A stretch of 34,983 nt of DNA from an uncultured Nitrospina sp. (GCA_964570185.1 CAZMXD010000003.1:1-34983); one strand, 5' to 3'. Shown: positions 1-34,983, counted from the first letter of the stretch. A program made the numbers and translations. The notes: generated by a model from the letters alone, not told the origin.

Positions 1-1373
1 CCACGAAAGTTGTCAATTTCGCGAGAAAGTAAGTAAATCCGCATATCTTTTTCAATATCCTGAGAAAGAAAAAACTTTGTCAACAATGACTCATTAAACG
101 TCGAGGCAACTTCTGCAACAAAAATTGTGTAATCTGAATACAAATAAGGCTGGTTTTTTCTTGAATAAAGGGAATGCATGGAATGGCCAGCTTCGTGAGC
201 CAAGGTGTAAACACTATTAATATTATCCTCTTTATAGTTCATAAGAATAAACGGGTTTGAATCGTAGCAACCAGAAGAATAAGCGCCGCTTCTTTTCCCC
301 TTATTTTCGTAACGATCCGTCCATCTATCTTGCAAAAGACCTTTGCTCATCAGATCAGTATATTCTACGCCTAAAGGTTGCAGGGCTGTCTTGATTTTTT
401 CAACAGCGTCTTCATAAGGCATGTGCCATTTAATATTTTTGACTAGCGGCACAGAACAGTCATAGATATGAAGATCCTCAAGGTCTAACAAACGTTTTCT
501 TAAATTAAAATACTTATAAAGAGGCTTTAGGTTTTCATGGACTGATTCAATTAAATTATCATAAACCTCTGTATTAATATTTTCAGAAAATAGCGCTTTA
601 TCTCGATAACCCCCGTAATTTCTGGATCGCGAATAAAATAAATCTTTTTTCACGCTCGAGGAAAGCAAAGAAGAATAAGTAAAACGATGCGATTGATAAC
701 CCTTGTAATAAGTATGAAAGGCATCTTTTCTTAACCTGCGATTATAGCTTTGCATCAGACTCTGAAAATTACCATGAGTTAAAGTTATTCGCTCACCACT
801 TTCACCCTCTATTTCTCCAAGTTGCAGATCTGCATTATCTAACATATCAAATGCATCCCTCGCGGCCCTCCCCATTTCTCCGGATGCCGCAAGAAGTTTT
901 TCTTCCTTATCTGTCAAGGTGTGTTCGCGATAACGTAAAATCTGCTCAAGGTGAAATTTATAAAATAGCATGTCCTTCTCTTTTAAAAACCCTGATATTT
1001 TCTCTTGCGAAATATCCATGATCTCGGGACGTATAAAGCTCGATGCGCTGCCTGCTTCGTTGAGTAGTCTCATCACCTTTTCAAAATTTTTCTGGTAAAA
1101 ACTATTGGTTTTATCTTCGTCATTTTTCAAATGCGCAAAGGTATATAGTTTTTCAATCCGTCTCGAAAAACTTATATCAAACTCAATACATTCTTTAAGC
1201 TTTAAATACGATTGTGAAAGCGTACCTTGAAAACTGGCATATTGCGATAAATCGGCTTCTAATAAATTAAAATCATTTTCCCAATCTTCGTTAGATGGAT
1301 AAAGCCCTGACAAATCCCACTGGGATTGTTCGGGAATCTCATCTCGTGTCAGAGTATCTGTTTTAGCATCCAT
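1..1373 (-). CDS. pepF: Oligoendopeptidase F (M3B metallopeptidase), N-terminal ~457 codons; gene runs off the left edge
   Basis: Absent from the ORF track because it is open at the window edge. Hand translation of the minus strand from ATG (1373-1371) gives MDAKTDTLTRDEIPEQSQWDLSGLYPSNEDWENDF... Near the edge it reads ...NSVYTLAHEAGHSMHSLYS (HEAGH zinc motif encoded about 174-200). No in-frame stop down to position 1. Confidence 0.8.
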   Translation of the reverse strand, partial: MDAKTDTLTRDEIPEQSQWDLSGLYPSNEDWENDFNLLEADLSQYASFQGTLSQSYLKLKECIEFDISFSRRIEKLYTFAHLKNDEDKTNSFYQKNFEKVMRLLNEAGSASSFIRPEIMDISQEKISGFLKEKDMLFYKFHLEQILRYREHTLTDKEEKLLAASGEMGRAARDAFDMLDNADLQLGEIEGESGERITLTHGNFQSLMQSYNRRLRKDAFHTYYKGYQSHRFTYSSLLSSSVKKDLFYSRSRNYGGYRDKALFSENINTEVYDNLIESVHENLKPLYKYFNLRKRLLDLEDLHIYDCSVPLVKNIKWHMPYEDAVEKIKTALQPLGVEYTDLMSKGLLQDRWTDRYENKGKRSGAYSSGCYDSNPFILMNYKEDNINSVYTLAHEAGHSMHSLYSRKNQPYLYSDYTIFVAEVASTFNESLLTKFFLSQDIEKDMRIYLLSREIDNFR

Positions 1374-1415
1374 AAGATTTGGAAAGGCGAGGGAAGTTCA
1401 GTTCCCATTGGGAGG

Positions 1416-4067
1416 TTAACATAAAGCTTGTTCTATAGTTTTCAAATGAATTTGAAGCTTTGCCTGCTTTTCAGAAAGAGCTGTCTTCCTTTGTTCATCT
1501 TTTTCGATAACTTCAGCAGGCGCTTTCTTTACGAAATTCGGGTTGGATAGTTTCTTACTTAGAAATATGAGGTCTTTTTCAATTTTTTTCAACTCTTTTT
1601 CTACCCGATTATGTTCTTCTTGAAAATCCATCATCCCTTCGAGTGGAATAATCAGGTCCATACCGCCTAAAACCGAAGAGGCGGATACCTTGGGTTTTTC
1701 GATATTTGGACCCGTTTCTAACTCCTCAACACGGGCTAATTCCTTTATATACAAGCTCTGATCTTGTAAAGTTTTTTGTATTTCATCGTTCTGGGTCTTA
1801 ACTAAAACCTTTAATTTTAATCCAGGGTTTAGATTCATCTCGCCACGAATATTTCGAATTCCCGTAATGACTTCCATTACTAATGTCATTTCTTTTTCTA
1901 CAAATTCATGAATATGCGATTTCCTAAACTCAGGAAACGCACTAACCATAATACTCTCTCCATCCTGAGGCAACTTTTGCCAAATCTCTTCTGTAATAAA
2001 TGGCATAAACGGATGCAAAAGCTTAAGCGCAGAATCTAGAACATGTATCAACACATTTTGTGCGGCAATCCTTTCAGGCCCAGGATTTGACAATTTAGAT
2101 TTAGCAAGCTCTATATACCAGTCGCAATATTCGTTCCAAATAAATTTATAAATAGTCAAAGCAACTTCATTAAAGCGAAATGCTTCAAGGGATTCATTTA
2201 CCTCTTTCGTTGCCCGGTTTAACCGACTCAAAATCCAGCGATCAGCCGTGGAAAAACTGGCTTTTTCATCCAGTAAGCACGAGCCTTTATAATCATCCAG
2301 ATTCATGAAAACAAATCGCGAGGCATTCCAAAGTTTATTACAGAAGTTGCGATAACCTTCGATACGATCCTCAGCCAATTTGATGTCTCTTCCCTGTGCC
2401 GCAAAAGCCGCAAGAGTGAAACGTAAAGCATCCGTTCCGTATTGCTCCATCACTTCCAAAGGATCAATCACATTGCCTTTCGTCTTACTCATTTTCTGTC
2501 CTTCTGCATCGCGTATTAGGGCATGAATATAAACATCGCGAAAGGGGACTTCACCCATAAACTTGATACCCATCATGATCATTCGCGCAACCCAGAAAAA
2601 AAGGATATCGAATCCAGTGCAAAGAACCGATGTCGGATAAAAATATTGCAGGCTTTCCGTTTTTTCCGGCCAACCTAAAGTCGAAAAAGGCCAGAGAGCA
2701 GAACTGAACCAAGTGTCTAACACATCCGTTTCCTGAATCAAGTTTTTTGATGCACAATACGAGCAAGAATCAGGGGCTTCCCTTGCCACCACTATTTCAC
2801 CACAAGTTTGGCAATTCCAAGCTGGAATCTGATGTCCCCACCAAATTTGCCGAGAAATACACCAGTCGCGTATATTTTCCATCCATTCAAAATAGGTATT
2901 TTCCCAAAACTTCGGAACAATTTTTATGCTGCCATCTCGCACCGCTTTCATAGCAGGCTCGGCGAGAGGCTTAGCTTTCACAAACCATTGCTTAGATAAA
3001 TAAGGCTCTACCACTGTTCGACATCGATAGCAATGGCCCACGGAATGGTTTAAATCTTCAATTTTTACCAGTACCCCAGAATCTTTTAAATCACCAACTA
3101 ATTTTTTTCTGCATTCAAACCTGTCCATACCCTCATAAGTAGAACCAGCTAGGGAATTCATAGATCCATCGGGGTTCATAACATTTATAGTTTCCAACTG
3201 ATGTCGTTTTCCTAATTCAAAGTCGTTTGGGTCATGGGCAGGCGTCACTTTCAGCGCACCAGTACCAAAAGTTGTATCCACATAGTTATCTTCGATCAAT
3301 GGGATTTCACGATTCAAAATAGGTAGGACAAGATTTGCGCCTTTAAACTGATGATAGCGCTCATCACTAGGGTTCACTGCAACTGCTGTATCGCCCAACA
3401 TAGTTTCGGGTCGCGTAGTGGCTATAATTAGAAAAGCTTCACTCTCTTTAAAAGGATATCTTAAATGATATAAATGCCCTGGCTCTTCTTTATGTTCTAC
3501 TTCCAAGTCAGAAAGCGCAGTATGGCAACGCGGACACCAGTTGATAATATAGTCGCCCTTATAAATAAGACCTTCTTCATATAAAGTAACGAAAACTTCC
3601 CGAACCGCTTTCGACAAACCCTCATCCATTGTAAAACGGTCGCGCTCCCAGTCCAACGAGCACCCGAGTTTTTGCAATTGCTTATTGATAGTACCGCCAA
3701 ATTCATCTTTCCATTCCCAAATACGTTCGATAAAGGGTTGCCGACCTAGCTCCTGCCTGTTGGTTCCTTCTTGGTGTAGTTGCCTTTCGACTACATTCTG
3801 AGTAGCAATTCCAGCATGATCAGTACCTGGCTGCCACAAAGCATTAAAACCTTGCATTCTTTTCCAACGAATAAGGATGTCTTGAAGGGTGTTATTGAAA
3901 GCATGACCGATATGCAACCGGCCGGTAATATTGGGCGGGGGAATGACTATTGAAAAAGCAGGACACTTCCTGGTTTCATCTGCATGGAAAAAATTCTTTT
4001 CTTCCCAAAATCGCCCCCAGCGTTTTTCCACTTCACTGGGTTCGTATTGTTTATCTAATTGAATCAT
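1416..4067 (-). CDS. valS: Valine--tRNA ligase
   Basis: 883-aa ORF with class I aaRS motifs PPPNITGRLHIGH (HIGH) and KMSKTKGN (KMSKS). Has a CP1 editing-domain-sized insert and the C-terminal coiled coil typical of ValRS. Confidence 0.95.
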   Translation of the reverse strand: MIQLDKQYEPSEVEKRWGRFWEEKNFFHADETRKCPAFSIVIPPPNITGRLHIGHAFNNTLQDILIRWKRMQGFNALWQPGTDHAGIATQNVVERQLHQEGTNRQELGRQPFIERIWEWKDEFGGTINKQLQKLGCSLDWERDRFTMDEGLSKAVREVFVTLYEEGLIYKGDYIINWCPRCHTALSDLEVEHKEEPGHLYHLRYPFKESEAFLIIATTRPETMLGDTAVAVNPSDERYHQFKGANLVLPILNREIPLIEDNYVDTTFGTGALKVTPAHDPNDFELGKRHQLETINVMNPDGSMNSLAGSTYEGMDRFECRKKLVGDLKDSGVLVKIEDLNHSVGHCYRCRTVVEPYLSKQWFVKAKPLAEPAMKAVRDGSIKIVPKFWENTYFEWMENIRDWCISRQIWWGHQIPAWNCQTCGEIVVAREAPDSCSYCASKNLIQETDVLDTWFSSALWPFSTLGWPEKTESLQYFYPTSVLCTGFDILFFWVARMIMMGIKFMGEVPFRDVYIHALIRDAEGQKMSKTKGNVIDPLEVMEQYGTDALRFTLAAFAAQGRDIKLAEDRIEGYRNFCNKLWNASRFVFMNLDDYKGSCLLDEKASFSTADRWILSRLNRATKEVNESLEAFRFNEVALTIYKFIWNEYCDWYIELAKSKLSNPGPERIAAQNVLIHVLDSALKLLHPFMPFITEEIWQKLPQDGESIMVSAFPEFRKSHIHEFVEKEMTLVMEVITGIRNIRGEMNLNPGLKLKVLVKTQNDEIQKTLQDQSLYIKELARVEELETGPNIEKPKVSASSVLGGMDLIIPLEGMMDFQEEHNRVEKELKKIEKDLIFLSKKLSNPNFVKKAPAEVIEKDEQRKTALSEKQAKLQIHLKTIEQALC

Positions 4068-4202
4068 TAAAAAATCACTTGCAACAGAAAACCTGGAAGT
4101 CCATTCTGATCGTGGAAAATATATCCTGTCATTCCGAAGGGAGCTAAAAATTAATTTACGGGAGAGAGCTTTTTACCAAAAAATTACAAATAAAGAAAGA
4201 GA

Positions 4203-5417
4203 TTAACTTCGTTTAATTTTGTCAATTTCTTCGCGAATCACGGATCGGGCAATATCTGGAACCATTTCTCTAACAACCTCTCTAACAATTTTTATAATTA
4301 TTGCTGACATCCCAGAAACCTCTTTCTGCAACGAAGTATCCAACGATTTTTCCAGAATTTGACAAACCTGCTCTCCGGTAACCTGAATAAAACGATCATT
4401 ATTTTCAAAGTCCATTTCCTTAAAATGTGAATCCTTATAACGGGCTGAACCAAGGGAGGACGGGTCGGTCATGGAATTAATATTTTCTTGAATTTCATCA
4501 GCAGTATGAGGACGTCTTTCTTTATTAGAAAAAGCACTTGGAGCCATTCTTTCTAGAAGATCTTCTGGCTCCGGAACAATGCTTTGTAAATTCGATATCT
4601 CTGATTCTTTCATTTCGGAATTAGCCGCCATTTTTGATTCCCCAGCCACAATTTCTTTAAAAGCCGAATCTAGATCCTCGAGGTTCTCCGCCTTTCTGTC
4701 CTGCACCTCTGCATAAACTTCAAAGTCATCCTCAAAACTTTGTTCTTCTTTCACATTCTCTTCGGCTTCAAAAGCAGGTTGAGCAACCTCCCTTTCCTTG
4801 TGAAATTCAACCGCTTGAATCGTCTGTTCCAACATATCTGTTTCGGGGACAACAGGCTCTTCCTTCACTATTTCGTCTTTTTCCTGCATAAAGCTATCCG
4901 TTTTTTCTGTCAAATCATTCATCTCGGTGGAGTCGACAGAGAGTTTTTCAACAGATTCCAACAACTCTTCAAGGCTGGGTTCTTCATCTAATTCCTCATC
5001 TTCATCAGGAATCCTTTCAGACAGAGCAGGTTCATTTTCGTCAGTAGTATCGTCTTCCATGACCCTTGTTACCATTTGAACTATATTATCGGATTTGAAA
5101 GGTTTGGAAATATGATTTTCTGCCAAGCATTCCTTAAACCGTACTTCGTCAAAATCTTCAAAGTCACTGGCAAGAAGCAGTACTTTTATACTTGCCAGAT
5201 CAGGAGAACTTTTTATTTTCTTGCTCAACTCGAATCCAGTGAGCCCGGGCATATCAACATCCGCCAAAACTATATCTGGTTTAAAATATGGAATTTTATC
5301 AAAAGCCTCTTGCCCATTTCCTATACCTTCTACTTCTACATCCTCATTTGCAAAAGCCATTGCAACAATTTTCTGAATCGTAATACTATCGTCAGCAACT
5401 AGAATTCTTAGTGCCAT
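4203..5417 (-). CDS. Response-regulator receiver protein with long acidic linker and short conserved C-terminal helical segment
   Basis: N-terminus MALRILVADDSITIQK...DIVLADVDMPGLTGFEL...KPF is a CheY-like receiver. Roughly residues 120-330 are extremely Glu/Asp rich. The C-terminus reads ...IVREVVREMVPDIARSVIREEIDKIK. No recognisable DNA-binding output domain. Confidence 0.8.
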   Translation of the reverse strand: MALRILVADDSITIQKIVAMAFANEDVEVEGIGNGQEAFDKIPYFKPDIVLADVDMPGLTGFELSKKIKSSPDLASIKVLLLASDFEDFDEVRFKECLAENHISKPFKSDNIVQMVTRVMEDDTTDENEPALSERIPDEDEELDEEPSLEELLESVEKLSVDSTEMNDLTEKTDSFMQEKDEIVKEEPVVPETDMLEQTIQAVEFHKEREVAQPAFEAEENVKEEQSFEDDFEVYAEVQDRKAENLEDLDSAFKEIVAGESKMAANSEMKESEISNLQSIVPEPEDLLERMAPSAFSNKERRPHTADEIQENINSMTDPSSLGSARYKDSHFKEMDFENNDRFIQVTGEQVCQILEKSLDTSLQKEVSGMSAIIIKIVREVVREMVPDIARSVIREEIDKIKRS

Positions 5418-5836
5418 AAATACTTACCTTAAGATTTTTAGAAGTGATGAAACTAACTGCTTTCTAGCAAGATAAACCCACATAACTTCGGTCTGCTAAC
5501 AGCATATATGCAATAGGAACTGTAACATCTATAGAATTAATGTTCATCGACCTGCAGAGTCCAGCGTCAAGGGAGGAGCATTTGTCTGGGGCGATTGCAA
5601 AGCCCTAATATATAGAACCAGTGCCCAGTTTATTATTTTTTGCCCGTCAACTGCAAATTTTAATTCGCTAAGTAGTGCGATCTCAACAATTTAATTATAT
5701 CATATTTTCAAAGAACATAATAAAATTAAAGACTGGAAATTCAAACGGTTAATTACCATTTCGAAGATTAAAAAAAATCTATTATCGGAAAACCTTAATT
5801 TTAAAAATTTGTCGTTGCTTAGGAGAAACCTTCGCC

Positions 5837-7834
5837 TTGATTCTTTTTTATCTGGGTAGACATTCGAAATTTTCTCATTGGAGTGCATTTTTTATTTTCT
5901 GGATTTTTCTGGCATTCCCCTTTCCCTCTTTTGCCCTTTATCTTCAACTCGATACAATCGTTGATGTAAAAACTAATTTCAGCGACGGTTGTGCCTCGAT
6001 AAAAGATATTGGAAATCAATCTGAAAGACTAGGAATTGACGCTGTCATTTTTGGTGACTATGCCAGAAATTCCATTGAATTCGGAGTCAAACCCTTTGAG
6101 CGTGTTTTTAAAAAAACTACGGAAGGACCTTCAGTACTTGAACGCGGTGCTTCTGGATTTATTTCTGAAATCAATGATAACGATCGTCAGATAAAAAAAA
6201 CACTTTTAATACCAGGAGTCGAAACCTCCCCTTTTTATTATTGGAGCGGTAGTAATTTTGACAAAAACCTTACGGCCCATAATTGGGATAAACATCTGCT
6301 TATTGTAGGATTGCGCGCAGCATCTGAATATGAACAGTTGCCTCTCCAAAACAGTAATTTTTCCTTAAATTATACCGAACCACTATTAAACCAATTCATC
6401 ATATTGGGATTCTTGTGCATGATGGCTTTGGGTGCCGTTTACAAAGGATACGCCAGATTAATTACAGTTCCCATGATGATTTTATTTGTCTTATTAACCA
6501 TCAACAACCATCCTTTTCGAAGCACTCCTTTCGATGCTTATAACGGTGATCAGGGGCTAAAGCCTTATCAAAATCTGATTGATTACGCCAACTCGAAAGA
6601 GGCATTGGTGTTCTGGAATCATATGGAAAACACTTCTGGTATTCGTCAATATGGGAGTGTAAATTTAGAAACGCTTCCCTATCCTGACGACTTACTGAAA
6701 ACAAAAAACTATACAGGGTTTCAAGTGGTCGGAGATAACCCGATTCAACAGGCTGAAGCAGGACAACAATGGGATAAGGTGCTTATGGAATATATTCAAG
6801 GTCAGCGTAATCAACCAGTTTGGGGTTACGGAAGCAATGACTACCTTTGCGAGGAACAGAATGGCGATAAATTGGGCTCGGCAAAAACAATATTGCTTGT
6901 GCGCGAAAAAAATCGTGACGCTCTTTTAAATGCCATGAAAAAAGGCCGAATGTATGCGGTCCGACAATCTGATGACAATCGCCTGTCCCTCGATGAATTT
7001 ATTGTCGAAGACCAAAAAACTGGACAACACGCAACCCTTGGACAAGAACTGACATCCACCGATTTTCCCGCTGTAAAAATAAAACTCAGATCTCTCAAAG
7101 GTGGAAACAAAACTGCGCAAATCCAAATCATCCGGAATGGGGCGCTTGCTAAACAGGAGACGGTATCTTTACCCTACGAATTAACGTGGCGAGATGTAGG
7201 CAATCCAAAAGAGAAAAAAGCCTATTACCGAGTCAAGGCCTCGGTTAATTCAATGGATCACCTGGTATCTAATCCGATATTCGTGAAATTTTCTGATTCA
7301 CCAGGTGAAATAGTTGCATCCCTGCCTGAATCGACAGAGCAATTAGCACCCTCGCCTAATATGAGAATACCAGCTATATCTAAACCTTCCCCACCGCAAA
7401 ATATTCCTATCCAACCACCAACTATGCAAAAATTTTCTGGTACGAAGACCATGGACAAAACGGAAGTATCTGCGATTACAATGCCAGAGATTTCTACTCC
7501 CATCCACAAGCAACGAGTTGTTAATCCTCCCAAGCAACCCATTCCTCCTGATGAGATAATGACAAAAACTTCTCGCCAAAACGTGCGTTCCCCAGAAAAT
7601 TCAAAAAAGCTTTTAAAAGTAGTGGTAGATGGAGTTGCGCTTCGAAAAGGTCCCGGAACAGTTTTCCCAAAAATTATCAATTTGAATAAGGGAGCTGAAA
7701 TTGAGTTTGTTCGCCGCACCAATATTGAATTTAACAGTAAGAATTGGCTGGTTGTAAAACGCGGAAACCGTTCCGCGTACATTTGGGAAGGTGTCGTCCA
7801 ATGGGCTCATCCCTCCAAGAACACAAAAAAATAA
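5837..7834 (+). CDS. Membrane/secreted protein: degenerate PHP-like N-domain, two central TM helices, Pro-rich linker, C-terminal SH3b domain
   Basis: 665-aa ORF with TTG start 10 nt after AGGAGA and a signal-like N-terminus. The segment VDVKTNFSDG...GIDAVIFGDY resembles the PHP motif (HxH..SDG / TDH) with the histidines replaced. The C-terminal VVDGVALRKGPGTVFPKIINLNKGAEIEFVRR...NWLVVKRGNRSAYIWEGVV is SH3b-like. Confidence 0.6.
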   Translation: MILFYLGRHSKFSHWSAFFIFWIFLAFPFPSFALYLQLDTIVDVKTNFSDGCASIKDIGNQSERLGIDAVIFGDYARNSIEFGVKPFERVFKKTTEGPSVLERGASGFISEINDNDRQIKKTLLIPGVETSPFYYWSGSNFDKNLTAHNWDKHLLIVGLRAASEYEQLPLQNSNFSLNYTEPLLNQFIILGFLCMMALGAVYKGYARLITVPMMILFVLLTINNHPFRSTPFDAYNGDQGLKPYQNLIDYANSKEALVFWNHMENTSGIRQYGSVNLETLPYPDDLLKTKNYTGFQVVGDNPIQQAEAGQQWDKVLMEYIQGQRNQPVWGYGSNDYLCEEQNGDKLGSAKTILLVREKNRDALLNAMKKGRMYAVRQSDDNRLSLDEFIVEDQKTGQHATLGQELTSTDFPAVKIKLRSLKGGNKTAQIQIIRNGALAKQETVSLPYELTWRDVGNPKEKKAYYRVKASVNSMDHLVSNPIFVKFSDSPGEIVASLPESTEQLAPSPNMRIPAISKPSPPQNIPIQPPTMQKFSGTKTMDKTEVSAITMPEISTPIHKQRVVNPPKQPIPPDEIMTKTSRQNVRSPENSKKLLKVVVDGVALRKGPGTVFPKIINLNKGAEIEFVRRTNIEFNSKNWLVVKRGNRSAYIWEGVVQWAHPSKNTKK

Positions 7835-7860
7835 CGAAATCATTCTTTCCAACTCGACCT

Positions 7861-9852
7861 TTAATGTTTTTGAATCTGCTCAATAGAAATTGTTAGTTGA
7901 TCCCATTCTTTCATCAAAGCTTGTTCTGTTTTTTTAAGATCCCTCTGTTGTTTCATTGTTGCAATTAAACGATCTTTCTGATCCGCCTCATAAATAAGAG
8001 AATCGGCAAGTTTCGAATGTAGTTGTTCGTTTTCCATCATCAAAGCTTCCAAACGGCTCTCAACTTCTGCCAAACGTTTCTCTAGCGGCTTTAATTGTTT
8101 ATAGCGCAAGTTGCGTTCTTCTGCTTCATTCCGTTTTCTTTCCTTTACCAAAGAAGAAATGCCAGGAGTATTTTCTCCGATACCCTTCATCTTTTTTACT
8201 TCTGGCTTTTCCTTGATCTTAGCTTGCTCATATTCGCTATAGTTTCCGTCGTATTCCCTTACTTTCCCATCCATTATCTCCCAAACCCGATTAACAAAAC
8301 CGTCCAGAAAAAACCGGTCATGCGAGATGATCACCAGGCTTCCCTCATAATCAGCCAGCACTGCAGCGAGATGCTCACGAGAACGAATATCAAGATGGTT
8401 GGTCGGTTCGTCCAAAAATATCAAAGAGGGGGGTGCCGAAATATCGATATCCGCCGACAAGGAAACCTTATTATCCGATGCGGCATTACCGCAAAGCATT
8501 CTTGCCAAAGACAAACGAGATTTTTCTCCTCCCGACAATATTGAAACTTTTTTTTCCACATCATCTCCTGAAAACAAAAATGCGCCTAGAATATTTCTTT
8601 GCTGGGTTCGTAATAAGCCCGGAGCCGACTCCTGCAACGATTCTAAAACAGTATGATTGAAATTTAGTGTTTCTTCTTGGTGCTGTGCGAAATAAGATCG
8701 ACGCACTTTAACACCTAACTTCACCTCTCCGCTATCCGGCATAAGTACTCCCGCCATCATTTTTAATAACGTTGATTTTCCAGCTCCATTTTCCCCTGTC
8801 AAAGCTACTTTCCACCCCCGTTCTAAAGTTACCGAAAAATTTTCATAAATCTTCAAAGCATCGTAACTTTTATTGACCTTTTGCAATTCCAAAACCATTC
8901 GTCCGGTTCTAACAGGTTGAGGAAACCGAAAATGGATGGCTTGACTATTTTGTTCTATAGTTTGAACCCTCTCCATCTTATCCAGCATTTTGATGCGGCT
9001 TTGCACCTGAGCCGCTTTCGTGTTTTTGGCTCGGAACCTTTCAATGAACCGCTCTACTTCTGAAATCCGTCGCTTCTGGTTTGCCGCTTCAGATTCTAAT
9101 TGTTCTTGTTTTTCTTTTTTTAATCTTTCATAGTCATCATAATTCCCAGAATAAACCGTGAGAGTTCCATGATCCAATTCAAAAATACGTGTGGTTAAAG
9201 TATTTAGAAATTTTCTGTCGTGGGAAATTAAGAGGACACTGCCTTCATAAGAAAGAAGAAAAGATTCAAGCCAGATTACCGACTGTAAATCAAGATGATT
9301 AGAGGGTTCATCAAGGAGAAGGATATCCGGACTTTGAAGTAAAATTCGGGATAATTCCACCCGCATTCGCCAGCCTCCGGATAGCTGATCCAAGGATTTA
9401 GCCCACTCGCCAGGTTTAAACCCCAATCCCTGTAAAATTATTTTTGCTCGCGTTTCCCGATCATAACCGCCTAGCCGTTCAAACTCATGCTGTAATTCGC
9501 CATACCGGTCTTGAAAATTCTGATCGGCTTCCAACTTTTCCATTTCTTTTTTTAGCAGCATGAAATAGGGGTCTCCAAAAATTACTCTTTCCAGCAGAGT
9601 CTCTTTGCCTCCCGTATAATCCTGTTCTAACAAACCATAACGCAAACCTTTCCTTAAAGTAACTTGTCCGGAATCAATGCTTTCCTTTCCAACAATGACT
9701 TTGAATAAGGTGGTCTTTCCGGTACCATTTTCGCCTATCAAACCGACTTTTTCCTTCGGTCGCAAATGAAAACTCACATCCCGGAAAACAATTTTTGAGC
9801 CAAACTGTTTATTTAATTTTTCAACAAAAACCAAGTGTTGTCCTCGATGCAA
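7861..9852 (-). CDS. ABC-F family ATPase (Uup-like, with C-terminal coiled-coil extension)
   Basis: Two ABC cassettes: Walker A GENGTGKTT and GENGAGKST, signatures LSGGWRMR and LSGGEKSR, Walker B LLLDEPSNHLD and LIFLDEPTNHLD. No TM domain. Lys/Glu-rich C-terminal tail. The start codon is uncertain (TTG at 9852 or a downstream codon). Confidence 0.9.
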   Translation of the reverse strand: MHRGQHLVFVEKLNKQFGSKIVFRDVSFHLRPKEKVGLIGENGTGKTTLFKVIVGKESIDSGQVTLRKGLRYGLLEQDYTGGKETLLERVIFGDPYFMLLKKEMEKLEADQNFQDRYGELQHEFERLGGYDRETRAKIILQGLGFKPGEWAKSLDQLSGGWRMRVELSRILLQSPDILLLDEPSNHLDLQSVIWLESFLLSYEGSVLLISHDRKFLNTLTTRIFELDHGTLTVYSGNYDDYERLKKEKQEQLESEAANQKRRISEVERFIERFRAKNTKAAQVQSRIKMLDKMERVQTIEQNSQAIHFRFPQPVRTGRMVLELQKVNKSYDALKIYENFSVTLERGWKVALTGENGAGKSTLLKMMAGVLMPDSGEVKLGVKVRRSYFAQHQEETLNFNHTVLESLQESAPGLLRTQQRNILGAFLFSGDDVEKKVSILSGGEKSRLSLARMLCGNAASDNKVSLSADIDISAPPSLIFLDEPTNHLDIRSREHLAAVLADYEGSLVIISHDRFFLDGFVNRVWEIMDGKVREYDGNYSEYEQAKIKEKPEVKKMKGIGENTPGISSLVKERKRNEAEERNLRYKQLKPLEKRLAEVESRLEALMMENEQLHSKLADSLIYEADQKDRLIATMKQQRDLKKTEQALMKEWDQLTISIEQIQKH

Positions 9853-9940
9853 TGGGATTTCTTATTTCTGAGCTAATAATATTGCGGTTCTATGAGATTT
9901 AGAAAAGCCCCAGTTTAAAAACCAACCTTTTCGAATTTCT

Positions 9941-10912
9941 TTAAGATAAAGTCTTAAGTTTCGGGTTAAAGGCTTCCCGCAATCCCTCTCCACACAAATT
10001 AAATGCCAGAACAACCAAAAGAATTGTAATCCCTGGAATGAATGTTAGCCATGGCGCATCAAAGAGAAAATTTTTACCGTCCGATAAAATATTTCCCCAT
10101 GTCGCATCTGGTGGTTGAACACCAAAACCCAGAAAACTTAAAGCCGACTCAGTAAGAATGGCCGATGCCACACCCAAAGTTGCGGAAACTAAAACGGGAG
10201 CAATAGCATTGGGAACCATATGTATAAATATAATGCGCCACTCAGGAATAGCTTGACTTCGAGCGGCAGTAACAAAATCGAGATCGCGAAGAGATAAAAA
10301 TTCGGCCCTTACAAAACGAGCTGTGCCCATCCAACTAGTTAGGCCGATCACAATCATGATGTTATAAATACTAGGTGGCAATAATGCTACGACCGTGAGA
10401 ATTAAAAAAAAGGTTGGGAAACAGAGCATTATATCTACAAACCGCATGATTATCGTATCAATGGTAATGAATCCTAACTTTACTCGTCCGTAGTATCCTG
10501 CAATTCCTCCAAAAAATATTCCCACTGTTAACATGATCCCAACAGCTACAAATCCAACACTCAGCGACACAGAGGTTCCTTCCAACATGCGAGCGAAAAC
10601 ATCACGCCCCAACTCATCAGTACCAAGCAGATAAACTCCTAATGTTGGCCCGTCTTCTTTTGGAGTTATCGTGCTTGTAAATACAGTTAAAGGTGGCAAA
10701 AACTTTTCGGATAAACGGACTATTTTAGGATCGAAGATAACAATGTACTGGGTAAAAACTTTTCCAAAAAATGCTAATAAGAACATAGACATGAGAGACC
10801 AAAAGCTGCCATAAGCGATTCGGTTACGCTTGAAAATATCCCAGCGTTCCCGAAATAGACCTTTTGAAGAAGACAAAGTATCTTTTTCCGAAGTTGTTAT
10901 GGAACCATTCAT
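9941..10912 (-). CDS. Oligopeptide/dipeptide ABC transporter permease (OppC/DppC-like)
   Basis: 323-aa polytopic ORF with N-terminal OppC-type extension and BPD-transporter EAA-like loop (AARSQAIPEWRIIFIHMVPNAIAPVLV). Confidence 0.85.
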   Translation of the reverse strand: MNGSITTSEKDTLSSSKGLFRERWDIFKRNRIAYGSFWSLMSMFLLAFFGKVFTQYIVIFDPKIVRLSEKFLPPLTVFTSTITPKEDGPTLGVYLLGTDELGRDVFARMLEGTSVSLSVGFVAVGIMLTVGIFFGGIAGYYGRVKLGFITIDTIIMRFVDIMLCFPTFFLILTVVALLPPSIYNIMIVIGLTSWMGTARFVRAEFLSLRDLDFVTAARSQAIPEWRIIFIHMVPNAIAPVLVSATLGVASAILTESALSFLGFGVQPPDATWGNILSDGKNFLFDAPWLTFIPGITILLVVLAFNLCGEGLREAFNPKLKTLS

Positions 10913-10922
10913 GCCATTTTCC

Positions 10923-11903
10923 TTAAAACTTTATGCGTGGGTCTACAACGGCATAAAGAATATCTGAAACCAACGTGCCCACCAGCACCAGAACGGCCGT
11001 CATAAAATTCAATGTCAAAATTATTGGAAAGTCTCTTGCCATGATAGCTTCAAAGCCTAATCTTCCCATTCCAGGCCAAGAAAAAATCTGTTCAAAAATC
11101 ACGGAACCTCCTATAAGACCGGGAATAGTCAGACCAAACATTGTAATAAATGGCAATAAAGCGTTTCGTAGGCCGTGACGGTAAATAACTTGTTCTTGGG
11201 GCAATCCTTTTGCACGAGCAGTGCGCATATAGTCTTGGTGAATAACTTCTAACATTTGTGATCGGACATAACGCGATAAGACTGCCGTACCCGCTATAGC
11301 AGACATCAAAGCTGGAATGGTCAAATGCCATATTCGGTCCATGGACCGAAATAAAAACGAGGCTCCCTCCAATCCAAATGTTCTCATCCCCAATACAGGT
11401 ATATTGAAAGTATTCACCATAAAAATGATAACTAAATAGGATAGAAAAAATCCGGGCACGGAAATCAAGGCATAGGAAATGAAAGTGCTGGTTCTATCAA
11501 ATCTCGAATCACGGTGAACTGCGGCTCGGATTCCAACAGGAAATGCCAAACACCAAGTTATTAAAGTTGCTATGATAAATAGAGGCAATGAATTAAGGAA
11601 AGCTTTCCAGATTTTTTCTATAACCGGCTGATTATCTTTAAATGATTTTAGTTCACCGGTAAATAAATCTTTTACCCAATAGATATACTGAATATGCAAA
11701 GATTCATCCAGATGGAATGCGGCACGAATGCGCTTGATGTCTTCTGGTTTCATACGTGGGTTTGAGGGGTCTACCAGAGCGGGTTCGCCAGGCGCAAGAT
11801 GAACAATCGCATGTGAAATAATGGATATAAATACAAGCAGGATGACTCGCTGCCATATATTACGCAAAATAAAATTGACCACTATTGCCTCTTCCGCCTG
11901 CAA
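10923..11903 (-). CDS. Oligopeptide/dipeptide ABC transporter permease (OppB/DppB-like)
   Basis: 326-aa polytopic ORF with EAA loop YMRTARAKGLPQEQVIYRHGLRNALLPFITM. The true start may be GTG at 11882 (MVNFILRNIWQR..., the usual DppB-type N-terminus) rather than TTG at 11903. Confidence 0.85.
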   Translation of the reverse strand: MQAEEAIVVNFILRNIWQRVILLVFISIISHAIVHLAPGEPALVDPSNPRMKPEDIKRIRAAFHLDESLHIQYIYWVKDLFTGELKSFKDNQPVIEKIWKAFLNSLPLFIIATLITWCLAFPVGIRAAVHRDSRFDRTSTFISYALISVPGFFLSYLVIIFMVNTFNIPVLGMRTFGLEGASFLFRSMDRIWHLTIPALMSAIAGTAVLSRYVRSQMLEVIHQDYMRTARAKGLPQEQVIYRHGLRNALLPFITMFGLTIPGLIGGSVIFEQIFSWPGMGRLGFEAIMARDFPIILTLNFMTAVLVLVGTLVSDILYAVVDPRIKF

Positions 11904-11921
11904 AAAGTTATACTTTCTTAC

Positions 11922-12671
11922 ATGAATATTTTACAACTCAGCCACTATCTGGACAACCTATTGGAAATAAATTCTATTCGCGATGCGTCTCAAGCTTTGA
12001 ATGGGTTACAAATTCAAAATCGCGGTGAAATAAAAAAAATCGGCCTGGCCGTTGACTTATGCCAGGCCACAATTGACCTTGCCATAGAAAAGCATTGCCA
12101 AATGCTGTTTGTGCATCATGGCGTGTTTTGGTCAGGACTTCAACCAATACGCGGCAAGCATTACGAAAAGCTTTCAACCATGATGCAAGGTAATCTTGGG
12201 CTTTATTCTGCACATATTCCATTAGATCTTCATCCTGTATATGGTAATAACCGGGCATTGGCCGATTTAATCGAACTCGACAACCTGGAAGCTTTTGGGG
12301 AATACGATGGGACAAAAATTGGTCTAAAAGGTTCCATCCCAACCATTTCTGCAGAAAACTTGGCTAAAAAGCTCGAGAAAAAACTCGGTTCAAGCGTAAA
12401 AGTAATTGGAGATGGAGAAATCAATACCGTCGGACTGGTAACAGGTGGTGCGGGGGACATTGTAAAACAAGCTATTCAAGAACGACTCGATTGTTTTATA
12501 ACAGGTGAAGGTTCTAATCATCATTTCCATGAAGCCATAGAAGGAGATTGCATCCTAATTTTTGCAGGACACTATGCAACGGAAATGGGAGGCGTAAAAT
12601 CAGTAGGCCAGCACCTAAAAGAAAAATTCGGAATCTTTAATGAGTTTTTGCATTACCCCACTGGGCTTTAA
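11922..12671 (+). CDS. NIF3 / YbgI family metal-binding protein (GTP cyclohydrolase 1 type 2 homologue)
   Basis: 249 aa. LNGLQIQN...MLFVHHGVFWSG...IRGKHYEKL...NLGLYSAHIPLDLHPVYGNN closely follows the E. coli YbgI pattern as I remember it. Confidence 0.85.
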   Translation: MNILQLSHYLDNLLEINSIRDASQALNGLQIQNRGEIKKIGLAVDLCQATIDLAIEKHCQMLFVHHGVFWSGLQPIRGKHYEKLSTMMQGNLGLYSAHIPLDLHPVYGNNRALADLIELDNLEAFGEYDGTKIGLKGSIPTISAENLAKKLEKKLGSSVKVIGDGEINTVGLVTGGAGDIVKQAIQERLDCFITGEGSNHHFHEAIEGDCILIFAGHYATEMGGVKSVGQHLKEKFGIFNEFLHYPTGL

Positions 12672-12746
12672 CGCTTTAGCGCAACTGGAAATATTAACGA
12701 ATTATATTACAAGCTTATGAACATATTTTTTTTGCCAGCCTTAAAA

Positions 12747-13652
12747 CTATTTTTCCGCAGAGGAAACGCCTATCTTCATGGATTTAAAAATCGCATCCAA
12801 TCCATTTCTATAATTGGGATACTTTAGTTTTATACCCAATTGCTCTTTAATTTTTTTATTACTGACCCGTTTGCAGCTTTTATAAAATCCGCGGGCAATT
12901 TCCGACAATTCTGCTGAATCGAAAGGAATCAAAGGAGGAGGAGAAATATTTAAAAGTTTAAAAGCATATTCTGCGGCTTTAGACGGCGGAGCAGGTTCAT
13001 CATCACAAACATTGTATATTTCGCCAGACTTGGGGTTTTGAATCGAGGATTCAAGAGTTTGCGCCAAATCTTCAACATGGATACGAGAAAATACCAAGCC
13101 TGGCTTTTCAATACGTCGGGCTTTACCTTGTTTTACAGAAACCAGAAGGTTTCTCCCCGGACCATAAATTCCGACACAACGAAACACCATAACGGGGCAA
13201 CCATTTTGCTTGGCCATTTTTAACCAGGCTATTTCTGATTCTACGCGTCGCACATTGAGTTCCGTTTCAGGTTTTAAAGGCGAGGATTCGTCAACCCATT
13301 CTCCCCGTGTGTCACCATAGACACCCGTAGAAGAAATATAGCCTATCCATTGCAAATTCTTATTGTTTGTAATATGGGAACTAAAATTATTCAAAACCAC
13401 ATCCCCGGAAGTTTGTGGAGGAATAGAGATCAATAAATGTGTTGCCTCACTAAGGACTGCCAACATTTCTTTGGAAGCCTGGTTTCCATCAAATGAAAAA
13501 ATAGGTAAGTTTGTCAAACAGAAATTTTTATCTTTGGTCCGACAGGTTCCGGAAATACTCCAATTTTTGGAGCGTAAGCGCTTCGCCAATGCTTGCGCAG
13601 CAAAACCAAAACCAAAACAAAACAGGTTTTTTTTTCCAGGACTCTTTACCAT
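12747..13652 (-). CDS. NAD(P)-dependent epimerase/dehydratase-family (extended SDR) protein
   Basis: 301 aa with an N-terminal Rossmann glycine motif (FCFGFGFAAQALAKRL) and overall SDR-like length and pattern. Substrate unknown. Confidence 0.6.
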   Translation of the reverse strand: MVKSPGKKNLFCFGFGFAAQALAKRLRSKNWSISGTCRTKDKNFCLTNLPIFSFDGNQASKEMLAVLSEATHLLISIPPQTSGDVVLNNFSSHITNNKNLQWIGYISSTGVYGDTRGEWVDESSPLKPETELNVRRVESEIAWLKMAKQNGCPVMVFRCVGIYGPGRNLLVSVKQGKARRIEKPGLVFSRIHVEDLAQTLESSIQNPKSGEIYNVCDDEPAPPSKAAEYAFKLLNISPPPLIPFDSAELSEIARGFYKSCKRVSNKKIKEQLGIKLKYPNYRNGLDAIFKSMKIGVSSAEK

Positions 13653-13745
13653 GAACTCACCGATTAGGGCTTAAAGATTGCATAAAGATAAAATATACGG
13701 AATACATGTTTAAAACAAACCAGGTTTTTAAAAGTATCCCAAAGC

Positions 13746-15212
13746 TTAGGAGGAAAGTTTTGCCATCAACGCTTTGCGCATGACACCTATGGGGGCAGTT
13801 TTACCCGTCCACAGTTCGAATTGCCTCGCTGCCTGATTAACAAACAACTCGCTCCCGGGAATGATCTTACATCCTGCTGCTTTTGCTTCCCTGAGCAACC
13901 TTGTCTCTAGAGGATTATAGACAGCGTCAAAAACGACCATTTCCCTTTTTAAATCTCTGGCAAGAAAGGGAGTTTCATTTGTATTTGGTTTCATACCAAC
14001 TGGCGAACAGTTGATGAGGATGTCTATAGGTCGAGCACCTGCGTCACGGCAATCAATGAAATCGCACTCAAGTTCTTTGGCAAGGAATTCGGCTCTTTCT
14101 TTATTACGGTTATAAGTGACCGTCAACCTACCACCTTTTTTTTTTATCCCGTAACCAATCGCCTTGGCGGTGCCGCCTGATCCAAGGATCAAAATATTTT
14201 TATTGTTCAAAGAGGTACAGGCTTCAAGAGCCGAGATAGCCCCTGCGCAATCAGTATTATAGCCGACCCATTTATTATTTTCCTGAACGACCGTATTGAC
14301 GGCGCCAATCTTTTGGGCTGTAGCATCGACTCGATCTAGCAAGTGTCTTATACTTTCTTTTGCTGGCATGGTTACACTCAACCCTGCAAAGAAATTTTTG
14401 AAATCAATAAAAAACTTTTCTACGTTCTCAACTAAAAAAGAAACATAAATATCAGGAGAATTAATTTCACGAAAGGCGCGGTTATGGATCAAGTAGCCCA
14501 TACTTTTCGAAACTGGATTGCCAATGACCCCATAAATCTTAAAGTTTTCGCGAACATCATTCACCCGATAAATATTTTTAAGAGTATTTGCCGGTATCTG
14601 ACCTGGCGCGCTTTCCTGCCCTCTTTCTATGCTACCAAAGGTAAGGAACCCTCCATACAGCGGAGCCAGTACTCGACTTATTTCACCTGAATCCCCCATA
14701 CAAAGTCCTATCAACTTTTTGTTTTCCTTTTTAGCGCGCTCAAGAAGCTTGAATATCTTTAGATTGTCGCTGAGATCACGAGCATAGGTAACAATTTTTA
14801 TTATATCTCCAGGTAAAGCGTTCATAGCTTCATAGAGCGGATTCAAATCTTCAGGAGTATGCGAAAAATCATGGTATGAAATGATTATCCTTGAAGTATC
14901 GTGACTTTCTAAAAAAGGCTGCAAATGTTCACGTTGAGTGGAAACCTCAATGTCAATATAATCGACCCCGGCCTCTAAAGCACAGTGTAAGACGCCTAAG
15001 CGTTCTTCCTCATTACCTTTATATTGTCCCCCGTCTAATTTACTTCGAGCAGTGACAATAATGCGCTTATTAGTAGCTTTGAGCAGTAAGTCGAGGTCAA
15101 AAGAAGCTATCAAGTCTAGGCGTAACTCCAGGATATCCGCAACCTGTTCGGCTGCGGCAATTTGATCCAATGCTTTAGGCATCGAGGCACCAACGATAGG
15201 AACACAAATCAT
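13746..15212 (-). CDS. aroDE: Bifunctional type I 3-dehydroquinate dehydratase / shikimate 5-dehydrogenase (AroD-AroE fusion)
   Basis: 488 aa. The N-half (MICVPIVG...LELRLD...) is type I DHQase-like. The C-half (GVIGNPVSKSMGYLIHN..., NTDCAGA, ILGSGGTAKA) carries shikimate dehydrogenase motifs. Confidence 0.85.
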   Translation of the reverse strand: MICVPIVGASMPKALDQIAAAEQVADILELRLDLIASFDLDLLLKATNKRIIVTARSKLDGGQYKGNEEERLGVLHCALEAGVDYIDIEVSTQREHLQPFLESHDTSRIIISYHDFSHTPEDLNPLYEAMNALPGDIIKIVTYARDLSDNLKIFKLLERAKKENKKLIGLCMGDSGEISRVLAPLYGGFLTFGSIERGQESAPGQIPANTLKNIYRVNDVRENFKIYGVIGNPVSKSMGYLIHNRAFREINSPDIYVSFLVENVEKFFIDFKNFFAGLSVTMPAKESIRHLLDRVDATAQKIGAVNTVVQENNKWVGYNTDCAGAISALEACTSLNNKNILILGSGGTAKAIGYGIKKKGGRLTVTYNRNKERAEFLAKELECDFIDCRDAGARPIDILINCSPVGMKPNTNETPFLARDLKREMVVFDAVYNPLETRLLREAKAAGCKIIPGSELFVNQAARQFELWTGKTAPIGVMRKALMAKLSS

Positions 15213-15225
15213 AAAAAAATAAACG

Positions 15226-15248
15226 ATCCCGCCCCCTTAAAACGGGAT
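15226..15248 (-). terminator. Hairpin (ATCCCG / CGGGAT, 11-nt loop) followed by a T-rich run that abuts the aroDE start codon
   Basis: The minus strand reads ATCCCGttttaagggggCGGGATcgtttatttttttATG. It lies downstream of the FlgM-like gene and immediately upstream of aroDE. Confidence 0.4.
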
Positions 15249-15397
15249 ACCTGGCAAAGAGAGTTATTTAAAAGCCGCGGTAAGCCACGTAAAACAAGCC
15301 CTATGTAGTCTCAAAAATGGAAAAATCTTATCAGGCAGGAATACTAACAGACCCGAAGTACAATCTAAACGAAAACCGTTAAAAAATCCAAGGAGAT

Positions 15398-15658
15398 TTA
15401 AATACCCGGAATAAAGTCACCACTGCCTTCCGGGGCTTCTTTAAACGTGTTTGCAGGCAACTCTTCTTTACCTGCGGCTTGCAGGGTATCCCCGATGAAT
15501 TTTTTTTTCAATGCCAGCCGCGCGGCACTTGAAATACTAACCTCGTCTTTTTGACCTTGAAGGCGTTTAACAGAACTCTTCTTATTCAAGTCTGCAATAC
15601 GTGCCTGTCCCTGATAGGTTTTAAAAACTTTACTAACAGGTACAATCGAGAAATCCAT
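15398..15658 (-). CDS. Small flagellar-cluster protein, possibly FlgM-like (anti-sigma-28) N-terminal-type
   Basis: 86 aa, AAGGA RBS, 15 nt after the preceding gene. The KDEVSISSAARLA segment resembles the D-[KR]-[IV]-E-[IL]-S motif of FlgM proteins. The usual C-terminal G-x-Y-x-V-D segment is not evident. Confidence 0.3.
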   Translation of the reverse strand: MDFSIVPVSKVFKTYQGQARIADLNKKSSVKRLQGQKDEVSISSAARLALKKKFIGDTLQAAGKEELPANTFKEAPEGSGDFIPGI

Positions 15659-15673
15659 TACTATTATCCTTCG

Positions 15674-16108
15674 CTAAATACTTCCAGAAATTTTAGGTTT
15701 AATTCGTGCCGAAATACCATATCCCTTCAACAAAGTTCGCCCGTTTTTTAAAGACTTCATTTTTAGCAACAACCCTTGCTTTTCATTGGTCAGCTTTTTT
15801 TCACAGTCGTTTTCTATCTCGATTATTTTTTCTGTTTCTGTATCGATTCGAACTCCAAACTCCTTCAACTTTTTCGCGATAATCTTGCGATTTTTATCAT
15901 CGAGACCAGCCACACACTTGTCGAATGCTTCGTCATCTTTAACCAATGAAGCAATTACAATTTCTTTCGCTTCCAGAACCTGAATAAGGGAAGACTCGTC
16001 ACTTTCGTCAATGGCTTTTATTTGTAGTTTCATTTGACCTTTCAGCTCACCTAAAAGAGATATTTTTTTTTCAAGGATTTCTTTTATCTTCTTTTCTTCC
16101 ATTGTCAT
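15674..16108 (-). CDS. FlgN-family-like flagellar export chaperone (tentative)
   Basis: 144 aa, helical and Lys/Glu-rich. Its start overlaps the stop of the fliD-like gene by 4 nt (ATGA), suggesting translational coupling. The call rests on position and heptad-like pattern only. Confidence 0.35.
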   Translation of the reverse strand: MTMEEKKIKEILEKKISLLGELKGQMKLQIKAIDESDESSLIQVLEAKEIVIASLVKDDEAFDKCVAGLDDKNRKIIAKKLKEFGVRIDTETEKIIEIENDCEKKLTNEKQGLLLKMKSLKNGRTLLKGYGISARIKPKISGSI

Positions 16109-17937
16109 GCTATGGTGATTAATGTTTGAACGGTCGATTCAAGGTTATAGATATCAATATATTTAGCAAAGTTTTCGGCCAAGACTTTAGTTGTTTCAGA
16201 TCCAATGGTCACTTCATTTTTCTTGATAGCCAAATCTCCACGATTCTCTTGAACAATCTTTTTTAGTTGTTCTGAAAGCAAAGGAAGAATACCTGTTTCA
16301 GAATTAGTGAACAAATCAAATACTTCCTGAGTATTTTGTTCCAGACCGCGTCCGAATTCGGTTTCATCAAGCATAAAGGTATTGTCATTCAAAGTTTTAA
16401 TACCAATCGAACTCAATCTTTTTAGAAGGTTTTCTTCTCCGTTCCGAGAGGGAAAGATCAGCCCTTTTTCTATTGCTTGAACGATTGAGGTGACAGCGAC
16501 TTCCTGCTGAATATGCTTACTCGTATTCGTCACAGAAATGCCCGTTGCTTGAGGGTTTCCCGGTCTACCACGAAATTTTTCAATAATACGGTTTTTTTCT
16601 TCCAATATACGAACCCTTTTCTGCGGCTCGATGGTGAGGTCGTTGCGAATATCCTGAATATCTCCATCATTCTCAAAAATCTTATCAACCGAAAGCAGAT
16701 CGTTGACTTTCGAAATAGAATCATTGAATTTTTTAAATAAGGTTTTTATCTGGGAAAAAAAAACGGGGGCATCAATAAAGATTGTTATCTTTGATGCGGT
16801 TTTTGAAGTTTTCTTCAATAACAGGGCAGTATCCTCAATAGCGCCGGATAAAGTATTCGAGTCACTGCTGAACAAATCTCCATTTATTTCAACCAACGCT
16901 GTTTGAGGTTCCACAACTAAGTTGTCTGGTCTGTTTAAATCGTTGAGTTGAATTTCTTTTTGTACCTTTTTTCCTGACTCATCGATTTCAAAAAATCCCA
17001 GGTCCAAGAGAACATTATTGTCTTCACTTATGTCAATCGTATTGCTCCCCCCTGCAAGACTAACTAATACAAGTCGATTACCTCTCACCAAGGCCAGAAC
17101 ATTGGTATCCAAAGTACCCCCGTCAAGTCTTTTATTCCCATTACTATCTTCGGAAGGATCAATCTCTCCATTTTCGTTAATGTCTTCTTTTATAAAAACT
17201 CCGCTACCAAATTCTGAGTTGCCGACCTTTAATATTTCAAGTGTCCCATTACTATTGACATCTTCTGAAAGATCCAAGGTTCCGTTCTGATTTAAATCTT
17301 CTCCAAAATTTATTTTATTTCTTATCGTTACCAGCGAATCCGTAGCATCCACGGTTACGGAAACTCCGTTTATAGAAAAAATTCCTGCTAAACCGAGTTT
17401 TTCTGACGGGTCCTTTACATCAGAAGCCAACTCCGCCATTCTAGATAAACGAATCGGTTTGATATTGAAGCTGTCTAATGGTCCATCCTTTCCTGGTACA
17501 GCCAGAACTTCCCTGAAACGTGACGAAGATGCGGATTTCGGATTCAAAGCATTTTTCAAAAGCAATCCTTCGACTGTGTCCTTTAAATCATTTAATGAAT
17601 TGGCAAGATCGTCCAACTGACGGAGTCTGGCAAATACGAAGGACTCTTTTTTATCCAAATCATCGATGATGGGTATCTTTTTGAATTGGGATTGTTTAGT
17701 AAGAAGAGAGATCGCATCGGCCGTCCTGAAAACGGCGAGAGGACCCGTGGCCTGCAGTTGAGGAACCTGCCTTTTGTTTATAAAAACCGAATCAAAAAGC
17801 GAATCGCTTTGATTTTGATGGTTTTGTCCAGCCTGATTCAATGTATCCCGGGCCAGGTTAACAACAGGATCTTTACTGGTAGTGCGTTTGGAGTTTAATG
17901 GGAAAAATCTAAGACTGGTATTTTTTAGAACTTGCAC
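16105..17937 (-). CDS. fliD: Flagellar filament cap protein FliD-like, with inserted DxNxNG calcium-loop-like repeats
   Basis: 610 aa. Segments GIFSINGVSVTVDATDSLVTIRNKIN and ALVEINGDLFSSDSNTLSGAIEDTALLLKKTS follow the patterns I recall from FliD (G-x-F-x-I-N-G...I-x-V...L...I-N; V-D-G...S-N-T-V...G-V-T-L-x-L-K). IKTLFKKFNDSISKVNDLL resembles the FliD_C V-x-x-Y-N motif. GTG start with no clear RBS, so the N-terminus is uncertain. Confidence 0.55.
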   Translation of the reverse strand: MQVLKNTSLRFFPLNSKRTTSKDPVVNLARDTLNQAGQNHQNQSDSLFDSVFINKRQVPQLQATGPLAVFRTADAISLLTKQSQFKKIPIIDDLDKKESFVFARLRQLDDLANSLNDLKDTVEGLLLKNALNPKSASSSRFREVLAVPGKDGPLDSFNIKPIRLSRMAELASDVKDPSEKLGLAGIFSINGVSVTVDATDSLVTIRNKINFGEDLNQNGTLDLSEDVNSNGTLEILKVGNSEFGSGVFIKEDINENGEIDPSEDSNGNKRLDGGTLDTNVLALVRGNRLVLVSLAGGSNTIDISEDNNVLLDLGFFEIDESGKKVQKEIQLNDLNRPDNLVVEPQTALVEINGDLFSSDSNTLSGAIEDTALLLKKTSKTASKITIFIDAPVFFSQIKTLFKKFNDSISKVNDLLSVDKIFENDGDIQDIRNDLTIEPQKRVRILEEKNRIIEKFRGRPGNPQATGISVTNTSKHIQQEVAVTSIVQAIEKGLIFPSRNGEENLLKRLSSIGIKTLNDNTFMLDETEFGRGLEQNTQEVFDLFTNSETGILPLLSEQLKKIVQENRGDLAIKKNEVTIGSETTKVLAENFAKYIDIYNLESTVQTLITIA

Positions 17938-18315
17938 GTTTTTTCCGGTCTGGCGACAAAAAACCTGATTCGCCTATAAAGTGTTTATTCGAAAATGTCG
18001 ATAAACACATCAAGATCGGAATCGCACAGATTTGCCGAAAAAAAAAACGCCCGCCTCGCCAGTGCTGCGTGTTAAATACCAAAAACGGACTTTCGCCGGA
18101 AGGCGATAGACCTAAATGGTATAACAGGTACCCCTGACAGGCCTTAAGTCAAAATCAGAACCAACGTTTAATATTGGGCACGGCCGCAAACCATTCCAGT
18201 ATTAATCGAGATCCTTTTCTAACCGATAGGGTAGTTCCGGTTCTGGCAAGTCTCCTCTTGATGAGTTGTACAATAAGGCCCGAACAGCATGCCGCTGGCG
18301 GGCGCGGTTCGTTGT

Positions 18316-18936
18316 TTAAATCAAATTACTGACATTTTGTCCGCGTTCTGTTTCTACCGCCGCGGCATCAGGCTTGTTCTCAGCCATAGCCTCTTTCATT
18401 TCAATGCGTTGCTGAACAACAGATTGAGCTCCAGCAGTTTCTTGTTTGCGTGTAGAAAATTTTTGCATAGCAGTAGGATCGGTCTGGGTATTGCCTGCTT
18501 CAAAGCCTGCTTCTAGAGCTGCGCTAGATTCAAGCCTTTGTTCATCTACAGATGTTGCCCTAACCTGGTCAGTAACAACTGGCTGTATCTGCACGCTACC
18601 CCGCTGAAAACCTTCTTTTACAGCTTTTGACGCATCCCGACGCTGCTCGGTTACACTTTGTGCCGCGCTACCATCCTGCGCATAGGTCTTTTCCGCCAAT
18701 CTATTTGTCCGAAGTGTCTGAGGTTGAGATCCGCCGCGGCTTTGTTCCAAAGCCTCACTTTGCTTCAAGGCATTCGGAGTAATTTCGACCCGATCCTCTA
18801 TGCTTTCAGGTTCCGCATTCTGCTTTTCTTTTATTGCGTCATTGAGTCTTGCTGACCGACTCGCATCTTCCTGAGCCAAAGCTTTTATCGAGTTACTGTT
18901 TGGCTGCTCTATGGGAATATTCTGTATGTCCGCCAT
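18316..18936 (-). CDS. Disordered Gln/Ala/Glu/Ser-rich 206-aa protein with no Cys or Trp; candidate sigma-28-dependent flagellar type III export substrate
   Basis: Strong RBS (GGAAGGGGGAtgcaATG). Locally GC-richer than its surroundings. Low hydrophobicity. Contains EDRVEITPNALKQ, which resembles the FlgM D-R-V-E-L-S motif. A near-consensus sigma-28 promoter lies ~250 nt upstream. Confidence 0.6.
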   Translation of the reverse strand: MADIQNIPIEQPNSNSIKALAQEDASRSARLNDAIKEKQNAEPESIEDRVEITPNALKQSEALEQSRGGSQPQTLRTNRLAEKTYAQDGSAAQSVTEQRRDASKAVKEGFQRGSVQIQPVVTDQVRATSVDEQRLESSAALEAGFEAGNTQTDPTAMQKFSTRKQETAGAQSVVQQRIEMKEAMAENKPDAAAVETERGQNVSNLI

Positions 18937-19183
18937 TGCATCCCCCTTCCAAATAATTTTTCATACTAGGTTTAAGTACCCGTCCTTGGGGTTGCTTCCT
19001 GACAAACGAAACTCTTATCAATAAAAAATCAATTATTTGATAAAGCTTTAGTAATCTCGTCCGATAAGAGAATCAGCTACCAAGAATCCTTTTTAATAAA
19101 TACTTCAAAAAATATATAAGAGCTTAACAATTTTCTTTCCCAAAGTTGCCTGACCCAGAAAAGATTATAGCCCTACGCTAGTT

Positions 19184-19210
19184 TAATCGGCAAAAATTAA
19201 CCAAACTTTA
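19184..19210 (-). promoter_or_regulatory. Near-consensus sigma-28 (FliA) promoter TAAAGTTT-N11-GCCGATTA
   Basis: The minus strand reads TAAAGTTTggttaatttttGCCGATTA. This matches 15 of 16 positions of the enteric consensus TAAAGTTT-N11-GCCGATAA and is oriented toward the 206-aa gene. Confidence 0.65.
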
Positions 19211-19345
19211 GTTATAAATTAAGTTTTTTTTTAAAAATTTTTATAGCTCAACAGTCAGGAGGGTCTAGTTTTGACTTAAAAAATGCTTATCTTGTTAAAA
19301 TTCAATATTTTAGATGGTTGGTATCAAATTAGCTTGAAAATGCGA

Positions 19346-19933
19346 TTAGTGCGTATTTTTTAATTTGGCGAGGATAGTTTGCCATTCTTTGTAAAAAGGG
19401 ATCATTTCATACTCCAAAATATCTGCCAAAAGCACCCAGTCCTGATTCTTATTCGCTTCGAGCATCTGGCTCATAAGATCGGTCAGTTTGACTTGCCGCA
19501 GGCGCAAGGTATCTTCAGGCTCTGATCCTTTGCCTTGGGCGCCCATAACCATATTTATAACTTCGGAAAACCAGTCCATTCCATCCAGAATTTGAATGTA
19601 ATACTTATTTGCTTCCTGCTCGTTTCCCATACGAAACAAATCTGCCGCCTGATCAAAACCGGGAATTAGCTTTTCCAAATATTCCATCGCATTAGAAAGG
19701 TTGGTTGCCAAAAGATCCTTCAAATTAGCCAATTCAACTTCCAAGGAACTAATATCAGCAGGTTTTTTTTGTAGAATTTCTTGGTCATCGGCGGGGAATT
19801 CTTTTTGATCAAGCCAGATACGCCTGATATAGGAACCAGGTGTATTTTTTACCATCATGCCAAGAATCGCTTCTAACGTTTCACCCTTTAACTCCGGTTC
19901 TTCCTGCTCTACCCCATTGATGGTTAATTTCAT
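19346..19933 (-). CDS. Hypothetical 195-aa cytoplasmic protein
   Basis: Clean ORF with coding-like composition. N-terminus MKLTINGVEQ... No motif recognised. Confidence 0.6.
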   Translation of the reverse strand: MKLTINGVEQEEPELKGETLEAILGMMVKNTPGSYIRRIWLDQKEFPADDQEILQKKPADISSLEVELANLKDLLATNLSNAMEYLEKLIPGFDQAADLFRMGNEQEANKYYIQILDGMDWFSEVINMVMGAQGKGSEPEDTLRLRQVKLTDLMSQMLEANKNQDWVLLADILEYEMIPFYKEWQTILAKLKNTH

Positions 19934-20047
19934 CTAGGTTTCCCCTTATTTTTAAATCACGCAATTTTAAACCCCTCCTTAATCCTTTGCAACCCCGGCA
20001 AACAGGCTTACTTTATGTCTAATAATTAAACTACCACCTAAAAAAAT

Positions 20048-22192
20048 TTAACCATACTTTCTTCTCCACCGGTTGATTCTTTCAATCCAAGCCAGAGTTT
20101 TTTCGGTGATATTATTTTTTTTCCAATTTCCAGCTGCAAATTTATTTGCTTCAGCCAAGGTGGGATAGATATGTATAGTTTCCAGTATTTTATTCATGCC
20201 AAACCCGTGTTTCATTGCGGCGACATATTCTGAAATAATATCGCCTGCGTGCAGTCCCGCAATAGTCACACCAATAATTTTATCTTTACCAGGTACCGTC
20301 AACACCTTAACAATTCCAGTAGCAGCCTCCTCAGTAATAGCGCGATCCAGATCATTTATTCCATAAGTGGTGACCTCATATGGAATACCTTGTTCTTTAG
20401 CCTCGATTTCGTTCAAACCCGAGCGCGCTACCTCCGGGTCGGTAAAGGTCGACCAGGGAACGGTACTGTAGTCTACTTTGAATCCGTAAAATGGCGTTAA
20501 CATGGAGTTTACAGCGCAGTACCAAGCTTGGTGCGCGGCAGTATGCGTGAATTGATAAGGACCGGCAACATCCCCGCATGCATAAATATTCGGGATGTTG
20601 GTTTTCATATATTCGTCCACTCTTATAGTTTTTTCGAGTGTCAACTCCACACCAAGTTCTTCCAATCCAAATCCTGTTGTGTTCGCTTTTCTTCCTAATG
20701 CAACTAATAGAGTGTCAAACTCTACTTCAACAGAAATCCCATTATGTTGACATTCTAAAAAATCTTTTCCATCCCGTTTAAAAAATCTTTTTGGCGTATG
20801 TCCCGCTAACACCCTGATCCCGTCATTTTGAAAACTTTCCAAAACCATCTGCGAAATTTCCGGGTCTTCTTTTGGTATCAGCCGATGGTTTCGTTGAACC
20901 TGGGTAACATTACATCCAAGACGAACAAAAGCCTGCGCTAATTCAGAACCAACGGGGCCACCACCCAGTACAAGAAGGTTTTTAGGTTGTTCGCGAATAT
21001 TCCATATAGTGTCAGATGTCAGAAACTTAACATTTTCAATTCCTTTAATAGACGGGATGGAGGGACGCGCTCCAGTAGCAATGACAATATTCCGTGTCGC
21101 AAGAACTTTTCCATTTACCAAAACCTCATAAGGAGAAAATATTTTTGCCTCTCCAATATGACATTCTACCCCCAGGGAAGTATAACGCTCTATAGAATCA
21201 TGCGGCTCCACTGTTTTAATAATGCGTTGCACCCGCTCCATCACATCCGCAAAATCAAACTCGGCATGCGCGCTTTTAAAACCCAGCTTTTGACATTTTT
21301 TAATTTCGGCCATGAATTTGGCCGAGCGGATCAGGGCTTTACTGGGAACACACCCCGTATTTAAACAATCTCCGCCCATTTTATGTTTTTCTATTAACGC
21401 AACTTTTCCTTTTGTCGAAGCGCCTATATAGCTTGTAACCAAGCCTGCCGATCCAGCTCCGATCACCACCATATTGTAGTCAAAAACTTTTGGTTTCTTA
21501 AAACGCTTCAAAACCTTTTTAGTTTTAAAAAAGCTTGCGAGTTTTCTTGCCAACAAAGGAAAAATCCCCAATAGGACAAATGAAAAAATTATATCTGGAG
21601 AAAGGATGCCATTTAATGATTCTATTTGAGAAAGTTGCATGCCTGCATTTATAAAAACAATGGTTCCTGACAACATACCAATTTGACTGACCCAATAAAA
21701 GGTTGTCGCCTTCATACGGGTCAGACCCATCACAAGATTAATGACAAAGAAGGGAACAGCAGGAATTAACCGGAGGGTGAAAAGATAAAAACCTCCGTCT
21801 TTTTCAAAACCATCATTGAATGATTTTAAGTAATCACTAAATTTATTTTGAACCCAGTCACGCAACAATAACCTTGAGGCAAGAAAAGCAAGTGTCGCGC
21901 CGATGCTACTGGCAAAAGAAACCAGTATTGTTCCCACCAGCAAGCCAAACATAGCGCCAGCCAATAAGGTAAGGAGTGCCGCCCCAGGCAAAGAAAGAGC
22001 CGCCGTAATAATATAGACAGCCATATAAAGACTTATCGCCAACAGAGTATTTGCTTCATAAAATTCTGAAAAACTGGCTTGCCTCTCTTTAATATATTCA
22101 AGAGATAGGTATTGACCTAGATCCAAATAAAAAAAGACCCCCAAACAGGCAGCAACAAAAAAAACCATGCTGATTTGTTTTAAGTTTTTCAT
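20048..22192 (-). CDS. Fusion of a TVP38/TMEM64 (DedA-superfamily) membrane domain and a class I pyridine nucleotide-disulfide oxidoreductase
   Basis: The N-terminal ~230 aa are polytopic with the LPGAALLTLLAGAMFG...IGATLAFLASRLL pattern. They are followed by VVIGAGSAGL (FAD), the redox-active GGDCLNTGCVPSK motif, an NAD-binding GGGPVGSE motif and a C-terminal HIYPTLAE dyad. Confidence 0.85.
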   Translation of the reverse strand: MKNLKQISMVFFVAACLGVFFYLDLGQYLSLEYIKERQASFSEFYEANTLLAISLYMAVYIITAALSLPGAALLTLLAGAMFGLLVGTILVSFASSIGATLAFLASRLLLRDWVQNKFSDYLKSFNDGFEKDGGFYLFTLRLIPAVPFFVINLVMGLTRMKATTFYWVSQIGMLSGTIVFINAGMQLSQIESLNGILSPDIIFSFVLLGIFPLLARKLASFFKTKKVLKRFKKPKVFDYNMVVIGAGSAGLVTSYIGASTKGKVALIEKHKMGGDCLNTGCVPSKALIRSAKFMAEIKKCQKLGFKSAHAEFDFADVMERVQRIIKTVEPHDSIERYTSLGVECHIGEAKIFSPYEVLVNGKVLATRNIVIATGARPSIPSIKGIENVKFLTSDTIWNIREQPKNLLVLGGGPVGSELAQAFVRLGCNVTQVQRNHRLIPKEDPEISQMVLESFQNDGIRVLAGHTPKRFFKRDGKDFLECQHNGISVEVEFDTLLVALGRKANTTGFGLEELGVELTLEKTIRVDEYMKTNIPNIYACGDVAGPYQFTHTAAHQAWYCAVNSMLTPFYGFKVDYSTVPWSTFTDPEVARSGLNEIEAKEQGIPYEVTTYGINDLDRAITEEAATGIVKVLTVPGKDKIIGVTIAGLHAGDIISEYVAAMKHGFGMNKILETIHIYPTLAEANKFAAGNWKKNNITEKTLAWIERINRWRRKYG

Positions 22193-22316
22193 AAGTCCTC
22201 TTTTACCCTTTATTAAATATCCTGAAAGACCCTCGGTTCGGTTAGATTAAGGCACGGCTTCAAGTATATCCACTTTCTAATGCTACAAAACCTTAAGCCT
22301 TTAGGAAGAAAGAGTC

Positions 22317-22345
22317 TTGACCACATTCCCTTGAAATGCTATTAA
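22317..22345 (+). promoter_or_regulatory. Sigma-70-like promoter TTGACC-N17-TATTAA
   Basis: Sequence is TTGACCacattcccttgaaatgcTATTAA, about 75 nt upstream of the ATG at 22423. Confidence 0.4.
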
Positions 22346-22422
22346 TTTGTATCCTAAATTTTATCTACACAAGTAGCCCTGTTTTACTTGTCGTTAATAA
22401 CTGTTTTGTTGGAGAAATACCC

Positions 22423-22626
22423 ATGGAAATCAATGAAATTAGAGTAGAAATCAGAAAACATCATGTGACCCCTGGGGTCAATGTATTGGACCTTATTATT
22501 GATGCCGATGGAGAAAAGATCCGCCAACAGACCCAACATAAAGATACCGATCAGGCTTTCCAAAAATTTGTGAAAGACCTCACCAAAGTAGGTCAGGAAC
22601 TCGCCAACGCCCGAATCGAAGGCTAA
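22423..22626 (+). CDS. Small hypothetical protein (67 aa)
   Basis: The ATG at 22423 is preceded by GGAGAAATACCC. The longer tracked ORF (from 22336) has a hydrophobic low-complexity leader that is probably untranslated. Confidence 0.45.
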   Translation: MEINEIRVEIRKHHVTPGVNVLDLIIDADGEKIRQQTQHKDTDQAFQKFVKDLTKVGQELANARIEG

Positions 22627-22763
22627 GCCCTTAAAAGGGTAGGCTATGGTAACCGTAAAGTCAGATTTCATGCCCCATAGGAAAAGAGCCAGAGCCGCTG
22701 TCTATAATTTTATTCTGATCGTATCCTATCATACAAAGTTAAAAGATGATTTGGTTTAACACC

Positions 22764-23099
22764 CTAACCGTTAGGACTGTAGCGAGGCACATTCGGATCT
22801 ACCACTTGAGACCATGCATCGATACCACCCGTTAGATTATAAACATTGAATCCGCATTCAACTAGTTCCTGAGCGGCTAATTGAGAGCGCTCCCCATAGT
22901 GGCAAATCACCACAATTTCTTCCTCCAAGGCAAACTCTTGTTGACGGTCAACGACTTCCCCCATCGGAAAGTTTTCTGATCCATCAATGGAGGCAAGCGC
23001 AAATTCCCATCCTTCACGCACGTCGAGCAAAAAGATGTCCTCTCCATTATCTAATTTTTTTTTCAGTTCAATGGCTTGTAGTTGCTTGACAGAGTTCAT
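22764..23099 (-). CDS. Single-domain rhodanese (sulfurtransferase)
   Basis: 111 aa with active-site loop CHYGERS (C-x2-G-x-R-S), GlpE/PspE-like in size. Starts 6 nt after the stop of the upstream permease. Confidence 0.85.
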   Translation of the reverse strand: MNSVKQLQAIELKKKLDNGEDIFLLDVREGWEFALASIDGSENFPMGEVVDRQQEFALEEEIVVICHYGERSQLAAQELVECGFNVYNLTGGIDAWSQVVDPNVPRYSPNG

Positions 23100-23105
23100 G
23101 GCTTA

Positions 23106-24563
23106 TTAATGAAACCCGATTGCCGGCCAATAAAAAACTAGCAAGATTAAAAAAAACCCCAATCCAAAAAGACTTAGAAGCGAGCCAGACCAGATCATTT
23201 CTTTTAAGGTTAGGAACCTTGAAGAATAAGCCAGCGCGGAAGCAGGGGTGGCGATCGGTAATATAAACGCAAAGTTGCTTGGTAAAATTACCGTCATAGT
23301 TGCTAAACCAGGGTGGATTCCATAGGCTGGACTCATACTAATAGCAGTAGGTAAAAGAATAGCAATGACAGCTGAGTTGCTCATAAATGTCGTAAATAAG
23401 GTCGATAGCATAGCAAGAACCAAAAGGAACACATTCGGGGATTCTACAAAACCCGAGAACAGTTTTTCCGCAAGCCACAAAGCTGCGCCAGTCTCCGCCA
23501 TGACCTCTCCCAAACAAATTGCTCCGCCATACATCATAACAATTGCCCAATTAATATGATCTTCCACCATTTTCCAAGTGATGAGATTTAGCAAAAACAA
23601 AAGGACTATTGAAATTATGGCTATATTGGCAATTCCTAATTGATCCCCAAAAACAAACCAAGAAAAAAGGGTCATTATCATGACCAGAGCGATACCTTTT
23701 TCTTGAAAGGTCACCTTACCCATGAGATGGGATTTTTGTTCTAAAGTCTTTTTTGCTGCTTCAATATCTTGAATATCTGGAGGAAATAAAAGCTTCAAAA
23801 ATATCCAGCCCCCTACAAACATTGCTAAAACGAGAGGAAAACTCAATTGGGTATATTGAAGAATACCAATTGATTGAGTTCCGGAAGTAGATTTTTCTAG
23901 CATTTCGACCGCAAGCGGGACCCTTCCGCCGCCCAGAACGGTCATGGCCCCTCCGATGATACACCCCCATGCCATGGCAAAGTACATACCCTTACCAAAA
24001 ATCGAATTTTCTCTTTTTAAGTTTAGTGATTGCGCGATTTCGTGAATGATTGGAAAAAGGATTACGGCTACCGCATGCTCCGACATAAAACAAGAACTGA
24101 TGCCCGCAAAGCAATATATAGAAGTAATTAATTGTGATGGCGTATTACTCCAGTATTTCATCACATAGATAGAAATTCTTGTACTTAGTCCGCATGCGAT
24201 CATAGAGGCGGATAGTATAAAAACACCAAGTATAAAAAATACGGCTTTGTTGCCAAAATAAGAGTAGGCCTTTGATGCTTCCATGACTCCTAATAAGGGA
24301 ACAGCTGCAATGGCCAATAAACTGGTTATGGATAATGGAATCAGATTGGTCGACCATAGCAAGACACAAAGGAAAAAAAGGCAAAGTACTTTGTAGCCTT
24401 CTTCTGAAAGGTCACTGGGACCTTCAAAGGTTATCAACAGGACAAAGAAAGTCCCAAAGAAAAGGGCCAGAAACAAATATCTACGCAGCCTATCAAACAG
24501 CACGATCCAAAGCGGACGACGGTCCACAAAAATCTGTTGGGGCTCTGAATGGGGTTCGATCAT
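23106..24563 (-). CDS. DASS/SLC13-type (ArsB/NhaD superfamily) anion permease
   Basis: 485 aa with about 12 or more TM segments and the characteristic FMSNSAVIAILLP hairpin motif near the C-terminal repeat. Confidence 0.75.
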   Translation of the reverse strand: MIEPHSEPQQIFVDRRPLWIVLFDRLRRYLFLALFFGTFFVLLITFEGPSDLSEEGYKVLCLFFLCVLLWSTNLIPLSITSLLAIAAVPLLGVMEASKAYSYFGNKAVFFILGVFILSASMIACGLSTRISIYVMKYWSNTPSQLITSIYCFAGISSCFMSEHAVAVILFPIIHEIAQSLNLKRENSIFGKGMYFAMAWGCIIGGAMTVLGGGRVPLAVEMLEKSTSGTQSIGILQYTQLSFPLVLAMFVGGWIFLKLLFPPDIQDIEAAKKTLEQKSHLMGKVTFQEKGIALVMIMTLFSWFVFGDQLGIANIAIISIVLLFLLNLITWKMVEDHINWAIVMMYGGAICLGEVMAETGAALWLAEKLFSGFVESPNVFLLVLAMLSTLFTTFMSNSAVIAILLPTAISMSPAYGIHPGLATMTVILPSNFAFILPIATPASALAYSSRFLTLKEMIWSGSLLSLFGLGFFLILLVFYWPAIGFH

Positions 24564-24743
24564 GATGGTATTAAAGCTGTTTTGGATAATTTTTATGCGA
24601 TGAAACGACCTCAGATCATAACCCGACCCATCGCTGGTGGCAATAGGTCAAAGTCTGTAAAGCAAAAGAACGCTTGTCCTCTTTTACAACTGGCTGCCTC
24701 TTTATTAGGGAAGACGTAAATACGTAAGGTTGAAAATGGCTTG

Positions 24744-25778
24744 TTAAACTTTTGCCAACTGCTCTTTGGGCGTGCAAATAGTTGTTTGCGAGGTATCGAT
24801 CTGGTCAATAGTCCATAAGTCGCAATTACCACAGGTATCTCGATAGTTTTTGCGAAAATAATCAAACTTACCGTTTTGCCAGATACTTTTTATACTACCA
24901 GTAAGCAGGTTCCCCATTTTTGAATTGGGCAGAAGACAGCATGGCGTAACATGACCTTCGCGAGTAACGTAGGCATAGTCGAAAGTTTTCAAGCAATGAC
25001 TTCCTGATTTGTGCAGTTTTTTACGTAAGAGTTTATAGAAAAACCGGGTGATTCCGTAAGACACGGAATATTGTAACCAGTCCAGTTGAATTCCTACAGC
25101 TTGGGCTATTTCAGCTGCTTTCAGGTAAATGAGTTTTTCTTCCCTGGCATCAGGTCTTTTCAAATTAGGCCGAAATTGACGATCCAGTCTGCCCACATTC
25201 ACCACATCACAGCCAATTCGTCCTCCATATCGAATAACATCATAGAGATCATTTTCGCAACCTGAATGAATCGTGGCTTGCAGACGCACACTAGGAATTT
25301 TGCCTTTACGTTCGCGAATCACGGCTTCAATATTTTCGTACACTTTTGAACTAGTGTGTCCTTCAACCACGGTTTCATTACCATTGATACTATCGATAGA
25401 AAATGTGACGCTGTCTAATCCAGATTTAAGAATATCCCTAACGACATCCGGTTTGGTGAACAGGCCATTGGAAGTAATCATTACCCGATGCCCGCGTTCT
25501 TTGCAGTAAGCAATCATATCGAATACCCTTGGATGTATGAAGGGCTCTCCCCAACCGGTGAGCGTAATATCCTCGGAGTTATTCAATTTATCTATGACGG
25601 TAATAAAATTAGACCATTCCATATGTTCCAGCTCAATACCCAAATCTTCTCTTTGGCACATGGGGCAATCCATATTGCAGCGATTGGTGATTTCAATTTG
25701 GACTTGTTGCGGACGATCCGGGATTTTGTACCGCAGCCGGTTTATCGTCTCTTTGATTAGGTGAAATGGATTATTCAT
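24744..25778 (-). CDS. Radical SAM enzyme with C-terminal SPASM/twitch-like Cys-rich domain
   Basis: Has the CNMDCPMC (CxxxCxxC) cluster at residues ~34-41. C-terminal cysteines lie in HCLKTF...VTPCCLLP...RDTCGNCDLW. Confidence 0.8.
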   Translation of the reverse strand: MNNPFHLIKETINRLRYKIPDRPQQVQIEITNRCNMDCPMCQREDLGIELEHMEWSNFITVIDKLNNSEDITLTGWGEPFIHPRVFDMIAYCKERGHRVMITSNGLFTKPDVVRDILKSGLDSVTFSIDSINGNETVVEGHTSSKVYENIEAVIRERKGKIPSVRLQATIHSGCENDLYDVIRYGGRIGCDVVNVGRLDRQFRPNLKRPDAREEKLIYLKAAEIAQAVGIQLDWLQYSVSYGITRFFYKLLRKKLHKSGSHCLKTFDYAYVTREGHVTPCCLLPNSKMGNLLTGSIKSIWQNGKFDYFRKNYRDTCGNCDLWTIDQIDTSQTTICTPKEQLAKV

Positions 25779-26033
25779 GTAATAGTTGTAGACAGGCTTA
25801 TATTGACTTTAAATATTTTACTCCATAAAAATCAATTGCCTACAAATTTTTTTGGGATTCCGGGTTTTCAATGTTATCTTTAATTACCTTGTATTCTCTG
25901 CGGATTTTCCAATAGAAAACTCAAGCATTCTGTGAATATTAAAACGAGTGTTTTGAGGAAATAAAAAATAAATAAATTCTGGGGAAACCCGTATTCTCAT
26001 CGGACCCCCGCCCACTTTGAAAGGTTTTGCTTA

Positions 26034-27335
26034 ATGGGTATGACGATTACAGAAAAAATTCTTGCTGCCCACGCCGGGAAAAAAGCGGTCTCACCCGGTG
26101 ATAATATTTGGGTGGATGTAGATGTGTTGATGACGCACGATGTTTGCGGGCCAGGTACTTTCGCGATATTCAAAAAACAATTTGGTGAAAATGCCAAAGT
26201 GTGGGATCGAGATAAAGTAGTCATTATCCCCGATCATTTTATTTTTACCAAAGACACTCACGCAAATAGGAATATTGACATCCTGAGGGAGTTTGTAAAA
26301 GAACAAGACCTTCCACATTATTACGATGTGGGAACAGATAATTATAAAGGTGTATGCCATCTGGCTCTTGCTCAGGAAGGGTTTAATCGCCCCGGCGAGG
26401 TTTTATTCGGAACGGATTCGCACACTTCCACATCAGGTGCTTTTGGAATGTTTTCAACAGGAATAGGAAATACGGACGCCGCGTTTATTCTGGGAACAGG
26501 AAAACTGTGGGTGAAAGTTCCCGAATCCATGTGCTTCGAATTTACCGGAAAATTTCCGGACCATATCATGGCGAAGGATGTCATCCTTAATGTCATTGGT
26601 GATATTGGTGTTGATGGCGCGACCTATAGGTCAATGGAATGGCGCGGGGAAGCAGTGATGAGTCTATCCATGGAAGAACGCATGACGCTATGCAATATGG
26701 CCATTGAGGCAGGAGGCAAAAATGGGATCATTGAGGCAGATACCGTGACCACAGATTACGTAAGACAACGTACCGACAGGCCTTACAAAATCTATCAATC
26801 GGATGAGGATGCTAAGTATATTTTCAAAAAGACCTACAATGCCAGCGAGATGGAACCTATTGTTGCCAAACCACATTCACCTGATAATAAAGCCAGGGTT
26901 TCCGAATGTGTAGATGTAAAGCTTGACAGAGCTTATATTGGCTCTTGTACGGGTGGAAAATTAACAGACTTTATGGCCGCAGCTAAACTCCTTAAAGGTA
27001 AAAAAGTACAAATCGACACTTTTATTGTTCCCGCTACACGAGAAGTGGAAGATGATCTTCACAAGGAAAAAATTGGCAGTGAATCATTGATTGATATCTT
27101 TAAAAATGCCGGAGCGCATTTAGGCGAGCCCTCGTGTGCGGCATGTTTGGGGGGACCCAAAGATACTTTTGGTCGGGCGGGAGATAATCAAGTAGTGATT
27201 TCGACCACCAATCGCAACTTTCCCGGAAGAATGGGCTCAAAGCAATCGCATGTGTATTTGGCGTCTCCCTATACGGCTGCCGCATCCGCATTGACCGGAC
27301 ATATTACAAATCCTGCAGAATTTGTTAATAACTGA
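26034..27335 (+). CDS. leuC: 3-isopropylmalate/(homo)aconitate-type dehydratase, large subunit (short archaeal-type LeuC)
   Basis: 433 aa. Motifs include TITEKILAAH...VDVLMTHDVCGPG, GTDSHTSTSGAFG, Fe-S ligand cysteines in GSCTGG and CAACLG, and TNRNFPGRMG. Confidence 0.85.
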   Translation: MGMTITEKILAAHAGKKAVSPGDNIWVDVDVLMTHDVCGPGTFAIFKKQFGENAKVWDRDKVVIIPDHFIFTKDTHANRNIDILREFVKEQDLPHYYDVGTDNYKGVCHLALAQEGFNRPGEVLFGTDSHTSTSGAFGMFSTGIGNTDAAFILGTGKLWVKVPESMCFEFTGKFPDHIMAKDVILNVIGDIGVDGATYRSMEWRGEAVMSLSMEERMTLCNMAIEAGGKNGIIEADTVTTDYVRQRTDRPYKIYQSDEDAKYIFKKTYNASEMEPIVAKPHSPDNKARVSECVDVKLDRAYIGSCTGGKLTDFMAAAKLLKGKKVQIDTFIVPATREVEDDLHKEKIGSESLIDIFKNAGAHLGEPSCAACLGGPKDTFGRAGDNQVVISTTNRNFPGRMGSKQSHVYLASPYTAAASALTGHITNPAEFVNN

Positions 27336-27901
27336 TGAAAAAAATAATAGAAGGCCTTGCCTATGTATTAGGCAACGATATTGATACGGACCAAATAATT
27401 CCAGCGGAGCATTTAGTTTATAGTTTGAGTGATCCAGAAGAGAAAAAACACTATGGAAAATTCGCGCTTTCTGGAGTGCCGGGAGATCATGCGGGATTGC
27501 CAAATGGCAATTTACCCTTTACCGAGGGTGGAAAATTTGAATCAAAATATTCGATTATTGTTGGCGGAAAAAATTTCGGCTGTGGCTCATCTCGCGAACA
27601 TGCTCCTGCGTGTATGGAAATTGCCGGAGTAAAGGCGGTGGTCGCTCAATCCTATGCCCGAATTTTTTACCGCAACTCGGTAGATGGTGGTTTTTTTATT
27701 CCTTTTGAATGCGATAAACGCTTGGTGGAAGAAATAAAAACGGGCGATGATTTAAAGATAGATCTCGCTAGCAATACTCTTAATAATAAAACTCAGGGCA
27801 AAACTTATGATCTGAAATCTCTAGGTGAAGTTATAGAGATAATTGAAGCCGGAAACATTTTTGAATATGCCAGAAAAACCGGGATGATAACTCAATCTTG
27901 A
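27335..27901 (+). CDS. leuD: 3-isopropylmalate/(homo)aconitate-type dehydratase, small subunit
   Basis: 188 aa with DIDTDQIIPAEHLVYS and GKNFGCGSSREHAP motifs. Its start overlaps the leuC stop (ATGA-type overlap). Confidence 0.85.
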   Translation: MKKIIEGLAYVLGNDIDTDQIIPAEHLVYSLSDPEEKKHYGKFALSGVPGDHAGLPNGNLPFTEGGKFESKYSIIVGGKNFGCGSSREHAPACMEIAGVKAVVAQSYARIFYRNSVDGGFFIPFECDKRLVEEIKTGDDLKIDLASNTLNNKTQGKTYDLKSLGEVIEIIEAGNIFEYARKTGMITQS

Positions 27902-28054
27902 TTGAGACATCTCGTCCATTTTGAGGGAGGCTTCACCAACCCCGCCTGCCGCAAACCCTACCGGGCTCCTTTTTTAGGAAGACAAACTTCGTTTTTTGCA
28001 AGATGCAAAAAGTTGCAATGTTTGCTAGATTAATGGCTTTATACAAGGAGAAAA

Positions 28055-28867
28055 ATGATGGTTTGTAATTGGGGCCGTATTTTATTCAGACCCATATTAA
28101 TAGTTACTGTTTTTTTCTTTTCCGTCACGGGGGGCAATTTCAATGCAACAGCCTCCAGTCAGGAAATGATCCTTATTCCTGCAGGCCCTTTTTTTATGGG
28201 AAGCTCTGACAAGGATATAATTTGGGCGGCTAAGCAATTCCATTCTGAATCTTTAGATTGGTACAGGGACGAAACCCCCATTCATGAGGTGACTTTGCCG
28301 GCATTTAAAATTGATAAATTACCGGTTACGGTAAGGGATTATGAAATATATCGACGGGCAACAGGAAAGCCTGCTCCAAGAGAACATGGCAATTCACGTT
28401 TCAATCATCCTCTCCAACCTGTTGTAAGCCTTTCCTGGAGAAACGCTCAGGACTATTGCCATTGGAAAAAGAAACGTTTACCAACAGAAGCGGAATGGGA
28501 AAAAGCAGCAAGAGGGACGGATGCCCGATACTTTCCTTGGGGCAATGAACCCGATGCTCTCAATGCGAATATAAGGGGTAAGGGCGATATTTTCAGATAC
28601 AGCAATCAAGTAGGGGCAATACCTGAAAACGTTAGTCCCTATGGGGTAATGGAAATGGCGGGAAATGTCTGGGAATGGACGGAGAACTGGTACCAACCAC
28701 ATCCTGATAATAAATATGATAATGACCTATATGGAAAGCAATTTAAGGTTATAAAAGGGGGATCTTGGAACTCTAACCTGGACTTGGCTAGAGCGTCTAT
28801 CCGTGGCAAAGCATTACCAGACCAACAAAAAAGCTATATTGGGTTTCGTTGCGTTGCTACGAATTAA
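28055..28867 (+). CDS. Secreted FGE-sulfatase-fold (SUMF1/EgtB/PvdO family) protein lacking the catalytic Cys pair
   Basis: Signal peptide, then ...MILIPAGPFFMGS..., WRNAQDYCHWKKKRLPTEAEWEKAARG, GNVWEWTENWY and KGGSW...IGFRCV. There are no cysteines in the GGSW...R segment where genuine FGEs carry C-x4-C. Confidence 0.8.
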   Translation: MMVCNWGRILFRPILIVTVFFFSVTGGNFNATASSQEMILIPAGPFFMGSSDKDIIWAAKQFHSESLDWYRDETPIHEVTLPAFKIDKLPVTVRDYEIYRRATGKPAPREHGNSRFNHPLQPVVSLSWRNAQDYCHWKKKRLPTEAEWEKAARGTDARYFPWGNEPDALNANIRGKGDIFRYSNQVGAIPENVSPYGVMEMAGNVWEWTENWYQPHPDNKYDNDLYGKQFKVIKGGSWNSNLDLARASIRGKALPDQQKSYIGFRCVATN

Positions 28868-28883
28868 TTTTGGAGGATTTATT

Positions 28884-29735
28884 GTGCGAATTAGAAAAAA
28901 AATATTTCAGATTGTTTTAGTTTTAGGGTGGTTAATCTGGTCGCTGCCGGTTTTTGCGATAGGCGATCATGAAGGTGGTCATCCCGGCCAACCTAATACC
29001 GGGAGTGCCAAGACTGGAAAGCATGGCGGGTATAGCGGAGGTCATGGAGGCAAAGGGAAGCATGGCGGTGGTCACGGTTACGGTCGCCGTAAAGGTCCTC
29101 CTAAAGATATACCCGCGCATATCATCGAAAGAATGGACAAGGACGGCACCAAAATCAACCTCAATGGCTCCCAAATTGGGGTTAAGGGAATGAAAATTCT
29201 CGCAAGCACTCCTGACCTGAAAAATATCGTTTCTTTGGCCTTGCAAACAAATAAACTGGGTGACGAGGGCGTACGAATTTTATGTGCGTCAGACACCTTT
29301 CAACATGTTGAAAAGCTCTCTTTGTGGGGAAACGACGTATCAGAAAAAGGCGCAAAAATAATTGCCGATTCTCCGAATATGAAAAACCTGACAGAACTTA
29401 TGTTGACTCGCAATAAGGTAGGTGATGAGGGCATCGTGGCCTTAGTTGGCTCAGAGAATTCAAAAAATTTAATACTCTTGGATTTGAGTGCCAATAAAAT
29501 TGGCGACAAAGGGGCACTCGCAATTGCAAATTCCCCTCATCTTTCAAATTTGAAAACCCTGGATCTCTACAATAATCAGATTACAGAAAAAGGAATGGAA
29601 GCCCTGCTAAATTCTAAATATTTAAAAAGTCTGGAACTACTTGTTCTGGTTCGAAATGAGATCAATCCGGATAAGATGGATGATCTGGCAAAAAACAAAA
29701 CGCTGCCAAGTTTAAGACGACTGGAAATGTTTTAA
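28884..29735 (+). CDS. Secreted protein with a His/Gly-rich N-region and ribonuclease-inhibitor-type leucine-rich repeats
   Basis: I prefer the GTG at 28884, 8 nt after GGAGG, over the tracked start at 28803, which overlaps the upstream gene by 65 nt. Signal peptide VRIRKKIFQIVLVLGWLIWSLPVFA. Then HEGGHPGQ...KHGGYSGGHGGKGKHGGGHGYG. Then about 7 repeats of the type L-x-L-x-x-N-x-[IV]-G-D-x-G-a-x-x-[IL]. Confidence 0.75.
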   Translation: MRIRKKIFQIVLVLGWLIWSLPVFAIGDHEGGHPGQPNTGSAKTGKHGGYSGGHGGKGKHGGGHGYGRRKGPPKDIPAHIIERMDKDGTKINLNGSQIGVKGMKILASTPDLKNIVSLALQTNKLGDEGVRILCASDTFQHVEKLSLWGNDVSEKGAKIIADSPNMKNLTELMLTRNKVGDEGIVALVGSENSKNLILLDLSANKIGDKGALAIANSPHLSNLKTLDLYNNQITEKGMEALLNSKYLKSLELLVLVRNEINPDKMDDLAKNKTLPSLRRLEMF

Positions 29736-29753
29736 ATAATATACTTATTTTAA

Positions 29754-29939
29754 TTAACGGTATCGTCGGTCATTGTATTGGTCAATTTTTTCTAAAACTT
29801 GTTTGCTGCCCCGCACCAGGACATCCAACAGATCTTTTAATGCCTCGACTTCTTCATTTGGGTCTGTCGCATTTTTAAAATTTGCGGCTTCCTCTGTAAT
29901 TTCCTGAATTAGAGCTGAAACTTCTTCAAATTTGTCCAT
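29754..29939 (-). CDS. Small acidic helical hypothetical protein (61 aa)
   Basis: ORF 54 nt downstream of the MORN gene on the same strand. No clear RBS. Confidence 0.35.
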   Translation of the reverse strand: MDKFEEVSALIQEITEEAANFKNATDPNEEVEALKDLLDVLVRGSKQVLEKIDQYNDRRYR

Positions 29940-29993
29940 ATAAAGTTTTTTGATGATGATTTAATTAGTGAGAGCAAAAATTTTAATTTAGAT

Positions 29994-30770
29994 TTAGTCT
30001 TTTATGCCCTCAAAATTTTCAACAACTTTCTCTTTTAATGTTAGTTTCCCATCTTTAAAATATTTCTCGGATTTTGTTTTTCCATCTTTAGACCAAACAA
30101 CCCATAGCCCGTCTTCTTTTCCATTTTTATACTGACCTATATTTGCCCTAAACCCATTTGAGTGCCAGTCTTTATAGGGACCGTCTAAGTTTCCATCAAA
30201 GAAATGTGCTTCGATATGTTTTTTCCCGTTATCCCATCTCCACTCTGTGCGAAGTCCGTTTTCTATTCCATTTTTGTAATATGTTTCCACATCTTTTTTT
30301 CCGTTCTCAAACCATTTAATACGAACCCCATTTTCTATTCCTTTCTCATAATGCCTCTCTTCATCTTTTTTACCCGACTTATACCACCAAGTTTGAACAC
30401 CATTTAGCTCTCCGTCTAAATAATTTATATCCTGTCTTTTTTCTCCGGAAATATACCAATTACTGGAAAGGCCATTTTCTTTTCCGTCGATGAAAGGGGT
30501 CACAGACATTTTCTTGCCGTTTTGATACCACGAAGATATAGGGCCATTTAATAATCCATCCTTGTAATATCCTTTTGCTTGTATCTTTCCATTTTTATAC
30601 CAAACGGTTACCAGTCCCTCCTCTTTTCCATTCTTGTAATGGGTTTCTTTTTTCAACTTCCCGTTGTCCCAGTATTCCCTGTCGACTTCTTCTTTTTCCC
30701 CATAAACAGAATCACAAAGCAAAAACAGAAAAGTGAGTAAAAATAAAAAGATGTATGTTTTCGTTTTCAT
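29994..30770 (-). CDS. Secreted MORN-variant repeat protein (YwqK-like repeat family)
   Basis: Signal peptide MKTKTYIFLFLLTFLFLLCDSVYG. About ten ~23-aa repeats of the form W-Y-x-N-G-K-K-x-x-E-x-x-Y-K-N-G-x-x-x-G. Confidence 0.8.
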   Translation of the reverse strand: MKTKTYIFLFLLTFLFLLCDSVYGEKEEVDREYWDNGKLKKETHYKNGKEEGLVTVWYKNGKIQAKGYYKDGLLNGPISSWYQNGKKMSVTPFIDGKENGLSSNWYISGEKRQDINYLDGELNGVQTWWYKSGKKDEERHYEKGIENGVRIKWFENGKKDVETYYKNGIENGLRTEWRWDNGKKHIEAHFFDGNLDGPYKDWHSNGFRANIGQYKNGKEDGLWVVWSKDGKTKSEKYFKDGKLTLKEKVVENFEGIKD

Positions 30771-30928
30771 ACATTGAGAATACCGTATTTACTTAAAAAT
30801 AAGAACGCTTAAGGTTAAATCAACTCGAAACGGCTGACCCGTTGGATTTGTTCAGAGAAATTCAGGGGAAATAAAAAGAAAAAATATTTGGGGAAATCCC
30901 GTAAGTATTTGACGACTAAGAAATTAAA

Positions 30929-30977
30929 GTTGCAGGACCGGATCGAACCGCTGACAAGAGGAATTTTAGTTCTTCGT
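30929..30977 (-). pseudogene. Decayed tRNA 3'-half-like remnant (T-arm, variable region and possible anticodon arm), same orientation as the tRNA at the right edge
   Basis: The minus strand reads ...AAGAACTAAAATTCCTCTTGTCAGCGGTTCGATCCGGTCCTGCAAC. The T-loop TTCGATC is intact but the T-stem pairs poorly, and there is no 5' acceptor strand or D-arm. In the T-arm/variable region, 20 of 24 positions match 34956-34983 in a gap-free hand alignment. Confidence 0.45.
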
Positions 30978-31126
30978 TCGATGGTTAAGGTATTGTTTTT
31001 TAATATTTAGTTTAGTCGGTTTTCGTGTGCGCATTATGTGTATACGGTATTTAAACTCCCTACTTACAAAAGAAACCAGTAATAAGTTCTCCCATTATTA
31101 TTCGACTTTGAGTTCCATTAAGTTTT

Positions 31127-31156
31127 TTGCTATAACAAACCATCCTTAAGTATAGC
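31127..31156 (+). promoter_or_regulatory. Possible sigma-70 promoter TTGCTA-N18-TATAGC just upstream of repeat-module copy 1
   Basis: Sequence is TTGCTAtaacaaaccatccttaagTATAGC. Weak -10 element and long spacer. Confidence 0.25.
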
Positions 31157-31166
31157 TCTAATTAGA

Positions 31167-31314
31167 GTTCTTGCTCAAACTGGATTCACGGTCCAACGAA
31201 TGTAGCAGTGGTTACTGGCCCGTTCGCATTTTGGAGTGTTGTATGTGGTTTGCCTTAATAAAAGTAGAAACCGAAACAAAACGAGATGACTCTGTTGAGT
31301 TGTCTCTTTTTTTT
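31167..31314 (+). repeat. 5' module copy 1: conserved ~70-nt leader, ATG at 31243, 24 conserved codons, 10-bp hairpin (31283-31306) and T8
   Basis: 14 mismatches in 134 gap-free positions against 32538-32671 (hand alignment). Lies upstream of the DUF2628-like gene. Confidence 0.85.
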
Positions 31315-31366
31315 GGAGGGAGGCAATATAAAACCGAATGCATATTAAATATGAGGAGGACAAAAT

Positions 31367-31660
31367 ATGGCCAGCCAGATTTATATTAGGCATGAACAAA
31401 GTGGCATTACCAAAAATGGGTATTATGGATTTAGTTGGACATATTTTTTTTGGGGGTGGTTAGTACCTATTATCAGAGGGGAAGTTGGGATTGGTGCCCT
31501 TCATCTGCTTTTTTCAATATTCACACTTGGTATTTGGCAAATCATAGTATGTTTTTTATATAACAAACAATACATGACACGCATGCTTACTACAGGGTGG
31601 GTACTTGCAGGAAGCGAAGAAGAAAATAGAAATGCAAAATTTGCGCTTAATATAGTTTAA
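31367..31660 (+). CDS. DUF2628-like small membrane protein (97 aa)
   Basis: Strong RBS (GAGGAGGacaaaatATG). The G-F-S-W-T motif is followed by two TM helices. Paralogous to the N-half of 34007..34561. Confidence 0.7.
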   Translation: MASQIYIRHEQSGITKNGYYGFSWTYFFWGWLVPIIRGEVGIGALHLLFSIFTLGIWQIIVCFLYNKQYMTRMLTTGWVLAGSEEENRNAKFALNIV

Positions 31661-31698
31661 CTTAATTATAGAAGAACCATTAAAAAAGGAATCAAGGC

Positions 31699-32247
31699 AT
31701 GAAATGGTTTATAAAAGCCGTATTTCATAATTATGCCAATTTCAAAGGGAGGGCACGACGTAAAGAATATTGGATGTTTTACTTATTTTATTTCCTCTTT
31801 CTCGTGTTGGCGACTATAGCTGATAGTGTTATTTATGATCTTAACGTGGAGGACATAAACGATCCAGAAGTTTTCTATCCACTTCAGACTATTTTCATGC
31901 TCGCAATGATTATACCTTGTATAAGCCTTGGTGCCAGGAGATTGCACGATATAGGCAAAAGTGGTTGGCAACAGTTACTATTACTAATACCTCTTATTGG
32001 TAGTATTTTGGTTCTAATTTTTACATTGCGGGATAGCGATTACCAAGAAAATAAATATGGGCCTTCTCCAAAATCAATTACAACGTCTAAAGATGTGGCA
32101 AGCCTCAAGGGCTCTGTAGATGGCATAGCCGAATCACACCAATATTCTGCGCCTGATCAGACCAACATGTTTTGCGGAAAATGTGGAAAAAAGAATTCTA
32201 GAGACAATAAATTTTGCACACAATGCGGGCAAACTTTTGCTTCATAA
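31699..32247 (+). CDS. DUF805 (YhaH/YhaI-type) inner-membrane protein fused to a C-terminal zinc ribbon
   Basis: Has KGRARRKEYWMF..., GARRLHDIGKSGW and ENKYGPSP, the DUF805 signatures as I recall them. The C-terminal CGKCGKKNSRDNKFCTQCG is a CxxC-N10-CxxC ribbon. Confidence 0.75.
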   Translation: MKWFIKAVFHNYANFKGRARRKEYWMFYLFYFLFLVLATIADSVIYDLNVEDINDPEVFYPLQTIFMLAMIIPCISLGARRLHDIGKSGWQQLLLLIPLIGSILVLIFTLRDSDYQENKYGPSPKSITTSKDVASLKGSVDGIAESHQYSAPDQTNMFCGKCGKKNSRDNKFCTQCGQTFAS

Positions 32248-32266
32248 CATAACAGCTAAGTACCAC

Positions 32267-32319
32267 TTGGAGCGTTGCATTTGGTTTGCTTCAAAAAAAT
32301 AGAAACCGAAACCACAAAC
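32267..32319 (+). repeat. 5' module copy 2 (truncated and degenerate: ATG changed to ATT, early stop, no hairpin)
   Basis: TTGGAGCGTTGCATTTGGTTTGCTTCAAAAAAATAGAAACCGAAACCACAAAC aligns with 31231-31283 and 32596-32648. Lies upstream of the small TM gene at 32336. Confidence 0.7.
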
Positions 32320-32335
32320 TACAGGTGATAAACAG

Positions 32336-32521
32336 ATGGAAGAATTTGAAGGTTTTCTATATTTTATTTGTTTTGTTGTTCTTCCCCTTGCATGGAAACC
32401 TTCCAGAAAAGCAATAGGACTATTAAATATAATTGTAGGCGCAATTGTATCACTGACGGGAATAGGAATTATAATTGGAATTCCATTAATGTTTTTTGGC
32501 GGAATATTATTATTTATGTAA
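32336..32521 (+). CDS. Small two-TM membrane protein (61 aa)
   Basis: Hydrophobic ORF with AGGTGA 8 nt upstream of the ATG. Confidence 0.5.
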   Translation: MEEFEGFLYFICFVVLPLAWKPSRKAIGLLNIIVGAIVSLTGIGIIIGIPLMFFGGILLFM

Positions 32522-32531
32522 ATCTATTCTT

Positions 32532-32679
32532 CTTCTAGCTCAAACTGGATTCACGTTCCAACGAATGTAGCAGTGGTTATTGACCCGTTCACATTTTGGA
32601 GTGTTGTATGTGGTTTGCTTCTAAAAAAATAGAAACTAAAACCAAACGAGATGACTCTGTCGAGTTATCTCGTTTTTTT
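32532..32679 (+). repeat. 5' module copy 3: the same leader, ATG at 32608, 24 conserved codons, hairpin (32648-32671) and T7. Here the ORF continues into the protease
   Basis: See copy 1. An in-frame TGA upstream of the ATG shows that the conserved leader is non-coding in this copy. Confidence 0.85.
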
Positions 32680-33981
32680 GTTTGCGGGGTTTTTCTATTA
32701 TCCTTTCTGACTGCCTGTACCACCACTAACCAAATCAGCAACACTTCTTCTTCATTGCAAATCAACACAGGTGATGTAGCAACAGGAACTGGTTTTCTTT
32801 TTAGTTCTTCGGATTATGTCATCACCAGTTACCACGTTGTTCATGGTGCAAAATCCATTAAGGTTCGATTGGTTAATGGAGAAAGAATCGATGCCACTAT
32901 TTCTCTTAAAGATACCAATAACGATATTGCCATCCTGAAACTGTCCCACTCTCCCACATCAAGACAGAACATTATTGTGCTTGGAGACAGTTCATCAGTC
33001 AAAACAGGTGACAGGGTATTTACTTACGGGTTTCCATTGGTGGACCTGTTGGGAGCTGCAGAACCCCGATACTCGGAAGGATTTATTAATTCTCTCAGTG
33101 GTATCTCCAACGACCCAAGATTGTTCCAAGTCAGTATTCCCATCCAACCGGGAAACAGCGGGGGTCCCGTGTTCAATGAAAAAGGAGAACTCATCGGGAT
33201 TGCTACCAGTTCCATTGATGCTGACAAAACAAAGAAAGTATTTGGTTCGAGTCCTCAGAACGTGAACTTCGCCATCAAATCATCTTATATCAAATCCCTG
33301 TTACCTGGTTTACCCGATGCTTTCATAAGAGATAAAGGGATCGTGGTGGTTCCTGTTGAAGAGGTTGGGTTTAAGGAAAGAGTAAAAAACGACATTGTAC
33401 TGGTTGAAGCAACTCCTGAATTTAAACCAACTATGGTCAAAAGAGATTATGAAGATGAAGGACGACTAAGAGAGCAAAGAGAACGACAGGCAAAAGAAGA
33501 AGAAAGGTTAAGAAGAGAGAAAGAAATTGCTGAACGGGAACGAGAAATTTTAGAAAGAGAACGACAGGCAAAAGAAGAAGAAAGGTTAAGAAAAGAGAAA
33601 GAAATTGCTGAGCGGGAACGAGAAATTTTAGAAAGAGAACAACAGGTTGAAACAGAAGAACAACTTAGAAGAGAAAGAGAACTTGCTGAACGAGAACAAG
33701 AACTTCGTGATAGGGAACGACAACTCAAAGAGAAAAAAAGATTGGGAAGTTTTACCACAAGAGAGCGAGGGGTTCAAAAGTGGAAAACAAATTATTCTCA
33801 AGCAGCACAAGATGAATGCTTCCGAGAAGCAAAATTAAAATATGGAAAGAGTAAAGAATTAAGACCTCAAGAGGAACTGCCTCAAGGAGTAGATTTTCTT
33901 GGGAATTTTGATGCAGTGCCTTTAACACCGGAAGAAGTAAAGTGTTTGAGTGATAGAGTACTTAGAGAATCGATTAGATGA
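32608..33981 (+). CDS. Trypsin-like (S1/Trypsin_2) serine protease lipoprotein with charged tandem-repeat coiled coil and C-terminal Cys-containing domain
   Basis: Lipobox FLLSFLTAC. Catalytic triad contexts are VITSYHVV (His), NDIAILKL (Asp) and GNSGGPVF (Ser). A REKEIAEREREILERERQAKEEERLR repeat region follows. Alternative TTG start at 32596. Confidence 0.8.
   Translation: MWFASKKIETKTKRDDSVELSRFFVCGVFLLSFLTACTTTNQISNTSSSLQINTGDVATGTGFLFSSSDYVITSYHVVHGAKSIKVRLVNGERIDATISLKDTNNDIAILKLSHSPTSRQNIIVLGDSSSVKTGDRVFTYGFPLVDLLGAAEPRYSEGFINSLSGISNDPRLFQVSIPIQPGNSGGPVFNEKGELIGIATSSIDADKTKKVFGSSPQNVNFAIKSSYIKSLLPGLPDAFIRDKGIVVVPVEEVGFKERVKNDIVLVEATPEFKPTMVKRDYEDEGRLREQRERQAKEEERLRREKEIAEREREILERERQAKEEERLRKEKEIAEREREILEREQQVETEEQLRRERELAEREQELRDRERQLKEKKRLGSFTTRERGVQKWKTNYSQAAQDECFREAKLKYGKSKELRPQEELPQGVDFLGNFDAVPLTPEEVKCLSDRVLRESIR
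33481..33714 (+). repeat. Three tandem 78-nt (26-codon) repeats inside the protease gene; the first two are near-identical and the third has diverged
   Basis: Units at 33481-33558, 33559-33636 and 33637-33714. Units 1 and 2 differ at only two positions by eye (aagaGgag vs aagaAaag, and gctgaAcgg vs gctgaGcgg). Confidence 0.85.
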
Positions 33982-34006
33982 ATAAAAAATATAAAGAAAG
34001 GGAGAG

Positions 34007-34561
34007 ATGGCAAGCAATACAATTCATTTTAAAAATCCTCATACGGGTGAAATCCGCGAAGCACCAGCAGGTTTTTCTTGGACCGTATTGTTCTTTGGGT
34101 TCATTCCACCACTTTTCAGATCCGACTGGAAAAGTGCGTGTCTTATTTTCCTTTTAGGATTTGTTGTCACTGCCATATCATGGGACGCACCTGCGCCAAT
34201 GGCTTTTTGGGTATATTTCACTTTTGCTTGTTTTTATAATAAATTGTATATCAAGCAACTTGTTCAAAAAGGGTATCAAGCTTATGGGGTTGAACGCGGT
34301 GTTTTGGCTCATGAGCTGTTCTTTAATAAACTTGATGGTTTAGTTCCAGTTTTAAAGGAACCTCAAACTAACCAAAAATCTCAGGAACCAGACCCTAAAA
34401 ATGAAGGCTCTAAGGACAAAAAAAAACAGCCGACCAGGGAATGGCCAGCTGTTTTTACTATTGAAGATAGATTAAGAAAATTGCAAGAACTTAAAGAAAA
34501 CAATTTAATTAACGATGAAGAATATAATCAGAAAAAAGAAAAGTTGCTCGAAGAGCTTTAG
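34007..34561 (+). CDS. DUF2628-like membrane domain fused to a charged linker and C-terminal SHOCT domain
   Basis: RBS AAAGGGAGAGATG. G-F-S-W-T motif plus TM helices. The C-terminal LRKLQELKENNLINDEEYNQKKEKLLEEL is a SHOCT-type tail. Confidence 0.75.
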   Translation: MASNTIHFKNPHTGEIREAPAGFSWTVLFFGFIPPLFRSDWKSACLIFLLGFVVTAISWDAPAPMAFWVYFTFACFYNKLYIKQLVQKGYQAYGVERGVLAHELFFNKLDGLVPVLKEPQTNQKSQEPDPKNEGSKDKKKQPTREWPAVFTIEDRLRKLQELKENNLINDEEYNQKKEKLLEEL

Positions 34562-34566
34562 TGCCT
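34460..34566 (+). repeat. 107-nt direct repeat (copy A) covering the SHOCT tail, the stop codon and 5 nt beyond it
   Basis: 11 mismatches in 107 gap-free positions against 34813-34919. The last 23 nt, including TAGTGCCT, are identical. Confidence 0.85.
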
Positions 34567-34644
34567 TGAATTAAAATTTATTCACGCCTTATTTTTTCCA
34601 CAGCTTGGTGGCAAGATCATAATAATATTTGGAGGGTTTTCACT

Positions 34645-34914
34645 ATGGGTTTTCCAGAGATAATAATCATACTAGTTATTATCACGCCGTTCGCTTTGAT
34701 ATTTTATTTTGGTTTTTATATGGTAAAAAAACGTAGAAAAAATTTCCAAATGAATCAGGAGAATATAAGTGCTGCAGAAATAGGCAATAAGAGTGCAGTT
34801 ACGCAAACATCCATTGAAGATAAATTAGGGCAATTGAACGAACTTAAAGAAAAAAATTTAATTAATGATGAAGAATACAATAAGAAAAAAGAAAAATTGC
34901 TCGAAGAGCTTTAG
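34645..34914 (+). CDS. Single-TM protein with C-terminal SHOCT domain (89 aa)
   Basis: RBS GGAGGG. N-terminal TM helix IIIILVIITPFALIFYFGFYMV. C-terminal LGQLNELKEKNLINDEEYNKKKEKLLEEL. Confidence 0.7.
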   Translation: MGFPEIIIILVIITPFALIFYFGFYMVKKRRKNFQMNQENISAAEIGNKSAVTQTSIEDKLGQLNELKEKNLINDEEYNKKKEKLLEEL

Positions 34915-34919
34915 TGCCT
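34813..34919 (+). repeat. 107-nt direct repeat (copy B) covering the second SHOCT tail
   Basis: See copy A. Confidence 0.85.
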
Positions 34920-34949
34920 CTATCAATTTTTTATTAAAAGGCAAGATAG

Positions 34950-34983
34950 TGGTGGGACGGGACGGAATCGAACCGCCGACACG
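34950..34983 (-). tRNA. 3' end of a tRNA gene (T-arm, acceptor 3' strand, discriminator A, encoded CCA); the rest lies beyond the window
   Basis: The minus strand reads CGTGTC-GGCGG-TTCGATT-CCGTC-CCGTCCC-A-CCA. The T-stem pairs 5/5 with one G-U. The GTGTC variable loop resembles tRNA-Phe/Val-type genes, but the isotype cannot be called without the anticodon. Confidence 0.7.

Follow-up and report, generated by a model that had tools for sequence, protein, structure and literature searches.

A repeated 5′ unit joining a leader reading frame to an intrinsic-terminator-like hairpin ahead of unrelated accessory genes in Nitrospinaceae

Introduction

The upstream homology boxes of Borrelia are conserved 5′ regions of lipoprotein paralogues that comprise the promoter, the ribosome-binding site and the signal-peptide sequence. 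They are carried on spirochaete plasmids, where they serve paralogous lipoprotein families, and are thought to promote recombination. We know of no intrinsic terminator inside them. Putative mobile promoters, described by Nijveen, Matus-Garcia and van Passel in 2012, are sequences of at least 50 nt that share at least 80% identity and precede non-homologous genes within one genome; some may take in regulatory RNAs or part of a coding region (PMC3575422).

In other described systems the translation of a leader decides whether the downstream gene is transcribed. At pyrBI, an intrinsic terminator no longer stops transcription when a ribosome translates the leader ORF through it (PMC5021804, PMC4824070). 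Termination is the default outcome there, a closely trailing ribosome is what suppresses it, and an antiterminator hairpin is not needed (PMC5021804, PMC4824070). Leader translation through an intrinsic terminator likewise suppresses termination at pil1, where ATG/RBS, stop-codon and terminator mutants showed that read-through needs leader translation (PMC3894217). In E. coli, a terminator that lies less than ∼100 bp into an ORF is not suppressed by ribosomes unless the polymerase pauses (PMC4824070). An attenuator-derived RNA, rnTrpL, is reported to act in trans (PMC6614838).

Here we compare with these systems a repeated 5′ module in DNA from an uncultured Nitrospina sp. The Nitrospinaceae, the chief nitrite oxidizers of the ocean, have almost no cultured members, and to our knowledge nothing is known about gene regulation in this family.

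Results

The window, meaning the whole stretch of 34,983 nt that was analyzed (GCA_964570185.1 CAZMXD010000003.1:1-34983), had initially been annotated as carrying three copies of a 5′ module in front of three different genes. This repeat is real. A repeat finder returned an ungapped direct repeat of 148 nt with 89% identity between positions 31168-31315 (copy 1) and 32533-32680 (copy 3), coordinates that are one base off those first given. The two copies are 1,365 bp apart in the same orientation, and the units described below, with their parts and cargo, lie on the plus strand. A third, partial copy was found at 32267-32299 (82–88% identity), and nhmmer stretches this match to 32266-32314. 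Direct reading bore out that copies 1 and 3 have 24 codons in common (MWFALIKVETETKRDDSVELSLFF versus MWFASKKIETKTKRDDSVELSRFF) and show no relation beyond codon 24, and that copy 3 contains an in-frame TGA (32581-32583) 5′ of the shared ATG. In both copies this ATG (31243 and 32608) is preceded by GGAG with a 6-nt spacer. The downstream genes, one for a 97-aa membrane protein and one for a trypsin-like protease, bear no relation to each other; with 89% identity over 148 nt in front of unrelated genes, the window copies fall within the category of putative mobile promoters. The three readings offered in the initial annotation, namely a 5′ region resembling an upstream homology box, a set of recombination cassettes or a cis-regulatory RNA, are each partly right, but an intrinsic terminator had been overlooked. 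What had been described as the last 12 codons of the shared ORF is, in both full copies, an intrinsic-terminator-like hairpin followed by a T-run, and the mechanistic reading therefore shifts toward a leader-ORF attenuator.

Copy 1 is the body of unit 1 (31168-31315; 148-nt repeat, nhmmer E = 1.9e-52) and contains a 5′ UTR hairpin, an SD, the leader start and a terminator. Its homology with relatives reaches about 45 nt further 5′, up to a TGCTATAAC extended -10-like box (TG-C-TATAAC, 31128-31136) at the 5′ edge of conservation with MW-type units, the subtype to which the window copies belong. From its match to the consensus, this box is a putative promoter. MFE and centroid folds predict the 5′ UTR hairpin at 31176-31252, with both the SD (GGAG, 31233-31236) and the leader ATG (31243) in its 3′ arm. 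The leader ORF (31243-31389) has 48 codons, the first 24 being those common with copy 3, and, as had been noted, it overlaps the ATG of the next gene at 31367, its stop lying 20 nt beyond that ATG. A terminator scan placed an intrinsic-terminator-like hairpin plus T8 at 31279-31314 (stem 31283-31306, loop TGTT, T8 31307-31314, MFE -14.4 kcal/mol). The sequence after the T8, GGAGGGAGG (31315-31323), agrees with the purine block that the family has 3′ of the T-run. By ORF and Pfam analysis, the cargo of unit 1 (31367-32247) comprises the 97-aa membrane protein (31367-31660) and a DUF805 and zinc-ribbon protein (31699-32247), and gene callers predict the same cargo genes on identical TARA contigs. 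The 97-aa protein is paralogous, at 28% identity, to the N-terminal portion of the 184-aa SHOCT protein at 34007; because it has no Pfam match, the label 'DUF2628-like' that it had first been given is unsupported. Unit 1, with its putative promoter, is best explained as heading three small membrane-protein genes.

Copy 2 (32267-32320; repeat finder, alignment and nhmmer, E = 5e-9) retains an SD-like TTGGAG, has ATT in place of the ATG and has lost both the hairpin and the T-run; a 61-aa ORF (32336-32521) lies downstream, as originally reported. Comparable remnants without a hairpin also occur in two other stretches (L130 and L113), and copy 2 is best explained as the dead remnant of a unit.

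The body of unit 3 is copy 3 (32533-32680; repeat finder and nhmmer), which begins 11 nt past the stop of the 61-aa ORF. No recognizable promoter box was found for this unit, the position at which MW-type units have TGnTATAA being taken by sequence that codes for the C-terminus of the 61-aa ORF. A 5′ hairpin is predicted at 32541-32617 (centroid fold z = -3.8, and consensus fold), in which the anti-SD GTTCCAA would pair with the SD region TTGGAGT (SD GGAG, 32598-32601). The terminator scan identified an intrinsic-terminator-like hairpin plus T7 at 32644-32679, matching the family core ACGAGNTGACTCNNNNGAGTTNTCTC and sitting within codons 13-24 of the protease ORF. Its stem (32644-32675) has 14 counted pairs, the last three made with the first Ts of the T7 (32673-32679), around a TGTC loop (MFE -19.3 kcal/mol). 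The trypsin-like lipoprotein protease (32608-33981) has the unit 3 leader as its first 24 codons and continues, in line with the first description, into a lipobox (FLTAC) and a Trypsin_2 protease domain (Pfam). There is no alternative ATG, GTG or TTG in its ORF between the leader ATG and the lipobox Cys. Alleles of the protease gene have three kinds of 5′ end, with no module, a hairpin-less module or the full module: about half of the homologues (n = 120) have an ordinary short signal (MSGNAKFRWFLL...TAC) and no module, and others begin MRTTWKPLRKV..., which is the start of the module minus the hairpin. Among protease homologues chosen independently of the search pattern, the canonical hairpin peptide is present in 28 of ∼62 module-bearing alleles, and several homologues (L011, L146, L147 and L148) have decayed hairpins. 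Unit 3 is best explained as a resident unit that is fused to the protease and has no promoter box.

The module is a member of a large, undescribed family of units in the Nitrospinaceae, marine nitrite oxidizers. Its hairpin core was detected in 9 GTDB genome stretches, nearly all of them Nitrospinaceae, Ca. Nitromaritima or Nitrospina, and in more than 119 marine metagenome contigs among the matches listed. A pattern search of viral contigs for the hairpin core and BLAST searches of plasmid and phage collections both gave zero hits. The opinion that the module belongs to no known Rfam, IS or MITE family also held, as nothing matched: no Rfam family reached its gathering score over the whole window, and only noise was returned at E ≤ 10 over positions 30700-32900. 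No tRNA or tmRNA was found, and literature searches produced no account of this element in Nitrospina.

From the aligned sequences, the family unit is best explained as a self-contained 5′ expression cassette of about 110–190 nt. Its parts follow the order extended -10-like box, 5′ UTR, SD, ATG, 13 codons, hairpin plus T-run and cargo gene, with a short U/G-rich tail between the terminator and the cargo start. Four 5′ subtypes that differ in sequence can be told apart, and the start codon, frame and length of the leader are kept in all of them. The 5′ UTR is short in the commonest (MRT) subtype, and in the MW subtype of the window it is predicted to form a long hairpin that pairs with the SD; the residues ahead of the terminator hairpin vary freely among subtypes (MRTTWKPLSNETK, MQVTSTQLKIKTK, MWFTSIKVETETK). 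The T-run is exactly 7 nt long in 81 of 106 units, and the median hairpin MFE is -17.5 kcal/mol. Across the family the tail 3′ of the T-run is variable in length and sequence; a conserved tail, GTTTTTGG(T/G)GAA, was also seen after the T-run. The idea of a 'second SD' in this tail was borne out only in part, with an SD-like tetramer in 33 of 107 tails versus 15 in the control window.

That a shared 5′ expression or regulatory unit stands before unrelated genes, as the initial annotation proposed, is upheld by at least 59 distinct cargo proteins among the matches listed, 41 of the 59 having an N-terminus that resembles a signal or TM segment. Most are secreted repeat proteins, lipoproteins and nucleases, and the families represented include Sel1, pentapeptide, MORN, protease, nuclease and defence-like proteins. 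For the non-fused unique instances (n = 80), the next ORF on the same strand begins a median of 28 nt after the T-run (≤100 nt in 64 of them), and an ORF on the opposite strand lies downstream in one case only.

Every subtype has a promoter-like box at its 5′ conservation edge. MW-type boxes matching that of unit 1 read TGATATAAA in L071 and L144 and TGGTATAAA in L129, and the analogous boxes of other subtypes are TGATATA(A/C)T and TGGTATAAT; the first of these is located 32–34 nt 5′ of the ATG in 34 of 46 MRT units. A consensus 5′ hairpin for 10 MW-type units has 27 pairs, with 96% of cells paired versus 36–51% in slid controls, and covariation among the 10 units was not above that of shuffles. 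The data are compatible with the predicted 5′ UTR hairpin in the MW subtype. L144 retains the anti-SD:SD base of this hairpin but has lost the apex. Because of this deletion, the differences between the 5′ regions of the subtypes and covariation no higher than in shuffles, the reading of the hairpin as a riboswitch was set aside as unsupported. A trp-type attenuator was rejected as well, the 5′ hairpin and the terminator folding as independent helices with no competing pairing in the MFE, centroid and consensus folds.

Several properties of the leader ORF argue that it is probably translated. An ATG or GTG is found exactly 13 codons 5′ of the CGA codon of the hairpin in 104 of 114 unique units, with no indels, and the resulting ATG-to-hairpin spacing of 39 nt is constant across sequence-divergent subtypes. 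Of 96 units, 93 have an open frame 0, whereas 78 have stops in frame 1 and 51 have stops in frame 2. In 75 of 114 units an SD-like motif is present no more than 16 nt ahead of the leader start. In every unit the hairpin and T-run make up leader codons 13-24, and the leader stop is always 3′ of the T-run. Among 55 cases, this stop coincides with or adjoins the start of the cargo in 22, compared with 9 and 7 for the control frames (Fisher p = 0.0004); de-duplication leaves 16 of 46 versus 7 and 7 (p = 0.015). In fused lipoproteins the leader ATG is the sole possible start codon. Variability by codon position in the MRT subtype shows only a weak periodicity (0.61/0.33/0.64 bits) with position 2 the least variable. 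A search for regulatory codons or a pause found no run of any particular codon, and no conserved pause hairpin in the MRT subtype; the MW subtype has its predicted 5′ hairpin.

These data bear on a different view of the family, that the units are multi-copy genes for trans-acting sRNAs of ∼100 nt with their own promoter, a Rho-independent terminator and a variable 5′ 'seed', the ORF being incidental or secondary. The promoter-like box and the strong terminator would bound a short transcript of ∼100–180 nt, and the 3′ hairpin with its U-tract is the most conserved part of a unit whose 5′ parts split into subtypes. Because termination is probably the default outcome (PMC4824070), a small RNA would accumulate regardless, and attenuator-derived RNAs can work in trans, as is reported for rnTrpL (PMC6614838). 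An independent sRNA gene, however, predicts none of what is seen around the ORF: an ATG/GTG position, frame and 39-nt spacing conserved across sequence-divergent subtypes, a co-oriented gene that follows practically without exception, at a median distance of 28 nt, a leader stop placed preferentially on the cargo start, and fused alleles that start solely at the leader ATG. We consider this view distinctly unlikely.

Codons 13-24 of the ORF common to the window copies encode a strong intrinsic-terminator-like element with a 10–14-bp stem plus T7–8; in the family the stem is about 12 bp and is followed by U7. Because the search pattern dictated the stem, most of the sampled stems could not vary, and the covariation evidence consists of a handful of diverged copies. 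In the L144 stem, G-C is replaced by A-T with the pairing kept and the peptide changed from R to Q and from R to C; A-T is replaced by G-C in L031/L050, and A-T by T-A and G.T by A-T in L070. Whole-hairpin inversions alter four residues and leave the stem intact. These changes point to selection on the hairpin rather than on the peptide. If the conserved 24 residues were instead a functional peptide, either a small protein or a targeting or pro-sequence of exported proteins, and the hairpin a coincidence of codon choice, this would account for the conserved start codon, frame and length, the low variability of codon position 2, the 41 of 59 cargo proteins that are exported or membrane proteins and the true in-frame fusions. 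It would not account for compensatory stem mutations and inversions that alter several residues and preserve pairing, for residues before the hairpin that differ freely between subtypes, or for the roughly three quarters of the ORFs that stop 1–20 codons past the T-run with unrelated tails. Moreover, a perfect ∼12-bp stem followed by T7 in more than 100 copies is no accident of codon usage, and a functional peptide is very improbable. The related idea of a RiPP precursor was rejected because the tails, at 1–20 residues with no recurring Cys/Ser/Thr pattern, are too short and patternless, and because the boundary between conserved and variable sequence is the T7 terminator tract; the cargo genes, in addition, do not code for maturation enzymes.

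A change of synteny with breakpoints at the module, which had been suggested as a check, was seen between the window and its closest relative, L144. The two proteases are 95% identical. At the site that in the window is taken up by unit 1, three genes and unit 3, in this order, L144 has a single promoter-bearing unit, and it is without the 1,365-bp segment that separates the two window copies. The parts of the window nearest to L144's unit are the 5′ end of copy 3 (93%, 29 nt) and the 3′ part together with the protease (93.7%, 1,045 nt), and the flanking genes differ on either side as well. The 1,365 bp between the unit bodies is best explained, from this comparison, as an insertion relative to the nearest relative. 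Since the window copies are direct repeats 1,365 bp apart, they might be taken for a simple local duplication scar peculiar to this locus, the interpretation that the initial annotation had reserved for a repeat with no other copies and no synteny variation. Copies elsewhere and synteny changes both clearly exist, however, with more than 130 further instances before at least 59 different proteins on many Nitrospinaceae contigs. A local scar is thereby refuted, and we give it practically no credence.

Contigs end at units more often than expected (26 observed versus 17 expected, p = 0.017), and no integrase or transposase was found in the window. A selfish or structural repeat, MITE-like or serving as a cassette boundary or an attC-like recombinase site, would have no regulatory function of its own and would carry its signals as by-products. 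It could explain why there are many copies before unrelated accessory genes and why contigs break, and gene content changes, at units. The hairpin inversions indicate DNA-level events at the palindrome, and on the contig of one relative a truncated, divergent Phage_integrase gene lies just upstream of the unit-led protease. The edges of the unit, however, have neither terminal inverted repeats nor target-site duplications, the absence of an integrase or transposase from the window counts against this reading, and strict orientation to the cargo, the fixed ATG-to-hairpin spacing and the open frame are left unexplained by a passive repeat. The near-perfect ∼12-bp stem plus T7 has the geometry of a terminator and not of a bulged R''-L''/L'-R' attC, and GTTRRRY is missing. 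A repeat without regulatory function therefore seems unlikely to us. An attC/integron cassette in particular was rejected, the near-perfect stem having a 4-nt loop and then GTTTTTT, with no GTTRRRY core by inspection and no integrase in the window. A MITE, Correia or REPIN element was rejected in the same way: there is no inverted repeat apart from the terminator, the sequences on either side of the aligned units diverge and show neither TIRs nor duplications, and the window has no transposase.

Discussion

We think it somewhat probable that the unit is a portable promoter/leader cassette acting as a translation-gated attenuator of the pyrBI/pil1 kind. Between the promoter box and the structural gene there is a short ORF equipped with an SD and a start codon, a G+C-containing stem with a U-tract is located upstream of the structural gene, and the leader ORF reaches or passes the terminator. 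In such an attenuator, transcripts from the unit promoter would end at the hairpin by default. A ribosome on the leader, close behind RNA polymerase, would cover the 5′ arm of the hairpin, so that no terminator forms and the cargo is transcribed. On finishing on or beside the cargo start codon, the leader ribosome may then be translationally coupled to the cargo, and in fused versions such as the window protease the leader would become the N-terminus of the cargo signal peptide. Because the unit is repeated, it may also be a patch of homology at which accessory genes are inserted, lost or re-fitted with a new 5′ end. Against the attenuator reading stand the need for a polymerase pause at such early terminators in E. 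coli (PMC4824070), no pause site or run of regulatory codons having been identified in the units, as well as the weak codon periodicity, the decayed hairpins of several protease homologues and the missing promoter box of unit 3.

A more far-reaching form of this idea, which we regard as doubtful, is an integron-like system without an integrase, in which the cassette is at once a shared translation-gated switch and a homology handle for gene capture. The switch would then cover at least 50 unrelated accessory genes with envelope, secreted-repeat and defence functions, and could sense, for example, whether ribosome and polymerase are coupled, or respond to an arrest signal in the nascent leader peptide. 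Genes would be captured, swapped and given new 5′ ends, including signal-peptide N-termini, at the unit.

If the attenuator reading is true, one compact and portable control unit is common to much of the Nitrospinaceae accessory pool, including secreted repeat proteins, lipoproteins, proteases and nucleases, and its regulatory logic, a terminator gated by leader translation, is testable in a heterologous host. It would also explain why alleles of one gene have different 5′ ends and signal peptides, and would be an unusually clean natural case of 'promoter reuse' with a defined anatomy. For annotation, it should be kept in mind that gene callers either merge leader and cargo or predict spurious ORFs of 25–50 aa at units.

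Among the described systems close to the units is pyrBI of E. coli, where pyrL likewise has an SD, an ATG and a short leader ORF containing a terminator hairpin and U-tract (PMC5021804, PMC4824070). However, pyrL is a 44-codon leader at a single locus with UTP-sensitive pause sites and one biosynthetic operon, whereas the Nitrospinaceae units have 24 conserved codons, many copies, unrelated accessory genes and their own promoter box, and their leader is sometimes fused in frame to the cargo with no pause or sensed codons identified. In pil1/pil3 of Streptococcus gallolyticus, read-through of a premature stem-loop needs a leader whose translation reaches or passes it, as is proposed for the Nitrospinaceae units. 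There, phase-variable GCAGA repeats at two pilus loci shift the leader frame as an on/off switch; the Nitrospinaceae units, in contrast, have no GCAGA repeats and a frame that always runs through the hairpin. With the upstream homology boxes of Borrelia they share, by analogy only, conserved expression signals and first codons before different and mostly exported proteins, but most Nitrospinaceae units are unfused to their cargo. Like Correia elements, ERIC and REPIN, they are short intergenic hairpin repeats that would affect expression of neighboring genes, and like integron attC sites they delimit co-oriented accessory-gene cassettes. Unlike all of these, they lack any detected terminal inverted repeats, target duplications, RAYT, transposase or integrase, and they are oriented to the cargo, contain a fixed-frame ORF and end in a canonical terminator. 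Putative mobile promoters, finally, are a generic bioinformatic category without a defined anatomy and typically form pair-sized families (PMC3575422), whereas the Nitrospinaceae family is much larger and has a fixed architecture of promoter box, SD, 24-codon leader and terminator.

Two full copies and a remnant of one unit in the window

The two full copies of the module were recovered with a repeat finder as a gap-free direct repeat of 148 nt (copy 1, 31168-31315; copy 3, 32533-32680; 89% identical), and a third place, copy 2, as a 33-nt family match at 32267-32299 that a profile search widens to 32266-32314. Direct reading of the sequence places a GGAG Shine-Dalgarno (SD) sequence and a 6-nt spacer before the start codons of copy 1 (ATG 31243) and copy 3 (ATG 32608), while the start of copy 2 is ATT. 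An in-frame TGA (32581-32583) lies upstream of the copy 3 ATG, and copies 1 and 3 have 24 codons in common, beyond which they are unrelated: the 48-codon ORF of copy 1 overlaps the ATG at 31367, and copy 3 continues into a lipobox and a Trypsin_2 domain (Pfam). These features stand as the initial annotation had described them. Its "DUF2628-like" label for the 97-aa cargo protein of unit 1 (31367-31660) is without Pfam support, the DUF2628 match being absent both from this protein and from the SHOCT protein encoded at 34007-34561. The latter is distantly paralogous, in its N-terminal half, to the 97-aa protein (28% identity, E = 3e-9).

A feature absent from that annotation is the terminator-like hairpin that ends both full copies. 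The terminator scan identified a stem at 31283-31306 followed by T8 in unit 1 (MFE -14.4 kcal/mol) and a stem at 32644-32675 (14 pairs counted) overlapping T7 at 32673-32679 in copy 3 (MFE -19.3 kcal/mol). Codons 13-24 of the shared ORF, KRDDSVELS(R/L)FF, are exactly this hairpin plus its T-run. No Rfam family matches the module, and a tRNA/tmRNA search returned none. Directly after the T8 of unit 1 lies GGAGGGAGG (31315-31323), which no start codon follows at SD distance and which is probably a relic of the purine block or second SD found after the T-run in the family. For its start at 31367 the present cargo gene uses a separate GAGGAGG, 7 nt before the ATG.

Distribution and anatomy of the family

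When the hairpin core ACGAGNTGACTCNNNNGAGTTNTCTC was scanned for in a single genome of each species, nine stretches were found. Seven are from Nitrospinaceae, Ca. Nitromaritima, Nitrospina or Nitrospinales, three of these seven lying on two contigs of one single-cell genome. The other two are MAG contigs labelled Alteromonadaceae (L019, 13.5 kb) and Ca. Thioglobus (L022, 2.7 kb). Because the cargo gene of L022 is also present on metagenome contigs resembling Nitrospinaceae (L028, L055, L105, L118), we suspect mis-binning into these gammaproteobacterial MAGs rather than transfer. The same pattern occurs in more than 119 stretches of marine metagenomes, a lower bound among the matches listed, and TARA Oceans contigs identical to the window exist. 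It was absent from viral contigs, and BLAST of unit 1 against plasmid and phage collections returned nothing. Given these further instances in genomes and metagenomes, the earlier suggestion that the repeat might be a purely local duplication scar is refuted.

Alignments of the units have sharp edges, and an extended -10-like box stands at the 5' edge in every subtype (subtypes are named after the first leader residues). In the commonest (leader MRTTW...) it reads TGATATA(A/C)T and precedes the ATG by 32-34 nt in 34 of 46 units; it is TGATAGGAT in MRP units, TGGTATAAT some 82 nt upstream in MQV units, and TG(A/G/C)TATAA about 115 nt upstream in the MWF units to which the window's belong. In the window the box of copy 1 is TGCTATAAC (31128-31136), and copy 3 lacks one because the 61-aa ORF is still coding there. 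The box is followed by the 5' UTR, SD and start codon. In 104 of 114 unique units among the matches listed, the start codon (ATG or GTG) precedes the CGA codon of the hairpin by exactly 13 codons, and this stretch has no indels, even between subtypes that differ in sequence. Frame 0 is open over these 39 nt in 93 of 96 units, with stops in frames 1 and 2 in 78 and 51 of the 96. The hairpin (median MFE -17.5 kcal/mol) leads into a T-run of exactly 7 nt in 81/106 units and a semi-conserved GTTTTTGG(T/G)GAA, after which the sequences diverge. Multi-unit loci also occur, with 2-3 units 0.9-2.4 kb apart (L103, L108, L129, L130).

Pairing versus peptide

Most of the units sampled necessarily share one stem, since it was written into the search pattern; only copies reached by other routes (profile, protease homology) are informative. 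Among these, L144 has exchanged a G-C for an A-T pair, changing two residues (KR...SR to KQ...SC) with pairing kept. An A-T pair has become G-C in L031/L050 and G.T in L040, while L070 has A-T to T-A at the stem base and G.T to A-T. In L084 and L017 the whole hairpin is inverted and encodes KRDNSTESSRFF, the stem being kept bar one A.C mismatch; in L054 and L059 the hairpins are degenerate. The inverted palindromes (L084 ~953-1036 (-) and L017 ~5305-5346 (-); proteins P0009, P0018-P0020, P0024 and P0025) have a reverse-complemented loop, a G.U pair turned into an A.C mismatch, and KRDDSVELSRFF changed to KRD(N/H)STESSRFF, a change that resembles DNA-level quasi-palindrome template switching. 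That the conserved residues form a functional peptide is very improbable: compensatory mutations alter its residues and the leader tails vary, both of which contradict it. Nor do the weakly periodic codon-position entropies of the MRT subtype (0.61/0.33/0.64 bits) argue for a conserved peptide.

Of 120 homologues selected for their similarity to the protease, ~62 begin with an N-terminus derived from the module, which is canonical in 28, of the inverted type in 6 and a variant in 28. The remainder carry a short lipoprotein signal of ordinary type. A few begin with MRTTWKPLRKV..., the module start codon without the hairpin. In DNA from four variant alleles (L011, L146, L147, L148) the hairpins are eroded. 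Our reading is that stand-alone units maintain the pairing, and that the hairpin is free, or pushed, to decay once the leader is fused into real coding sequence. Hairpin-less derivatives were also seen in L130 (~5205-5260 (-) and ~1839-1894 (+)) and L113 (~313-367 (-)). In one L130 copy the leader start runs directly into a signal peptide (MRTTWKTISNKTKPLTFLLSLTFLFLF), and the junction lies in the motif AAACCAAAC, common to the leader (ETKR) and a common cargo start, ATGAAAACCAAAC (MKTKP...), which suggests a microhomology-mediated fusion.

Each full copy in the window also has a predicted long imperfect hairpin upstream, whose 3' arm contains the SD and ATG. The consensus fold of 10 MWF-type units has 27 pairs, with ACUCCA opposite the SD region UGGAGU, and 96% of cells paired versus 36-51% with slid partners. 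Changes are all one-sided and wobble-compatible, and covariation did not exceed the shuffle control. In L144 the apex is deleted and the anti-SD:SD base remains. SD sequestration is thus plausible in the MWF subtype as modeled, but it cannot be the general mechanism of the family because the UTR of the commonest subtype is only ~26 nt.

Cargo genes

The cargo analysis covered the 103 unique instances whose downstream sequence extends for 300 nt or more. In 23 of these the leader continues in frame as a long ORF; in the remaining 80 it ends 1-20 codons past the T-run, and the tails are unrelated. For these 80, the distance from the T-run to the start of a co-oriented ORF has a median of 28 nt (at most 100 nt in 64 and at most 200 nt in 74), and only one has an opposite-strand ORF instead. 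The leader stop overlaps (ATGA) or abuts the cargo start in 22/55 cases, versus 9 and 7 in control frames (Fisher p = 0.0004), and after collapsing related cargo genes in 16/46, versus 7 and 7 (p = 0.015). A short promoter-to-terminator unit would suit a family of trans-acting sRNAs, but the strict co-orientation and stop/start overlaps do not fit this explanation, nor do the fixed ATG and frame, and we regard it as quite unlikely.

Of the 59 distinct cargo proteins, 41 begin with a signal- or TM-like segment. Fifty of the 59 were surveyed with Pfam, which gave Sel1 (8), pentapeptide (4) and MORN_2 (2) repeats; FGE-sulfatase, trypsin, DnaJ, NT5C and GDSL lipase once each; several domains of nuclease or defence type (Z1, DUF3427, PD-(D/E)XK, HNH, ResIII); and one Rap1a immunity protein. 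The cargo is an assortment of accessory genes, not a pathway. On the contig of P0015 (JGI 3300072015), a 154-aa ORF of the Phage_integrase family lies 116 nt upstream of a unit-led protease gene and is oriented divergently from it; a Sel1 gene comes after the protease gene. The arrangement recalls an integron, but it is one case only, with a short recombinase.

History of the locus

The window was compared with L144, whose protease is 95% identical. The gene order there is LRR, 61-aa(-), [LPP20, 134-aa, LPP20/DUF4384], a single unit + promoter, protease, [Sel1], SHOCT, SHOCT; in the window it is LRR, 61-aa(-), [MORN_2(-)], promoter + unit 1, [97-aa, DUF805, remnant copy 2, 61-aa], unit 3, protease, SHOCT, SHOCT. 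The window promoter region (31118-31196) is 84% identical to that of L144, the 5' end of copy 3 matches the L144 unit at 93% over 29 nt, and the 3' part of copy 3 plus the protease at 93.7%; the body of copy 1 is only 83% identical. By these identities, the window has an extra 1,365-bp segment relative to L144, with a foreign unit body first and unit sequence at both ends. Recombination at the unit would produce this pattern, either by integration there of a circle carrying a unit and genes or by unequal exchange between units. Contig ends fall at units more often than expected (26 versus 17.1, p = 0.017). The synteny breakpoints, like the hairpin inversions, would suit a selfish or recombinase-site repeat; this is nevertheless unlikely, as TIRs, target duplications and recombinase genes are all lacking, and the open frame and orientation would go unexplained. 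The window has no integrase or transposase and is otherwise ordinary chromosome (ValRS, ABC transporter, aroDE, FliD and LeuCD-like genes, with CsrA/FliW downstream).

Three further repeats were seen. A 37-nt direct repeat (GGAAATAAAAA...GGGGAAA(C/T)CCGTA; 78% identical) lies between a radical-SAM gene (-) and an aconitase-like gene (+) (25957-25993) and between the MORN_2 gene (-) and unit 1 (30867-30903); it may be a common promoter/operator element, or chance. Three tandem 78-nt copies at 33476-33748 (100/89/73% identity) encode a charged coiled-coil segment (ERLRREKEIAEREREILERE...) towards the C-terminal end of the protease; homologues range from 236 to 457 aa, which may partly reflect differences in the copy number of this 78-nt unit. 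A 107-nt direct repeat (34460-34566 and 34813-34919; 90% identical) in the SHOCT domains of genes 34007-34561 and 34645-34914 points to recent duplication or gene conversion between these neighbors.

Proposed mechanism and relation to known systems

Transcription would start at the box and the hairpin would terminate it, with translation of the leader gating read-through into the cargo. The proposal rests on two experimental precedents. At pyrBI/pyrL, a ribosome that translates the leader ORF into or through an intrinsic terminator prevents termination (PMC5021804; PMC4824070, citing Roland et al. 1988), and in the pil1 switch ATG/RBS, stop-codon and terminator mutants behave as the leader-translation model predicts (PMC3894217). 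Because terminators in the first ~100 bp of an ORF are efficient unless a polymerase pause gives the ribosome time to close the gap (PMC4824070), one would expect the units to be "off" by default. We consider the attenuator-cassette reading as a whole somewhat better than an even bet, and the weaker claim, that the unit is a portable promoter/leader module and an instance of "promoter reuse" (PMC3575422), probable. We found no Rfam model or literature description of this promoter/leader/terminator element. Leader-ORF attenuators and reused promoters are both already known; what appears to be new is one anatomically defined promoter/leader/terminator cassette placed before dozens of unrelated accessory genes in one bacterial family, with subtypes, in-frame captures that make new signal-peptide N-termini, and gene-content breakpoints at the unit.
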